In this document: positions 1 through 64,000 of the stretch, in pieces
How the letters are laid out: every line of letters begins with the position of its first letter
How positions within the stretch are numbered: position 1 is the stretch's first letter
Virus record (IMG/VR): IMGVR_UViG_3300033146_001150
Location: 4,595-68,594 of that record
Origin: a virus
Direction: 5' to 3' (one strand)
Length of the DNA: 64,000 nt
Notes under the pieces: generated by a model
The model's database searches: none
What the model saw: only the letters and a program-made list of their open reading frames with translations
What the model was told of the DNA's origin: nothing
Translations under genes and position numbers: made by a program

Positions 1-516
1 ATTAGTAAAATCTATATATTCATCTTTCATAGGTTTAACAACAACTTCCCAAACATGCTGAGTAGACTGGAAAAACATCCCAGTATCTTCAGCAACTTCG
101 GTGATTTCATAAAAATAATTATCAAAATCTGATTTTATTATATCTCCTATTTGTGGTCTCTGATAAGGCACATGATTTGCGTCTTTAGATACTTCAGCAA
201 AGTGCCGTTTTGATATATAAAGAGTTAATTCATTTATACCCTCAATACCAAATTTAGACCACATCTTATCTTCTTTTTGTAGTGTGTAATACGACATACA
301 TTCGAAATGACGCTCATATCGTCTATTATTATCTTCCCCGAATATTCTATCATACTTCTTATCATAACTAACGATGTAGTACTCCATACACACACCATAC
401 TTATTATAAAACTCATTAATTAAAATACTCATGAGGTCACGTTCACTCTGATAGTTATCTCCACCCATATCAAAGAATTTATTCTTACCTGTGCTAAAAT
501 GGCTAAAATTACTCAT
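1..516 (-). CDS. gp14-like neck/head-closure protein, paralog 2 (3' end runs off window)
   Basis: Hand translation from ATG at 516: MSNFSHF...YDRIFGED...KEDKMWSKFGIEGINE...RPQIGDII...YEITEV. Colinear with 525..1256. Not in the ORF track because it is truncated. Confidence 0.7.
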   Translation of the reverse strand, partial: MSNFSHFSTGKNKFFDMGGDNYQSERDLMSILINEFYNKYGVCMEYYIVSYDKKYDRIFGEDNNRRYERHFECMSYYTLQKEDKMWSKFGIEGINELTLYISKRHFAEVSKDANHVPYQRPQIGDIIKSDFDNYFYEITEVAEDTGMFFQSTQHVWEVVVKPMKDEYIDFTN

Positions 517-524
517 AATACCCC

Positions 525-1256
525 CTACCAATTACCAAACGGATCATCATTAGGACGTTCAGTTGGATCTGGTTTATATATAACATCAGGTTTCTCTATA
601 TCAACATCATCACGAACATCAAATAAATCAGAAACTTCATAATATTTTGCAATTGGTGATGCTGACATGGCAGGAGATGTATTAATAGTACTCTCTATTT
701 TATGAGGTTTAACTATAAGTTCCCAAGAATACTTTTTAGATAGGAAAAACATAGGATCGTCTTCTTTTACTTCAACAATCTCATATAATTTAGAATCAAA
801 TATAGTTTGAATTATATCTCCTATTTGTGGATGATAATCGTTAGTGGTAGCCTTAAAATGTAATTTAGATATAACTACAGAAAAATTATTCATACCCTCA
901 ATACCAAACTTAGACCAAACTTTATCTTCCTTTGGTAGCGGAAAGAATGACATGACTTGCCAATAATCGGTAATCAATCTACCATGATCTTCACCCCAAA
1001 TTCTATCAAACTTAGCGTCGTATGTAGTTTTATAAAAATTCAACTCAACACCAAACATATTATATACTTCCATTTGAAGATGTTGAAATAACTCCCTATC
1101 ACCCTCAAATTGATTACTACATATATTACCAAACCGTTTACTTGGTCTAGCATCATAATGTAAGTAATTAAACGCATCACCAGTACATATAACGTGATGA
1201 CCACTAGAAGTAGGAGCTTTTAAACTAAATATGCTCGTATTATGTTGAAATATCAT
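525..1256 (-). CDS. T4 gp14-like neck/head-closure protein
   Basis: D-x-IWGED, SKFG, PQIGDII and YEIVEV motifs typical of the gp14 family. Confidence 0.7.
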   Translation of the reverse strand: MIFQHNTSIFSLKAPTSSGHHVICTGDAFNYLHYDARPSKRFGNICSNQFEGDRELFQHLQMEVYNMFGVELNFYKTTYDAKFDRIWGEDHGRLITDYWQVMSFFPLPKEDKVWSKFGIEGMNNFSVVISKLHFKATTNDYHPQIGDIIQTIFDSKLYEIVEVKEDDPMFFLSKKYSWELIVKPHKIESTINTSPAMSASPIAKYYEVSDLFDVRDDVDIEKPDVIYKPDPTERPNDDPFGNW

Positions 1257-1266
1257 ATCACCTCAA

Positions 1267-1746
1267 TTAACGATTACACGAAGTATCTTGCTCTATTGGG
1301 TTTGTTGGTGTATTCTGTTCTGCCCACATCAATCCATTATCATCAATCTTAATTTGAAAGTCAGCACCATCATTAACAGTTTTATCCTCACCAAAATCAA
1401 ATATATAAACCAAGTGATTACTATTAGACTCATTATAAATCACACCATATCTAATAGGACCCAATTGACCACCAGATACAGTAAACCCAGTATTATCTAT
1501 ATCATATTTAATATAGATCTGTTTATCCGGGTTTTCTACACTCTTTCCGTATACAGGCATACCACCAGCAGGATAACCATAAATAGGGGCTATTTCATAG
1601 GCAGAAAGATCATTAAACGAATCAGTATATCTTAGATTACACTCATCGAAAGTTCCACTAAGTAAAGCTAACTTCATAGTATCATTAACAAAGTCGGACC
1701 GTTTAAGAGCCTGGTCATACTCAAAAATTTTAGGAATTATATCCAT
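1267..1746 (-). CDS. phage virion structural protein (paralog of 1762..2250)
   Basis: MKLALL...GYPAGG...RYGVIYN...DFGEDKTV.DG.FQI pattern of a widespread tail-associated family. Confidence 0.5.
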   Translation of the reverse strand: MDIIPKIFEYDQALKRSDFVNDTMKLALLSGTFDECNLRYTDSFNDLSAYEIAPIYGYPAGGMPVYGKSVENPDKQIYIKYDIDNTGFTVSGGQLGPIRYGVIYNESNSNHLVYIFDFGEDKTVNDGADFQIKIDDNGLMWAEQNTPTNPIEQDTSCNR

Positions 1747-1761
1747 ATATTATCTCCAATA

Positions 1762-2250
1762 TTATTTAATGTTAAGGAATCCCTCAGACAACTTAATAGT
1801 ATACACACCATTGTTTGAGGATACCCTCTCACCAAAATCAATAGCATTAATGAGAGTGCCATCATAATTATGGCTACCATCTGGGTTCACAGACCCCTCA
1901 TCATTTTTAAAAATAACAGCACCATAAGCATCTATAGTCGATATCTGATAATTTACATCAGCAGCTTTAACTATAGTATGAGTGAATCCATTCACATCAA
2001 CATTATCAACAGTAACACCAAGTAATGGTCTTATTTCATACCCACTATTATTAAGAGACGAACCAGAAGCGTTAATTTCATTATCACTAATATCACTCCA
2101 TCTCTTACTATTACTAAGAGATCCGTTGGTGAAATCCATAAATACTTCTTCATTAACTAACGCTAAATAGAATGTATTGTCTGGGACTTCAAATACGATC
2201 TGACCCTTAGCTACTAAATTTTTTATATCATCAAAAACATAACTACTCAT
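1762..2250 (-). CDS. phage virion structural protein (paralog of 1267..1746)
   Basis: FYLALV...GY...AADV...AYGAVIF...IDFGERVSSNNGVYTI. Confidence 0.5.
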   Translation of the reverse strand: MSSYVFDDIKNLVAKGQIVFEVPDNTFYLALVNEEVFMDFTNGSLSNSKRWSDISDNEINASGSSLNNSGYEIRPLLGVTVDNVDVNGFTHTIVKAADVNYQISTIDAYGAVIFKNDEGSVNPDGSHNYDGTLINAIDFGERVSSNNGVYTIKLSEGFLNIK

Positions 2251-2262
2251 TACATTCCCCTT

Positions 2263-2787
2263 TTACATTAACAATGCGTTTGCTCTATCAGACGTATTTG
2301 ATAAATCAAGATCTGATACAGACAACTGCGTTGGTTCTTCTATATTATTATTATTACCATACACCAAAGTAGGCTCTTCATATGAAGTATCTTCAAATAG
2401 AGGATCATCTAACAATAGACTAGCATGCTCAAAAACACCACTACCTTGTGGTGTTGATGGTGACTCATGTTTAATCGCTTGTGTTGATTGTTTAGTATGA
2501 GACTCTATCTCATATACATCACCCAATACATACGACACGACCTCATTAATTATAGTATCATTTAAACCAACCAAATTAAGTTTTTCTTTAATTCTATATT
2601 CAATATCAGAAATACTCGATGATTTAACCTCATGATGAGATTCCTTAATTTGTCTTTTTTTACGTTTAACTTTTTTACTCTTTTTTTTAATAGGTTTAGG
2701 TTCTTTGATAGATTCGATATATTCTTCCTTAATAATCTCATCATCTACACGAACTTCTGACTCATTTAAAAAATCCATAAAACTCAT
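2263..2787 (-). CDS. hypothetical protein (MSFMDFLNE leader)
   Basis: ORF with RBS, tightly packed in operon. Confidence 0.6.
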   Translation of the reverse strand: MSFMDFLNESEVRVDDEIIKEEYIESIKEPKPIKKKSKKVKRKKRQIKESHHEVKSSSISDIEYRIKEKLNLVGLNDTIINEVVSYVLGDVYEIESHTKQSTQAIKHESPSTPQGSGVFEHASLLLDDPLFEDTSYEEPTLVYGNNNNIEEPTQLSVSDLDLSNTSDRANALLM

Positions 2788-2796
2788 ATAACCCTC

Positions 2797-3204
2797 TTAT
2801 TCGTAAATAAATCTATTTGCCTGACTAACTAAAACATCAGAATATGAGTAACTATCAGTTATAGGCTCCTCTTCAACAGGTTCCTCTTCGTCACCGATAC
2901 CCAATTCATCACCAAGTTCTTCATCCTCAGCAGAAACAGGCTCCTCTTCAACAGGCTCCTCTTTTGGTCCAAGGTCTTCCGTACCTTCTTCATCAGACAT
3001 AACACCCATATCATCTATAATAGTAGAAACACTATCCATAAATCTACTAAAAAAATCTTTAGCTTTAGGTTCATCTGACATTATCAGTTTATTGAATAAA
3101 TCAGACAATTGCTGTTTACTTTCTTTATTATCAAAATCACTATCAGTATTAAAAGCTGATATAGTCTGTAATAGTTCGATAATATTACTATCTGGTTTAC
3201 CCAT
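2797..3204 (-). CDS. acidic hypothetical protein (possible prohead core component)
   Basis: ORF; EEEPV repeats; late operon. Confidence 0.55.
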   Translation of the reverse strand: MGKPDSNIIELLQTISAFNTDSDFDNKESKQQLSDLFNKLIMSDEPKAKDFFSRFMDSVSTIIDDMGVMSDEEGTEDLGPKEEPVEEEPVSAEDEELGDELGIGDEEEPVEEEPITDSYSYSDVLVSQANRFIYE

Positions 3205-3207
3205 ATA

Positions 3208-3621
3208 TTACTTCCTTGAAATTAAGATATTAAACTTATATTTACCTTGAGTATTTTCATCGAGATCAAATTTGAACTTCATACCCTTTGGGATTGACGA
3301 TTTAACTTGTTTTTTAAAATCTTCGATGGCTTCTAAAGATGCTGGATCTTTTTCTTTAGTGACACCAGCAATATTAATACTACCTGTATTCACATTAATC
3401 GCTGGAGCAATAGATTGTATCTGATGATACACCTTTTTTGTTTCTAGTATTTTATTAAGACTAAAATAAATATCATATAGATCTTTATTCTTCATTATAT
3501 CATCTTCTTTAGACATAAGATCTTTATACACTGAATCATCATAACCGTCAACGCCAAGAATATCAGATTTAACTTTAGCCTCCGTTAAGATGCCCTCAAA
3601 TAATTTATTATCAAACTCCAT
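3208..3621 (-). CDS. hypothetical protein
   Basis: ORF with GGAG RBS, downstream of late promoter. Confidence 0.6.
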   Translation of the reverse strand: MEFDNKLFEGILTEAKVKSDILGVDGYDDSVYKDLMSKEDDIMKNKDLYDIYFSLNKILETKKVYHQIQSIAPAINVNTGSINIAGVTKEKDPASLEAIEDFKKQVKSSIPKGMKFKFDLDENTQGKYKFNILISRK

Positions 3622-3657
3622 TATATTCTCCTACACTTAAAATATATATTATACACG

Positions 3658-3667
3658 TATTTATATA
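3658..3667 (-). promoter_or_regulatory. T4-type late promoter (TATAAATA)
   Basis: tatttatata on + strand upstream of the minus-strand structural operon; gp55 is encoded in the window. Confidence 0.6.
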
Positions 3668-3682
3668 AATTAAAACTGATCG

Positions 3683-5185
3683 TTATAATTCATCTATTGT
3701 TTTATGCCTATTGATGTAAGGGAACTCCTGCTTATCGTAATATGCCAATCTCTTATAGAAATGACGTATAGCATAATTTGGTAATCGATGACCATATTCA
3801 TCCACATAATGCATATCATCTATTAAATCCCACACAATAACACGACTCTTTGTTTTATGCAAACGCAACCCACGACCAATACTTTGTAATACCTTAATTT
3901 TTGATTTATAAAAAGAAGCAAAAATAACACTATGCAACTTAGGTATATTAATACCAGTAGACATAGTTCCGTATGTTGCTATTAAAATAGCACCGTCGTA
4001 TTCTTCCATATTAGTCCTAATAGCTTCTCTCTTTTCAGCAGGAATACCACCATGTATAACAAAAAGAGGTCTATTGGGGAATGTTTCAGTGATATATTCA
4101 ACCATAGAATCTAAATGATCTAATTTATGACATAACACTAATACATTATGATCTTCATTGATATTTCCTATGATGTACCGCAATACATTATTACGCTTTG
4201 GGTTTTTTGTTATAACAGAAACCTCATCAGCATATGTTTTCCCAGCAATCTTATCAATCTCATCTTGATTGTGTTTAAGAAACAAATTAACAATTGTTAT
4301 GTTTGATAGAAATCCACGCTCAATTAACGTCTTACTTTCAAGAGAATATATCTTATGACCTAAATATCCATAGATATTAAAAATATCAGCAGTATCTTCG
4401 GGTAATGTACCAGTGAACCCCAATCTATAAGACGCATTAACACACTTACTAAGGACCGACTGTATACTAGCAGATTTAGCACCATGAGTTTCATCAACCA
4501 ACACTGCACCAAAATCACTAAAGAAGTCCGAACCTCGTTTATATATAGATTGCCATGTTGATATTAACACAGGTCTAGTCTTATCATAAAATACACTCTT
4601 ACCATATAACAATGATATATCTGTTGAGGCAGTACCCCAACCATATTTTTTAAAATCATCATACATCTGAGTAACTAAACCTATATTAGGAACCACTAAA
4701 AGTATCTTAGAATCAATATCCTCTAATATAAATCGAATGACTGTATATATCAAAATCGATTTACCACTACCTGTTGCCGACTCAACAACCCCACGTTTAT
4801 TCCGTAGTGCAGCATAGACAGCATCTTTTTGGTAATCCCGTAGTGTGATATCAGACATACTAAATAGGACATCATAGAACCCCTCAAGATCTTCTTTAGA
4901 TATATCATTCTTTAACTCAAATTCATTGAAAGTTAGCTGTATTTTATAATTATACTGCTCTAAGAATGGTTTTAAAAACCTAAGAAGACCTATAGGGAGT
5001 AAATGATCAGATCTATTAAAGAAACTAATCTTACCGTTCCATATACCAGCTTTAAACTTCGGATTATGTCTATAGTCAGCCGCATAACATGTAAAAAACT
5101 CAGCCAATTCATACGACTGATCTTCACCACAAAAAATCTTGAAGTGAATATTATCAATTATGCTTACTACTATAACATCATTCAT
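3683..5185 (-). CDS. uvsW: UvsW-like SF2 DNA helicase
   Basis: LRDYQ, ATGSGKS, DETH, TGT and QSIGRGLR motifs; N-terminal W.GKI.F. Confidence 0.92.
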   Translation of the reverse strand: MNDVIVVSIIDNIHFKIFCGEDQSYELAEFFTCYAADYRHNPKFKAGIWNGKISFFNRSDHLLPIGLLRFLKPFLEQYNYKIQLTFNEFELKNDISKEDLEGFYDVLFSMSDITLRDYQKDAVYAALRNKRGVVESATGSGKSILIYTVIRFILEDIDSKILLVVPNIGLVTQMYDDFKKYGWGTASTDISLLYGKSVFYDKTRPVLISTWQSIYKRGSDFFSDFGAVLVDETHGAKSASIQSVLSKCVNASYRLGFTGTLPEDTADIFNIYGYLGHKIYSLESKTLIERGFLSNITIVNLFLKHNQDEIDKIAGKTYADEVSVITKNPKRNNVLRYIIGNINEDHNVLVLCHKLDHLDSMVEYITETFPNRPLFVIHGGIPAEKREAIRTNMEEYDGAILIATYGTMSTGINIPKLHSVIFASFYKSKIKVLQSIGRGLRLHKTKSRVIVWDLIDDMHYVDEYGHRLPNYAIRHFYKRLAYYDKQEFPYINRHKTIDEL

Positions 5186-5629
5186 CTAATACCCTTTTTT
5201 GAATTTACTAAATTCTATATACTGATTGACCATATAACTCATTTGTTTGAAATTATCTAAAGTCTTCTCGAAAAAATCAACGATAACAACTTGATTATCA
5301 TATAACTCCCGAAGTATACAGTATTCATCATCACCTAAGACATATAATTCAATTTCTTTATTACTATCTAATCTAAAATCACCATGAAATTTATATTTAT
5401 GATATAACTTCTTATATGAAGCCTTCATATCATTATTTATATTTTTTAATATTTTCAACTGTGAGTTATATATATAGTTATATTTTGAATATAGTTTTGG
5501 TATAGACATCGATATATTTTGAATATTCTCCTTAGTAACAGTAGTATCTTTAACTGCCTGGCGTTTTAATTGTTCAAACTTCTCTTCAGTTAAATACGTA
5601 TTTTCAATAGGCATCAGATCCTCCATCAT
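5186..5629 (-). CDS. uvsY: UvsY-like recombination mediator
   Basis: IPKLYSKY and KEIELYV.GD motifs, C-terminal F.KFKKG; adjacent to uvsW. Confidence 0.75.
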   Translation of the reverse strand: MMEDLMPIENTYLTEEKFEQLKRQAVKDTTVTKENIQNISMSIPKLYSKYNYIYNSQLKILKNINNDMKASYKKLYHKYKFHGDFRLDSNKEIELYVLGDDEYCILRELYDNQVVIVDFFEKTLDNFKQMSYMVNQYIEFSKFKKGY

Positions 5630-7379
5630 TGCATAAATTCAACATCTTTTTGCGTAAATATATAGTTCTCATTCGATATAAATAAATATGTATACTAAAA
5701 TCAACAACGCCATCATTCAACACCATCATGTTATTATACATTATAGTATCTATGGGTATGTTGCCTACATTTTCATCAGGTTTGTGCTCTGCAAGAGCAT
5801 CTTCATCTATGAGCAAGCAAGTATACTGTATACCATCTATTCTCTTCCTTATTTTATCTACAACTATACCAGCATCAACCAATACATCAATTATATAACT
5901 AACTGTTAATTTTGACATTATACGCTTTGGTATAAATTTCTTCATAGATGCTATTATGCTTGGTATATGTGATATCTTATATAAATTTCCATCTATATGT
6001 TTTGAAGTAGTAAATTCATTAATTATATAAGACTTGTAGTCAAATACACCATTAAACCGGATAAATTTACGGATAATACCACTAGTCACAGAAGTGGTTA
6101 TAAAATCACGATGAACCCCCATAACCATAGAAGCCACATCAATAATCTCAGTCAATGTAACTTTTCTATAAAACACACCATTAGGTTTAATAGTCTCTAA
6201 TAGAAAAGTTCTAGCTGACGTTGAATTATCATAACCATATATTTTATAACTATATCCATAAACATCATCACATAAAATAGTAACAATCTCCCGATATATA
6301 TCATGTTTAGCTCTAACTCCAATATCATGTTTAGTTTTATAAAAATAAATAAAATATAATTTATGGTCAAACCCTAATTTAGCTGATATTTTAATTAAAG
6401 TATCTATACCTAAAGTGTAATTATTTCTAGTATCAATACTATTATATTGGTACATTATGGTTTCGTTTGTATCATTTGGATGGTCGACACTTAACGTATT
6501 AAATAACAACAACCCATCATCATAACCAAACACAGTATTCAACGAAAATCCTAAAGATATCCAATCTAATCTACTAATTTTAGTAAAGTTATGTTTTTTA
6601 TTTATATTATTTAAAAACACTACTATTTTAGAAGCATAAATATATTTCTCATTATCAGACATAGTATCAAATGCTATATGATACTTCGATTTCTCTAACG
6701 AAGATGGATATACAGCCTTATATTTTTTCTTAGTTGTTTTCTTTGTTTTTGGTGGTGATACAAATAAATCAACATAGGTAGATGGTATATTTTTTATGGA
6801 AAAATAATCAACAGAATTATTATTATATACCTCAAATCTATCATAATTTAACGTACCACTCTCTCTACTAGGAAATATAAGTCTAGCAGCATCACGTACT
6901 TGATAATCGCAATATATATTCTCATTTTTTAATTCAGAAAATATATAACTGTAAGTTCTTCTTAAATCTTTAATTGATGTTACAGGCTCTTTTAATATCA
7001 TTGCAACATGAAAACAATCCACTTCATCCGGTATATGTGATTTAGACGTATATAAAAACCAATTATACTTATCAGCAAACTGAGAATTAATAAACTCAGT
7101 AATAGTAGAATCTGAATGATCGCCTTTATTATCAAAATCCAATATGATAGCTGATGCTGAAATAAACGTATCTTCAGATCGTACATTATCTGTATATCTA
7201 TAAAAACTATGGACATTAGTCATAACTAACTCTGTTAGTCTATTAATACCACTTTCTGTTGATATATCGATTTTCTCCGTATAATCATACGTAGTTACAT
7301 TAGGATAATAATTATTATATCTATTGTTGAACTCTTTAACTGAAACATCTATTGTCTTACTAATCACAGAATCATTCAC
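5604..7379 (-). CDS. AEP primase-polymerase-like protein with PriCT-2-like domain
   Basis: ILDFD, YTSKSH and FHV AEP motifs; RLDWISLGFSL is PriCT-2-like. Confidence 0.6.
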   Translation of the reverse strand: MNDSVISKTIDVSVKEFNNRYNNYYPNVTTYDYTEKIDISTESGINRLTELVMTNVHSFYRYTDNVRSEDTFISASAIILDFDNKGDHSDSTITEFINSQFADKYNWFLYTSKSHIPDEVDCFHVAMILKEPVTSIKDLRRTYSYIFSELKNENIYCDYQVRDAARLIFPSRESGTLNYDRFEVYNNNSVDYFSIKNIPSTYVDLFVSPPKTKKTTKKKYKAVYPSSLEKSKYHIAFDTMSDNEKYIYASKIVVFLNNINKKHNFTKISRLDWISLGFSLNTVFGYDDGLLLFNTLSVDHPNDTNETIMYQYNSIDTRNNYTLGIDTLIKISAKLGFDHKLYFIYFYKTKHDIGVRAKHDIYREIVTILCDDVYGYSYKIYGYDNSTSARTFLLETIKPNGVFYRKVTLTEIIDVASMVMGVHRDFITTSVTSGIIRKFIRFNGVFDYKSYIINEFTTSKHIDGNLYKISHIPSIIASMKKFIPKRIMSKLTVSYIIDVLVDAGIVVDKIRKRIDGIQYTCLLIDEDALAEHKPDENVGNIPIDTIMYNNMMVLNDGVVDFSIHIYLYRMRTIYLRKKMLNLCNDGGSDAY

Positions 7380-7483
7380 ACCTCTCTATAAACATACACC
7401 ATAATAATATACTAAAACTACAATTTTGTCAACTTATTTTTTATACTTATATAAAATTCTTATACAAAAACCCCAAAACCCCA

Positions 7484-7511
7484 TTGACTTTATAATAAAT
7501 TATAGTATACT
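7484..7511 (+). promoter_or_regulatory. sigma70-like early/middle promoter
   Basis: TTGACT-N16-TATACT upstream of gp46. Confidence 0.5.
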
Positions 7512-7590
7512 TAATATAGTATTATAGTATATTCTTAAAGTGGAACGGGATTCTAATGCACACGAAGGTGTGGGAAGGGCTTAAACAGTA

Positions 7591-9357
7591 ATGAAAGTAA
7601 TATTCGAGAAGGTTATATTAAAAAACCTACTTTCTTTCGGAAATAAAGAAACTACAATAGTTTTTGATGAAGGATTAACTCTTATGACTGGACCTAATGG
7701 TTCAGGGAAATCATCATCTTTATTAGATGCTATATCATTTGCGATATATGACAAGCCATACCGTAAAATAAATAAAGCAGATCTCATCAATAGAACTAAT
7801 AAAAAAAATATGATGGTTGATTTATATTTTTCTATTAATGATATACCATATCAGATTAAACGAGGTATGAAAAATAAAGATGTTGATTTGGAATTTTATA
7901 TTGATGGTAAAAAACAGCAATTATTATCATCTAAAGCATTAACACAAGATGAACTTATTAATAAAATTGGGATCGATTATAAATTATTTAAACAGATAAT
8001 TTCATTATCAATCAACCACAATAAATCATTTTTAACTTTATCTGCTAGTGAAAAGAGAGATTTATTAGAGAAGTTTTTTAATGTTGATGTGTTAGCTACA
8101 ATGGCTAAAGAAGCGAAACAAGAGTTGAAAACTTTAAATGTTAAATTAGAAATAAGTTCTAATAATATTTCAACCTTAGCTAAATTTTTATCAGAAGAAA
8201 AGCTACGTATTAAAAAATTAACTAAATCAAAGAAAAGTTTTGATACCGATAAAACTGCTATTATTTCTGATCTTGAAGATAAGTTGATTACCGCTGAGGG
8301 TGAATTATCTGATTTAGCATCATCTGGGAAAAAATTACAAAAACAATCAGCAGCATTTGCTGTGGTGGATATTAATGACATACGAACACGAAAACAGGAA
8401 TTACTTACTGAACAAGCAGTTTTGGAATCTACAAAAACCTCAGCTGAGAAAACTATAACATATCTAAATAGTAACGATATATGTCCAATGTGTAAATCTG
8501 AATTGAATGACGATCATAAGAAATCTGAGTTGAGTGTTCAAAATAATATAGTATCTACTTGTACTAGTGATATACTATCTATAGAAAATAAATTAATATT
8601 GATTGAAGATGAGTTATCTTCAGCGGTAGAAGATTCTTCAAAATTATCTGATTTAAAATTTTCTATTAGAGAATTGAAAAATAAGTATAAGATCAAAGAA
8701 GTTGAAATTACGAATTTGAAAAAAATGATATCTGATAAAAGAGATGAGACCTTTGTTATTGATATAGACGAGATGAAAGATCATTATAAAGAGAAATTTA
8801 ATGAGCATAAATCGGCTGTGATTGAGCATGAGTCTATATCATCATTAATATCAAAATATAATATAATGAAAGATATGCTGTCTGATTCTGGTATTAAATC
8901 TTATATATTTGATCAGTTAATACCAATACTCAATAAGAATATTAATGATTATTTAACTACGTTTGATTTACCAATATATATAGAATTTGATAATAAAATG
9001 AATGATAGTATTAAAACTATTAAGGATTTTAAACAATCAGTCTCTTATTACAGTTTTAGTGAAGGTGAAAAGAAAAAAATAGATATGTCTATTTTATTAT
9101 CATTCATTGATGTTACTAAGAAAATAGCCAATTGGAATTGTAATTTGTTAATTATTGATGAATTATTAGATAGTTCTATTGACGATGATGGGTTGGAGCA
9201 TTTATTACAAAGTTTACATACTATGTTTGAAGGGTCTCCAGATTTAGGAGTATACATCATATCACATAGAGTTAAAGCCGAATATAAGAATTATTTTAAT
9301 AACACAATACAAGTCGGAATAAACCCCAATGGGTTTTCTGAATTAATATTTAAATAG
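7591..9357 (+). CDS. gp46/SbcC-like recombination ATPase
   Basis: GPNGSGKS Walker A, CPMC zinc hook, FSEGE signature, LIIDE, ISH. Confidence 0.93.
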   Translation: MKVIFEKVILKNLLSFGNKETTIVFDEGLTLMTGPNGSGKSSSLLDAISFAIYDKPYRKINKADLINRTNKKNMMVDLYFSINDIPYQIKRGMKNKDVDLEFYIDGKKQQLLSSKALTQDELINKIGIDYKLFKQIISLSINHNKSFLTLSASEKRDLLEKFFNVDVLATMAKEAKQELKTLNVKLEISSNNISTLAKFLSEEKLRIKKLTKSKKSFDTDKTAIISDLEDKLITAEGELSDLASSGKKLQKQSAAFAVVDINDIRTRKQELLTEQAVLESTKTSAEKTITYLNSNDICPMCKSELNDDHKKSELSVQNNIVSTCTSDILSIENKLILIEDELSSAVEDSSKLSDLKFSIRELKNKYKIKEVEITNLKKMISDKRDETFVIDIDEMKDHYKEKFNEHKSAVIEHESISSLISKYNIMKDMLSDSGIKSYIFDQLIPILNKNINDYLTTFDLPIYIEFDNKMNDSIKTIKDFKQSVSYYSFSEGEKKKIDMSILLSFIDVTKKIANWNCNLLIIDELLDSSIDDDGLEHLLQSLHTMFEGSPDLGVYIISHRVKAEYKNYFNNTIQVGINPNGFSELIFK

Positions 9358-9366
9358 GGGAGCCTT

Positions 9367-9747
9367 ATGAGCATGTACATAGACAAGAAAAAATTTCATA
9401 ATCTATTAAAGGAATATGATAAGACAGGATCAAAAAAAGCGTATGAAGAAATCGGAAAGTATTTTATCATGATCGCTGAGAATTTTTTAAATAAACCTAG
9501 TTATATAAACTACTCTAAAGATTGGAAGGATGGTATGATATCAGAATCATTGTATGATATGGTCAGATATATACATAACTATGATATTGAGAAAGTTGAA
9601 CGTATTGAGCGTGAAACAGGAGAATTACCTAACCCATTTGCGTATTTCTCGCAATATGCTTTTAATGGAACATCTAGGTTTTTAGGTGTGCGTAGTAAAG
9701 ATAAAGAAGTATTAGTTAGATTATCATTTATCGAGAATATGGAATAA
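9367..9747 (+). CDS. gp55-like late sigma factor
   Basis: YIDKKKF, IAENFLNKPSYINYS, NPFAYFSQ. Confidence 0.85.
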   Translation: MSMYIDKKKFHNLLKEYDKTGSKKAYEEIGKYFIMIAENFLNKPSYINYSKDWKDGMISESLYDMVRYIHNYDIEKVERIERETGELPNPFAYFSQYAFNGTSRFLGVRSKDKEVLVRLSFIENME

Positions 9748-9748
9748 T

Positions 9749-10807
9749 ATGAGCAATAAAGTTGGAATAATTTCAGATATACATTTTGGTGTCAATAAGA
9801 ATTCAGAGATGTTTTTACTGAGTGGGCTAAAGTTCTTTAAAGATCAATTTGTCCCATATTTAAAAGAAAATGGCATTTCAACCGTTCTCGTTTTAGGTGA
9901 TATATTTGATAATAGAAATACTATCAATGTTAGAATCAGCGACGAAGTGTATATGTTTTTCAGTGAAGTGTTAAAAGATTTTAATGTTACTATACTTATA
10001 GGGAACCATGATATATATTATAAATCAACTACTGAAGTACACTCTTTAAAAGCATTAAATCATTTAACTAATGTTACTGTGATTAATGATATTATGATTT
10101 ATGATGTATGTGGAGTTGACTGTTTATTTTGTCCCTGGGTTGTTGATTATGAAGATGAACTATTTTTAGATATGATGAAAAATACCGATGTTGATTTATT
10201 ATTTGGTCATTTTGATATAGTTGGTTTTGCTTTAAATGCCACAACCACTAGTGTTGATGGAGTATCTCCTAGCTTATTTTCTAATTTTAGTAAAGTGTTT
10301 AGTGGTCATTATCATACACCAAGTTCTAAAATCGTCAATGGTACTGAGATTGTATATATCGGTAGCCCATATCAGATGAATCGTAATGATATTAATGAAG
10401 ATAAAGGATTTATAATTCTTGATGTTGAAACTATGGAATATGAGAGAATTACTAACACCGAATCAGTTAAATTCGTGAAGGTGTATTATCCTGATATGCC
10501 AACTAAGGATGAAATTGAAGGTAATATAGTAGATATACATATAAACATTAATAAAAACCAATTATCAAATAATGACATAGATTCTTTTATATCTACTATT
10601 GATGCTATGGGTCCTGTTGAGAAATCAAGACCAATAATGAATGTAGTATCTGATGATGTTGACATACGAGATGTTCTCGATGGTGGTGTTTATGATATAC
10701 CAGACCTATTGGAATTATATATAAATGAGAATGAAACCATACCTGAAGATGAAAAATCTGAAATATTATTATTAACAATGTCTATGTACGACCGCATAAA
10801 CAATTAG
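9749..10807 (+). CDS. gp47/SbcD-like recombination nuclease
   Basis: SDIHFG, LGDIFD, GNHD and SGHYH metallophosphoesterase motifs. Confidence 0.92.
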   Translation: MSNKVGIISDIHFGVNKNSEMFLLSGLKFFKDQFVPYLKENGISTVLVLGDIFDNRNTINVRISDEVYMFFSEVLKDFNVTILIGNHDIYYKSTTEVHSLKALNHLTNVTVINDIMIYDVCGVDCLFCPWVVDYEDELFLDMMKNTDVDLLFGHFDIVGFALNATTTSVDGVSPSLFSNFSKVFSGHYHTPSSKIVNGTEIVYIGSPYQMNRNDINEDKGFIILDVETMEYERITNTESVKFVKVYYPDMPTKDEIEGNIVDIHININKNQLSNNDIDSFISTIDAMGPVEKSRPIMNVVSDDVDIRDVLDGGVYDIPDLLELYINENETIPEDEKSEILLLTMSMYDRINN

Positions 10808-10816
10808 GAGAAATTA

Positions 10817-12013
10817 ATGAATACATTACCGACCTCAGACCTTGATAGCTTTAAACAACAATTAGGTGCACCGAATACTAAATTTTCAGATGTAGCATCA
10901 ACTCCACCACCAAAACCAATTCCAGAAAAAAAGAATATTGTATTAGCTTATAATAGTGATTATACTGGATGTGGTCATATACGCACCATTTTTCCGTTAA
11001 GTTATATGAATTCTATTTTTGGTAAACGTGGAGATTTACAAATTTTAGTATCTCCATTTATGATATTTCAACCAGATGTTCTACGTAGAACTAGAACTAT
11101 ATTGTTTCAACGCACTATGGGTGGAAATACTACAGAAATTATACAATATTATAAGAAATTGCAAAAAGAGTACGGATTTAAGATGGTGTATGATATTGAC
11201 GATTTCATTTGGAAGGGTGATGCTGAAGGTGAATGTATCCCGGATTATAACTTTGGGTCTAATAATATAACTGAAGCAGTGCGAAAAAGTTCTATTGATA
11301 ATATGCTTCTAATGGATACTGTTTGTGTTACTTCACCTTTCTTAAAGGATTATATAGCTAAATTAGGTATTGATCGACAAAAAATTGAAATTGTTCAAAA
11401 TACTCTACCTCAATTCTTTTGGGGTACAGAGCAAAAAGCTCCAATCACCGAGAAGATCAAAAAACCAAAAATATTATGGTCTGCTAGTCCAACTCACTGG
11501 GATAATGAAAACAAATTATATGGTGATATGGATAATGCATGGCGTGAGTGGATTATTGAATCTGTTAATGCTGATAAAATTGATTTCGTTCAAATGGGAG
11601 GATTGCCTTGGTTCTTTGAAGAGATTAAAGATAAAATTACTATATTAGATTGGGTCCCTTCGTATCATTATCATTTGGCTGTTAAAGGGGTTGGTGCTGA
11701 TTTTGGTATATCTCCATTAGTACCTAACTATTTTAATTACTCTAAGAGTCCTATTAAATATCAAGAGTATTGTGTTGCTGGTATTGTTGGTATCGGTACT
11801 GTATTTTCTAATGGTAATATGTCTCCATATGATGATGCTAAAGTTGTAGTTAAAGATACCGTAACTAAAGAAGAAATAACTAAACTAATTGATTCTTTAT
11901 GTGAACCTGACACTTATAATAAAATAATCCAAGATCAGTATAAACAAGTAATAGATGAGGATTGGATTACTGAAAGTGCTGGATATATTAATAAAATGAC
12001 AAGTATATTATAA
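10817..12013 (+). CDS. glycosyltransferase (GT-B-like)
   Basis: GCGHIRT, YDIDDF, ISPL...FNYSKSPIKYQEY. Confidence 0.75.
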   Translation: MNTLPTSDLDSFKQQLGAPNTKFSDVASTPPPKPIPEKKNIVLAYNSDYTGCGHIRTIFPLSYMNSIFGKRGDLQILVSPFMIFQPDVLRRTRTILFQRTMGGNTTEIIQYYKKLQKEYGFKMVYDIDDFIWKGDAEGECIPDYNFGSNNITEAVRKSSIDNMLLMDTVCVTSPFLKDYIAKLGIDRQKIEIVQNTLPQFFWGTEQKAPITEKIKKPKILWSASPTHWDNENKLYGDMDNAWREWIIESVNADKIDFVQMGGLPWFFEEIKDKITILDWVPSYHYHLAVKGVGADFGISPLVPNYFNYSKSPIKYQEYCVAGIVGIGTVFSNGNMSPYDDAKVVVKDTVTKEEITKLIDSLCEPDTYNKIIQDQYKQVIDEDWITESAGYINKMTSIL

Positions 12014-12019
12014 AATCAC

Positions 12020-12048
12020 TTGACATAATCATAAACATGGTGTATATT
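12020..12048 (+). promoter_or_regulatory. sigma70-like promoter
   Basis: TTGACA-N17-TATATT. Confidence 0.7.
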
Positions 12049-12087
12049 TATTTAAGTATATGCCATGTTTTTTATTTAGGAGTATAA

Positions 12088-12972
12088 ATGAAGGTTCACC
12101 CAGAAGCAAAAGTGTTATCAATATCTCATAACGATTTAGATGGTGTTGGTGCTCAAATAGTACTAGGTGCTATTTTTAAAAATATACAATATATCAATGT
12201 ATCATATAAAGAAATTGATGATGCCTTAGTGAATTTAGATGAAACTAAGTATGATTTTATATTTGTTACTGATATTTCACCATCAGTTAAAGAGTTATTA
12301 TATAGATTTGATAATCTGATGTTGATCGATCACCACCAAAACTTAGAGAACGACCCCTCACATAACATCCATATCAATCATAAGTATTCTGGTACTTATT
12401 TGACTTGGAAATATTTAATTCATAAGTATGGAGACTCTGTTCTAGGTAGATATGAGAAGTTGGTGACGCTAATAAATGATTATGATATGTGGATTTTAAA
12501 GTATAAAGCTAGTAAAGCATTAAACGATCTATATACAAATTATCATGCTGATAAGTTTAGACGAAGATTTCGTAGTGGTAAACTTAAATTAAAAGAATCT
12601 GAAAAAGAGTATCTACAGCGTATAGAAGATTCGTTTAATAAGAAATATAATGAACTAGAGATATTTGATTTTGATAATATAAATGCCTGTTATTTTTTAT
12701 CAGATAGTCTTGTTAATGAGTTATCTCATAAACTTCTTCATGATAAAGGTTATGATTTTGTGTTTTTCAACACTATGTATTCGTATAAATTATCAATTCG
12801 CCATAAGATTCCAGATTTTAATATGGGTGCTATTCTTAAAGAATTAGGTTGGGGTGGTGGACATAAACAAGCTTGTGGTATTGATGGGTCTACTGCTGAG
12901 GAGTTAAATGATAATTTAAATAAAATAGAAGAATTATTATACGATAAATTACCTGAAATACGAAAGAACTGA
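12088..12972 (+). CDS. DHH/DHHA1 family phosphoesterase
   Basis: HNDLDG, TD, DHH and GGGH motifs. Confidence 0.88.
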   Translation: MKVHPEAKVLSISHNDLDGVGAQIVLGAIFKNIQYINVSYKEIDDALVNLDETKYDFIFVTDISPSVKELLYRFDNLMLIDHHQNLENDPSHNIHINHKYSGTYLTWKYLIHKYGDSVLGRYEKLVTLINDYDMWILKYKASKALNDLYTNYHADKFRRRFRSGKLKLKESEKEYLQRIEDSFNKKYNELEIFDFDNINACYFLSDSLVNELSHKLLHDKGYDFVFFNTMYSYKLSIRHKIPDFNMGAILKELGWGGGHKQACGIDGSTAEELNDNLNKIEELLYDKLPEIRKN

Positions 12973-12973
12973 A

Positions 12974-15616
12974 ATGAACGGATTCAAAAATATACACTAC
13001 GATAACTCTCATAATAGAATATATTTATGGGAGAATGGTGAAGATGGTAAGACTAATAGATTTAAAGATACTCCTGAAATTGAATATTATGTCACTGATA
13101 AATCAAACACGTCTAAGATTAAAGATATATGGGGGAATTCTGTAGTAAAAAAGACTGCTAAAAATACATATACTTTACGAAAAACATTAGAATCTGATGA
13201 CATCGTTACATGTGAAGCAAAACTTCAACAAGATATGAAATTTCTTCAAAAGAGATATGGTGATAAAGATTTAACATATGATATGGATGATTTTCAGATA
13301 TGTACTATAGATATTGAATTAGCAGTTGGTGACAAACCTAAACCATTCGCTGAGATGGTAGAGGATTGTGATACTCCTATTAATCTAATAACGGTACATT
13401 TTTCTAAAGATGATAGTGTTCATACATTTGGTACAACAGAATATACTGGAAATTCTGATACAGTAGGAACTTATCATTATATACCAGATGAATCTATGAT
13501 GCTCACTAAATTCATTAAGATGTTTAGACGTAAAAAAGTAGATATCATCACTGGTTGGAATAGTAGATTCTTTGATATTAGATATATTGTAGATAGATGT
13601 CGTATGTTAGATGTTACCGTATCATTGTCTCCGCTAAATAAAGAGATAGAATCTAAGATGCGTGATAACTTTGGTGGTACTATTAAATATTATAAGATTC
13701 CTGGTGTAGCTCAGTTAGATAGCCAAGAGTTATATAAAAAATTTACATTTATTAAAGAGGTTAATTATAAATTAAATTATATCGGTAATAAGGTTACAGG
13801 TGAAGGTAAATTAGATCTGGATGGATCGGTAACTCAAATTTATAAGACTAATTGGAATCAATTTGTTGAGTATAACATACAAGACGTAATGCTCGTTAAA
13901 AAGATAAATGATACTAAAAAGTTTATTGATTTGACTGTTAATATATGCTATCAGTCATTAATACCTTTTGAAAGTATTTTTTCATCAATTCCTGTTATTA
14001 CTGGTTATATTGTTAGATACCTACATAAGTTTGGGTTAGTTATGCCCGACTCTAAAGGTGGTGAGAAAGAATCTTATCCAGGTGCTTATGTTAAATCTAT
14101 GCGAGGTATGTATAAATACTTAGTTTCGTATGACTTTGAAAGTCTATACCCTACTATTATGCGTATGTTTAATATCAGCCCAGAAACATTAGTATTTAAC
14201 CCTACTGAAGAACAGTTACGTACTATGGATTTGATAAAAACTCCAGCATCTACTATGTATGAATGTGAGACTCCTAAAGGTGAGTTTAAAGTTTCTGGTA
14301 TATATTATGATAAATCTAAAAGAGGAATTCTTCCTCAAATTGTAGAGACTATCTTTAATGAACGTAAATACTTTAAACAGAAGATGAAGATTGCTAAAGG
14401 TATTAGTAAAGGATTCACTCAGGAACATATAGCAAAAGACACTCATATGTCTATTGAATTGGTTAATAAGTTATATGATGAAGTTATGGAAGAGGGTTTT
14501 GATGCTGATTATTATGACTCTCAACAGCACATCAGAAAAATTTTGATCAACTCAATATATGGGGTTCTTGGTAATAGACACTTCGCATTTTATAATATCA
14601 AGAATGCTATGGCTATTACTATTGCTGGTCGTGATGTTATTCAATATGTAACGGATAGCGTTAATGATTATTTCATTAACTATTGGCATAAACACGCTCA
14701 CAGATATCTTCCTGAATTAAAAGGGGTTGATATTAAACCTATGAGTAAGGATTCTGTTCCTGTTGTTGATACTGATTCTAACTATATATGTTTAGATGAA
14801 TTATTATCTAATATGAACATTACATTTGAAACCAATGAAGAATATAGATTATGGGTTGATAGATTTGATCAATTGTTCTTAACTCCATTCTTTAAGAAGA
14901 TTTTAGCTATATATGCTAAAAAATATAATGCTGATAATCTTCATAACTTTAAAAGGGAAAAGATTATTATTCGTAAGTTAGTGTCACAGAAAAAACGATA
15001 TGCTGATATTGTGATTGAAAATGAAGGTGATGTGTATGAAACTCCTAAATTGTCAATTACAGGTCTTGATATTGTTAAGTCGTCAACTCCTATGTTTTGT
15101 CGTACTAATCTTAAAGATGCATTATATTATATGATGATGACTTCTGACAGAGACAAAACCACGGATATACTTCGTGATATATATGAAGAATTTAAGGCAT
15201 CTGATATTGAGCAAATTTCATCTCCTCGTAGAGTGAATAACTACACTAAGTATGCAGAATCATTAGATTATTATGAAACTAATGGTGTGTTTATTAAAAA
15301 AGGAACACCTCAGCATGTAAAATCTTCTATATACTATAACCATGTAGTTAATATTAAAAAGATAAAAGGTCAATCTTTTATTGAAAATGGTAATGACATA
15401 AAATATATTTATGTTAATCCCGATAATATAGTTAGGTCACCGACCATAGCATTTTCCGGGAAATACCCAGAGGAGTTTAAGAGTATATTTAATATTGATT
15501 ATAATGCTCAATGGAATAAAACTTTTCTTAATACCATGAATGATTTTTTCGACATTATGGGTTGGGGTAAGGTGACATTAGAAAAAAATAATTTAGATGA
15601 TTTTATAACATTTTAA
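12974..15616 (+). CDS. family B DNA polymerase (gp43-like)
   Basis: DIE exonuclease motif, DFESLYP, KILINSIYG, DTDS, KKRY. Confidence 0.96.
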   Translation: MNGFKNIHYDNSHNRIYLWENGEDGKTNRFKDTPEIEYYVTDKSNTSKIKDIWGNSVVKKTAKNTYTLRKTLESDDIVTCEAKLQQDMKFLQKRYGDKDLTYDMDDFQICTIDIELAVGDKPKPFAEMVEDCDTPINLITVHFSKDDSVHTFGTTEYTGNSDTVGTYHYIPDESMMLTKFIKMFRRKKVDIITGWNSRFFDIRYIVDRCRMLDVTVSLSPLNKEIESKMRDNFGGTIKYYKIPGVAQLDSQELYKKFTFIKEVNYKLNYIGNKVTGEGKLDLDGSVTQIYKTNWNQFVEYNIQDVMLVKKINDTKKFIDLTVNICYQSLIPFESIFSSIPVITGYIVRYLHKFGLVMPDSKGGEKESYPGAYVKSMRGMYKYLVSYDFESLYPTIMRMFNISPETLVFNPTEEQLRTMDLIKTPASTMYECETPKGEFKVSGIYYDKSKRGILPQIVETIFNERKYFKQKMKIAKGISKGFTQEHIAKDTHMSIELVNKLYDEVMEEGFDADYYDSQQHIRKILINSIYGVLGNRHFAFYNIKNAMAITIAGRDVIQYVTDSVNDYFINYWHKHAHRYLPELKGVDIKPMSKDSVPVVDTDSNYICLDELLSNMNITFETNEEYRLWVDRFDQLFLTPFFKKILAIYAKKYNADNLHNFKREKIIIRKLVSQKKRYADIVIENEGDVYETPKLSITGLDIVKSSTPMFCRTNLKDALYYMMMTSDRDKTTDILRDIYEEFKASDIEQISSPRRVNNYTKYAESLDYYETNGVFIKKGTPQHVKSSIYYNHVVNIKKIKGQSFIENGNDIKYIYVNPDNIVRSPTIAFSGKYPEEFKSIFNIDYNAQWNKTFLNTMNDFFDIMGWGKVTLEKNNLDDFITF

Positions 15617-15630
15617 GGTAAGGGACCATT

Positions 15631-16695
15631 ATGAGTAAACAAAATATCTATGATATGATATTAAAAGACAAGGGGGAGAAGGGGAGAAAACCTCTTCTCG
15701 ACTCTCTATATGATTTTGACAATGATGCTGTTGAATTCCTAACAACAAATTCAATCGCACTCAATTTATTGTTTAGTGGTAAAGTTCGTGGTGGGATTCC
15801 TATGGGTCATATGAGTATGATTTCAGCACCATCCCAGTTGGGTAAATCTATTATAGGTGCTAATATCATCAAGAATGCTCAAAAAAAGGATATGAATGTT
15901 GTTGTTATTGATACTGAACGGGCATTTAAAAAGTCTTTAGCTAAGGCTCTAAATATTGACACGTCACCTGATAAACTCCAAGTGTTTCGTACAAGTGATA
16001 TGTTCCGTATAGAAGAGATTATAGCTTCTATCACTGATAAAATCCCTGAGAGTGAACGTAAAAATACTTTATTTGTTCTTGATAGTTGGGGTACGTTAGT
16101 TACTACTAGAACAAAAACTAATGCGTTAAAAGGTAATGATGTTATGGATATGAGCGAACCTAAGATGAAAAACAGATTGGCTAATATCATTCTAAATAGC
16201 GGAGCTACATTTTTTATTGTTAATCATGTATATGATAACACTGGTGGTTTTGGTGATCCATTAAATATACCAGGAGGTCGTAAGGTCACTTTTAATTGTG
16301 AAACTGTTGTTCTTGGTATGAGTAGAGCTAAAGATAATAAGAATGCCGATAAAGAAGTTATGGGTCATTTTATCACAGCTAAAACATTTAAATCTAGATT
16401 TTCTAAAGGAGAATCTAAATTGACATACCGACTTAAATATTCTGGTGGACTAGATCCATTTTATGGTATATTGCCTGATGCTATAGATGCTGGTGTAGTT
16501 ATACGAGAGGGTCAAAAATATAGAGCTAAAAATGGAACAAAAAAATGGTTCGAGAAAGATTTATATTGTGTTGATTTTTGGCGAGATGTATTTAGTGATG
16601 ATGTATTTAGTGATTATTTATCTAATAAATATCAATTCACTGAAGAAGCGGCATCTGTCACCGAAGATGAATTTTTATCTACAATTTTTGATTAA
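15631..16695 (+). CDS. uvsX: UvsX/RecA-like recombinase
   Basis: P-loop APSQLGKS, DTE, LDS, NHVY, GG. Confidence 0.88.
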   Translation: MSKQNIYDMILKDKGEKGRKPLLDSLYDFDNDAVEFLTTNSIALNLLFSGKVRGGIPMGHMSMISAPSQLGKSIIGANIIKNAQKKDMNVVVIDTERAFKKSLAKALNIDTSPDKLQVFRTSDMFRIEEIIASITDKIPESERKNTLFVLDSWGTLVTTRTKTNALKGNDVMDMSEPKMKNRLANIILNSGATFFIVNHVYDNTGGFGDPLNIPGGRKVTFNCETVVLGMSRAKDNKNADKEVMGHFITAKTFKSRFSKGESKLTYRLKYSGGLDPFYGILPDAIDAGVVIREGQKYRAKNGTKKWFEKDLYCVDFWRDVFSDDVFSDYLSNKYQFTEEAASVTEDEFLSTIFD

Positions 16696-16705
16696 TGAGG
16701 AATGA

Positions 16706-18076
16706 ATGTCTGATTTTGATACTAATATTGAAAATTCAATAATAAAGTATTTATATCTTAATAAAACAGTACGGGATAAAGTGGTCCCGTACTTTAACTT
16801 CTCTATATTTGAGTTAGTGGAAAATATAGAAATTATGAAGTATATTAAGAAGTTTATGGAAAAATATGGGAAGTTTCCAACACCAAAAGAAACTAAAATG
16901 ACTATACAGAACCCTGAGTTGTATGAACACCTTAAAAGGTGTATTAATATAGACAACGATGGTATATCTGATGAAATCATGTTAGAGGAAATTGAAACAT
17001 ATATAAAAGAAAAATGTGTCATTGATGTTATTGTTGATACTATGACTAAGGTACAAGATGGGGATATAGAAGCCGCCAATGCTTCTCCTGATCTTATGAG
17101 GGAGGCATTAGCTTTTTCATTCGATGACCGGGTTGGTATTGATATATTTTCACATGAGGATGAGGATTCAATTTTTAATTTTCTCCACAATAGAGAATAT
17201 GTTCTATCTTCAGGTCTTAAAGATTTTGATGCATTAATTGGTGGTGGGTTCCATGAAAAGTCATTAACTTTATTTATGGCAGAAACCAATATGGGTAAAT
17301 CTCTTATTATGACTGCATTGGCATCTAATAACATACTACAAGGTAAGAATGTATTATATGTGACGTATGAGATGTCTGAGTATAAAATAACAGAGAGAGT
17401 ACTCGCTAATATCTTTGATGTTGATTGTTCTAATTTAGATAAAATAACTAAAAAAGACTTTTCTCGTAGATTTGATAAGGCACGTAACCAAGTGCAAGGT
17501 AAATTTATTGTTAAAGAGTATGCCACTAAAGGTGGTAATGTTAATAATTTACGTTCTCTTTCTAAAGAACTTAAATTAAAAAAGAAATTTACTCCTGATA
17601 TAATTTATATTGATTATCTGGGAATCATGGCATCTGCTACGTCTAATCGAACGGATAATACTTATACTGAAATTAAACGTATTACTGAAGAAGTTCGTGG
17701 TCTTGCTGTTGAATTAGGTATTCCTATAGTATCTGCTATACAGACAAATAGGGATGGGTTTGGTAATGATAGTTTATCTCTCTCTAATGCGTCAGATTCT
17801 ATCGGTACTGTGTATACTGCTGATTTAGTTATAGCAGTAACTCAATCAGAATCATTACGTGAAGATGGTAAATATCTATGGACTCTACAAAAGAATAGAT
17901 ATGGTGAAAATCAAACTAGTTTACCAATAAGAGTAAATTATCCTAAAATGCGATTATCTAATGATAGTGATGATGACGATAGAAGTGTAAAAACAAATAA
18001 TAATAACACCATTAAAACTACCAACAATGACGGTGGGTTTAATGATAAAAGAAAAGTTGGGGTATCATTTGAGTGA
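16706..18076 (+). CDS. gp41-like replicative DnaB-family helicase
   Basis: AETNMGKS, IDYLGIM, AIQTNR, KNRYG. Confidence 0.92.
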   Translation: MSDFDTNIENSIIKYLYLNKTVRDKVVPYFNFSIFELVENIEIMKYIKKFMEKYGKFPTPKETKMTIQNPELYEHLKRCINIDNDGISDEIMLEEIETYIKEKCVIDVIVDTMTKVQDGDIEAANASPDLMREALAFSFDDRVGIDIFSHEDEDSIFNFLHNREYVLSSGLKDFDALIGGGFHEKSLTLFMAETNMGKSLIMTALASNNILQGKNVLYVTYEMSEYKITERVLANIFDVDCSNLDKITKKDFSRRFDKARNQVQGKFIVKEYATKGGNVNNLRSLSKELKLKKKFTPDIIYIDYLGIMASATSNRTDNTYTEIKRITEEVRGLAVELGIPIVSAIQTNRDGFGNDSLSLSNASDSIGTVYTADLVIAVTQSESLREDGKYLWTLQKNRYGENQTSLPIRVNYPKMRLSNDSDDDDRSVKTNNNNTIKTTNNDGGFNDKRKVGVSFE

Positions 18077-18452
18077 TATAGATGTTATATTAGCAAAAGA
18101 ATACGACTCATTTAAGAAAAATGAAGAAATTGTAGCAAAAAGTATTGACAATTCTGATTTTTTTGGTATAATGGAAGAGTACGGATTCCCGTATAGTAGA
18201 ATTAGTCGAATAGTTGATGGTGGGGTTTATTCATTTGACGAGCAACAAGAGTTCAACTTAACTTTGCAATCTATACATAAAGATCGTGGTATATCCATTA
18301 TCGATTGTATAGTATTTATTGAAGATAGTATCGTGTTAACTAAAATTATGAGAGTGCTAGACGGAGACACTAAATATATGTTAAAGATTGCTTTAGGCGA
18401 AAAATTCAATATTAATGTACCTAAAAGTAATATATATGATATTATTAGTTGA
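18027..18452 (+). CDS. hypothetical protein, possibly gp33-like late coactivator (true start probably TTG near 18069)
   Basis: SIIDCIVFIED resembles the gp33 core; lies just upstream of gp32. Confidence 0.35.
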   Translation: MTVGLMIKEKLGYHLSDIDVILAKEYDSFKKNEEIVAKSIDNSDFFGIMEEYGFPYSRISRIVDGGVYSFDEQQEFNLTLQSIHKDRGISIIDCIVFIEDSIVLTKIMRVLDGDTKYMLKIALGEKFNINVPKSNIYDIIS

Positions 18453-18477
18453 CATTGGCTATTACATAATATATATT
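18449..18477 (+). promoter_or_regulatory. sigma70-like promoter
   Basis: TTGACA-N17-TATATT. Confidence 0.7.
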
Positions 18478-18516
18478 AATACAGATTAAGAATTATTTAT
18501 TTATTAGGAGTTTTGT

Positions 18517-19392
18517 ATGACAGCAAAAAAATCTAAGTTTAAAAGAAATTGGTCAGCGGTGAATGATCGTATCCTTAGCAGAAACAAGAAGTTTAAAGAC
18601 GATGATCGTATTTATAAAATTAAATATGATACTTCTACGCACACATCAAAGGTTGTTATGCGTTTCCTCCCACCAATTAGTGAAGATGCTATGCCATATT
18701 CTCAGCAAGATAAGCACTTCTTCCAAGATACTGGTGGTTGGTTTATTGAGCCTTGTCCTACTACAATTGGTGGTAATTGTCCTGTATGCGATCATCTTAG
18801 AAAAGCTGACCTATATAATGTAGACAATCCTCTATATTTCGATAGAAAGAAGCAGGTAATTTTCTACACTAATGTTCTTATCATTGATGATTCAGTTACA
18901 CCATCTAATAATGGTAAAGTGTTTATCTATAAGTTTGGTAAGAAAATTATGGATAAAATTGAAGATAGTATTGATGATGGTCTTGAGGCTTGGGATGTGT
19001 ATGAGGGTGTAAACTTCACTATGTCTGCTAAAAAGAAAAATGCAAGTGCTATGGGTAGTTATGATGCATCTCGTTTTTCAGATAAACCAACTTCTCTAGA
19101 AGAATATGGTGATATTGATGATATTATGGCTATGCGACATAACATTGAAGATTTCGAAAATGAAGATAACTATAAGTCGTATGATGAACTTAAAGAGCGT
19201 TATCTTAAAGTTATTGGTGAAACTGATGGGGCTTCTGATGAAGCACCTAAACGCACTCGTGTTACTGAAGAGTCTCAGCAGGAATCAGTAGAGGATGTTA
19301 AACCTGAACCAACATCAACCATTGGCGATATGAATATGTTTGATGACGATGATGACGATGACGATGACTTTTTTGGTGCATTGGCTGATTAG
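18517..19392 (+). CDS. gp32-like single-stranded DNA-binding protein
   Basis: RFLPP, CPTT...CPVC, KFGKKI, acidic C-terminal tail. Confidence 0.93.
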   Translation: MTAKKSKFKRNWSAVNDRILSRNKKFKDDDRIYKIKYDTSTHTSKVVMRFLPPISEDAMPYSQQDKHFFQDTGGWFIEPCPTTIGGNCPVCDHLRKADLYNVDNPLYFDRKKQVIFYTNVLIIDDSVTPSNNGKVFIYKFGKKIMDKIEDSIDDGLEAWDVYEGVNFTMSAKKKNASAMGSYDASRFSDKPTSLEEYGDIDDIMAMRHNIEDFENEDNYKSYDELKERYLKVIGETDGASDEAPKRTRVTEESQQESVEDVKPEPTSTIGDMNMFDDDDDDDDDFFGALAD

Positions 19393-19429
19393 TAGCTGAT
19401 TAATAGCTAATGGTAAGTGTGGTAACGAT

Positions 19430-19462
19430 GGGGGTGTGTTTAATAGCACACCCCTTGATTTT
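19430..19462 (+). terminator. rho-independent terminator
   Basis: GGGGTGTG/CACACCCC stem followed by T-rich tail. Confidence 0.65.
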
Positions 19463-19475
19463 ATAGGGAGATTGA

Positions 19476-20456
19476 ATGGCTTTTGAAGTTAATGAATTTA
19501 TATTAGAAAAACATATTAAGATTGTTCTTAATTCATATTTTACTGATGTGTATGAGACTCATGATTCTTTTAATTTTAGATGTGCTATATGCGGTGATTC
19601 TAAAAAAGATAAATTCAAAAAACGAGGATATATCCTCAAATCGAAAACTCCGTGGGTTTATTATTGTCATAACTGCAACACTTCTATGTCTGCTATGAAA
19701 TGGATCAAAGAGTACTATCCAAGTAATTATAGATCATATATAAAAGAAGTTATGATAAATAAACCTAAATCTGATAATAATACATATAAAAATATAAAAA
19801 CTAGTAAAACTTTTGAGGATTATGATGAACGTGTAGATGTTCAGCATTTTAAATCTATATTAAAATTTCCCGATGCCGTAGAGTTTTGTGAAAATAGAAG
19901 AATCCCTAAAGAAGTTTATTCTAAATGGAAATATTGTGTTGATGGTAAATATGTTGGAAGAATAATCATAACCTTTTTAAACAAAGAAGGTAAACCTTAT
20001 TATTATCAGGGACGATCATTCAATAATAACAGTGGTATGAAGTATTTATCTAGGAAAGGTGATCATTGTTCTATATATAATTATTATAATGTTGATCCAG
20101 ATAAACCTGTTGTTATTTTAGAAGGACCTATTGATTCTATTTTTGTTGAAAACAGCATAGCAGTTACTGGTCTAAAATTGAAGAGCGATGATCTTGATAT
20201 ATTTAATGATAAATACTTTATGCTAGATAATGATGCTAGTGGATGGAGACAGTCTATAAAACGATTAAAACGTGGTGATTATGTCTTTAATTGGTCTAAA
20301 TTCCTATCAAACTATCATTTTACATCAAAAATTAAAGATGTTAATGATTTCATACTAGCCCAAGACCAAATAACACATCTAACATGGGATATGATAGAAC
20401 CATATTTCACAAAAAATATAAATGATAAGATATACTTTATAGGAGATAAATTATGA
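19476..20456 (+). CDS. gp61-like DNA primase
   Basis: FRCAICGDS, YCHNC, EGPIDS, DND, KDVND. Confidence 0.92.
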   Translation: MAFEVNEFILEKHIKIVLNSYFTDVYETHDSFNFRCAICGDSKKDKFKKRGYILKSKTPWVYYCHNCNTSMSAMKWIKEYYPSNYRSYIKEVMINKPKSDNNTYKNIKTSKTFEDYDERVDVQHFKSILKFPDAVEFCENRRIPKEVYSKWKYCVDGKYVGRIIITFLNKEGKPYYYQGRSFNNNSGMKYLSRKGDHCSIYNYYNVDPDKPVVILEGPIDSIFVENSIAVTGLKLKSDDLDIFNDKYFMLDNDASGWRQSIKRLKRGDYVFNWSKFLSNYHFTSKIKDVNDFILAQDQITHLTWDMIEPYFTKNINDKIYFIGDKL

Positions 20457-21142
20457 TAATTGTTGGAATTGACTACAGTATGTCGTCGCCGGGATTAGTA
20501 AAATGTGAACTTGATGATAATTTGGATATAATTAGATCTGATTATGCTGGATACAGCTCTGTATTAAAAACATCTAAGTTAGATTCAAATATAACACATT
20601 TCAAAAAAGAAATGTTTAATAATAATTTAGATAGATTTTTGAAGTTATCTCAACTGTCAATAGACTTTATTAATAGTTGGGGTACTCCTGATTATGTTGC
20701 TATTGAAGATTATGCTATGGGATCTAATTCTGGTATGAATTTCACTATAGGTGAAGCTACTATGGCTATGAAGACTTTAGTATATAATAGCGGTTCGAAA
20801 TTTAGATTATATTCGCCTTCTGCTATTAAAAAATTTGCCACTGGTAAAGGTAATGCTAAAAAATTTGATATGAAAGATGCTTATGATAAATTAGACCACC
20901 AATCAGTTGGTTATTTTGATTTAAGCCACCTACCGGAGAATAAAAACCCAAGTGAAGATATTATAGATGCTTATTGGATAATGACCTTACTTAAAACAGA
21001 ATTGAAGATTCGTGCTGGGTTAATATCATTAAAAGATTTAAATTTAAAACAAATAGAGGTGTTTAATTCAGTAACTAAAGGCAATCCAGAAAATTTATTA
21101 ACACGAGACTTCTTGACAAAGGAACATGATGAATTTAAATGA
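20453..21142 (+). CDS. RuvC-like Holliday junction resolvase
   Basis: GIDYS, IEDY, KKFATGKGNAKK, DIIDAY. Confidence 0.82.
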   Translation: MIIVGIDYSMSSPGLVKCELDDNLDIIRSDYAGYSSVLKTSKLDSNITHFKKEMFNNNLDRFLKLSQLSIDFINSWGTPDYVAIEDYAMGSNSGMNFTIGEATMAMKTLVYNSGSKFRLYSPSAIKKFATGKGNAKKFDMKDAYDKLDHQSVGYFDLSHLPENKNPSEDIIDAYWIMTLLKTELKIRAGLISLKDLNLKQIEVFNSVTKGNPENLLTRDFLTKEHDEFK

Positions 21143-22046
21143 TATTATGCAATTCACTGAACCTACTAAGACTTCAGGTAGAGTATTATTAATAGATGCT
21201 CATAATATAGCATATATGATGATATATGCTGGTGATATCAATGATTTTGAGGCATGGAAGAGTAATTTCTTATATAAAATATTTGTTACTATACGAGAAT
21301 TATCTCCTGAGAAAGTTGTTATTGCATTTGACTCTAAAAATTGTTGGAGATATTCTTTATATAAGGAGTATAAAGCTAATAGAGTAAAACAACATGGTAA
21401 ATATGTATTAGATAAAAAAGGATTTAATAGTGCTATTGATGATATGGTTGGAGATTTAAAAGCTATATTCCCTTGTATTCATACTTTACGTGTTGATAGA
21501 ACTGAAGGTGACGATATTATTGCTATATTAGCCACTCATGTGTTTAATAAAGAAAGCGAAGACGTTATTATAGTATCTCGTGATTCTGATTTAAATCAAT
21601 TGATATCATTACCTAATGTGTCTCAGTACAACCCACATAGCAAATCTATTGTTAATGTTCTTAATCCTAAAATGGAGTTAGAAGTTAAAATTATTAATGG
21701 GGATAGTGGTGATAATATTAAAGGCATTAAGAGGGGTGTTGGTATTAAGAAATCATCTGATATTGTTAAGAATAGTTCAATTGATGAGTTCATCGAGTCT
21801 CACGACACTCAATTAGAGCGAGACACTATACAAGAAGCCTATAACCTAAATAGAACTCTTATTGATTTATCATTTATACCTAACTCATTAAAGGATGATA
21901 TTATCCTTGCTTATGAAGAGGTTCCAGTTACTAAATATAAAGGTAAAACTGTTATGAAATATTTTACCTCTAATAAGATGAAGCGTTTATATAGATCATG
22001 GAGTCGTATATCAAAAACTTTAGATAAGTTGGTTGTTGATGAGTAA
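21126..22046 (+). CDS. rnh: T4 RNase H-like 5'-3' exonuclease
   Basis: LIDAHN, YKANR, EGDD, DSD, GDSGDNI. Confidence 0.88.
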   Translation: MMNLNDIMQFTEPTKTSGRVLLIDAHNIAYMMIYAGDINDFEAWKSNFLYKIFVTIRELSPEKVVIAFDSKNCWRYSLYKEYKANRVKQHGKYVLDKKGFNSAIDDMVGDLKAIFPCIHTLRVDRTEGDDIIAILATHVFNKESEDVIIVSRDSDLNQLISLPNVSQYNPHSKSIVNVLNPKMELEVKIINGDSGDNIKGIKRGVGIKKSSDIVKNSSIDEFIESHDTQLERDTIQEAYNLNRTLIDLSFIPNSLKDDIILAYEEVPVTKYKGKTVMKYFTSNKMKRLYRSWSRISKTLDKLVVDE

Positions 22047-22500
22047 ATATGAATCTAAAAAGGGATATTATAAATTAATATTCCCTAGTAAGTATACTGC
22101 TAAAACTAATAATAATGGTGAAATTCTATATAGATCGTCATGGGAGCAAAGAGTATTTTATTATATGGATAATAATAAAAATGTGATAGAATGGTCTAAT
22201 GAAGCGTTAACTATACCTTATTTATATAAACTTGATGGTAAGATACATAGATATTATCCTGATATTGTATGTAAAGTGTCAAGTAATGAAGGAGTTAAGA
22301 ATTTTATATTAGAGATTAAACCATATAAGCAAACTGTACCCCCAAATAAACCAAAAAACCGTAGTTTATCCCGTAAAGCTAAATACGATAGAGAAATGGC
22401 AGTATATATTAAAAACACCTGTAAATGGGAAGCTGCTACTGAATTTTGTAAGAAAAATGGGTATGAATTCAAAATTATAACTGAAAATGAAATATTTTAA
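22033..22500 (+). CDS. gp4-like head completion nuclease (TnsA-like fold)
   Basis: YRSSWE, W.NE, HRYYPD, EIKP, KWEAA, ITE. Confidence 0.9.
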   Translation: MLMSKYESKKGYYKLIFPSKYTAKTNNNGEILYRSSWEQRVFYYMDNNKNVIEWSNEALTIPYLYKLDGKIHRYYPDIVCKVSSNEGVKNFILEIKPYKQTVPPNKPKNRSLSRKAKYDREMAVYIKNTCKWEAATEFCKKNGYEFKIITENEIF

Positions 22501-22508
22501 AAAAAGGT

Positions 22509-23873
22509 GTGTATATGAAGTGTAATGTTATAGCAATCACTCCACCACAAACAGAAAAAGAGTTGCTTACGGCGACACCAGAGCTATTAGCTAGTTCATT
22601 AGCTAAATATTCAAGATCCACTGATGGTATTGAAAGTATATTAGGTTCTATTGATTGGGAGAATCAAGACGCTTCAATAGAACGTATATTTAAGTTTATT
22701 GATTATGGACATGCTAGTATTGGTGGTATGACTGGTGGAATTGCGGTAGCATTAGATGACTGTTCTATGTTTTTAGCATATAAAATATTTGAATTATCTA
22801 ATTTAGTTGATGGGCAAGAGTCTAGTACTCGATATATTAAAATGGATTCGTCGTCATTACCTAATCCCGAAGATATAGGAATCCCCAAAGAACATAAAGA
22901 TGAGTGGTTGTTTATGATGGATCGGGCATTTTCATTATATAACAAAAAATATGAAGAATTGTCACAAGCTATTAAGGACGACCCATCATTAATTAAATAT
23001 CCTGATAATGCCAGTGAAAAGGTTAAAATTAGATTACAAAAGAACTATGCCTTAGATAGAGCTAGATATTTAATTCCGTTTGCAACTAAAACATCAGCAG
23101 CTTATATTATGACTGCTCGTGTTTGGGCTAATGTGATTAAAGAGTTAGCATCGTTACCTATTAAAGAATGTAATGATGCTGCTAATATTATCCGAGATGA
23201 AGTTAGTCTTGTAGCCCCAAAACTAATGAAACATTCATACCCAGATGAAGCGTCATTATTTCATCAAAATAGAGCAGCATCATTTCCGGTTCCTATTATT
23301 CAACATGTCCCTATTCAAACTGGATCATTAGAAGATAAAGTATGGGTGTCTGTTGATGATGATTTTTCACCATTTTTTAGTAATGAAGATGATTCTAATT
23401 TCGATTATAAAGAAAATCGTTATAGTGAGGTTGGATCTACTATAAAAAGAACTGCGGTTAGATTTGCTATTAATAATATTGCTATTGCTGAATTACGGGA
23501 CCTAAACAGACACCGTACAGGGTATAAATTCACTGATTTAAAACCTGTAGGGTTCTATCTACCACAAGAACTTAGAAATGACCCAGAAGTATTAGATTTT
23601 GTTGATAAATGGGGAGTTTTTCTACAAGAAATGACTCATTATCCAACAGCATATAATAATGTAACTTATATGTATTCATACCTATTAGGAACTCAGGTAT
23701 CATTTGAACAATCAACTCATTTAGATAAATTGATTTATGAGATTGAACTTAGGACTGGTATGGGTGCACATTTTAGATATGCGGAACATTTAAGCGAAAT
23801 CGCTAAGGTTTTAGGGTACATTAGACCGCAGTATGAACAGTTTATTAATATTGGAACAGCAGAACCAGAATAA
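22509..23873 (+). CDS. thyX: FAD-dependent thymidylate synthase-like protein (tandem Thy1 domains)
   Basis: YGHASI, ESSTRY, DRARYL, RDLNRHRT. Confidence 0.75.
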   Translation: MYMKCNVIAITPPQTEKELLTATPELLASSLAKYSRSTDGIESILGSIDWENQDASIERIFKFIDYGHASIGGMTGGIAVALDDCSMFLAYKIFELSNLVDGQESSTRYIKMDSSSLPNPEDIGIPKEHKDEWLFMMDRAFSLYNKKYEELSQAIKDDPSLIKYPDNASEKVKIRLQKNYALDRARYLIPFATKTSAAYIMTARVWANVIKELASLPIKECNDAANIIRDEVSLVAPKLMKHSYPDEASLFHQNRAASFPVPIIQHVPIQTGSLEDKVWVSVDDDFSPFFSNEDDSNFDYKENRYSEVGSTIKRTAVRFAINNIAIAELRDLNRHRTGYKFTDLKPVGFYLPQELRNDPEVLDFVDKWGVFLQEMTHYPTAYNNVTYMYSYLLGTQVSFEQSTHLDKLIYEIELRTGMGAHFRYAEHLSEIAKVLGYIRPQYEQFINIGTAEPE

Positions 23874-23876
23874 TGC

Positions 23877-23905
23877 TTGACATTTAACATAATATGATAT
23901 ATACT
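23877..23905 (+). promoter_or_regulatory. sigma70-like promoter
   Basis: TTGACA-N17-TATACT. Confidence 0.7.
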
Positions 23906-23933
23906 ATAGGTAAATATTATTTAATAAGGAGAA

Positions 23934-24632
23934 TTGATGGGACAGAGTATCAATTACAAAAGAGAGTTGTTTGACTTAATCAATGATTTAACATCAATTA
24001 GTCCATCGATAGGATTTGAATGTGATGAGACTAGTGTTATCGTTAGAAAATGTGATGAGGAACGAACTATTCCATACATACTAACAGCCCCTATCGACTA
24101 TTTCGGTATTACTGAAACTATAGCTTTTTATAATTATCCGAACTTTTATAGTTTTATGGATATGATTAAGGATGCTAAATTAACATATAACGGTAATGTA
24201 TTGAATATTGATGGGGCTACGACAAAAATCAATTACACTCTATCTGATGAAGGATCAATCATTAATGGACCATCTAGTATTGCTTTTAATGATGCTGATT
24301 ATACTTTTGTATTATCTCGTGATGAATTGGATGAAATTGTTAAGATGAAGAATTTAGTTAAAGCTAAGAGATGTATCATTACCTGTGATGATGATGTTGT
24401 CAAACTAAAGATGTATACTGACGAAACTAGTCATTCAGTTGTAAAAGAATTTGTTGGGGATAATGTGTCTGATATTGAAGATGTTATTAAATTTGAAGTG
24501 TCTGCTGATAGATTTAGTCATCTACCACCAAAACGAGATTACACAGTTCATATTAAGAAAGAGAAATTTATGAAATTCTCTCTTATGCATGATGAAATTA
24601 ATTTGGATATTTATTCAGGGAGTATTGACTAA
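23934..24632 (+). CDS. gp45-like sliding clamp
   Basis: 232 aa, SISPSI, DYTVHI; upstream of the clamp loader. Confidence 0.7.
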   Translation: MMGQSINYKRELFDLINDLTSISPSIGFECDETSVIVRKCDEERTIPYILTAPIDYFGITETIAFYNYPNFYSFMDMIKDAKLTYNGNVLNIDGATTKINYTLSDEGSIINGPSSIAFNDADYTFVLSRDELDEIVKMKNLVKAKRCIITCDDDVVKLKMYTDETSHSVVKEFVGDNVSDIEDVIKFEVSADRFSHLPPKRDYTVHIKKEKFMKFSLMHDEINLDIYSGSID

Positions 24633-24979
24633 TGAGTGAGAATAATTTAAAAGTATCAATGGATTATGATGCCCCATCAGCTCCACATGAACAAGAAGAG
24701 ATAACTCCGTTTGGGGTTATCTCTGCTATGGCAGCTAAAATAGGACAGCATGTACATGAACCGAATTCATCTTGTAAAAAATGTCAAGGTCGTGGTTATA
24801 TTGGGAGAGATCATACAACTAAAGCACCAATACCATGTATGTGTATTTATGATAGTTATGATAAGCAGCAAAATATGAAGATTTCTGATCAATTACGACC
24901 TTTAAGTCGTTCTGAACGTCGTAAACAGAAGCGTGCGTATGATAAAATGATAAAATCAGCCAAAAAGAAAGAATTGTAA
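24632..24979 (+). CDS. small zinc-finger protein (CxxCxGxG...CxC)
   Basis: CKKCQGRG, PCMC. Confidence 0.6.
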   Translation: MSENNLKVSMDYDAPSAPHEQEEITPFGVISAMAAKIGQHVHEPNSSCKKCQGRGYIGRDHTTKAPIPCMCIYDSYDKQQNMKISDQLRPLSRSERRKQKRAYDKMIKSAKKKEL

Positions 24980-25951
24980 ATGATTACTTTTGTTGATGAA
25001 GAGAACCAAAAAAAGCCTAAGAAAACTAAAGTTTTAGTTGAAAAATACAGACCTAACACATTAAAAGGTGTTATTCTGCCTAATAAGTATAAGAAATACT
25101 TTAAAGATATAGTAGCATCGGGAGAAATCCCTAATATGCTACTATATTCTACTGGACCTGGTGTTGGTAAAACAACTATAGCAAAAGCACTTGCTAATGA
25201 TTGTAATTACCAACATATGTTTATTAATATTTCATTACGTGGTGGTATTGATACTTTACGGGACAAAATTGAAAAATTTGCATCAGCTAAATCATTTGAT
25301 GGTAGAAAAAAAGTAGTTATATTAGATGAGTTTGATGGTTCCACTCCAAACTTACAGGCGGCTTTGCGTGGTGCGGTAGAGGAATTTTATGATAGATGTA
25401 CGTTTATTTTAACTGCAAATTATATGAATAAGATTATTGACCCATTAAAATCCCGTTTTGAGTGTATAGATTTCAATATGCTTGAAACTAAGTCTAAACA
25501 AGAGCTATTACCTCAAATACAAAAGAGATTGAAAACTATTATCAGACTTGAAGAAATTGAGTCTGAGGATGGTGTTATCGATAAAATAGCGGAAACGTTT
25601 TATCCTGATATTAGAACTATGATTAATCTTATAGCATCGTATTCTAAGCAGTATGATGTGTTAACTAATGGTATATTCACTCATCAAGATATTGATGATT
25701 CTCTATCTGATATGATTATAGATAGAAAATTGACTAAAGCTCGTCAGTTTATTATTGATAATAATTATAAGTATGAGGAACTTTATACTTATTTATTTGA
25801 TGTGTTAGTTCCGAAGTTAGATAATACAGTTCAGGGTGCTGTTATAGTGTCTATTGAGCATTATATGAATAACTCTATGAATAGTATGAACCCAGAAATT
25901 ACATTCACTGCGTGTTTAATTTCTATAATCGAAGATGTATATGGAGGTTAA
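24980..25951 (+). CDS. gp44-like clamp loader ATPase
   Basis: VEKYRP, GVGKTT, LDEFD, LKSRF. Confidence 0.93.
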   Translation: MITFVDEENQKKPKKTKVLVEKYRPNTLKGVILPNKYKKYFKDIVASGEIPNMLLYSTGPGVGKTTIAKALANDCNYQHMFINISLRGGIDTLRDKIEKFASAKSFDGRKKVVILDEFDGSTPNLQAALRGAVEEFYDRCTFILTANYMNKIIDPLKSRFECIDFNMLETKSKQELLPQIQKRLKTIIRLEEIESEDGVIDKIAETFYPDIRTMINLIASYSKQYDVLTNGIFTHQDIDDSLSDMIIDRKLTKARQFIIDNNYKYEELYTYLFDVLVPKLDNTVQGAVIVSIEHYMNNSMNSMNPEITFTACLISIIEDVYGG

Positions 25952-26678
25952 TATGGAATTTTTATTTATTGTTCCTAATAATGATGAATCTGCATTCAAT
26001 TCACATTTAAATAAATCACTACCAACTATTAATGGTAAATTTAAGTGTGCTGTGATAACAGATAAAGACAGTTCAGTCGAAGTTAAGTCTATTTCCGATA
26101 AATATAATAGTTCTATTGATGTTATCCATAACAATGATTTAAATAGTTCTGAATTGGTATTAATTTTTGCTAAAGAAGACACGGATATACTTGATGTTAA
26201 TATCATTAAAAAACTTGATATTGTCTTTGATAATAATAGGAATATTGGGGTTGTTGGTGTTTCGGGGGTAAAAACGCTTAATAAAGACGTTAATATGTAT
26301 GATGATAGCAATGCATATGTGGGTCATATGGGTATATCTGACAATAGACCTGATAGATTGAATGGTAATGGTTATTTTGAAGATATTATTGGCGTAAATG
26401 ATGCATTATTTGCGGTTCGTGGTTCGTTATTTAATGATCAAGATTTTATATTTAAATCTGGTTTAGATGAAGGGTTTGGTATTGATATAGCAATAAAATC
26501 TTCTAAATTAGGATATGATGTTGTTGTATGTGATATTTTTGTAGTATCTATTGATGGTGGCGATGTATCATTTGATAATATCAACAATATAGTTAATTCT
26601 ATTGATGATGTAGACTTCCCGGTGGTATGTGGTAGCACTAATACAAATGATACTCACATAGTAGAAGTAGATCTATAA
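25935..26678 (+). CDS. GT-A-like glycosyltransferase
   Basis: SISDKYN, IFAKEDT (HxD-like position), IGVVGVSG; degenerate. Confidence 0.5.
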   Translation: MYMEVNMEFLFIVPNNDESAFNSHLNKSLPTINGKFKCAVITDKDSSVEVKSISDKYNSSIDVIHNNDLNSSELVLIFAKEDTDILDVNIIKKLDIVFDNNRNIGVVGVSGVKTLNKDVNMYDDSNAYVGHMGISDNRPDRLNGNGYFEDIIGVNDALFAVRGSLFNDQDFIFKSGLDEGFGIDIAIKSSKLGYDVVVCDIFVVSIDGGDVSFDNINNIVNSIDDVDFPVVCGSTNTNDTHIVEVDL

Positions 26679-27076
26679 TGAAAATATTTGATATATTAGA
26701 TGCTTTAACTATAAATAAAAGTGATTTAGATTTTAATGATGCTGAAGTTAAGAAGATTTATAATCAATTTCTAGTGAATAAGTTTTTATCTATGTCTGAG
26801 TTCTTAGTACCTTATGTTGAACAAGCATCCGTTATGATAATGAGTGATGAAATGCATTTTATATATTTACGGTCTATATTACCTAAACGTAAATTTTATT
26901 ATAAGTTCATCAAACCGTCTAATAAAATTAATGAAGATAATAAATATTATATATCTGATTATTTTGAAATAGGCACTCGTGACATTGATGGGTTTGCTGA
27001 TACTATAGATGATTCTGAAGTAGATTATATTTTATCTAAGTATATGTATGGAACAAACAACCAGATAACATTGTAG
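26678..27076 (+). CDS. gp62-like clamp loader small subunit
   Basis: FDILDAL, YNQFLVNKFLS, LPKRK.Y.K. Confidence 0.82.
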   Translation: MKIFDILDALTINKSDLDFNDAEVKKIYNQFLVNKFLSMSEFLVPYVEQASVMIMSDEMHFIYLRSILPKRKFYYKFIKPSNKINEDNKYYISDYFEIGTRDIDGFADTIDDSEVDYILSKYMYGTNNQITL

Positions 27077-27082
27077 GTAAAA

Positions 27083-27568
27083 ATGAAGTATACACCACCG
27101 ATTAATGAAAATGGAAAACCATATCACGTACCCGTAGTTGCTAAGAATAAAGATGTTTTAATTGGATATTTAAGCGGAGTGATTTCATCTAAAGATATTA
27201 TAAATGAATTATTTTTAATGAAAGATATTGATACTTCTCTAAATCCAATAGATTATGTGTTAGATTCAAGCCGATTTAATGATATTCTAGAAAATGATAA
27301 AAAGGCTTCTGATATGACTCAAGATGAATTAACAGAATATATGGTTAATTTAGTGACTGGAGTTTTTGATAACATTGAATCGGATTCAACAGAGAATGGT
27401 ATATTAGAGCAATCTGTATTGACCATTGAATGTAAATGTGGATATGGTTATTATTCATGGGATAAATTATCAGATATACCAGATGACAATTTTGTGTGTT
27501 CTCAATGTGGAAGAGTTTTAATTGATTATACTAATGAGTATGATTTTAATATAGAATATGAAGAATAG
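27083..27568 (+). CDS. hypothetical protein with C-terminal Zn ribbon
   Basis: CKCG...CSQCG. Confidence 0.6.
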   Translation: MKYTPPINENGKPYHVPVVAKNKDVLIGYLSGVISSKDIINELFLMKDIDTSLNPIDYVLDSSRFNDILENDKKASDMTQDELTEYMVNLVTGVFDNIESDSTENGILEQSVLTIECKCGYGYYSWDKLSDIPDDNFVCSQCGRVLIDYTNEYDFNIEYEE

Positions 27569-27576
27569 AGGAAATT

Positions 27577-27756
27577 ATGATTATTAAAAAAACTATTAAG
27601 TGTGTTCATTGTGAGAATGAACTTGTTGTAGACTCGCTCAACGAGAGTGTTGTTACTTGTACGTGTGGTGTAGTATCCATTAATAGTGGTACTATCGTTG
27701 AAGGTACTATTGGTGTTGACTGGGTTGATGTTACTCCAAAACTATTGAATGAGTAA
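27577..27756 (+). CDS. small Zn-ribbon protein (59 aa)
   Basis: GAGG RBS; MIIKKTIKCVHC...CTCG; fills the gap exactly. Confidence 0.6.
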   Translation: MIIKKTIKCVHCENELVVDSLNESVVTCTCGVVSINSGTIVEGTIGVDWVDVTPKLLNE

Positions 27757-27758
27757 GT

Positions 27759-28490
27759 ATGAATAATAAATTTATTATATTAATAAGTGGGAAAATTGAT
27801 TCTGGAAAGAATCAATTTTCTGATTATCTATTAGATAATTTTAGAACTAAAGGCTATACTACGAAACAGGATTTATTAGCTAAAGATTTAAAGGATAGAA
27901 GTTCTATTGATTTCAATCCTTTATCAAAGTCTATTGATAAATTGGTAAATGATGTTAAGATCCTATTAGGTGTATATTTCGATCCAAAAGAACATGGCAC
28001 TGCCTTATATCCTATATATAATGCATTAGATAATATTAAATTTACTTCTGATAATTTTCATGAGAATAAAACTGATATTACTAGATCATTACTACAATTG
28101 TATGGTACTGATATTTTTAGAAATCGAGTTGATGATAAATATTGGATTAAGTTGTTATGTGATAGAATAAATTCATATGATTCTGATGTAGTTACTGTAA
28201 CTGATATTAGATTTCCTAATGAAATTTATGATATGTATGAATTGATTGAAGGTCGTACTATTATTTCTATACGGATAGATCGTGATATTGATAGATCTAC
28301 CATAGCCAATACTCATATTTCAGAAACATCATTAGATAATTTCAATCAATTTACGTATAAATATAAAAATAATGGAACTCTACAAGAATTAATGGATTAT
28401 TCTAAATTTATAGTTGATGATTTATTATCTGAACCGGATGAAATACCTGAATGGAATTCTCATATTAGGTTGACATCCCGTATGCTGTGA
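27759..28490 (+). CDS. deoxynucleoside monophosphate kinase (gp1-like)
   Basis: SGKIDSGK, RSLLQLYGTD, TDIRFPNE, HISE. Confidence 0.85.
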   Translation: MNNKFIILISGKIDSGKNQFSDYLLDNFRTKGYTTKQDLLAKDLKDRSSIDFNPLSKSIDKLVNDVKILLGVYFDPKEHGTALYPIYNALDNIKFTSDNFHENKTDITRSLLQLYGTDIFRNRVDDKYWIKLLCDRINSYDSDVVTVTDIRFPNEIYDMYELIEGRTIISIRIDRDIDRSTIANTHISETSLDNFNQFTYKYKNNGTLQELMDYSKFIVDDLLSEPDEIPEWNSHIRLTSRML

Positions 28491-28984
28491 TATATATTAA
28501 TAGGGAACTATTAATTTTAACCATAGGTGATTTATTGAATATTAATGATATTATGGTTTTTTCTGGAAGTGATATACCTCCACCAAAAAAAACTAAAAAG
28601 AAAAGAAAAAATAAAAAAGATGATACTCCTGCTGTAAAATATAAAGTTAATGCTGATTTTTTACTAAAGTATTTTAAATTAAAACGTAAACTGAAAAAAG
28701 ACGACTATATAGTATTTTCTTCAAAAAAAACTATATTGGGTACTAAAATAAAAAGTAATGATAAAGTTATTGAGGTAATTATGGTTAACGCTCATGAAGC
28801 TGCATCAGTTAAATTTATTAGCGTTACTTGTCGGTTTGTTGTTGAGCGTGAATTAAAAGAGACTTCAAAAATATATATGTCGTTGGATGATTCTAGGAGA
28901 GTTCCTCTAATTGTTGAGCGTAAGTATATGGAAGATGACTCTTTTTATGAACATAGAATGAATATAATTGAACAATTTTTATAA
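28487..28984 (+). CDS. basic hypothetical protein (true start probably downstream of the promoter at 28470-28498)
   Basis: ORF; TTGACA-N17-TATATT overlaps the listed start. Confidence 0.5.
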   Translation: MIYINRELLILTIGDLLNINDIMVFSGSDIPPPKKTKKKRKNKKDDTPAVKYKVNADFLLKYFKLKRKLKKDDYIVFSSKKTILGTKIKSNDKVIEVIMVNAHEAASVKFISVTCRFVVERELKETSKIYMSLDDSRRVPLIVERKYMEDDSFYEHRMNIIEQFL

Positions 28985-28993
28985 GGATTATTT

Positions 28994-29554
28994 ATGACTA
29001 ATATGATATTTGATGTTGATACTCAACATCGAACAGTAAAAGACTATAGGGGTAAAGGAGATAATATTGTTTCTATCTTACAAGGAGCAATAGATAAAAA
29101 CGTAGTAGTGTCTGGATCATTAATATATGACGGTGACCTTGACGTTTATGAAGATAAATTACCTGATACGATAGTATCACCAAAAGAACATTTTTATGTA
29201 GTACCAAATAATAACTATGGGATTGATATTCCATTAGCATCAGACTGTACTCAAGTATACTTTGAGAAAGAATCATCTGATATATGGTCTACTGAATCAG
29301 GACAGCCTAATAATTTAGCAACATACGTTAGATCTAATAATATCAATTCAGTGTATGTTATTGGGTATAATGAGGACTCTAGTATAGAACATACACTAAA
29401 AGGGTTCATTAATCTTGGGTGTAGCGTAAATATCGTTACAGATGCAATTATAGGGTTAGAAGATGATGCCGCTCCTATATATGAGATGGTAAATTCTAGT
29501 GAATATATGCAGTTTACTACAACAGATGAAGTAAAAAATAATTTATATAAATAG
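28994..29554 (+). CDS. isochorismatase/nicotinamidase-like protein (degenerate)
   Basis: FDVDTQ, FEK, V.VIG, IVTDAI. Confidence 0.55.
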   Translation: MTNMIFDVDTQHRTVKDYRGKGDNIVSILQGAIDKNVVVSGSLIYDGDLDVYEDKLPDTIVSPKEHFYVVPNNNYGIDIPLASDCTQVYFEKESSDIWSTESGQPNNLATYVRSNNINSVYVIGYNEDSSIEHTLKGFINLGCSVNIVTDAIIGLEDDAAPIYEMVNSSEYMQFTTTDEVKNNLYK

Positions 29555-29771
29555 ATTTATATAGTGGTTTCTTTTAACTTAAAATCAAGGTTAATTTTTG
29601 TTTCTACCCACTATATATCTAAAAAGATATAAAAAATCCATAACTATTCCCCGTCGAATAGTTGCAGACTATGGCTATCGGTGTTAGCCAACAGCACGTC
29701 ATTCCAATTTAAGTGCTGATCTACTGCTTTTTTATATCTTTTTTACGTTTAACACAAATGGAGAACAGTTT

Positions 29772-30083
29772 ATGAGTACACAAATTGATGAGTTTTTAAA
29801 TTATGTCGCTGATGAAAATGATCAAGATCTTTTATATCCAACTGATTTAAAAGAAGCTATTATTGGTACTATGGAATTTTTTGATGGGTCCAACGGACAA
29901 ATTCAACGATTAGTATTAGATAAAACTAAATGTATTGAAATTTTAATGCGAGATGATATTGAATCCGGTGTTGATGAAGAACAAGCATATAGTGATGCAT
30001 TAGAACATTTTTATTATAATGTTATAGGATCTTATATTGATGGGGTTCCTGCTTACGTTACATTAATAGATGATCAAATTTAG
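29772..30083 (+). CDS. conserved phage hypothetical protein
   Basis: EAIIG...DKTKCIEIL...ALEHFYYNVIGSY. Confidence 0.65.
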   Translation: MSTQIDEFLNYVADENDQDLLYPTDLKEAIIGTMEFFDGSNGQIQRLVLDKTKCIEILMRDDIESGVDEEQAYSDALEHFYYNVIGSYIDGVPAYVTLIDDQI

Positions 30084-30127
30084 AAAAATATATAAATACT
30101 CTAAATGATAAAAATAAGGAACATAAA

Positions 30128-30211
30128 ATGACTGTTTTACATCTTAATAATCAATACCCATGTATGTTTAATTCGAGCGATAGTACGCCCGAACAAATAC
30201 CTATATATTGA
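30128..30211 (+). CDS. 27-aa peptide between a late promoter and a terminator
   Basis: TATAAATA near 30091, AAGGA RBS, MTVLHLNNQYPCMFNSSDSTPEQIPIY-TGA. Confidence 0.35.
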   Translation: MTVLHLNNQYPCMFNSSDSTPEQIPIY

Positions 30212-30245
30212 CTGTTAAGATAATCATACGAGTTGCATCGAAATT

Positions 30246-30275
30246 AAACCTTAACAGAAATGTTAAGGTTTTTTT
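30246..30275 (+). terminator. rho-independent terminator
   Basis: AAACCTTAACA-GAAA-TGTTAAGGTTT followed by T run. Confidence 0.75.
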
Positions 30276-30285
30276 ATAATAAAGG

Positions 30286-30314
30286 TTGACATCGTATAAT
30301 ACTTAATATATATT
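30286..30314 (+). promoter_or_regulatory. sigma70-like promoter of the tRNA cluster
   Basis: TTGACA-N17-TATATT. Confidence 0.7.
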
Positions 30315-30322
30315 ATACACGA

Positions 30323-30397
30323 AGCAGTAGTTAGCGTGCTAGGTGGATAGATGGTTCTATCATGAAAAACACCAGGGTTCAATTCCCTCTACTGCTA
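30323..30397 (+). ncRNA. tRNA-like RNA without a canonical anticodon arm
   Basis: AGCAGTAG/CTACTGCT acceptor-like stem, AGGG-TTCAATT-CCCT T-arm, no CCA. Confidence 0.45.
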
Positions 30398-30414
30398 TTA
30401 ATAATATATGTCGC

Positions 30415-30497
30415 TGGTAGGTGGTAGATTGGCAATACAACCGGCTGTTAACCGGTGGGGAAACCCTATGCAGGTTCGAATCCTGTCTTACCAGCCA
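30415..30497 (+). tRNA. tRNA-Asn(GTT) with long variable arm
   Basis: ACCGG-CTGTTAA-CCGGT; G73; encoded CCA. Confidence 0.85.
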
Positions 30498-30508
30498 CAT
30501 ATATTTAT

Positions 30509-30584
30509 AGGCGATTAGTTCAGTCGGTAGAACATCAGATTTTGATTCTGAGGGTCGGAGGTTCAAGTCCTTCATCGCCTACCA
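30509..30584 (+). tRNA. tRNA-Gln(TTG)
   Basis: TCAGA-TTTTGAT-TCTGA; CCA. Confidence 0.88.
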
Positions 30585-30588
30585 TTAC

Positions 30589-30676
30589 GGAAGATTAGTG
30601 TAATTGGTAACACAGCACCCTGCTAAGGTGTAGCCCCGTGAGGGGCTTGGAGATTCGAGTTCTTCATCTTCCGCCA
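30589..30676 (+). tRNA. tRNA-Ser(GCT)
   Basis: GCACC-CTGCTAA-GGTGT; long variable arm; G73, CCA. Confidence 0.88.
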
Positions 30677-30695
30677 TTTATTTTTATTAAATGTA

Positions 30696-30724
30696 TTGAC
30701 TTTTAATAAAACATAATGTATATT
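30696..30724 (+). promoter_or_regulatory. sigma70-like promoter
   Basis: TTGACT-N17-TATATT. Confidence 0.6.
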
Positions 30725-30768
30725 ATAATTAAGAGTTTTACTAGTGGAACTTAATCCTCACTAGATAC

Positions 30769-30851
30769 GGAAGGTTGGACAATGGTTGTTAAGCAGTCTT
30801 GAAAACTGTCGCCCGTAAGGGTTGTAGGTTCGAATCCTACACCTTCCGCCA
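30769..30851 (+). tRNA. tRNA-Ser(TGA)
   Basis: GCAGT-CTTGAAA-ACTGT; variable arm; CCA. Confidence 0.88.
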
Positions 30852-30890
30852 TTTTATTGTCAATAATAGTTATGATACTAAAAAATAAAT

Positions 30891-30965
30891 CGGTGATTGG
30901 GGTATTGGATGCCCGCTACATTTGGGATGTAGTTTAAGCAAGTTCGATTCTTGCATCACCGACCA
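30891..30965 (+). tRNA. tRNA-Pro(TGG)
   Basis: CTACA-TTTGGGA-TGTAG; C1-G72, A73, CCA. Confidence 0.85.
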
Positions 30966-30973
30966 AGTTATAT

Positions 30974-31082
30974 GGGGTACTCGCTCAACCAAGTGGTATG
31001 GTTGGGTCTACGAGCCTAGGTAGTTACCGTAGACCGCTTTATGATGAAGCTGAGTCGGTTCAAATCCGATGGGTCCCCACCA
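30974..31082 (+). ncRNA. enlarged tRNA-like RNA ending in ACCA
   Basis: GGGG/CCCC-ACCA acceptor, canonical T-arm, extended D stem, 8-bp stem with 15-nt loop in place of the anticodon arm. Confidence 0.55.
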
Positions 31083-31088
31083 ACACAT

Positions 31089-31737
31089 AGGAGTTAAGCA
31101 ACTCCTTCTAATTAAAATGCTACGGTCAGCGTTAAATTGTTGTTATTGTGGACATAAACAATTTAAGAGAACTTTGGATGCACAATCATCTTTTGTTCGA
31201 AACCTGATTATGAGTGGTAAGTTCGGTAGGTTTTCGGTTCGATTCCGTGAATTTTGAGACACCTCCTGGCTGTGGGCTGGGAAAGGTTACTCAAAGAATG
31301 ATATTGGTAATACTCGCTGAACGAGTCGGTTCGAATCCGATATTTGTATGTGTGTAGCGGATGTAATGGCACAGCTCGTAAGAGTAACATGGTTCGATTC
31401 CCTGCTGTTATGCATATATGTCGTGATCTTCCAGTCAAACGGAAGTCTGTCAATAAAAGGCACGGTGTAGGGAGCAATGGCTCCCCTTCACGGCACAATA
31501 TATGGTGAATGAGTTTTAGTCTTTAGATTGACAGTATTCACTATTAGGACGTGGTAATTCACTCCAATTCCGAGATTGAGAAATCAATTTTCGCAGTAGT
31601 TTGGGATATCTACTATAAAAAAATCCCTAATTAAAAGCGGCTTTGGTGCAAGAGAACACGGGTATGGTGATGATTGTAGCTGAGACCATACCACCCACTA
31701 CAAGGGGAGCAGAGAGAATGGCTCTGCAAGTCGCACA
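31089..31737 (+). ncRNA. cluster of structured/tRNA-like small RNAs, or one large ncRNA
   Basis: GC-richer than flanks, no credible ORF, several GGTTCGA(A/T)TCC T-loops and closed multi-stem units. Confidence 0.5.
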
Positions 31738-31773
31738 TTATATTGTATTGATTATTTTAATTTAAGGGTTTTT

Positions 31774-32247
31774 ATGAAAAAGATTGTTTTATTGTTAGTG
31801 TTTTTAGTTTCTATGGTAATGTCTGAGCAAATGACAACAGATGATATGTATAATTGGATTATACAAGTTCAAGGAGATTCTACTGAAATCACAACAACCG
31901 ATTCGATGTATACATTTTTATTTTACACAAAGTGGAGATCGAACTTCTCTATCAGGGAAATGGACCAAGGAACAGTATATCCTGATTATTCTAGTATGGA
32001 TTGGACATTTAATATTGATAAGAAAATTGGATATGTTCTTGATATTACAGAGAATGTCACCTCATTTTATAAAATAGAAGATTTGAATTGGTATGAGTCT
32101 GATGGTAAAAATAGTATGGTTATTTCAATGAAACTCACCTCTAATGTTGGTAATACATACCACGCTATTATCAACCATGCGAATAAATCGTTAATATTGG
32201 TTGGTGAGATGGACCATGTTGTTATTCGAAGATATTATTTTAAATAA
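31774..32247 (+). CDS. exported hypothetical protein
   Basis: MKKIVLLLVFLVSMVMS signal peptide. Confidence 0.65.
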   Translation: MKKIVLLLVFLVSMVMSEQMTTDDMYNWIIQVQGDSTEITTTDSMYTFLFYTKWRSNFSIREMDQGTVYPDYSSMDWTFNIDKKIGYVLDITENVTSFYKIEDLNWYESDGKNSMVISMKLTSNVGNTYHAIINHANKSLILVGEMDHVVIRRYYFK

Positions 32248-32260
32248 CTAATAGTAACAA

Positions 32261-32335
32261 CCATCCTTAGCCAATTGGGAAGGCAGCGGTCTGCAAAACC
32301 GCTATGACTCAGTTCGATTCTGAGAGGGTGGTCCA
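32261..32335 (+). tRNA. tRNA-Cys(GCA)
   Basis: GCGGT-CTGCAAA-ACCGC; U73, CCA. Confidence 0.9.
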
Positions 32336-32345
32336 AAAATTATAT

Positions 32346-32420
32346 GCAGCGGTCGTCTAATGGTTAGGACTCATGGTTTTCATCCATGCAATCGGGTTTC
32401 GACTACCCGTCGCTGTACCA
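32346..32420 (+). tRNA. tRNA-Glu(TTC)
   Basis: CATGG-TTTTCAT-CCATG; CCA. Confidence 0.88.
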
Positions 32421-32428
32421 CATTTAAT

Positions 32429-32505
32429 GGACCGGTAGCACAATTGGTTAGTGCACCAGCCTGTCACGCTGGTGGTTGAGGGTTCGAGTCCCTTCCGGTT
32501 CGCCA
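32429..32505 (+). tRNA. tRNA-Asp(GTC)
   Basis: CCAGC-CTGTCAC-GCTGG; G73, CCA. Confidence 0.92.
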
Positions 32506-32582
32506 TTTCATCTTAGATGATATCGTCTTGTCCGTCAGTACGAGCGATATAAAATAAATAAGAACACTGACAACAGTTAAGT

Positions 32583-32659
32583 GCTACTTTAGCTCAGTTG
32601 GTAGAGCATCGGACTGAAAATCCGAGTGTTCCCTGGTTCAATCCCAGGAGGTAGCACCA
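32583..32659 (+). tRNA. tRNA-Phe(GAA)
   Basis: TCGGA-CTGAAAA-TCCGA; CCA. Confidence 0.92.
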
Positions 32660-32666
32660 ACTTTAT

Positions 32667-32743
32667 GCCATCTTAGCTCAATTGGTTAGAGCAACGGTCC
32701 TGTAAACCGTAGGTTGTGAGTTCGACTCTCACAGATGGCTCCA
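32667..32743 (+). tRNA. tRNA-Thr(TGT) with C33
   Basis: ACGGT-CCTGTAA-ACCGT; G1-C72, C2-G71; CCA. Confidence 0.8.
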
Positions 32744-32748
32744 TTTAT

Positions 32749-32825
32749 AGGGAATTAGTTCAGTTGGTTAGAACATCCGAATCATAATCGGAAGGTCGCT
32801 GGTTCGAGTCCAGTATTCCCAACCA
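32749..32825 (+). tRNA. tRNA with CAT anticodon (Met or Ile2), A1:A72 mismatch
   Basis: TCCGA-ATCATAA-TCGGA; CCA. Confidence 0.82.
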
Positions 32826-32848
32826 CACAAATTAAATCATTAAAGTCC

Positions 32849-32877
32849 TTGACATTTTAAATGACTTATTATATATT
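32849..32877 (+). promoter_or_regulatory. sigma70-like promoter
   Basis: TTGACA-N17-TATATT. Confidence 0.7.
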
Positions 32878-32908
32878 ATATCATAGAAACAACTAACATA
32901 TTAAAAGG

Positions 32909-33409
32909 ATGTGTATAATGAAGAAGATTTCAGTAGTAGCTACAGTTGTAGCATTAGTATCAATTACGATTGGTGTTATTATTTACAATCAAACTCAAAC
33001 ATTTACTAATTTAAACATACAAGACAATCTTGGTGCATTAGCGTTTGGGTTTAATGATGAGGATATCATCGATGTTGATGTTAAAGTAGAAACTAATAGA
33101 CGTACCGTTCGTATGACTATGGGCAATCCTCCAAAAAAAGCGATTATTGTTGAAATGAGTCACGAAACAGCAGAGCTAGTATTTAATAAATATAAAGATA
33201 GCAAAGAAGCATCTACTACATATAACTCTGTTGTTGTATATGACGTGTCTAATTCAGACACCACTCTTATTGGTACGGATTCAAAATTTAGATCTTTTGG
33301 TGTTAATGGGTTTTATTTCTTTATTAGTGATAATATTAAATCTGAATTTGGGTGTATGCTTGCTTTATCCGAAGACTGTCGTGATGAAGTTCGGAGAAAA
33401 ATTAACTAA
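32909..33409 (+). CDS. membrane-anchored hypothetical protein
   Basis: N-terminal hydrophobic helix. Confidence 0.6.
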   Translation: MCIMKKISVVATVVALVSITIGVIIYNQTQTFTNLNIQDNLGALAFGFNDEDIIDVDVKVETNRRTVRMTMGNPPKKAIIVEMSHETAELVFNKYKDSKEASTTYNSVVVYDVSNSDTTLIGTDSKFRSFGVNGFYFFISDNIKSEFGCMLALSEDCRDEVRRKIN

Positions 33410-33479
33410 CGTTGATAATACATATATACTATCGGGTGGTCATATGACCATCTGTAATATATTTAAAATGAGGTGAATA

Positions 33480-33830
33480 TTGGAAAACTTATTTACATTT
33501 AAAGGTAGAACCACTAGACCTATGTACTGGATATCTCAACTATTGTATGGAACAGTATATGCTCTGATGATGATCGGTCTCCGTGAAGGTAATGATGCTA
33601 TGACTTATATTGGAATTATTGGAGTTGCTATTGGGTTTGTTCCTGCTGTTGGCATACAAGTCCGTAGATTTCATGATTTAAATAAATCTGGGGCATTAGT
33701 ATTAATAAACTTGATACCTTATGTTGGGGGTTGGATTACCCTAATAATGTTGGGATTTATGGGACCAGTGAATACATTAGATAATACTAATACTTATGGT
33801 GTAGATCCTCGTAGTAGTGTATCAGAATAA
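33480..33830 (+). CDS. DUF805/YhaH-like inner membrane protein
   Basis: FTFKGRTTRPMYW, VRRFHDLNKSG, LIPYVG, NTYG.DP. Confidence 0.85.
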   Translation: MENLFTFKGRTTRPMYWISQLLYGTVYALMMIGLREGNDAMTYIGIIGVAIGFVPAVGIQVRRFHDLNKSGALVLINLIPYVGGWITLIMLGFMGPVNTLDNTNTYGVDPRSSVSE

Positions 33831-33927
33831 TTGATATAAATCGTGAGTTTATAGGTAGTGAATCGATTGATAAATATAAGTTAAAACCTAAGCCAGTGAG
33901 ATTCTGGCATTTTATTAAATAAAGTGC

Positions 33928-33956
33928 TTGACATATATAGCGACTTGGTATATATT
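33928..33956 (+). promoter_or_regulatory. sigma70-like promoter
   Basis: TTGACA-N17-TATATT. Confidence 0.7.
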
Positions 33957-33983
33957 ATATGTATGTTTAACAATGAGGTTTAT

Positions 33984-34184
33984 ATGAGTAGAAATTCAAA
34001 TTATAAAGTACCAACAGTGATTATTAACGGAAATGAAACTACATATAAAAATTTAGTATTTGCTGAGAGAGCATATAGAAAAAATTTATATGAAAATGAG
34101 CATGATCCAAATTATAAAATAATCATGGTATATAATAATTTTATTTATTATGCTAATTATGAAACTGACGAATTTAAAAAATAA
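33984..34184 (+). CDS. hypothetical protein
   Basis: GAGGT RBS before ATG 33984; downstream of promoter. Confidence 0.55.
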   Translation: MSRNSNYKVPTVIINGNETTYKNLVFAERAYRKNLYENEHDPNYKIIMVYNNFIYYANYETDEFKK

Positions 34185-34191
34185 TTAAAAT

Positions 34192-34269
34192 GCACCAGTA
34201 GTTCAGTAGGATTAGAACGGGGCACTTCTAATGCTCAGGTCGGGGGTTCGAATCCTCCCTGGTGTACCA
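34192..34269 (+). tRNA. tRNA-Arg(TCT)
   Basis: GGGCA-CTTCTAA-TGCTC; CCA. Confidence 0.9.
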
Positions 34270-34300
34270 TTTACTTTAATAAACTTTAAACGAAAGAATA

Positions 34301-34492
34301 ATGATAATGAAATTAATTGAAATTGAAACAGACTATTATATTAATTCTGAACATATATTAGGGATTAAAATCCTCAATAATGGTCCATGTGTTAAATTCT
34401 ATATGTCTAATAGCACCACTGTAGTTAAGTGTTATACCACTGAGAAGGAGCTTCAGGACATGATATCACGTTTAGGTATGGAGACTGTATGA
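34301..34492 (+). CDS. hypothetical protein
   Basis: ORF; YINSEHI motif; stop overlaps next start. Confidence 0.5.
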   Translation: MIMKLIEIETDYYINSEHILGIKILNNGPCVKFYMSNSTTVVKCYTTEKELQDMISRLGMETV

Positions 34493-34698
34493 CTAAAATC
34501 GTTATCCATGATAAGGCGTGTATAAAATGTATATACTTTGATATGGATGATTCAATTGAGGGTAGAGGTCTTTGTAAAAAGACTCCTCCTCAAATGAATA
34601 GCTATAACGGTGGAGGTGAATGGGCAAGAGTGAAGTATAATGATTGGTGTTATGGTCATGGCTTTAATCCCTTATGGGAAAAACGAATAAAGAAGTAA
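34489..34698 (+). CDS. small Cys-rich protein
   Basis: CIKC...GLCKKTPP...DWC. Confidence 0.55.
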   Translation: MTKIVIHDKACIKCIYFDMDDSIEGRGLCKKTPPQMNSYNGGGEWARVKYNDWCYGHGFNPLWEKRIKK

Positions 34699-34702
34699 CT
34701 AT

Positions 34703-34939
34703 ATGTCTATACTTAGTTGTGATGTATGTTTCCATATAGGAAATTCTTCTGAATTTTCATCTATAAGTGAAATGACGTATTATCATATATGTATAAAGTT
34801 TGGGTCTAAATATGTTGATAAATTATTAGAAACTGATACTAGATATATATGCATGGATTGTATTAATACGTTGAAAAAAATGAATGATGCTAATTATTAT
34901 CATATAATTAATCATCCAAATAAAAATAAAAAAGTTTAA
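34703..34939 (+). CDS. small Zn-finger-like protein
   Basis: CDVC...CMDC. Confidence 0.5.
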   Translation: MSILSCDVCFHIGNSSEFSSISEMTYYHICIKFGSKYVDKLLETDTRYICMDCINTLKKMNDANYYHIINHPNKNKKV

Positions 34940-34946
34940 AAAAAGG

Positions 34947-34975
34947 TTGACATTATAGTATTTTTGATATATACT
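34947..34975 (+). promoter_or_regulatory. sigma70-like promoter
   Basis: TTGACA-N17-TATACT. Confidence 0.7.
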
Positions 34976-35016
34976 ATAGTCATATATAAATTGAAAGTCT
35001 AAAAAGGACGGTTGAC

Positions 35017-35640
35017 ATGGAAATGACTCTTACGAGAGCACTCAATGAAGTTAAACTCATTGAAAAGAAGATTATGAAGTATACGAATACAGACCTAACA
35101 TGGGTGTCTATTAGTAAGAATGGTAAAATTGGTCCTCGTGCCATTGACGCTGCTAAACTTGAAAGTACAGTTAAAGAAAACAAATCGAGTTTTATGGATC
35201 TCGTTACCCGTAGAAATGTTATTAAACGTCGGATTCTTGACGCAAATAACAGTACAAGTCTTACCGTTGATGGTATTTCATATACAATTGCTGAGGCTAT
35301 CGATCTCAAATCATTTATTGAAACTGAGAAATTAGTATATAGAACTATTATTGCTCAAATTAGAAGTACTGATGGGCTATTTGCTGATAAACAAGATGAT
35401 CTTAATGATCTTGTAGAACGTACTATTTCCAATGCTCTTCAGGGTGATGGGAAAAAAGACCCAACTCTTGTTTCTGGTATTGAGAAGTCAGTTCGTGATA
35501 ATAATAAAATTGTACTTGAAGACCCTTGCAATATTCGTGAGTGGGCAACAAGTAAACTTGAATCTGTAGATGTATTTCTTAATGAGATTGATTTCAGTCT
35601 TAGTGAGATTAATGCAACTACTAAAATTTCAGTAGATTAA
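35017..35640 (+). CDS. DIP1984/DUF6847-like coiled-coil protein
   Basis: MTLTRAL, AN.ST, YTIAEAI and C-terminal LSEINATTKI motifs. Confidence 0.6.
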   Translation: MEMTLTRALNEVKLIEKKIMKYTNTDLTWVSISKNGKIGPRAIDAAKLESTVKENKSSFMDLVTRRNVIKRRILDANNSTSLTVDGISYTIAEAIDLKSFIETEKLVYRTIIAQIRSTDGLFADKQDDLNDLVERTISNALQGDGKKDPTLVSGIEKSVRDNNKIVLEDPCNIREWATSKLESVDVFLNEIDFSLSEINATTKISVD

Positions 35641-35645
35641 TATAT

Positions 35646-35952
35646 AAGTGATTGGTTGTATTGGTAGCGAAAAACTATTAATACAATCCGCCAAGCATTG
35701 CGATAAATGCTTACAATCTAATGAGGAAAATACTATTAGGAAATGCTGATACCATTACCAAAGATATAGTGAAACTAAAGCTAATAAGCTTAAAGTTTAA
35801 ACTTAAAAGATTAAATGATAAACTATAATGTTCTAAACATTTAACGTTTAAATGATAAAATTGTCTGAAATCTCTGAGTTAGTTTTTCAGGTTTTAGAAT
35901 TGTTTAACCTATAGTTTTGTACAGAGCTGCTATTTAGTACAGCCAATCACTT
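35646..35952 (+). ncRNA. ~310-nt structured RNA with closing long-range stem and UAAA-repeat loop
   Basis: AAGTGATTGGTTGTATTGGTAGC pairs with GCTATTTAGTACAGCCAATCACTT; internal hairpins; ~12 TAA(A)-initiated 6-8-nt units; T run after the stem. Confidence 0.65.
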
Positions 35953-35964
35953 TTTTATATACAT

Positions 35965-36041
35965 GAGCTGTTAACTTAGTTGGTTAAAGTACCTTTCTCA
36001 TAAAAAGGAGACCCAGGGTTCAAGTCCCTGACAGCTCACCA
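35965..36041 (+). tRNA. tRNA with CAT anticodon (elongator Met or Ile2)
   Basis: CCTTT-CTCATAA-AAAGG; CCA. Confidence 0.85.
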
Positions 36042-36063
36042 ATACAATATAATGATACTAAGC

Positions 36064-36136
36064 CCGTGAGTAGTTCAATCGGTTAGAGCACTAGCCTGTG
36101 ACGCTAGAAATTTGGATTCGAGTTCCAACTTGCGGA
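36064..36136 (+). tRNA. tRNA-His(GTG)-like, no encoded CCA
   Basis: CTAGC-CTGTGAC-GCTAG; normal D and T arms. Confidence 0.65.
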
Positions 36137-36202
36137 CTTAGTATTATTTTAATAATTTAAATTTTAACGAGGGTGTGGTGGAATAGGTAGACACTCAAGA
36201 CT

Positions 36203-36685
36203 TTGAGATATTTAATGTATGAAAACTGTGTAATATATGGTCCATATACTAGTGATGATGGTAGATTACGTATTTATGTTTCTGGTGATACTATAAATAC
36301 TACAATATCTTATCCTAAGTATATTATGGAATGTTATATTAATAGGTATTTATTGCCTAATGAAATTGTACACCATATTGATGGTGATGTTTCAAATAAT
36401 GATATATCTAATTTAATTGTACTAGATCGGTCAGAGCATGCTAAATTGCATGCTAACCGATTAATTGAGCAAGAATTTGTATGTCCTTATTGTAATACAT
36501 CATTTATTCTTGTAGGTACTAAATTGAAAAATGCTATAGCGAACAGCAAACGTGGTAAACGTGGACCGTTCTGTTGTAGAAGCTGTGCTGGTAAATATGG
36601 AAGATCTATTCAATTGGGACTTATCTCCCCTATAGATGAAACTATAATTACCCCAACATACATTAATACCATTGAGCGGCTATAA
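36203..36685 (+). CDS. intron-encoded HNH homing endonuclease (start possibly ATG 36215)
   Basis: VHHIDGDVSNNDISNL...EHAKLH; C-terminal CPYC...FCCRSC. Confidence 0.85.
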   Translation: MRYLMYENCVIYGPYTSDDGRLRIYVSGDTINTTISYPKYIMECYINRYLLPNEIVHHIDGDVSNNDISNLIVLDRSEHAKLHANRLIEQEFVCPYCNTSFILVGTKLKNAIANSKRGKRGPFCCRSCAGKYGRSIQLGLISPIDETIITPTYINTIERL

Positions 36686-36927
36686 TGAAAATTATAGTTA
36701 GAATCGGATGAATTCAGGGAACCCTTATCAGATTATACTGATGGCAATCCTGAGCGAAGCCTTACACGATACTTGTAAGGAACGTGCAGAGACTAGATGG
36801 TTTAGCAGGCGTGCTATGTAATACATCATTAGCGTCCGACATCTAAACAGATTAAGCTGTAGATGATGATATAGTCCAGACCACAAATATACATATTAAG
36901 TATAGCTACGAAAGTAGTAGTGGTATG
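36204..36927 (+). mobile_element. group I intron (IC3-like) with HNH ORF in L1
   Basis: P/Q/R/S-like elements AATTCAGGGAAACC, AATCCTGAGC, GCAGAGACTA, GATATAGTCC; ATTGAGC guide; terminal G. Confidence 0.88.
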
Positions 36928-37003
36928 AAAATCTTGTGGGCGTAAGCTCGTGCGGGTTCAAGTCCCGCCACCCTTACCATTTCAACAAAAAAAGAGGAAA
37001 AAT

Positions 37004-37231
37004 ATGATTAAAGAACCAAGCAAAGAAGAAGTAAAAACCATAGCAAAGGACCTTGGGATTAAAGTAACACAATCGGTTGTCACTGAGGAGTCTGTTGTTG
37101 TCCGTCGCCATAAAACAAAACAGCAATTAATCATTGCGATCCAAAATTCAGAAGGAAATAGTCCGTGTTATAAAGCTATTACTGGATGTGGACAAACTGA
37201 CTGCTGTTGGTTTTCGTCTTGTCAAAAATAG
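37004..37231 (+). CDS. SAP/Rho-N-like small protein with Cys-rich tail
   Basis: IAKDLGIK...KQQLIIAIQNSEGNSPC...CGQTDCCW...C; GAGG RBS. Confidence 0.65.
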   Translation: MIKEPSKEEVKTIAKDLGIKVTQSVVTEESVVVRRHKTKQQLIIAIQNSEGNSPCYKAITGCGQTDCCWFSSCQK

Positions 37232-37262
37232 ACATTAGAAATTTATATAAGTATTAATGTAT

Positions 37263-37336
37263 AGCGGGATGTAGTAAGGGTAGCTTGTCAGTCTCATAAG
37301 CTGACGTTGGGGGTTCGAATCCCTCTCCCGCAACCA
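37263..37336 (+). tRNA. initiator-like tRNA-Met(CAT)
   Basis: AGCGGGA/TCCCGCA acceptor with 1:72 mismatch; CTCATAA loop; CCA. Confidence 0.82.
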
Positions 37337-37355
37337 CCGTTCATATAATAACCTA

Positions 37356-37733
37356 GTGGGGGTTAATTTGAGTAAAAAGAATCATGTATTAACTGAAGAA
37401 GAGCGTGTCAATTGGCTACAATCGTCTGCTGATATTTTAAAAACTATCTTTTTAGTTGATAATGACGGAGAAAAAGAAATGGGTATAGTTTCAGATCTTA
37501 TTGAAGTATCTGATGATACCTTTGTATTTTATGCATCTACTGATTTTGAGTCAGACCGAGCAATTGAGTATATTGTTAAAGTTACTGAAGCTACTCGTAG
37601 TCATGAAGAGGATGATGCAGTAGCTGAAGCTGAAGCTAAACAATCTAATATCATAAGCAATCCTAATACTGGGATTATCACTGACCCTAATGTTGGTAAA
37701 ATTATTGGTATTAATGGTGAAGTTTTATCATAG
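37356..37733 (+). CDS. hypothetical protein
   Basis: ORF followed by terminator. Confidence 0.55.
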   Translation: MGVNLSKKNHVLTEEERVNWLQSSADILKTIFLVDNDGEKEMGIVSDLIEVSDDTFVFYASTDFESDRAIEYIVKVTEATRSHEEDDAVAEAEAKQSNIISNPNTGIITDPNVGKIIGINGEVLS

Positions 37734-37757
37734 TGTAATTATATTACATATACACGT

Positions 37758-37792
37758 AAACCCCATACATAGTAATATGTATGGGGTTTTTT
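37758..37792 (+). terminator. rho-independent terminator
   Basis: AAACCCCATACAT/ATGTATGGGGTTT followed by T run. Confidence 0.75.
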
Positions 37793-37839
37793 ATTATATA
37801 TAAATACTAACAGTTAAACATTTAAAGATTGGAATTAGT

Positions 37840-38229
37840 ATGAGTTTACTTGCAGAAATGGCAAATAGATATATTTGGGAAGGTGATGATTCTGAAGTAG
37901 AAGAAGCACCAGAAGTAGAAGAAGAAACCCCAGAATATGAGCCTGAAGTTGTTGATGGTGAAGAAGCACCAGAAGTAGAAGAAGAAGTTGATGGTGGTCA
38001 GTCTATAGTAGATACCCTCATGAGCGTAGCCTCTGAATATGAAAAAACAATCCATAGTATGCTTAAATATGCAGCCAACACGGATGATGATGAAAATGTA
38101 TTTGATGATGCGTTGCGTTATTATGAGGATAATATTCTTAATGCCGATGAATCTGAAGAGGCTGAAGAGGCTGAAGAGGCTGAAGAGGCTGAAGATGATA
38201 TTGAGTATGAAGACGAAGAATTAGAATAA
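37840..38229 (+). CDS. highly acidic late protein
   Basis: TATAAATA near 37799; EEAPEVEEE duplicated; EEA repeats. Confidence 0.65.
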   Translation: MSLLAEMANRYIWEGDDSEVEEAPEVEEETPEYEPEVVDGEEAPEVEEEVDGGQSIVDTLMSVASEYEKTIHSMLKYAANTDDDENVFDDALRYYEDNILNADESEEAEEAEEAEEAEDDIEYEDEELE

Positions 38230-38246
38230 TACTAAACGGAGGTATT

Positions 38247-39629
38247 ATGAAGTATTCAGATTATTTTTATGAAGCTGATAGCGATAATAGCAAGAAAGCT
38301 CTAGGATTTATTCCCCACCCATCTACCGTAGGTAAAACATCAACAGGTCCTAATATGTGGCAAAAGGATGATTTCCTAATCAATAGATGGGTTAAAAAGG
38401 GTCTATTTAGTTTAGCACATATGCTTGATGGTAAACCAAAACCACCAAAAATCAAAAAGGTTAAAGTTAAGGTTAGTGATTTTGATTTCTACCCAATAAC
38501 TAGAGTTGGATTTGATCGTATGGGGTCTTTATTATCTAAAGATTTATTAAACCCTACAAAAGAAAAACTTCATGTAGTTAAAATGAATACCGTTGATTTT
38601 GATAAACCATCAGCAGTTTCTGCTCGTACTAATGATCCTGAGATATTATCTGCTGATATGTATACTTTAAATAATAAAGGTCGCATTATAGTAATATCCA
38701 ATCTATATAAAGATGATAAGGGAAAACATAAATTAGAATATATGATTGGTGTTGATAAAAAAGGGAGAGATTATTTCCTTTCTATATTAGGTAAATCATT
38801 TAAGTCTTGGCTTGCTTCTAATTTTCAAGACCCTAGTAAAAATCCAACAATGAGTGATGATGATGAAAGATCACCACAAGAACAAGCTATTGATAATGCT
38901 ACTGGTGGTGATTATGAAGATTATATTGACGATGAACCGGAAGAGGAAGAATCTACCGAAGAGGAACCCGAAGAGGAAAAGGTTCCAGAAGAGGAACCCG
39001 AAGAGGAAAAGGTTCCAGAAGAGGAACCCGAAGAACCAAAGAAATCTAAACCTAAAAAAGAATTACCTGTAAAGAATAGTTTTGGTGGTTTTGGTTATAT
39101 TATATCTGATTCTCATGATCTGTATAATAACGTGGTGTCTAATGTGGTTGATAAAGAGTCGAAATATGATCGTATAGTGTTGGTTAAACCGGAAACTCGT
39201 AAAAATATGACTGGTTTTAAAATTATATTTGCACCTAAAGATGAAAACGCTGATAATGCAAAATATAATAGAACTATGTATATATTCAAGAGTAAAACTA
39301 AAAAAAATAAAGATGATTATTCAGCTCTTGTATTTAGAGGTAAAGATAGTTTTAAAGATGCCATGTCTTTATTCTTTAAAAAGATGTTGTCTGGTCCTAA
39401 ATCTATAGAACAATTAGCTCATAAGATTAAATGGCATCAACAGTCTCCTATCAATATAGATGATCCCGCCGTGTATGCTAGTTGGGATTCTACAGAAGTC
39501 CCTTCTAAAGATGTGGCATTTTCTAAGAAGATATTAGATGCTGCTAAAAATGAAAATATTGAATATGTATATTCTTCATTTAGTGATGATCTGAGGATGA
39601 ATGAACTTTATAATATAATTATAAAGTAA
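38247..39629 (+). CDS. late hypothetical protein with acidic repeat linker
   Basis: GGAGG RBS; 27-nt EEEPEEEKVP repeats near 38958-39035. Confidence 0.7.
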   Translation: MKYSDYFYEADSDNSKKALGFIPHPSTVGKTSTGPNMWQKDDFLINRWVKKGLFSLAHMLDGKPKPPKIKKVKVKVSDFDFYPITRVGFDRMGSLLSKDLLNPTKEKLHVVKMNTVDFDKPSAVSARTNDPEILSADMYTLNNKGRIIVISNLYKDDKGKHKLEYMIGVDKKGRDYFLSILGKSFKSWLASNFQDPSKNPTMSDDDERSPQEQAIDNATGGDYEDYIDDEPEEEESTEEEPEEEKVPEEEPEEEKVPEEEPEEPKKSKPKKELPVKNSFGGFGYIISDSHDLYNNVVSNVVDKESKYDRIVLVKPETRKNMTGFKIIFAPKDENADNAKYNRTMYIFKSKTKKNKDDYSALVFRGKDSFKDAMSLFFKKMLSGPKSIEQLAHKIKWHQQSPINIDDPAVYASWDSTEVPSKDVAFSKKILDAAKNENIEYVYSSFSDDLRMNELYNIIIK

Positions 39630-39672
39630 ATATATATAAATAATTAAATAGATATAACAAAATGGAGATACT

Positions 39673-41283
39673 ATGAATTTTAGAGATTATTACGAAGTAT
39701 CATCAATAACAGAACAATATTTTAATAACGACGAAGAGTTATTAGATGAAAATGTATTTGGTGACATAGCAAAAGGTGCTATGAAGATAATAGGGGCTGA
39801 TTTAAAAAATATAGCTAAACGTAATAGACGAAAAGTTATTAAAATAAATAATATTAATAAATATTTTAAACAAGCTACTGAAATATCACAAAAAGGATAT
39901 TCGAGTTTAGACGCAGCTCTTCGTGCTAGTGAAGCTATGTGGGACAGTAAATCTAAAAATAAAAGTTGGGTTGATAAATATGTAATGAAGCGGGGTATGG
40001 TTTTTGTTAAAAACTCAAAAGAGGCATTTATACCAACTAAAGGTGATGTTGATGCTCAAAAAGAGAAGTTAGATAGAATGTTCAGTGCCTATGATTTAAG
40101 TGATGATTTTAAGATTAATGATATTACTATATACGAATTAACTAACGGGGGGCAAATATCATTAATGAGTATAACTGATCCTTATACTGGTAATGATGAT
40201 TTAGTAATGAATAACCCAAATAAACCAACAAGAGCATTAAAAGCACCTCAAGGGGAACAAATATTTTTTATAGCTCAACGTAATGCTAATGATTGGTTTC
40301 AAGATAACTTAGGAATGTCATATAAACGTTGGTTAAGTGTTGAGGGTGCATTATCTCCTGCTGCATACGCAAAATATGTGCAGAAAATGCAACATACTAT
40401 TAATTCTAGTGGTGATGTATCAGCTAAACCTGGCGAAAAAATAAAAAATTATGTTAGAACAGCTAAAGGTAATATTATAGACACTGTTATGGATTCAATA
40501 AACTCTACTTATGGTAGTGGTGTTACTGAACAGGGAGGAACTCCTGATGGGCAGACTGTATATGATATAAATTCAGGTGATTTATCAGGTAATATAGCAT
40601 TTATATCTACACCAGATGGTGATGGTAAAATTATAGTATCTCCTAATTTATTACAAGATATGGCTAAAAAGGGAGTAGATTCTCTTAAAAAATATAAAGC
40701 TGTTTATGGTGCTCCAGCTAAACCTAAACCTGCTCCAGCTAAACCTAAACCTGCTCCAGCCCCTGCTAAGAAGACTGAACCGGTTAAGAAGACTAAACCG
40801 GTTTTTGAACCGGTTAAGCCGGTTAAGAAGACTGAACCGGTTAAGAAGACTGAACCGGTTTTTGAACCGGTTAAGCCGGTTAAGAAGGCTCCAGCTAAGA
40901 AGACTGAACCAGCTAAAAAAGCTCCAGCTAAGAAGACTCCAGCTAAGAAGGCTCCAGCTAAGAAGACTGAACCAGCTAAGAAGACTGAACCAGCTAAAAA
41001 AGCTCCAGCTAAGAAGGCTCCAGCTAAGAAGACTGAACCAGCTAAGAAGACTAAACCAGCTAAAAAAGCTCCAGCTAAGAAGACTCCAGCTAAGAAGACT
41101 CCAGCTAAGAAGACTCCAGCTAAGAAGACTCCAGCTAAGAAGACTCCAGCTAAGAAGACTGAACCAGCTAAAAAAGCTCCAGCTAAGAAGGCTCCAGCTA
41201 AGAAGGCTCCGGCTAAGAAGGCTCCAGCTAAGAAGACTACAAAAAAAGAATCAACTAATACTACCGGAAAACTTTTAATATAA
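39673..41283 (+). CDS. late protein with histone H1-like PAKK-repeat tail
   Basis: TATAAATA upstream; dozens of PAKK/PVKK units. Confidence 0.75.
40711..41240 (+). repeat. coding tandem repeat (15/18-nt CCAGCTAAGAAG units)
   Basis: Directly visible in sequence. Confidence 0.9.
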
Positions 41284-41288
41284 CGAGG

Positions 41289-41558
41289 ATGTATATGGAT
41301 TTTAAAAAATTAGATAATTTAATGGAAGAATTTGTTTTATGTGAAGATGAAGAAAATAGCGTAATCAAAATATTCTTTTCTGATTTAGACCTAGACGCTC
41401 GTAAAAGAGTATTAGAAGCTATCGATGGGACTAGTGATATGTTTGATGTGTTTAGCGATGATATAGTTAGAAATAAACTAGAAGATGAACTATCAACCAA
41501 ACCGTTATTAATGACAACTGCACTTGAGCTAATGAGTAAGTTAAATATCGAAGTGTGA
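41289..41558 (+). CDS. hypothetical protein
   Basis: ORF with RBS. Confidence 0.6.
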
Positions 41559-41580
41559 TTTATATCATATATGAACAAAT

Positions 41581-41612
41581 AAAAAAGAATGTAGGAAACT
41601 ACATTCTTTTTT
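41581..41612. terminator. rho-independent terminator
   Basis: AAAAAAGAATGTAG-GAAA-CTACATTCTTTTTT. Confidence 0.75.
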
Positions 41613-41613
41613 A

Positions 41614-41642
41614 TTGACTAAATTGGAAAATTGATATATACT
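41614..41642 (+). promoter_or_regulatory. sigma70-like promoter
   Basis: TTGACT-N17-TATACT. Confidence 0.65.
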
Positions 41643-41673
41643 ATTAATACATAATAACATTATAGGAGATTTT

Positions 41674-41937
41674 ATGAACGTATGGCACATTACAACCATT
41701 ATATTATTAATTCTGCAAATTATTCTCATTATTAGTTTATATACAGCAGTATCGTATTTTAAAGAACTTTTGGTTCGCTTTGTCGATATCAACCAAAAGA
41801 ACTTTAGTACTCATAAACAATTAATGACTAAACTAAGTGATAATTTAGAACACTCAAAGAAAATATCATCTACGGTTAGTTCTTTGAAGAGATTATCTAA
41901 CACATTAACCAAACAAATATCAAAAACTAATAAATAA
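41674..41937 (+). CDS. single-TM membrane protein
   Basis: Hydrophobic N-terminus followed by coiled coil. Confidence 0.6.
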   Translation: MNVWHITTIILLILQIILIISLYTAVSYFKELLVRFVDINQKNFSTHKQLMTKLSDNLEHSKKISSTVSSLKRLSNTLTKQISKTNK

Positions 41938-41947
41938 GGAGTATCAT

Positions 41948-42208
41948 ATGCCATTTTTTAATTATAAGTGTTCAGAATGTGAGTTTATGGATGAATTTAT
42001 GGTTGGTGGGTGTAAAGGGTCACCTGAACCTACAACATGCCCAGAATGCTCCGCTACAGACACTATGGAGAAGCAATTTAGTATGGGTGGGATATCAGGT
42101 GAAGTTGTTGGTGGGTATGAATATGAGTATGGTAAAAAATCATGGCATAAAAATGCTTCAAGTATTCATAAAGCTGCTATTCTTGCTGGAGATTGTGATC
42201 CATATTAA
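41948..42208 (+). CDS. FmdB-like zinc-ribbon protein
   Basis: MPFFNYKCSEC...CPEC. Confidence 0.75.
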   Translation: MPFFNYKCSECEFMDEFMVGGCKGSPEPTTCPECSATDTMEKQFSMGGISGEVVGGYEYEYGKKSWHKNASSIHKAAILAGDCDPY

Positions 42209-42351
42209 ACGAGCACCCACAATCAAGGAGGTGCTCGTAAGTAAGACGTGGGAATATACTTTAGATATTTCAATAACGTTGCACCTCCAGGAACAGTTAT
42301 GGACCGTCTTACATGATTATTTATATATTTTATTTTTTAAAAGGAGTCCTA

Positions 42352-42738
42352 ATGGACAGAATTGAATTTATTGAAGAGCTACAAGCTAAAATCGAAGCAC
42401 AAACTAAAGTTCGGGATGAACTACTATCATCTAAAACAACAGCCTATAATAATAGTATATATCGTTTGAAGGATGAACTAGCATCAATTGAACTCGAAAG
42501 TGAACCACAATCACTTACGATCAACACCGCATACACAACGTCATCTTTTGGGTTGTATACAACACAAACTAAACAACTAGAATCAAATTCTACTCGTACA
42601 ATTATTGAACTAGGACATGAATTGGTTGAACTTGAAAAAGAATGTGATAATTTAGAGAATGATATTGCTAAATATAATAATAAATCTATCGTAGATCATA
42701 TCCCAGATCTAAAGGACTTGGTAAATGGAAAAAAGTGA
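42352..42738 (+). CDS. coiled-coil hypothetical protein
   Basis: AAGGAG RBS before ATG 42352. Confidence 0.6.
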   Translation: MDRIEFIEELQAKIEAQTKVRDELLSSKTTAYNNSIYRLKDELASIELESEPQSLTINTAYTTSSFGLYTTQTKQLESNSTRTIIELGHELVELEKECDNLENDIAKYNNKSIVDHIPDLKDLVNGKK

Positions 42739-42889
42739 TTTTGATGAAGCTGTTATGTTGGATACAAAAGAACCTATGATTATTGATAATGAATGGTCAT
42801 TAAAATGTGATGAATGTGGTAATACTATTATCCATAAAGATACATGTAGTAAAAAAGAAAAAGAAGAAGGTGTTGTTGATGAATACTAA
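42725..42889 (+). CDS. small hypothetical protein (54 aa, CDEC)
   Basis: Overlapping start/stop coupling with both neighbours. Confidence 0.4.
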   Translation: MEKSDFDEAVMLDTKEPMIIDNEWSLKCDECGNTIIHKDTCSKKEKEEGVVDEY

Positions 42890-43343
42890 TTTGTTTGTAT
42901 ATTTTAAAAAATTACACGAAGATGCTATTTTACCAGAATATGCTACTCCTGGTTCTGCTGGTATGGATTGTGTTACTGTTACTGATGGTGTAGATAAAGG
43001 TGAGTATATCCAATATAAATTAGGATTTTCTGTTAAAATTCCTGAAGGTTATGTTGGGTATTTATTTCCTAGAAGTTCTATTAGCACAACTGATCTATCG
43101 TTGAGTAATTCGGTTGGGGTTATTGATAGTGATTATAGAGGAGAAGTTCAGGCAAGATTTTTTGCTAAAAATTTTAGCCCGTTATCTAAAACTCTAGATG
43201 CCAGGACGAAATACAAGTATCATAAAGGTGATAGAGTGTGTCAATTGATTATCATGCCTATACCTAGAGTTGCATCTCAATGGGTTGATGAATTAGATGA
43301 TACCGTAAGAGGTGATGGTGGTCATGGGAGTACCGGGCGATGA
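42879..43343 (+). CDS. dut: trimeric dUTPase
   Basis: SAGMD, PRSS, GVIDSDYRGE, RGDGGHGSTG. Confidence 0.93.
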   Translation: MNTNLFVYFKKLHEDAILPEYATPGSAGMDCVTVTDGVDKGEYIQYKLGFSVKIPEGYVGYLFPRSSISTTDLSLSNSVGVIDSDYRGEVQARFFAKNFSPLSKTLDARTKYKYHKGDRVCQLIIMPIPRVASQWVDELDDTVRGDGGHGSTGR

Positions 43344-43498
43344 TAGAAATTCTAGTTGTAATTTTATTAATTATACTATTAATAAAATTTATAAACACAT
43401 TTTTTATACTTATAGGGATTGGGTTATTATTTTATGGGTTAATTATACCAGGACTCATATGTTTAATATTGGGATTCATACTCCCTAAGAAATTATAA
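43340..43498 (+). CDS. small hydrophobic membrane protein (52 aa)
   Basis: ATGA overlap with dut; MIEILVVILLII... Confidence 0.45.
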   Translation: MIEILVVILLIILLIKFINTFFILIGIGLLFYGLIIPGLICLILGFILPKKL

Positions 43499-43585
43499 AA
43501 CTTATATAAATAACCATACCCCTTCAAAGAGGCTGATTCTTGTCAGCCTCATTTATTTAAACATTTACCGATAGGAATTTAATCT

Positions 43586-45610
43586 ATGAATAGTAAACAA
43601 TTTATATCTGATATTATCGTATATTCGAAGTATGCTAAATATGATCAGGATTTAAAAAGACGAGAAAACTGGTCAGAAATCATTATGAGAAATGCGGATA
43701 TGCACGCTAGACGATATCCTGAACTTGCAGATGAAATCTACTATGTATATGCTAAATACGTAATCCCTAAAAAAGTATTTCCGTCTATGCGTAGTCTTCA
43801 ATTTGCTGGAAAAGCGATTGAAGTAACTCCAAACAGAATCTTCAATTGTGCATTTTCAGCGGCAGACCACCCAGCAATCTTTTCAGAAACTATGTTTAAT
43901 TTATTAGGTGGTTGCGGTGTAGGGTACTCTGTACAAAAACATCATGTTGAACAGCTCCCTGAAGTTAAAAAACAAAAAAATAAAAGAATTAAACGATATT
44001 TAATTCCAGATTCTATTGAAGGATGGTCTGAGGCTATTAAAGTGCTCATGAAATCGTATTTCAAAGGATCATCTAAGGTTATGTTTGATTATTCTGATAT
44101 TAGACCTAAAGGTACTGAATTGGTAACTGCTGGTGGTAAAGCACCTGGACCCGCACCTCTTAAAGAATGTATTGATATTATCACTGAAAAATTAGATAGA
44201 TTGATTGAAGATGGTGACGGATCTCATAAATTATTACCAATTGAAGTGCATGATATCCTATGTGTTATATCTGATGCCGTTCTTGCTGGTGGTATTCGTA
44301 GATCTGCATTAATATCTTTATTTTCGCTCGATGATGAGTTAATGTTAACGGCTAAAGGTAATTTTAAATTTAAATCTACTGTAGCTCCGAAAATTAATGG
44401 TGATAATGTTATTCTTGAAGGGTCATATAAAGGAGTTCGTAAAGAGGTATATATCACAAAAAACCAATACGATAACTATAAGGAAACAGGAACATTGCCT
44501 TGGTACTTCTTTGAAGAACAACGTGGTCGTGCAAATAATTCTGTGGTATTAGAATATGATAAAGTCACACGGGAAGATTTTGATAGAATTTGGAAAATTG
44601 TAGAGAATTCAGGGGCGGGTGAGCCTGGTGTGTATTGGACTCATGATAGAGATCTTGGGACAAATCCATGTGCTGAAATTTCAATAAAATCTAAAGGATA
44701 TTGTAATCTTACAGAAGTTATAGCTGATGGCATTGACACTCAAGAAGAATATAACAATAGAGCACGAGCAGCATCGTTTTTGGGTACTTTACAGGCAGGT
44801 TATACCAACTTCCATTATCTAAGACCTGAGTGGCAAGATAACGCCGAGGATGAAGCCTTATTAGGCGTTTCTATGACAGGTATCGCTTCTGGTGATGTGT
44901 TAAAACTTGATATGGTTGAAGCAGGAAAAGCTGCCGCAGATGAAAATGAACGTGTGGCTAAATTAATTGGTACTAATAAAGCTAAACGAGTAACTACTGT
45001 TAAGCCTAGTGGAACAGCATCTCTTGTTGCTGGAACTAGTTCTGGTATTCATGCTTGGCACGCACCATATTATGTGAGACGTATCCGTATCAATAAAGAT
45101 GAAGCACTGTATTCATATTTAAGTGATAAACTTCCTACTTCATGGTTAGAAGATGATATGTTCAGTCCTGATACAACAGCAGTCCTTGCAGTTCCTGTAA
45201 AAGCCCCTGATGGTGCTATCTTTAGAGATGAATCATCTGTTGATCTTATGGAGCGTGTTAAAAAAGTTCATGATGAATGGATTGCTAATGAATATACACA
45301 TAGAGAAGGTTTAAACACCCACAATGTGTCTGTTACTGTATCAATAGCTGATGATGATTGGGGTAGTGTAGGTGATTGGATGTGGGAAAATCGACATTCA
45401 TATCATGGTATTTCAGTGTTACCGTTGAATACAGGAACATATATGCAAATGCCATTCACTGATTCTACAAAAGAAGAATATGATAGATTAATTGCTGAAG
45501 TAGCAAATCTTAATATTAATCTCGATGATGTTATTGAGGAACACGATAATACGGATTTAAGCGGTGAATTGGCATGTTCTGGTGGATCATGTGAAATTTC
45601 AACAATCTAA
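43586..45610 (+). CDS. nrdJ: class II (B12-dependent) ribonucleotide reductase
   Basis: IFNCAF, GGIRRSA, NPCAEI, KPSGT, C-terminal ACSGGSCE. Confidence 0.92.
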   Translation: MNSKQFISDIIVYSKYAKYDQDLKRRENWSEIIMRNADMHARRYPELADEIYYVYAKYVIPKKVFPSMRSLQFAGKAIEVTPNRIFNCAFSAADHPAIFSETMFNLLGGCGVGYSVQKHHVEQLPEVKKQKNKRIKRYLIPDSIEGWSEAIKVLMKSYFKGSSKVMFDYSDIRPKGTELVTAGGKAPGPAPLKECIDIITEKLDRLIEDGDGSHKLLPIEVHDILCVISDAVLAGGIRRSALISLFSLDDELMLTAKGNFKFKSTVAPKINGDNVILEGSYKGVRKEVYITKNQYDNYKETGTLPWYFFEEQRGRANNSVVLEYDKVTREDFDRIWKIVENSGAGEPGVYWTHDRDLGTNPCAEISIKSKGYCNLTEVIADGIDTQEEYNNRARAASFLGTLQAGYTNFHYLRPEWQDNAEDEALLGVSMTGIASGDVLKLDMVEAGKAAADENERVAKLIGTNKAKRVTTVKPSGTASLVAGTSSGIHAWHAPYYVRRIRINKDEALYSYLSDKLPTSWLEDDMFSPDTTAVLAVPVKAPDGAIFRDESSVDLMERVKKVHDEWIANEYTHREGLNTHNVSVTVSIADDDWGSVGDWMWENRHSYHGISVLPLNTGTYMQMPFTDSTKEEYDRLIAEVANLNINLDDVIEEHDNTDLSGELACSGGSCEISTI

Positions 45611-45725
45611 TGAATGAGCAAGAATGTGGTAAATATTACCACACCACTGGAAAAGTACCACCACTCAATTTATTAAATTGGGTGAGTGTGTATAATATCA
45701 TAGTTGCTGCTGGATTTAGTAAATA

Positions 45726-45758
45726 AAAAACCCCCGATTGTAATAAATCGGGGGTTTT
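45726..45758. terminator. bidirectional terminator between convergent units
   Basis: AAAAACCCCCGATT/AATCGGGGGTTTT. Confidence 0.8.
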
Positions 45759-45771
45759 AATATTTATTAAG

Positions 45772-47667
45772 TTATTCAGCTCTTAAAATTTTTCGCACCG
45801 GACGAGGATCTTTTCGTGGAAGCTCAGTCTCCTCATAGTCTTCATCATATTTAACATCAGCATCAGGGTATCTGTCCTTAACAACGTCATACACTTCTTT
45901 AGTTGATAAAATTAATGGATATGGTAATTCATCTAAATCGAATAAATCTAATAATTGAGTTACGTATTCAGCTGACTCTTCATCTTCTAAGTTATTATAA
46001 TTAGTAGATAATATAGAATTGCTTAATTCTCTTAATGGGATTTCTGTTTCATTTTGTTTATTGTCGTATATAAATTTTAGATCTTCAATATTGCCCATCA
46101 TTAATGCTTCAATTATATCATACTTATTAAACACTCCATCATCATCATCAATATCATTCTCTTTTTTATATGCACTAATCAATAAGTCGCTTACCTCATC
46201 ATTATTATATCTATTAGATCTTTTTACATAATGTTTAGGTATTGATAAGTCATGCTTATCCATATAATCAAAAACAATGTTAACTATCTCAGTATTTTTA
46301 CTATCTATAGCTTCTTGAAGCAAATCAAGGTTTATGTTATATATATCGCTGTAAAAATCAGTAGATAATAACATACTTAATATTTCTGGATTTTTTACTC
46401 TCATTGCTGAGTATATAGGATCATCATCATCTGGCATAATTCCAATATCTAATGCCATTTTCAATAAATCAGGATTATTGGTTTTATTAATTAAATAATC
46501 CAATTCGTGTCCTGATGTTGTTGGGTTATTTTCTAACGCTTTACGTATCCATTCTTCATTACCAGTAACTGTTACTTTATTTAAAGGTATATTCTTCCAA
46601 TTAGCTCCCCAATCTATCACATTCTCTATCATATTAGGATGTCCTCCTATGAAAGCATGAGCCAACGTCAAATCATCCATTTTAACTGTTTTAAATTTAG
46701 ATAAGAATTTTATAATATCTTCTTTATTATATCGAACTGCGTTATTTAATGCTGATGAGTGGGGGACATATCCATCATCAATCATTTCTTTCATACCCTC
46801 AATATCATCATCAATTATATGTGATATAAATTTCTTTTCAACTTTAAACTTATCACGCTCATCATCTAAGTTATCTATTTCTGGTTGTATGTTATTTAAT
46901 ATAGACTCTAACGGTATATCGTATTTTTTTAGATACTCATCATACTCATCGTTCCATCCAAACCCATTATTCCCTTTATAGTTATCTAAATTATCCATTG
47001 CTCGTATTTCATTTATATATACTGTGCCTGGATTATTTTCACTTTCAGTAACACGTATAGCAGTCTTATGGAATTTATCATCTTTATCTAAGTTATTATT
47101 TATGATATATATCATCAACCCTTTACGGTCTAATACATAAACACAGAACATGTGTTGAGCATCATAATCAACTCCTTTTGATGTATTAGCTGCTGTACAC
47201 CATCGAGATCCTTGACCTTGCTTTACTGATGCTGATTTTGTCTGAGGTACTCCAACAATTATAGAACCATCTTCAGATTCCCATAATATATTAACTCGTT
47301 CTGATGATGGTGTATTATCTTCATCATCATTGGATTTTATTGATTTTTGAGTTGTTTGTATGTCAGAAACCCATCTCTCCGGGTCTTTTTTGTATGTATT
47401 TATTGGTTCTAAATTATTATTAGACCGACCTACATTAGAATCATATATATCAACCAATTCTCCTATATTATTAATAGTAGAAAAATAGTCCCAATTTCTA
47501 GCAATCCATCCCATATATTTATACAATGATGGTGATGGTAATGACTGTTTCAATTCAGTGAATGCATCCATATCAAATGAAGTTTTCCCTGACTGGGCTA
47601 ATTGTTTAGCTTCTTTTTGAGATTCATTCATTGACAATGATTCTTGTAAATACGATAATATAGACAT
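45772..47667 (-). CDS. WCT-motif paralog, subfamily A, ankyrin-like C-terminus
   Basis: ESQKEAKQLAQSGK, KYMGWI, GQGSRWCTAA, DDKFHKTAIR. Confidence 0.7.
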   Translation of the reverse strand: MSILSYLQESLSMNESQKEAKQLAQSGKTSFDMDAFTELKQSLPSPSLYKYMGWIARNWDYFSTINNIGELVDIYDSNVGRSNNNLEPINTYKKDPERWVSDIQTTQKSIKSNDDEDNTPSSERVNILWESEDGSIIVGVPQTKSASVKQGQGSRWCTAANTSKGVDYDAQHMFCVYVLDRKGLMIYIINNNLDKDDKFHKTAIRVTESENNPGTVYINEIRAMDNLDNYKGNNGFGWNDEYDEYLKKYDIPLESILNNIQPEIDNLDDERDKFKVEKKFISHIIDDDIEGMKEMIDDGYVPHSSALNNAVRYNKEDIIKFLSKFKTVKMDDLTLAHAFIGGHPNMIENVIDWGANWKNIPLNKVTVTGNEEWIRKALENNPTTSGHELDYLINKTNNPDLLKMALDIGIMPDDDDPIYSAMRVKNPEILSMLLSTDFYSDIYNINLDLLQEAIDSKNTEIVNIVFDYMDKHDLSIPKHYVKRSNRYNNDEVSDLLISAYKKENDIDDDDGVFNKYDIIEALMMGNIEDLKFIYDNKQNETEIPLRELSNSILSTNYNNLEDEESAEYVTQLLDLFDLDELPYPLILSTKEVYDVVKDRYPDADVKYDEDYEETELPRKDPRPVRKILRAE

Positions 47668-47744
47668 ATAAAGGTCTCCTCTTATTTCTATGTATTTATA
47701 TTAACTGCATAATATAAATTTATTATGCAGTTAATATGAAATTA

Positions 47745-48098
47745 TTAAGATGCATATGCACCGTCAACATCCCCCCAAGATAACATCTTAGACATTAACT
47801 CTTGTCTCTGTTTTTTATCTTTTGCTTTTAGCAATTCTCGCTGAATTTTTCTATTATGTTTTTGGATTTTTCGCCGTTGGTTCCAATATTCATGATCATC
47901 ACCTTCTTTTTTCTTACGATGGTTTGATATAACTTTATTGGTTTTATCTACGGCAAAATCTTTAACACCTTTAGCAGCATCTTTAACACTATCAACTGCA
48001 ATATCTTTAATATCATCAACGATGCCTTCATCTACTACATCATTATCAGAATCTTCATATAACTGTATATAATCTAACATATCCATACTATACCTCAT
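47745..48098 (-). CDS. small acidic-then-basic late protein
   Basis: MDMLDYIQLYED...VDEGIVDD; paralog of 48102..48395. Confidence 0.6.
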   Translation of the reverse strand: MRYSMDMLDYIQLYEDSDNDVVDEGIVDDIKDIAVDSVKDAAKGVKDFAVDKTNKVISNHRKKKEGDDHEYWNQRRKIQKHNRKIQRELLKAKDKKQRQELMSKMLSWGDVDGAYAS

Positions 48099-48101
48099 TT
48101 A

Positions 48102-48395
48102 TTATTCTAGTCCGAATCCATAAGCTAAATTCTTTTTTCGTTCTCGGTTAGCTTCAAAGTCACGCATTGCTTGTTTTTTATCAGCCTTTTTTCTTTTAGC
48201 CATTTCTCTATCAGCATCTTTAATATTACGATTGACTTGTCTTTTCCTTTTTATTTCTTTTATTTCTTCTGGAGTTTTCTTTTTGAAAACATCTTTAACA
48301 TCATCAATGATTCCCTCATCAACTTCGTCTTCATCTAACTCTTCAGTATCAAGGTTAGAATCCTCATATAAATTTAAATACTCTAAAAAATCCAT
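48102..48395 (-). CDS. small acidic-then-basic late protein
   Basis: MDFLEYLNLYED...VDEGIIDD. Confidence 0.6.
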   Translation of the reverse strand: MDFLEYLNLYEDSNLDTEELDEDEVDEGIIDDVKDVFKKKTPEEIKEIKRKRQVNRNIKDADREMAKRKKADKKQAMRDFEANRERKKNLAYGFGLE

Positions 48396-48405
48396 ATTAA
48401 TCTCC

Positions 48406-50187
48406 TTATATATACATTCTATTTTCGAATTTTATTGTTTGTTGTGGAGCCTCACTATTATTCTCCTTATAAAATCGTTCGACACTACGCAATTTACCTT
48501 CTAAATCTGGGAGATATGTATATATATTATCAAAAAAGTCTAATATATCATCAACAGACATTTCAGTATCACCATACGCCATCATATACCATTTAACAAC
48601 CTCAGATATTAATTTTTTCGTTGCGTCCACTAATTTTAGCTTATCATGTCTAGATATGTCTTTTATTCCGTGCTTAGTTAATCTGTCTATGGTATGGCGA
48701 AGATATAAAATAGGTCCTACTGATTTTAATGTTTTATATTTTTCAGCATAGTCTACGCCATTCGACTCTTTATATTCCATAAACTTAGACTGTGCATCAG
48801 CCACAGCTTCCTCCACACCTTCCATACAATCAACGTCTTCATCAGCACAATTTTCAGATACTAGTTCTTTTATTTTATTTAACGACATATCACCTGTTTT
48901 GTTATATGTATATAATACATATGCCTTCATCAGATAAGGATCAGGATTCCCATCAGATTGAAATACTTCATCTAATATTTCCCATTCATCTAATGTATTC
49001 TCAATAGATCCTAAATCTTCAGTAAATACAACCCCTGGGTTATCTAATATATAATCAGCTAATCGTTCAAATGAAACGTCACTACTATCTAATAATTCAA
49101 AATATTCACCAACATCAGAAACTATATCAGCCTTTATTAAGTCGGCTATAGCATAAGAATCAATACTACCTTCAACCCATTCTTGTACATAATCTATAGC
49201 GTCCCCGCCATCACGTAGAGGATCGGTATGATATATAATATCATCAGCATCAATACCATCTATATCATCAGCAAGGTTATATATTTCACTCACAACATCA
49301 AAATGTAAATTATCATCTATATCATCAGCAGTCCATTCGCTATCATATATCAATTCTGCAACTTCATCGGTCAGTATCTCTTTTCCTCTATCTGATATAT
49401 AAAGCATACCATCTAAAATTTCACCTAATCTAGCGAACGCTTCGTCTCTAACAGCGTCTGGATTATCTTCTTCTGGAAATCCTTTTTCTTCAATCCAATC
49501 CAGTAATCCAGTACCAGCAAACTCTTCTCTAGGATCAAAAAATTCATTTTCGCAGTTTTTATTTTCAACTGTATGATCTTTACCTTGTTCCCAAAACATT
49601 TGCCATTTTTTTCTGGTCTTTTTATCATAAATGATATATAAATCTCCGTTAGCGTACATATCGTTATTAAAATAACATACGTTATCGTCTTGATGACCAG
49701 TACACCAAGCACACCCAGACGCATAATACTGAGATGCTTGCATTGTTTTAGGTACTACGACAATATACTCATTGTCGTTATATACAACTTCAGAATTTTT
49801 TTCTGCTAATTTCTTTCGGGCTTTTTCTTTATCTTTTTTAGATAAGAGTAATCCATCTTTTTCTGCATTATCCATAACTTCTATGAATGTTAATAAATCT
49901 AATTTATTAATGTCTCGGTGTTCTGGTTTTAAATTAGTTTTTAGTCTATCGTATGTTTTTAATAAATTTGATAGTTTTGGTATATCCACAACGTCTAGAG
50001 TTTCTTTATTTTTAATAAGCCAATCTACATAGTTTCCTACTTTATCTAATCCGTTTGATGTTGGGTCTAACTCAACTATAGAATTGAATAAATTCCTATC
50101 AAGTTTACCATCATAAAATTTATTAAATTTATCATCAGCCGTGATCTCATTGATCATACCTTCTTGTATATACTGAAATATGCTCAT
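48406..50187 (-). CDS. WCT-motif paralog, subfamily B
   Basis: EITADDKFNKFYDGK, DPTSNG, GCAWCTG, WQMFWE. Confidence 0.7.
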   Translation of the reverse strand: MSIFQYIQEGMINEITADDKFNKFYDGKLDRNLFNSIVELDPTSNGLDKVGNYVDWLIKNKETLDVVDIPKLSNLLKTYDRLKTNLKPEHRDINKLDLLTFIEVMDNAEKDGLLLSKKDKEKARKKLAEKNSEVVYNDNEYIVVVPKTMQASQYYASGCAWCTGHQDDNVCYFNNDMYANGDLYIIYDKKTRKKWQMFWEQGKDHTVENKNCENEFFDPREEFAGTGLLDWIEEKGFPEEDNPDAVRDEAFARLGEILDGMLYISDRGKEILTDEVAELIYDSEWTADDIDDNLHFDVVSEIYNLADDIDGIDADDIIYHTDPLRDGGDAIDYVQEWVEGSIDSYAIADLIKADIVSDVGEYFELLDSSDVSFERLADYILDNPGVVFTEDLGSIENTLDEWEILDEVFQSDGNPDPYLMKAYVLYTYNKTGDMSLNKIKELVSENCADEDVDCMEGVEEAVADAQSKFMEYKESNGVDYAEKYKTLKSVGPILYLRHTIDRLTKHGIKDISRHDKLKLVDATKKLISEVVKWYMMAYGDTEMSVDDILDFFDNIYTYLPDLEGKLRSVERFYKENNSEAPQQTIKFENRMYI

Positions 50188-50196
50188 TAGTACTTC

Positions 50197-50514
50197 CTAT
50201 TTAAAATTATACCGCTCATCTACATTAACCCCAGCCTCTTCTTCCATTTTACGAAGCCTAGTATAATAATCTGGGATTTCTGATAAATGATCTAATGCTA
50301 TTTTTTTAGATATATCTTTATCTGATGTATGCTCCATCTCAACAATAACGCCCATAGATAATTGTTCTGGATCAGCGTCATCTTCAGTGAAATGATTTTC
50401 TATTGATTTACCAGCATTCATTATGAGATTAATATTTAATTCATCTATATTAGAATCATCATTTGTCTCAATATACCCATCAATTTCATTTATTATTGAC
50501 ATATACACTCCCAT
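50197..50514 (-). CDS. DUF5661-like conserved phage protein
   Basis: MGVIVEMEHT...IALDHLSEIPDYYTRL. Confidence 0.7.
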   Translation of the reverse strand: MGVYMSIINEIDGYIETNDDSNIDELNINLIMNAGKSIENHFTEDDADPEQLSMGVIVEMEHTSDKDISKKIALDHLSEIPDYYTRLRKMEEEAGVNVDERYNFK

Positions 50515-50526
50515 GATTTATATTAC

Positions 50527-50540
50527 TATTTATATAAATA
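50527..50540. promoter_or_regulatory. overlapping back-to-back late promoters
   Basis: Palindromic TATTTATATAAATA between divergent genes. Confidence 0.6.
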
Positions 50541-50567
50541 ATCATAATTAACTAAAGGAGTTGATTT

Positions 50568-51008
50568 TTGAATTATAAAGAACATTCTATAGGTGGTATA
50601 ATAATATCTATTATGATATTTCTATCGCTATTAATATACACTCGTAATATAACAACCGCATTGTCATGTTCTGGGGTGTCATACATAATGGCATTATATC
50701 CTGATATGGATATATCGTCAATATCAAAACGCATAATAACTATTGGCACTCTTATCATTATAGGATATTTAGTGTATATTGGTGGGATATATCAACAATC
50801 TATTTTAATTTTATCCGGATTAATAATAATACCAAATATATTTAAACATAGAGGTGTGGTTCATACATTAAAATTCGGTGTATTAGTATCGTATCTCATT
50901 TATATTGTATTATCCAATTATATAGATATATATTATGGGTATGTTGTTGGTGCTGGGGTTGTTGGTTATATGACTCACTTAATGTTAGACGACCATATAA
51001 GAATATAG
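50568..51008 (+). CDS. YdjM-like membrane metal-dependent hydrolase
   Basis: EH, YPDMD, HRGVVH and THLMLD motifs with TM helices. Confidence 0.75.
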   Translation: MNYKEHSIGGIIISIMIFLSLLIYTRNITTALSCSGVSYIMALYPDMDISSISKRIITIGTLIIIGYLVYIGGIYQQSILILSGLIIIPNIFKHRGVVHTLKFGVLVSYLIYIVLSNYIDIYYGYVVGAGVVGYMTHLMLDDHIRI

Positions 51009-51015
51009 AGGTTAT

Positions 51016-51279
51016 ATGAAAAAGAGAAAAAGATTTAATAAAACTACAGGTAAACGATATGCCTTACAGACTATACCACACCGAGTAACTAAACAAACTA
51101 AAAAACAAATACTTGATAGTAAAAATTTAGACTCTATTAGTGATGAATTGAATAATAGAATGAAGGATATGTTAATAGCAGCTAATGGGGTTAATGGTTT
51201 AGATACATTTATGGTGAACCAATTAAATAGATTACAATCTAAAATAGACAAACAGATCGCTAAACTAAAAGATAAATAA
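51016..51279 (+). CDS. basic hypothetical protein
   Basis: ORF with GAGG RBS. Confidence 0.55.
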   Translation: MKKRKRFNKTTGKRYALQTIPHRVTKQTKKQILDSKNLDSISDELNNRMKDMLIAANGVNGLDTFMVNQLNRLQSKIDKQIAKLKDK

Positions 51280-51321
51280 TATATATAAATAATACTATAT
51301 TATAAACAGAATGGAGAAAGT

Positions 51322-51744
51322 ATGTCTTTTTCAGATTACATAATCATTGAACAGCTATTATCCGAATTGGATGACATTTTGGTTAATGGTAGAATATTAT
51401 TCGAATCTCAAAATGATTTTGCGTTTAGTGATAAAGTTGATGCTATAGGTAGCCCTACAGTAAAAGCTATATTTAAATCTTTAGGTGCGGCTGCTATGTA
51501 TGGTGGTAAAAAAGCTAATCAGCTTGGTAAATTAATAACACCAACCGGAATATCTGAATTAAAGTCGGCTTTAGCTGATGGATTCTTTAATAGTAGTGAA
51601 ATTAAATATATCACTAGAAAATTAAAAGACCCTACCCGATATAAAGGATATTCTGGATTTGAGCAATTTATTACAGATCTAAAAGAAGATAATCCAAAAT
51701 TATTAGATAATTTAAAAAGATTAGCACTAACAATTGTAGCATAA
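51322..51744 (+). CDS. late hypothetical protein
   Basis: TATAAATA near 51284; MSFSDY leader. Confidence 0.6.
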   Translation: MSFSDYIIIEQLLSELDDILVNGRILFESQNDFAFSDKVDAIGSPTVKAIFKSLGAAAMYGGKKANQLGKLITPTGISELKSALADGFFNSSEIKYITRKLKDPTRYKGYSGFEQFITDLKEDNPKLLDNLKRLALTIVA

Positions 51745-51746
51745 AT

Positions 51747-51778
51747 AAAAAACTCATATTGAAAAATATGAGTTTTTT
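51747..51778. terminator. bidirectional terminator
   Basis: AAAAAACTCATATT/AATATGAGTTTTTT. Confidence 0.7.
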
Positions 51779-51791
51779 ATTTATTATGATA

Positions 51792-53423
51792 TTAATCTAT
51801 TATATCATATATATCATCATTAGAATATCCTATTATTCGTAAGAATTTCTTTAATTTATCATCACGAGGAATATCAATATCATCATATGAATCTATAATA
51901 TCACGCATTTCTCCAGTAGATATATCACCGAATATATCATACGCAGACCAATTATCATTTAAATCGTCCCCATCTTCATTCGTTGGTTCGCTTGTAACAT
52001 AATCTACCAATGATGGTAATTGCATATCAGCGGTTAATATATCTATTCCGTTATTTGAAATTTTAGTTCCTATATATTCTGGTACATCTGTAATTATACC
52101 AGCATCAACTAATTTATTGATATCATATATACCAGCATCGTCGTTATATACAAATTCTTGTAGAAGTTCCATTGGTGGTGTTTTTTCTTGTTTAGGATCA
52201 ACAGGAGCGAATTCTTCAAGGAAATCTTCCATAGTGAATCCAGACTCTAATAGGAATTGTTCTAAATCAAATCCAATATCTTCCGCAGCATCAAACATAG
52301 ATACTATATGATCTATCGCATTTCCTGAAAATAATCTATTAACAAAAACTGTTCCTTTTTCTGGATTATTTTCATCATACATATCCCATATCTCTTCACT
52401 ATATACTTCTTTAAGTTTTTCATCAAATCCAAGACGAACCATCGATTTTCCTAATATATCAGAAAATTCATCAGCATCATATAATGATACTGGGAATGAT
52501 CGATCCTTATAATAATCATCAATCATACGAATGTCATCATCAGAAGTAAATACAGTCACATATTTTGATAAATAAGAACTAACAACATCAACTAATTCAG
52601 GAATATCTTTTCCGTAAATATCAGTAGATACATATAATCCTTTTTCATAATCATCTTGTTCCTCTACGGGAATAACAAGAGTTCGGGCATATGCATTCTT
52701 TAGAATATCGCCTTTATTGGCACTACTGTTAACTACATATGCAATTAATAAATGCCCAACTTCATTATTTAAATATTCTCTATTACACCCATTGACTGCA
52801 TTTTTACAAGACTTCCATTGTTGCTTTGTACTCATACCAGCAACATCATATGGATGTCTACTTAATATAACAGGAGCTTCTATTGGAGCTGTTGTAGTTC
52901 TATCTAATAACGTCAAAAATAATTTAGAATTATCATCTAATGTTTTAGCCGCATCAGGAGATAGTGTCTTCTTTACAGCTTTAATTAAAGTTTTTAATTT
53001 ATATTTATCTTTACTTGGATCGTAGGCATTATTAAGTTTCTTTTTAATTAAATCGTAATCGTCTGATTCTTCATTAATTTTAACATCCACAAATGTTAAA
53101 TCACCATCTTTATCTGGATTTAATGATATTCTAATATCTGATGGGTTAAACATTGCTCCTGGTTTAGGACCAGAAGCTAAAGCTTCGTTCATATTAGTGA
53201 ACCATTCATTAAATTTATCAATATTTTGATCGAATGTTGATCCTACTTTAACAGTTCCTATCGGTATCCGTTGTTTACCTTTAAATATCTCATCATATTT
53301 GTCTGATATTTCTTTCGGGAGAGTTAACGCATTTTCTTTTCCCTTTTTTGTATATTGTTTAGCTAAAGTGAGTGGTAACCCCTCACTCAACAACATTTCA
53401 TTTAAATACTTTATTACACTCAA
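51792..53423 (-). CDS. conserved large-phage protein (SRHPYDVAGMST...W.SC), probably virion-internal
   Basis: Motif plus MSVIKYLNE leader and late promoter. Confidence 0.6.
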   Translation of the reverse strand: MSVIKYLNEMLLSEGLPLTLAKQYTKKGKENALTLPKEISDKYDEIFKGKQRIPIGTVKVGSTFDQNIDKFNEWFTNMNEALASGPKPGAMFNPSDIRISLNPDKDGDLTFVDVKINEESDDYDLIKKKLNNAYDPSKDKYKLKTLIKAVKKTLSPDAAKTLDDNSKLFLTLLDRTTTAPIEAPVILSRHPYDVAGMSTKQQWKSCKNAVNGCNREYLNNEVGHLLIAYVVNSSANKGDILKNAYARTLVIPVEEQDDYEKGLYVSTDIYGKDIPELVDVVSSYLSKYVTVFTSDDDIRMIDDYYKDRSFPVSLYDADEFSDILGKSMVRLGFDEKLKEVYSEEIWDMYDENNPEKGTVFVNRLFSGNAIDHIVSMFDAAEDIGFDLEQFLLESGFTMEDFLEEFAPVDPKQEKTPPMELLQEFVYNDDAGIYDINKLVDAGIITDVPEYIGTKISNNGIDILTADMQLPSLVDYVTSEPTNEDGDDLNDNWSAYDIFGDISTGEMRDIIDSYDDIDIPRDDKLKKFLRIIGYSNDDIYDIID

Positions 53424-53615
53424 GAGATCCTCCTATGTTATATAGTATATTTATATAAATGATGAATTGCACCTTTAGGTGCAAAGTTTTTTCGGGATTT
53501 TTTTGAGCGAAGCCCCCACTACCCCCCACTACCCCCAAAAGATCGTCATTTGGCTATATTTTGATACGCTAAAGCGAATATGTGGGGGATTATGTATGTT
53601 ATGCTAATAATGGGT

Positions 53616-54017
53616 CTATATATATCGTATTAACTGATTGAAAAACGCAGGGCTACCGATGATGGCTTTTTGTACTATAGGATTGTTAGTTCCTTCGCCA
53701 TCTAAAAGCTCTTTCATCCCCAACGGATAATCCATAATTATAGTGTCTCCGTCTATATCACCATTAACTGTGCCGTTACCCTCATTTGGTTGTAATATAA
53801 TAGTCATATCCCTATCTTGGTCTGTGTTAGAAGCATCACTTAAATTGAACGTTGCTCTATACACACCATAATCATTGGGGTCGTCTATAAATGGGTTTGC
53901 TGTTTGATTGTCAACTAAGGATGTTATATACTCTCGTATTTCATTAGCCATCGCCATTGTTTCCTCAGAAGCCCCTTCAGAAACTAATGATTCATTAATA
54001 TATTGTATTATACTCAT
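53616..54017 (-). CDS. hypothetical late protein (start MSIIQYINE)
   Basis: Shared leader; GGAGG RBS. Confidence 0.6.
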   Translation of the reverse strand: MSIIQYINESLVSEGASEETMAMANEIREYITSLVDNQTANPFIDDPNDYGVYRATFNLSDASNTDQDRDMTIILQPNEGNGTVNGDIDGDTIIMDYPLGMKELLDGEGTNNPIVQKAIIGSPAFFNQLIRYI

Positions 54018-55549
54018 AGTATATCCTCCAGCCATTCTTCATAAGTAGCTTTTAGTTGTTGTTCATATTTTTTGAATCTATTAAATTCTTCTTCACTGAT
54101 ACCTGATTCAAGATGTTTATATAAATCATCATGAGCCATCCCAGATAGTCTAGCTGCGATATACACACCATCCAGTGTATTGTCGCCAGTGAAATCATTA
54201 TCGATTGCAGTATTGTATACATCCACCCAATCAGTATCTTTAAATTTAGATGCTAAATATGCCACATCATCAGGTGTGATATCAGCACTATGATTTATAT
54301 AGTTCAAGAGTGCCATATAAAGATCTGCATAATCAGACGATCCGTCAAAAAATGAATTAATCTCAATATCATCGCCCCGTAATAACAGTTCAATGGTATC
54401 TTCTAAAGTATATCCTTCATCAATAATTGATTCTAATTGATGATAATCAATATCATATACCATTGATGGTATAATATCTTGTTCTATAATATCACTTCCA
54501 TATACTTTTTGTGATTGAGAGAATAAGTATTCTAAATCTTCAATTTGATCTGAAAAGAATGCAGGGAATATAACTTCCCAATCACTAATCCCTACATTTT
54601 TAGCAAAGGTAAATGCCTCAATTAATGGTATTGGGTTAAATTCAATATCACCTATATGGTTTGTTACAATACTAATATTATCTGCTGAGTAGTCGGTTTC
54701 GTCATTTAAAAATGTATGAAATTCATTTGTCTGTAATGCAACTGGTAATTCTATATGATTTTCAAGCTCATGTATAGCTTCTTCATATGCAATAAAATTA
54801 TCTTCTTCATTATCGTCATAAGTATCACCATGATCTTCCGGAAATCCTTTTTCATTAATCCAATTTAATAAGGCAGTTCCTTCAAACTCTTCTCTTGGTT
54901 CAAACTCCATATTCTTACAATCTTTATATTCTCCGGTATCTTTACCCTGCTCCCAGAACATCTGCCATTTCTGTCTAGTCTTTTTATCATATATGATGTA
55001 GATGTCTCCGTTGACATACAGATCATTATTAAAATAGCATGCGTCATCGTTCTGATGTCCAGTACACCAAGCACACCCAGCAGCATAGTATTGGGACGCT
55101 TGCATTGTTTTAGGTACTACCACTATATGAGTGTCGTCATTATAAACAACTTCAGAATTCTCTTCAGCTAACTTTTTTCTAGCTCTCTCTTTATCCTTTT
55201 TAGACAACAACACTCCATTTTTTTCAGCATCGTTCATTATAGATATAAATTTAGGTATATCCATTTTATTAATATCTCTATTATCAGGATCTAATTTTGT
55301 TTTTTGTTTATCAAATATTGATAACATTTTACTAAATTTATCAGGATCTATTACATCTAAGCTATCTTTATTTTTCAATAACCAGTCAACATAGTTTCCT
55401 ACTTTAGAATCTCCATTTGACGTAGGATCTAAGTTTAATGCCAAATCAAATATATCACGATCAATCTTACCATCATAAAATTGATTGAATTTATCATCTG
55501 CGGTTATTTCATTAAGTAATGCTTCTTTTAAATATTGTAATACGCTCAT
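54014..55549 (-). CDS. WCT-motif paralog, subfamily B
   Basis: N-terminal ~240 aa nearly identical to 55551..57065. Confidence 0.7.
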   Translation of the reverse strand: MSVLQYLKEALLNEITADDKFNQFYDGKIDRDIFDLALNLDPTSNGDSKVGNYVDWLLKNKDSLDVIDPDKFSKMLSIFDKQKTKLDPDNRDINKMDIPKFISIMNDAEKNGVLLSKKDKERARKKLAEENSEVVYNDDTHIVVVPKTMQASQYYAAGCAWCTGHQNDDACYFNNDLYVNGDIYIIYDKKTRQKWQMFWEQGKDTGEYKDCKNMEFEPREEFEGTALLNWINEKGFPEDHGDTYDDNEEDNFIAYEEAIHELENHIELPVALQTNEFHTFLNDETDYSADNISIVTNHIGDIEFNPIPLIEAFTFAKNVGISDWEVIFPAFFSDQIEDLEYLFSQSQKVYGSDIIEQDIIPSMVYDIDYHQLESIIDEGYTLEDTIELLLRGDDIEINSFFDGSSDYADLYMALLNYINHSADITPDDVAYLASKFKDTDWVDVYNTAIDNDFTGDNTLDGVYIAARLSGMAHDDLYKHLESGISEEEFNRFKKYEQQLKATYEEWLEDIL

Positions 55550-55550
55550 A

Positions 55551-57065
55551 CTAATAAGCCTTTCCTAGAAATCTATCTTCATAAGAGTCTATATCATTTA
55601 TATTAAATCCTTTAGAATTTTTCAATTCATCAATCAAATCTTCTTTAGATTTTCCAATAGTTCTACCAAATTGATATAACATGCTTATATCTTCAGGATC
55701 AACTAAATTATTAGCTATTAACACCATCCACATATGAGCTAGATTGATATTTGATAAATATGTTATAGCATCTTCAAGTTCATCTTCAGATAATACACCA
55801 TCATTAATAAATTCAATAAGAGCTAAATACAAATCAGCATTATGCAATTCCCCACCAGTAAGGAAATTTTCAACATCATCATTATTATAATTTAGTAGCA
55901 TAGTTATTATGTCCTGAAGTCTAAATCCTATATCATATATAGCATTTATCACATTAGAATCAACATACTCTAATAATTCTGGTATCAACGTATTCAGCAT
56001 ATCAGTATAGTATTCTACGTTTGCGGTTTCATTAAAGAAATGTTCTAATTTAGTTATATCATTAGAAAAGAATTCGGGAAATACAGATTGCCATGCCTCT
56101 GCTGGTGCTTTAATATCTTTCATAAATTGAAATAAATCAATTAATGTACCTCGGTCATATTTAACGAATCCTATATTGCTGATGTCTGGGTGATAATTCT
56201 GAGCCGAATGATTAGTATTATCTCCGAAAAATTCAAAGAACTGATCCGTTCTCAATATACGAGGAAGTTCAATGGATTCCATAAAGTCATCAAGAGCTTG
56301 TTCATAATTCTCGTGTTGATCTTCTTCAGCTGCATAGGTATCGCCATGTTCTTCCGGAAATCCTTGCTCATTAATCCAATTTAATAAATCCGTATCCTTA
56401 AACTCTTCTCTTGGCTCAAACTCTATATTCTTACAATCTTTATATTCACCAACATCTTTACCCTGTTCCCAAAACAGCTGCCATTTATTTCTTGTTTTTT
56501 TGTCGTATATAATGTAGATGTCTCCGTTGACATACATATCATTATCAAAATAACATACATTATCATCCTGGTGTCCTGTGCACCACGCACACCCAGCCGC
56601 ATAGTATTGGGACGCTTGCATCGTTTTAGGGACCACAACTATGTGTTTATCATCATTATAAACAACCTCAGAGTTCTCCTCAGCTAATTTCTTTCTAGCT
56701 CTCTCTTTATCTTTCTTAGATAAAAGAATTCCATCCTTCTCGGCTTTATTCATAACTGATATGAATTTAGGTATATCCATTTTATTAATATCTCTATTAT
56801 CAGGATCTAATTTTGTTTTCTGCTTATCGAAAATAGATAGCATCTTACTGAATTTATCAGAATCAATTATATCTAAACTATCTTTATTTTTCAATAACCA
56901 ATCAACATAATTACCTACTTTGTAATTACCATTAGACGTTGGATCAAGTTCGAGTGCTTGATCGAATATTTCACGATCAAGCTTACCATCATAGAATTTA
57001 TTATATTTATCATCAGCAGTAATCTCATTAATTAATACCTCTTTTAAATACTGTAATACACTCAT
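55551..57065 (-). CDS. WCT-motif paralog, subfamily B
   Basis: EITADDKYNKFYDGK, GCAWCTG. Confidence 0.7.
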   Translation of the reverse strand: MSVLQYLKEVLINEITADDKYNKFYDGKLDREIFDQALELDPTSNGNYKVGNYVDWLLKNKDSLDIIDSDKFSKMLSIFDKQKTKLDPDNRDINKMDIPKFISVMNKAEKDGILLSKKDKERARKKLAEENSEVVYNDDKHIVVVPKTMQASQYYAAGCAWCTGHQDDNVCYFDNDMYVNGDIYIIYDKKTRNKWQLFWEQGKDVGEYKDCKNIEFEPREEFKDTDLLNWINEQGFPEEHGDTYAAEEDQHENYEQALDDFMESIELPRILRTDQFFEFFGDNTNHSAQNYHPDISNIGFVKYDRGTLIDLFQFMKDIKAPAEAWQSVFPEFFSNDITKLEHFFNETANVEYYTDMLNTLIPELLEYVDSNVINAIYDIGFRLQDIITMLLNYNNDDVENFLTGGELHNADLYLALIEFINDGVLSEDELEDAITYLSNINLAHMWMVLIANNLVDPEDISMLYQFGRTIGKSKEDLIDELKNSKGFNINDIDSYEDRFLGKAY

Positions 57066-57074
57066 AGAGTCCCC

Positions 57075-58541
57075 TTAAATATCAGACATTCTTAATTGAG
57101 GATTCTCATCTCTAGTTTCTGAATCATCATTTTTTATTTTTATTTTCTGTAGATCATCTTCTAATCCATTTAAGAATTCTTCTATATCATCTCCAGGAAC
57201 TCCACGTAAATTAGTGATTTTAGATAAAAGATCACCAAATGCATAGATAATATCATCTATACTATCATCGATATCGTTACTATGTGCAGTATACCATGCT
57301 CGTATGACATCAGCACCTTCGTCAGCGTCTCCATATTTATGTTCTGTGCTGTATATGGTATCTAATATATCATGTATTGTTGAGTCTGCATCAAATAAAC
57401 GGGGCTGATCTGCTAAAAAGTCTGGATTGTTATCTAACACTTCAGATAAATCCACATCATACCCAGCAACTGATATTGCTGATGTTATAACTGAAGGGTT
57501 TTCTATGTCAATTAAATGATTACTTTTCATTTCATCTAATATGCCTTCAGCTGAATCTAATATCGTAGAGGCTTCTTCATTTAAAAAGCGTGCCGCAGTA
57601 TCATTATACTCTTCAGTTATTCGTTCAACTTCATCGTTATAGTCTTCATCGCCTTCACTAACTTCGAGGTGTTGTTCTAAATAATCTTCCAATTCTCCAT
57701 AATAATCAATGAACATTTCAAGTTTATAATTAAGATGGTCTCGTAATTCAGCAGCTACCTGATTTTGTAACGCATCATTGCCACCAAAATGATCTTTATG
57801 GTATTCAGCAACATTACTCATAATAGCATCTAATCCAGCTTCTTCAGGAAATTCATTTTCATCAATCCATTTTAATAAATCAGTCCCGGCAAATACTTTC
57901 CATGGATCGAATGGGGAATTGTTGAATGTTTTATATTCAGGACTTCTCCCAGCACCATTAGGTTTAAACATTTGCCACATTTCTTTTGTTTTATTATTTC
58001 TGATTATGTATAAATCTCCATTTTCACCATAATGATCAAACATACATCTATCATCTTGATATGCAGTACACCAAGCAGAACCCTTCCCCATAAATTGAGA
58101 AGCCTCTTTTGTTTTTGGTGATATTACAATGAAATCATCATCTTTATATACTATTTCAGATTCTTTAAATGCTTTTTGTTCTCTAGCTTTTGCTCTATCT
58201 TTTTTAGATAGTAATACGCCAGATTCTTCGGCATCTTTCATTACTGATACAAATTTCTTATAATCCATCTTATTGATATCTCTATCAGCTGGATCTAATT
58301 TAGTTTTTAATCTATGGAAAGTTTGTAGTAATGATGTAGTGTCGTCATTAATAGCATCGGGATTCAATAATAACCAGTCTACATAGTCACCAACCTTATT
58401 ATCTCCTTTTGATGTTGGATCAGTATCAACCGCCTTATCAAAAGTATCTCTATCAATTTTTCCATCATAGAATTTATTAAATTTTTCGTCTGCTGTTATC
58501 TCGTTAAGCAGAGCTTCCTGTAGATATTGGATAATGCTCAT
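57075..58541 (-). CDS. WCT-motif paralog, subfamily B
   Basis: EITADEKFNKFYDGK, GSAWCTA. Confidence 0.7.
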   Translation of the reverse strand: MSIIQYLQEALLNEITADEKFNKFYDGKIDRDTFDKAVDTDPTSKGDNKVGDYVDWLLLNPDAINDDTTSLLQTFHRLKTKLDPADRDINKMDYKKFVSVMKDAEESGVLLSKKDRAKAREQKAFKESEIVYKDDDFIVISPKTKEASQFMGKGSAWCTAYQDDRCMFDHYGENGDLYIIRNNKTKEMWQMFKPNGAGRSPEYKTFNNSPFDPWKVFAGTDLLKWIDENEFPEEAGLDAIMSNVAEYHKDHFGGNDALQNQVAAELRDHLNYKLEMFIDYYGELEDYLEQHLEVSEGDEDYNDEVERITEEYNDTAARFLNEEASTILDSAEGILDEMKSNHLIDIENPSVITSAISVAGYDVDLSEVLDNNPDFLADQPRLFDADSTIHDILDTIYSTEHKYGDADEGADVIRAWYTAHSNDIDDSIDDIIYAFGDLLSKITNLRGVPGDDIEEFLNGLEDDLQKIKIKNDDSETRDENPQLRMSDI

Positions 58542-58584
58542 ATATACTCCGTTATTATTTTAATGTTATAGTGATATTTATATA

Positions 58585-60354
58585 TTATTCATCATTTTGT
58601 TTTCGAACAACGGGTCTTTTTGGGGGACGATTTGCCATTGGTATACCATATTTATTAGCCAAATCTATATATTTCTGTCCTGGTAATAAATCCGTCCTAT
58701 GAGTAAAATTGCTATCTTCATCTCCTAAAAATTTAAATGCGTATTCAATCCCATTTGGAATATTAGTATATTTTTTATATATCACTGGATCTACAACACG
58801 ACCTTCGTCATCTGAAATAGTAGCACCAGAATCTCTAATAAGTTTTATAATTTCAGGATTTCCAGATTTAATAGCAAGATATATTGTGCTCAGTGCAGGA
58901 ATTCGTGTATTTTTTGGTTCAGCACCAGCATCGACATATTTTTTTACTAAATCAACATCCTTCGCTCGTATAGCCTCATGTAAGGATGGATATCCTGGTA
59001 CGATTCCCAATTCATCGGCTAAATCAGTAAACGGAGTACCTTCTATGTATTTTTGATTATCTTCAGCGTGTTTATATGTGTATGGGGTCTGTTCCACACC
59101 ATCTATATTGTATACATATTTAATAATTTCAGGATCTCTAGTCTCAAATGCAGACTTCATGACATAACCAATATTATCTTTATTTAACATTGCTCCACCT
59201 TCAACCGCCCGTTTAATCACATCAAGATCCTCTGTAATTTGGATTACATCTGATAAATTAACATTTTCATATGAAAGAGTTGGTAAGTCTTTAATAATAT
59301 TATATATTGGATAACTCCATGATCTTAGAAGTATTTTCATAGTAGAGTCATTTGGTTTTACGGTTTTATAATTATCTAAGAAATATTCAACTAAGTCTGT
59401 ACTTCTAGTACTAATAGCCGTATTCAATTCATTACTTCTAGGAATAAATCCAGAATCTATCATATGTTCAATGGTTCTCATATCACCACGTCGTATAGCA
59501 TTATCCATTTCGTGTTGTTGTTTATATTGATTACGTTCAGGCTCCATCTCTTTCATTTCATGGTGTATGGTATTTAGAATAGCATCTAATGGTATGTTGT
59601 ATTCATTTAAATACTCTTCATATTCACTATTCCATCCAACACCATTACTATTACTATAATCAGTGGTATTGGTCATATCTTTAATTTCAGCGATCTCAGG
59701 GACACCATCTCCATAAGAATCAATGAGTCTAATAGCAGTCTTATGGAATTTGTCATCTTCGGGTAAATTATCATTAATAATATATATCATTAACCCGTTA
59801 GTATCTAATACATATAAACAAAACATATGATTTGGGTCATAATCATTACCCTTATCGGTATTAGCAGCAGTACACCATCGAGATCCTTGACCTTGCTTTA
59901 CTGATGCTGTTTTCGTTTGGGGGACTACTACACGGATGTTTCCGTCATCAGATGTCCATAACGTCTTAACTCGTTGATCAGACGGAATTTCAGATGTTTT
60001 ATTCTTATCATTAGCTATAACTCGTTTTACATCACGAACCCAATCATTAGGCTTATTTTTATACGATTTCATTGGTTTTAAATTGTTGGATGAACCTCCA
60101 ACATTCTCATCATACACCGATACATATTCACCTAGAGATTCTATCGGTAAATCGTCCCAATTCTTAGAAATCCATCCCATATATTTAAATAATTTTGGAT
60201 CTCCTAATATTTCTTTTAATTTATTAACTTCATCCATTCCAAAATTAGGATTTTTTCCTGATTGGGCTAATTGTTTAGCTTCTTTCTGGGATTCAGCCAA
60301 ATGGGTATTTTTATATAATGATTCTGTGATATAGGCGAGCACACTCATATACAA
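58585..60354 (-). CDS. WCT-motif paralog, subfamily A, ankyrin repeats
   Basis: GQGSRWCTAA; SLHEAIRAKDVDLVKKYVDAGA is ankyrin-like. Confidence 0.7.
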   Translation of the reverse strand: MYMSVLAYITESLYKNTHLAESQKEAKQLAQSGKNPNFGMDEVNKLKEILGDPKLFKYMGWISKNWDDLPIESLGEYVSVYDENVGGSSNNLKPMKSYKNKPNDWVRDVKRVIANDKNKTSEIPSDQRVKTLWTSDDGNIRVVVPQTKTASVKQGQGSRWCTAANTDKGNDYDPNHMFCLYVLDTNGLMIYIINDNLPEDDKFHKTAIRLIDSYGDGVPEIAEIKDMTNTTDYSNSNGVGWNSEYEEYLNEYNIPLDAILNTIHHEMKEMEPERNQYKQQHEMDNAIRRGDMRTIEHMIDSGFIPRSNELNTAISTRSTDLVEYFLDNYKTVKPNDSTMKILLRSWSYPIYNIIKDLPTLSYENVNLSDVIQITEDLDVIKRAVEGGAMLNKDNIGYVMKSAFETRDPEIIKYVYNIDGVEQTPYTYKHAEDNQKYIEGTPFTDLADELGIVPGYPSLHEAIRAKDVDLVKKYVDAGAEPKNTRIPALSTIYLAIKSGNPEIIKLIRDSGATISDDEGRVVDPVIYKKYTNIPNGIEYAFKFLGDEDSNFTHRTDLLPGQKYIDLANKYGIPMANRPPKRPVVRKQNDE

Positions 60355-60430
60355 TCTCCTGTAGTTTAATTATATGTGTATTTATATAAATGCAAAAATA
60401 AAGGGGTCATCACAACCCCTTCATAATATA

Positions 60431-63400
60431 TTAATATAGTTTATTATTTATAAGTAAATCCATAAATCTCTTATTATTTCTATCTAGATTAAGATTCGGA
60501 ACAACATCAGTATCAATAATCTCAGCATCTTTTTTAGTTATGAGATACTCAAACATATCATAAATATCATCTATTTCAGGTTGACCATTGATATTATCAT
60601 TGATATGGGTTATTATATAGTCTAATAACTGACTCGATGTTGTCTGTCCCTTATCTATCGCCTTATCTATCATATCCATGTCACCATCATACGATTTAAA
60701 CAAAATATCATTTATGCGATCTTGTTTAATACCTGAGACATCATCTATAATTTTAGATATCAATTCTTTATTTTTACTAACACCAACAGCCTTCCATAAC
60801 ATATTAACTATCCGTTTTAAGTCATCTGGTTTCATAGATTCAATAAACTCAGAATCCCATAAACTTAATGGGTTTGTGTTGTTGTATGCACTAGATAAAT
60901 ATTTTTTTGTAGAGATTAATTCATCTAAATAGGTAGCAATATTAAGAAAATTTACATCAGAATCAAAAGCATCAGATAGTGTCTTAATATCTTTTGAATC
61001 GCCGGAAGCTGCTATTCCATTAAGAATTCTATTTAATACACCACCAAGAACACCACCATCTTTAATGGTTATATCATCTTTATGCTTTAATATGGTCAAT
61101 ATTAGCTGTTTTCTTTTTGCATCATCCATACTGATAAGGTGCAGTATGTTATACTTACTTATATGTTTTAATAGATCGTCTATAGACACCAACCCTTTAT
61201 CTAATAATACATTTAAAAATTCAATATTACCTTTATGTAAACTTTTATCTAATATTGTTCTAAATCCAATATCATCAATTATTGATGGTTGTATTAAAGA
61301 AATTAATTTATTATACTCATCAGGAGATTCATTTAAATAATATTCAGCAACCGAATCTAATAATCTAACAGCATTAAATGCTGAATCAATTGTAACATCA
61401 GCATCTTTCATATTATCTACCATTTTAGGAACAACTTCTGGGTATTCATCCATTGCTCGTAGAAGCACCATTTCATTAGGAACTGCTCCTTGATCTACCA
61501 TGTCAACGATATCATCACTCTTAACATCTAATGCCGCTGCTAAATCTTCAGCATCATAAGATTCTTTACCGCTTGTTTTTCTAATATGAGAATCAACTTC
61601 TTTATTTTTAAGTCTAACCGCTGATGCTGATGCACCTTCCATATTATCAGAAATATCATATAACTCTTTAATGGTATTTAATATTTCTTCTGTTTCCGGA
61701 ACTGGGCGAATAGTGCTTGTAAATATCAAACTAAGATATAATGCAATCAATGGTAAGTCGCTATCCACAGCATCACTGTTTTTTAAAACTTCATAAACAT
61801 CAGAATCTCCACGTATAATTGCAGCTCTCCATATGTCTTGGGAATTAACATTACCGTTTATAACATCAAGAATCTTTTCAATAACACTAGCAGGAATATA
61901 TTCATCATTAATTTTATATCTATTTATTATATTATTCAACGTATAATCTCCTGATAACGAACCACCACCCTCTTTGATAGCATCAACAGCAGATTCTATC
62001 AATTTAGGAGAAATACCATGTAAACTCATATTAGGTCTAAACATATCAGAATCGCCTTTATTTTTAGCTAATACTTGTTCTCTAACTTCAGGAGATACGC
62101 TGGGGTGGAATGTAAAATAGAAATCAGAGTCGTGATATCCAAACGAACTATCATCATCAATTAATACCTTTTTTACTAATTTATTTATAACTTCAGGAGA
62201 AGCATTATCATATAAATATCTATATTCAAGTTCATCAAAATCTCTAGTATCGATAGAATCTAAAACTACTGGGGCTGATGATCTATAGGCTTCCAGTGGT
62301 AATTCATTTGGATGTTCTTCACTACCACGATCAAAAGAGTTTATTATTTTAATAGCTTCTGGTGAATCGAGATCTAAATCACGACCATTTACCATTGTTT
62401 TAATAAAATTAGACCCAAACGATCCTCCATTATCAATAATATCATCAAGATGTCTTGACGCTACATATCGGATAATATCAGAATTATTAGTATCATTATC
62501 ATCTAAATCAACAACTGCACCTCTCCAGGCTGATGGTTTTGCTTTTTCTATAATTTTATCTATTTGACTGGTTGTTAGCTTACTAAACATATTACCCATT
62601 AAATCTTTACCGGGCTTAACGGTTTTATGTTTCATGATAAAATCAAATATTTCATCTGTATTATAATATCTAGAGTCTAAATATAGCAAATCTGATGCTG
62701 TGGGGGTATGTCCCTGTTGGATTGCCTGTTTATATCCTTTTAAATTGGCTTGTGCTATTGAATTAGCAACATTCTTTGTTAATTCATATTCTTTTCTATC
62801 AGGCTCAAGTTCATCAGACTCTTTCTTACCAACATTCAATATATTTTCTAATGGAATATCCCATTCATTTAAGTACTCATATAAATCATCATTCCATAGA
62901 TCTGGACCATAACTATAGTCGATGACATTGTTCATATCTCTAATTTCGCCTATGTCAGTATCACCATCATCAAATTCTAATCGTATTGCTATTTTATGAA
63001 ATTTATCATCTTCGGGTAAATTATCATTGATGATATATATCATTAATCCTTTATCGGCTAATACATATTGACAGAACATATGAGCTGTGTCATATTCAAC
63101 ACCTTTATCAGTATGAGCAGCAGTACACCATTGAGCACCTTGTCCTTGTTTTATAGACGCTGATTTTGTTTGGGGAACAACTGCTCTAATTGAGTTATCA
63201 TCATTTGTCCATATCACATTATATCGATCGACAGGTTTTTTATCAGACACATTAGTTACTCGTTTTTTAGCATTCATTGCTGCTTGTACATTTCGATACC
63301 ATTCAGGAAAATCTTTTTTATACGACCTCATAGGATGTAAATTGTATGATTTACTATTTTCATTCTCATCATAAAATTCAAGCATTGAATTCAGTTCAAC

Positions 63401-63625
63401 TAAATCATCAACTGTGGTAAGAACATCATCCCAATTCCGAGCAATCCACCCCATATACTTGTATAGTTTTTGATTCTCAATATTAGATTTCAATGCATTA
63501 AAGGCTTCCATATCAAAATCACTTTTCCCCGATTGAGCCAATGTTTTAGCCTCTTTCTGAGACTCATTCATACTCGTATTCTCATATAGAGATTCTGTGA
63601 TGTAGTCTAATATACTCATATACAC
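60431..63625 (-). CDS. WCT-motif paralog, subfamily A, long helical C-terminus
   Basis: ESQKEAKTLAQSGK, GQGAQWCTAA. Confidence 0.7.
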   Translation of the reverse strand: MYMSILDYITESLYENTSMNESQKEAKTLAQSGKSDFDMEAFNALKSNIENQKLYKYMGWIARNWDDVLTTVDDLVELNSMLEFYDENENSKSYNLHPMRSYKKDFPEWYRNVQAAMNAKKRVTNVSDKKPVDRYNVIWTNDDNSIRAVVPQTKSASIKQGQGAQWCTAAHTDKGVEYDTAHMFCQYVLADKGLMIYIINDNLPEDDKFHKIAIRLEFDDGDTDIGEIRDMNNVIDYSYGPDLWNDDLYEYLNEWDIPLENILNVGKKESDELEPDRKEYELTKNVANSIAQANLKGYKQAIQQGHTPTASDLLYLDSRYYNTDEIFDFIMKHKTVKPGKDLMGNMFSKLTTSQIDKIIEKAKPSAWRGAVVDLDDNDTNNSDIIRYVASRHLDDIIDNGGSFGSNFIKTMVNGRDLDLDSPEAIKIINSFDRGSEEHPNELPLEAYRSSAPVVLDSIDTRDFDELEYRYLYDNASPEVINKLVKKVLIDDDSSFGYHDSDFYFTFHPSVSPEVREQVLAKNKGDSDMFRPNMSLHGISPKLIESAVDAIKEGGGSLSGDYTLNNIINRYKINDEYIPASVIEKILDVINGNVNSQDIWRAAIIRGDSDVYEVLKNSDAVDSDLPLIALYLSLIFTSTIRPVPETEEILNTIKELYDISDNMEGASASAVRLKNKEVDSHIRKTSGKESYDAEDLAAALDVKSDDIVDMVDQGAVPNEMVLLRAMDEYPEVVPKMVDNMKDADVTIDSAFNAVRLLDSVAEYYLNESPDEYNKLISLIQPSIIDDIGFRTILDKSLHKGNIEFLNVLLDKGLVSIDDLLKHISKYNILHLISMDDAKRKQLILTILKHKDDITIKDGGVLGGVLNRILNGIAASGDSKDIKTLSDAFDSDVNFLNIATYLDELISTKKYLSSAYNNTNPLSLWDSEFIESMKPDDLKRIVNMLWKAVGVSKNKELISKIIDDVSGIKQDRINDILFKSYDGDMDMIDKAIDKGQTTSSQLLDYIITHINDNINGQPEIDDIYDMFEYLITKKDAEIIDTDVVPNLNLDRNNKRFMDLLINNKLY

Positions 63626-63900
63626 TCCTATTGTAATTTATACCTGTATTTATATATCATACCCCGTAGGGAAATTATTTTATTGTTTACTGTTACAACG
63701 ACTTTTGAATGGTAAAAAAATATAAAAAATAATTTTTTTAGAAAAAAACATTTTGAATGCTTTTACTTTTTAACCAGAAATACCATACGCCGAAGGCGAA
63801 AAAGCGAAAATAGCGAAAATATCCCCCAGCATATACGAGAGGGTTTAGCGTAGTTTAAGGAAGTTTAATGGTGTTATGGTGGGGGGAGATGGACAATTTA

Positions 63901-64000
63901 AGGGAGGTTAGGGAAGCTCTAGGGGGGTTAAGGAAGTTCTAGGGGGTTAGGGAAGCTCTAGGGGGTCTGGTGTGACAATGGGGTTAGGGAAGCTCTAGGG
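63901..64000 (+). repeat. G-rich 19-20-nt tandem repeat (AGGGGGTTAGGGAAGCTCT)
   Basis: About four copies visible, continuing to the window edge. Confidence 0.8.

What the first reader, a model, noticed from the sequence alone, without database searches (positions are those of the whole stretch)
34947..35956. Candidate new RNP system: DIP1984-like coiled-coil protein plus downstream ~310-nt closed RNA with a 7-nt-periodic UAAA loop
Seen: a dedicated sigma70-like promoter (34947-34975) precedes a 207-aa helical protein with an internal two-fold pseudo-repeat (MTLTRAL...ANNSTSLTV and YTIAEAI...INATTKISV). Immediately after its stop, a ~23-bp long-range stem (35646-35668 with 35929-35952) closes a ~310-nt region and is followed by a T run. 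Inside are hairpins (AAGCATT/AATGCTT, CTAAT/ATTAG, AGGTT/AACCT), pairings CTCTG/CAGAG and GAAAAACT/AGTTTTTC, and an apparently unpaired ~90-nt tract of ~12 units starting TAA(A): TAAAGC, TAAGCT, TAAAGTT, TAAACT, TAAAAGAT, TAAATGA, TAAACTA, TAATGTTC, TAAACATT, TAACGTT, TAAATGA, TAAAATTG. Inference: periodic single-stranded repeats are how ring or filament proteins such as TRAP and Hfq read RNA. The co-transcribed protein may therefore oligomerise on this RNA, as a scaffolded RNP or an RNA-antitoxin/anti-defence module. The DIP1984/DUF6847 assignment is from motif memory, and I know of no described function for this pair.
Basis: partly seen in the sequence, partly recalled or inferred. Interest (0 to 1): 0.85.

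Follow-up and report, generated by a model that had tools for sequence, protein, structure and literature searches.

The report
Knotted heptamer-repeat RNA with partner protein
Directly behind a small helical-protein gene this phage encodes a real, intricately folded non-coding RNA of about 310 bases that displays about a dozen evenly spaced 7-base units, and the same gene-plus-RNA pair recurs in hundreds of phages (T5 included) and in bacterial chromosomes, so it is probably an undescribed RNA-protein particle whose job is unknown.

Summary
ORF 35017-35640 (207 aa, PHROG 1491, no Pfam or NCBIfam family) is followed by an ORF-free RNA, 35646-35952. The RNA is closed by a 24-bp helix. It contains an H-type pseudoknot, two further long-range helices, and a 106-nt tract with 13 UAA spaced 6-8 nt apart.

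Comparative evidence shows it is a conserved RNA family:
- A covariance model of its 3' domain finds one hit in the window (E 9e-13).
- The model hits 55 of 66 phage or metagenome loci that encode the protein. In three of them the RNA lies upstream of the gene.
- It hits 59 of 68 bacterial genome loci that were not used to build it.
- Every helix shows compensatory changes.

No Rfam family matches the RNA. Phage T5 carries the pair (T5.085 plus an unannotated gap).

The protein is predicted to form a dimer. It resembles only the uncharacterised C. diphtheriae structure 3KDQ, and only remotely. Binding of the protein to the repeat tract is inferred, not shown, and the function is unknown.

This scan has already found the same module on other DNA in at least six windows. 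Their link to the Rfam motif RAGATH-27 was not reproduced here.

The parts
34947..34975 (+). sigma-70-like promoter TTGACA-17-TATACT ahead of the protein gene
   Evidence: It matches 11 of 12 positions and is the best site in 34600-36200. This is a consensus match only.
35017..35640 (+). Gene for a 207-aa helical protein of the PHROG 1491 family (the T5.085 family)
   Evidence: ORF. PHROG 1491 at E 1.8e-40. AF2 model with pLDDT 92.6. 677 phage records hold a homolog, and the family has 3058 clusters at 50% identity.
35646..35669 (+). P1, 5' strand of the closing helix. It ends in the conserved junction YG followed by AA.
   Evidence: 24 of 24 pairs with 35928-35952. An equivalent helix with a different sequence is present in the relatives: in 36 representatives the pairs are 361 WC, 95 GU and 15 AC.
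35671..35678 (+). P4, 5' strand (AAAACUAU). It pairs long-range with 35911-35918.
   Evidence: 8 of 8 pairs. Across 36 representatives the self runs average 6.22 against 4.67 for cross-locus pairs, and 0 of 2000 permutations reach that. RNAalifold finds the same helix in the Pseudomonas-phage subfamily.
35683..35687 (+). P5, 5' strand (ACAAU). It pairs with the loop of the P3.1 hairpin at 35899-35903.
   Evidence: 5 of 5 pairs. Across 36 representatives the self value is 6.28 against 5.37 +/- 0.18, reached by 0 of 1000 permutations. 3 of 6 pairs are compensatory in alignment A4.
35689..35712 (+). H-type pseudoknot: S1 is CGC 35689-91 with GCG 35700-02; S2 is AAGCAUU 35693-99 with AAUGCUU 35706-12
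   Evidence: All pairs form. A pseudoknot of 10 bp or more lies at the same place in 29 of 36 representatives against 74 of 360 shuffles. Both stems covary in A4.
35713..35761 (+). Variable arm, holding the hairpin CUAAU 35718-22 with AUUAG 35735-39
   Evidence: The hairpin pairs 5 of 5. This arm differs in length and content among relatives, and in four of them it holds a called tRNA.
35762..35867 (+). Array of about 12 units of 7-8 nt, each starting UAA(A), predicted to be mostly unpaired
   Evidence: One search gives the counts and the rank within the window. The periodicity is conserved: lag-7/8 identity is 0.44/0.40 against 0.24/0.25 in 38 representatives, and 23 of 23 bacterial loci exceed 0.38.
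35868..35876 (+). Conserved AAAUC motif and P3 5' strand (CUCUG 35872-76)
   Evidence: P3 pairs 5 of 5 with 35922-35926. In 35 sequences no P3 pair is broken in pairs 1-4, and there are up to five pair types per position. Anchor control: 36 of 41 at the site against 0 of 149 elsewhere.
35889..35910 (+). P3.1 hairpin, AGGUU with AACCU. Its loop carries the P5 3' strand AUUGU at 35899-35903.
   Evidence: I read a hairpin at this place with different stem sequences in the relatives listed.
35911..35918 (+). P4, 3' strand (AUAGUUUU)
35922..35929 (+). P3 3' strand (CAGAG) running into the conserved GCUG
   Evidence: GCUG is nearly invariant in alignment A3.
35928..35952 (+). P1, 3' strand
35951..35956 (+). 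Run of six T after P1, a possible transcript end
   Evidence: Read from the sequence. The terminator scan did not call it. In other families a separate G+C-rich hairpin followed by a T run comes after the RNA.
35965..36041 (+). tRNA-Met(CAU), the next gene. It is a neighbour, not part of the RNA.
   Evidence: ARAGORN and Rfam at 67.8 bits.

Best explanation
The locus is one transcription unit: promoter, gene for a dimer-forming helical protein, then a ~310-nt non-coding RNA ending in a T run. It belongs to a widespread, uncatalogued gene-plus-RNA module.

The RNA has a compact, doubly knotted core. The closing helix P1 ends in a conserved YG|AA ... GCUG junction. Helix P3 carries the hairpin P3.1. 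Two long-range helices, P4 and P5, thread the 5' strand into the 3' domain. There is also a 5' H-type pseudoknot. This core holds out a ~100-nt single-stranded array of about 12 units of 7-8 nt, each with an A-rich centre (UAAA(G)).

My best reading is a ribonucleoprotein. Dimers of the neighbouring protein dock side by side on the array, one unit per binding lobe. The knotted core seals both RNA ends against exonucleases and may start the assembly.

The RNA begins 6 nt after the stop codon. Ribosomes finishing the ORF must therefore open P1, so translation and RNA folding on one molecule would exclude each other. That would allow feedback by the protein.

Shown computationally: the RNA fold and its conservation, the gene-RNA linkage in phages and bacteria, the strand, the periodic array, and a predicted homodimer.

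Inferred: that the protein binds the RNA at all, that it binds the array, and the stoichiometry. The cellular job is unknown.
For: The RNA is real
- The fold has z -4.5.
- Model R1 gives a single hit in the window, E 8.9e-13, with the next best at 0.65.
- The hit next to the gene is the top hit in 5 of 5 complete phage genomes.
- No ORF lies in the RNA region.

Structure with covariation
- P3 has 0 broken pairs in pairs 1-4 among 35 sequences, with up to 5 pair types. Control: 36 of 41 against 0 of 149.
- P1 ends at the same junction in the relatives.
- P4: 0 of 2000 permutations reach the observed value. P5: 0 of 1000.
- The pseudoknot is present in 29 of 36 representatives against 74 of 360 shuffles.
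- In 9 Pseudomonas-phage sequences 99.1% of 351 cells pair, against 37-48% when the partners are slid. 12 of 39 pairs are compensatory against 4.0 +/- 1.2, and 0 of 500 shuffles reach that.
- Strand: 95 G-U against 15 A-C.

Linkage to the protein gene
- 55 of 66 phage or metagenome loci have the RNA at E <= 0.016. All are on the gene's strand, and 3 have the RNA upstream of the gene.
- Of the other 11 loci, 6 are cut by the contig end and 1 starts inside the gene. Of the remaining 4, three (L025, L028, L057) carry a divergent copy that I read by eye from the sequences printed; L026 is almost identical to L025.
- 59 of 68 bacterial genome loci, none of them in the seed, have the RNA downstream on the + strand at E <= 0.1.

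The array is conserved in period, not in sequence.

Protein
- The AF2 model has pLDDT 92.6.
- Homodimer: complex prediction gives 0.64 against 0.00 for the best of 3 controls. That mark was reached by 20 of 30 proteins solved as pairs of one chain and by 1 of 23 solved as single chains. The counts hold only roughly because my own alignment was used. The runs agree in at least 97% of contacts, and the partner pLDDT is 88.
- By my reading of the model's secondary structure, not by a structural calculation, the conserved residues R7, E11, K13, R66, K70, N77, A94, I95, K98, D192, S196, E197 and N199 lie at the helix ends near the short strands.
Against: - No experiment or computation here shows protein-RNA contact.
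- The protein family is slightly acidic (median pI 5.87, net charge -1; the window protein has pI 5.29) and has no known RNA-binding domain.
- Tandem Repeats Finder sees no array.
- In the Pseudomonas-phage subfamily RNAalifold pairs parts of the array with each other. Those pairs never covary and some are broken, so 'single-stranded' is a prediction.
- In the window's own subfamily a local hairpin, GGUUGUAUUGGUAG...CUAUUAAUACAAUCC, competes with the inner part of P1 and with P4. The fold may therefore switch.
- 9 of 68 bacterial loci gave no R1 hit.
Confidence: 0.55

Rival explanations
1. The array is a sponge or landing pad for a conserved host factor, such as ribosomal protein S1, Hfq, RNase E/Y, the ribosome or a tRNA-modifying enzyme. 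The neighbouring protein would be a helper or be functionally unrelated to binding.
For: The array motif (Y)AAAG(N)U is much the same in phages of Gram-negative and Gram-positive hosts and in bacteria. That would suit a universal partner. The adjacent protein is not basic. From my own knowledge, A/U-rich single strands are typical S1, Hfq and RNase E ligands.
Against: No single candidate factor is shared by all hosts. From my own knowledge, Hfq and RNase E are missing or different in many Bacillota. The strict gene-RNA linkage in either order points to the encoded protein as the partner.
Confidence: 0.15
2. The RNA acts mainly in cis, as a long structured 3' (or 5') untranslated region that controls the stability or translation of the protein's own mRNA. 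It would not be a free RNA or particle.
For: The RNA starts 6 nt after the stop codon and ends at a T run. One promoter serves both. Gene and RNA are always on the same strand.
Against: A 300-450-nt RNA with two or three pseudoknots and a 12-unit array is far more than mRNA stabilisers need. The RNA is found on either side of the gene. In some relatives it carries a whole tRNA inside it. In L059 it sits directly after a tRNA.
Confidence: 0.1
3. The module serves tRNA biology. It would be a tRNA-like decoy or scaffold, for instance against anticodon nucleases, or a processing platform, which would explain its place in phage tRNA clusters.
For: The window RNA lies inside a cluster of 15 tRNAs. 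11 of 20 phage loci have a tRNA within the 1.5-2.5 kb fetched on each side of the gene, and 1 more (L027) has only a tmRNA. tRNAs are embedded in the variable arm of L029, L036, L042 and L028, three of them with unusual A34 anticodons. A tmRNA lies directly after the RNA in L027 and L034. In T5 relatives the tRNA region holds anti-defence genes (passages of bioRxiv 10.1101/2023.03.15.532788).
Against: Only 3 of 23 bacterial loci have a tRNA within 1.2 kb, and the neighbours there are housekeeping genes. The window's own RNA has no tRNA-like arm. In SP15 the module lies about 4.5 kb outside my estimate of the ~8-kb anti-defence island tested in that paper; the estimate comes from the positions of ORF71-75 and tRNA-Tyr. 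PADLOC gives no match.
Confidence: 0.1
4. It is a type III-like toxin-antitoxin pair in which the repeat RNA neutralises a toxic protein.
For: There is a repeat-containing RNA next to a small protein gene on one transcript.
Against: From my own knowledge, type III antitoxins are tandem ~36-nt repeats placed upstream of an endoribonuclease. Here the units are 7-8 nt and degenerate. The RNA has a large unique folded core. The protein is an all-helical bundle with no nuclease match. The module is kept in strictly lytic phages.
Confidence: 0.04
5. It is a DNA element, such as iterons of an origin or a packaging site flanked by inverted repeats, and not an RNA.
For: Short periodic A/T-rich repeats between inverted repeats resemble origins.
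Against: The helices hold 95 G-U against 15 A-C, which is strand-specific. The pseudoknots covary. The element always has the same orientation as the gene. A 7-8-bp period does not match the DNA helical repeat.
Confidence: 0.02

Closest known systems
CsrB/RsmZ-type sponge RNAs with the CsrA/RsmE dimer
   Same: One RNA displays many copies of a short motif at intervals, and a small homodimeric protein could load onto it several times.
   Different: Csr motifs are GGA in hairpin loops, and CsrA is a beta-sheet protein encoded elsewhere in the genome. Here the motif is A-rich in a 7-8-nt register, the RNA has a knotted core, and the protein is helical and always encoded next to the RNA. No homology was found.
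TRAP with the trp leader (11 (G/U)AG triplets), and HutP
   Same: Evenly spaced short single-stranded repeats would be read by repeated protein units.
   Different: TRAP is an 11-mer beta-sandwich ring that reads triplets 2-3 nt apart in a leader that regulates downstream genes. Here the period is 7-8 nt, the protein is a helical predicted dimer, and there is no regulated downstream operon, because the downstream genes differ between loci.
Bacterial Ro60 (Rsr) with Y RNA (YrlA)
   Same: An RNA closed by a long 5'/3' helix is encoded next to its protein partner on the same strand, sometimes carries a tRNA-like module, and occurs in both bacteria and phages.
   Different: The protein is not a TROVE/vWA ring. 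Rfam YrlA does not match the window RNA at E <= 10. There is only a weak hit (E 0.39) in the variable arm of L072. Y RNAs have no repeat array.
GOLLD and ROOL ornate RNAs of phages
   Same: They are large, intricately folded, function-unknown RNAs found in phage genomes near tRNAs, sometimes with tRNAs inside. This resemblance is from my own knowledge and from the listing.
   Different: Neither family gives an Rfam match. Those RNAs are 580-800 nt, form RNA-only cages and have no dedicated protein gene.
RAGATH-27 RNA motif (Rfam RF03100). Earlier notes of this scan named it as covering the first 86 nt of such RNAs.
   Same: It is an orphan candidate RNA motif of unknown function. I could not check the claimed overlap.
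   Different: The window gives no match at E <= 10. The 53 relatives' loci give none at E <= 1 or at the gathering score. Five complete phage genomes that carry the module give none at the module at E <= 10. No paper in the library holds the name.
Structure 3KDQ, an uncharacterised C. diphtheriae protein (DIP1984 by my recollection)
   Same: It is the top match for the protein by three methods, and the motif (T/L)(I/L)AEA(I/L) at a helix start is shared.
   Different: It has 154 aa against 207. Identity is 15-17%, rmsd is 9.6-12.9 A, and the scores are in the grey zone for helical bundles. Its function is unknown, so the likeness explains nothing.

Membership tests
PHROG 1491 (labelled 'tail fiber protein') | Full-length match to the family profile | tested here: met
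   E 1.8e-40, residues 2-206 on profile positions 4-209 of 211. The label is an annotation, not a tested function. In T5 the member, T5.085, lies among non-structural neighbours as annotated: exonuclease, endolysin, tRNA amidotransferase.
DIP1984 family (bacterial; the name is recalled) | Match to a curated NCBIfam model | tested here: not met
   At E <= 10 NCBIfam gives only TIGR03321, at 14.2 bits against a cut-off of 224.7. Five bacterial members give only chance hits.
DIP1984 family (bacterial; the name is recalled) | Same fold as structure 3KDQ | tested here: inconclusive
   Profile E 0.064. Foldseek E 2.3e-3, probability 1.00, TM 0.41/0.51. VIA-align Z 9.9, rmsd 9.6, 150 residues aligned, ranked first but below the ~13 advised for helical bundles.
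Pfam DUF6847 (PF20935) | Score at or above the gathering cut-off of 27 bits | tested here: not met
   The window protein has no hit at E <= 10. 4 of 29 relatives hit, with best E 0.031. 0 of 5 phage genomes are over the cut-off, and the best is 16.9 bits. In the Atlas the nearest named cluster scores 0.88 and 16% of its members carry the family.
Rfam RAGATH-27 (RF03100) | Covariance-model match at the gathering score of 76.1 bits | tested here: not met
   No hit in window 35400-36100 at E <= 10, and none in 53 relatives' loci. In 5 phage genomes the only hits lie elsewhere or on the other strand, at E 0.07-1.7.
Any other Rfam 15 family (tmRNA, YrlA, GOLLD, ROOL, 6S and the rest) | Match at the gathering score over the RNA | tested here: not met
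   Only embedded or neighbouring tRNAs, tmRNAs and one skipping-rope RNA were found.
Type III toxin-antitoxin (ToxIN-like) | Tandem repeats of ~36 nt upstream of an endoribonuclease toxin gene | tested here: not met
   There is no tandem array by TRF and the units are 7-8 nt. The protein is a helical bundle with no PADLOC hit. The defining features are from my own knowledge.
Ro60/Y RNA module | A TROVE-domain protein next to the RNA | tested here: not met
   Pfam gives no family and the AF2 model is all-helical.

The most novel reading that the evidence does not exclude
The pair is a so far unrecognised, ancient ribonucleoprotein of Bacillota and other bacteria that large lytic phages have borrowed repeatedly. 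In this reading, helical protein dimers polymerise in a fixed 7-8-nt register along an RNA 'rack' held by a doubly knotted core. That would make it a small nucleocapsid-like filament with a cellular role of its own, such as sequestering or delivering the protein or shielding an RNA end. It would be a new class alongside Ro-Y RNA, CsrA-CsrB and tmRNA-SmpB.
Probability: 0.3. Interest if true: 0.9.

Novelty: categorically new. Interest (0 to 1): 0.8.

Why it matters
- A conserved, doubly knotted RNA of 300-450 nt with a dedicated partner gene sits unannotated in one of the classic model phages (T5: T5.085 plus the gap 43142-43504). It is also in hundreds of other phages, including therapeutic candidates against Salmonella, E. 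coli, Klebsiella, Pseudomonas and Bacillus, and in the chromosomes of common Bacillota.
- Neither partner has a curated family or a known function. The RefSeq label 'tail fiber protein' is probably misleading.
- If the pair is a ribonucleoprotein, it adds a new kind to the short list of bacterial RNA-protein particles. It would also give a new example of register-based RNA recognition.
- It can be tested directly in T5 with E. coli and in Bacillus.

Tried and rejected
- Known RNA family: rejected. Rfam gave nothing at the gathering score or at permissive E-values on the window and 53 loci. RF03100 gave nothing at the module on 5 genomes.
- Coding region: rejected, there is no ORF.
- Anti-retron protein Rad of T5 relatives: rejected. 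Rad is ORF75 of SP15 (189 aa), and our protein is E0157_083.
- ORF71-73 of SP15, which neutralise retron Ec83: they are small ORFs at 34.7-35.4 kb, not this module. The supplements of that preprint, which may list the island's ORFs, were not opened.
- Defence or anti-defence protein by PADLOC: no match.
- Expression: the look-up of sequencing runs listed 4 DNA holders with shares 0.48, 0.44, 0.07 and 0.05, and no RNA holder.
- blastn of the locus against phages found only the tRNA part.
- Single-sequence folds of three distant relatives' gaps gave only z -1.9 to -2.7.
- The first genome-contig scan, with A1, found 0 relatives because its patterns were too narrow. The second, with A6, found 68.
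- Literature searches that found no description of the pair: 'DIP1984' (1 paper, unrelated), 'septicolysin' (34), phage/ncRNA/tRNA-cluster/heptanucleotide (8), GOLLD+ROOL+bacteriophage from 2022 (5), T5/transcriptome/non-coding RNA, phage-encoded/structured RNA/covariation (6), 'T5-like'+ncRNA (13), 'T5.085' (0), 'RAGATH-27' (0). I saw listings and abstracts only, except for passages of 10.1101/2023.03.15.532788. Subscription journals are not covered.
Full report
What is there.

The window is most of an IMG/VR virus record of 68,594 bp that CheckV rates 31% complete. It holds a cluster of 15 tRNA genes at 30415-37336.

Inside the cluster, a promoter-like site (34947-34975, 11 of 12 matches) precedes an ORF of 207 aa at 35017-35640. 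The next 320 nt hold no ORF of 40 aa or more on either strand. They fold far better than shuffles: -72.5 against -53.4 +/- 4.2 kcal/mol, z -4.5. tRNA-Met follows at 35965.

The A-rich tract 35762-35867 stands out in the window. It has 13 UAA spaced 6-8 nt apart and 9 UAAA against a mean of 1.51. Only the tract itself reaches that count among 6390 windows.

The protein.

Pfam gives nothing, NCBIfam only a chance hit (TIGR03321, E 0.029), and PADLOC nothing. PHROG 1491, labelled 'tail fiber protein', matches over the full length at E 1.8e-40.

tblastn finds full-length relatives at 25-32% identity in 677 phage records. They include T5-like phages of Salmonella, Escherichia and Vibrio, Pseudomonas Otagovirus, Bacillus Bastillevirinae, Vequintavirinae, Erwinia jumbo phages and Lactococcus phages. 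A profile search counts 3058 clusters at 50% identity with E <= 1e-3, nearly all of the 150 listed being 195-231 aa.

The AF2 model is confident (pLDDT 92.6) and is a helical bundle with short strands at one end. The only structural relative is 3KDQ, an uncharacterised C. diphtheriae protein that I recall as DIP1984. The scores are profile E 0.064, Foldseek E 2.3e-3 and VIA-align Z 9.9. This is a remote likeness, not membership.

DUF6847 stays under its cut-off. The internal two-fold repeat is weak in sequence: BLASTP finds nothing, and hhalign gives E 0.0024 at probability 12%.

A symmetric homodimer is predicted with score 0.64 against 0.00 for the best of 3 controls. The mark was reached by 20 of 30 proteins solved as pairs of one chain and 1 of 23 solved as single chains. 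Those counts hold only roughly because my own alignment was used. The runs agree in at least 97% of contacts, and the partner pLDDT is 88. The family is slightly acidic, with median pI 5.87.

The RNA is a family.

In seven annotated GenBank phages the homolog is followed by an unannotated gap of 368-495 nt. Reading the sequence downstream of the gene in 62 loci from IMG/VR, metagenomes and GenBank showed the same plan almost everywhere.

I built a covariance model (R1) from 35 copies of the 3' domain, which is AAAUC, a 5-bp helix P3, about 45 nt, P3' and GCUG.
- It gives one hit in the window, 35866-35933 at E 8.9e-13, with the next best at 0.65.
- It hits 55 of 66 loci at E <= 0.016, always on the gene's strand.
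- Of the other 11 loci, six are cut by the contig end and one starts inside the gene. Of the remaining four, three (L025, L028, L057) carry a divergent copy that I read by eye in the sequences printed; L026 is almost identical to L025.
- In L019, L046 and L059 the RNA lies upstream of the gene, so the linkage does not depend on gene order.
- In 5 of 5 complete phage genomes the top hit is the one beside the gene.
- T5 and SP15 carry the pair. In T5 it is T5.085 (43505-44143, minus strand) with the R1 hit at 43155-43218 in an unannotated stretch.

After I read earlier notes of this scan, I repeated the scan of prokaryote genomes with a narrower alignment. It returned 68 loci, among them the Bacillus pumilus group, B. 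paralicheniformis, Brevibacillus, Paenibacillus, Exiguobacterium, Clostridium, Moraxella and several MAGs.
- R1 had seen none of these, yet it hits 59 of 68 at E <= 0.1, all about 190-350 nt downstream of the gene on its strand.
- The array periodicity is present in 23 of 23 examined.
- In three loci examined the neighbours that Pfam could name are housekeeping genes. Only 3 of 23 loci have a tRNA nearby.

Structure.

(i) P1. In the relatives the 5' and 3' ends pair, each family with its own sequence. The inner end is always YG|AA on the 5' side and GCUG on the 3' side. In 36 representatives the pairs are 361 Watson-Crick, 95 G-U and 15 A-C, which fixes the strand.

(ii) P3. In 35 sequences the pairs are CG 35; CG 21 and UA 14; five types; five types. 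None of these four pairs is broken. Because I had picked the seed by requiring pairing, I ran a control on sequence anchors alone. All four flanking positions pair at 36 of 41 true sites and at 0 of 149 anchor pairs elsewhere.

(iii) P4. The 6-9 nt after the junction pair with the segment just before P3'. Self runs average 6.22 against 4.67 for cross-locus pairs, and 0 of 2000 permutations reach that.

(iv) P5. The next 5' segment pairs with the interior or hairpin loop of the 3' domain. The self value is 6.28 against 5.37 +/- 0.18, reached by 0 of 1000 permutations.

(v) An H-type pseudoknot of 10 bp or more lies at a constant place in 29 of 36 representatives, against 74 of 360 shuffles.

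As an independent check, RNAalifold on nine Pseudomonas-phage sequences found P1, P4 and P5 by itself. On that alignment my six-helix model has 99.1% of 351 cells paired, against 37-48% when the partners are slid. 12 of 39 pairs have compensatory changes against 4.0 +/- 1.2, and 0 of 500 shuffles reach that. Every helix has at least one such pair.

(vi) The array. In 38 representatives identity peaks at lags 7 and 8 (0.44 and 0.40 against 0.24 and 0.25). The spacing of A-runs has its mode at 7 (137 cases), then 8 (85).

In the window all these helices are perfect.

Two points remain unresolved.
- In the window's own subfamily a local hairpin can replace the inner part of P1 and P4.
- The window has two copies of the P4 partner, 35881-88 and 35911-18.

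What it is not.

No Rfam 15 family matches the RNA in the window (gathering score and E <= 10). None matches in 53 relatives' loci, where only tRNAs, two tmRNAs and one skipping-rope RNA appear, either beside the RNA or embedded in it.

Earlier notes of this scan name RAGATH-27 (RF03100) as covering the first 86 nt of such RNAs. I could not reproduce this here (and the four calls above), and no paper in the library holds the name.

Nine literature searches found no description of the pair. The T5-family anti-retron protein Rad and the Ec83 blockers are other genes.

How it most likely works.

The strict, order-independent linkage of one protein gene with one RNA, across phages of very different hosts and in bacterial chromosomes, argues that the two act together. 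The array keeps its period and its A-rich centre while the flanking letters drift. That is what repeated docking sites for a protein look like.

The partner is predicted to be a dimer of a two-lobed monomer. I therefore favour a ribonucleoprotein in which several dimers sit in register on the array while the knotted core protects and organises the RNA. I give this about 0.55.

The rivals are a host-factor sponge, a cis-acting UTR, a tRNA-linked decoy, a toxin-antitoxin pair and a DNA element. Each is listed with its evidence.

The tRNA-cluster position in phages, the embedded tRNAs (three of four with A34 anticodons) and the adjacent tmRNAs remain unexplained.

Verdict.

The RNA and its pairing with the protein gene are as solid as comparative analysis can make them. 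The particle and its function are hypotheses that can be tested directly in T5.

The same module was already reported by this scan on other DNA in at least six windows. This report adds an independent structure model, the test on bacterial loci, and a negative check of the RAGATH-27 link.

Noticed in passing
window 36166-36980: A group I intron (Rfam RF00028, 92 bits, 36654-36900) and an HNH endonuclease ORF (36203-36685; PHROG 14913, E 5.6e-21) follow a tRNA-like 5' half that starts near 36172.
   Followed up: partly
L029 1897-1971; L036 1733-1804; L042 2217-2293; L028 2243-2313; L092 2171-2247: Whole tRNA genes sit inside the RNA's variable arm, or in L092 directly after the RNA. Four of the five have anticodons beginning with A and made only of A and U (AAU, AAU, AUU, AUU). 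Bacteria do not normally use these for decoding, so these may be structural or decoy tRNA-like modules.
   Followed up: partly
L027 520-801; L034 2519-3085: A phage-encoded tmRNA lies immediately after the heptamer-repeat RNA in two related marine-type contigs.
   Followed up: no
L080 2228-2356: In Paenibacillus xylaniclasticus a skipping-rope RNA (RF02924, 54.1 bits, above the gathering score) lies right after the module's RNA.
   Followed up: no
window 35654-35689: A local hairpin, GGUUGUAUUGGUAG-CGAAAAA-CUAUUAAUACAAUCC, competes with the inner half of P1 and with P4. The alternative is kept in the five closest relatives. It could be a folding intermediate or a switch.
   Followed up: partly
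NC_005859.1 43505-44143 (T5.085), and many RefSeq phage records: RefSeq and PHROG label this family 'tail fiber protein'. No evidence for that appeared here, and in T5 the annotated neighbours (exonuclease, endolysin, tRNA amidotransferase) are not structural genes, so the label is probably an annotation error that has spread.
   Followed up: partly
L072 1904-1977: A weak Y RNA-like (YrlA, RF02553) match, E 0.39, lies inside the variable arm of the RNA in an archaeal-labelled MAG contig. It hints that the arm can be a tRNA-like module of the YrlA kind.
   Followed up: no
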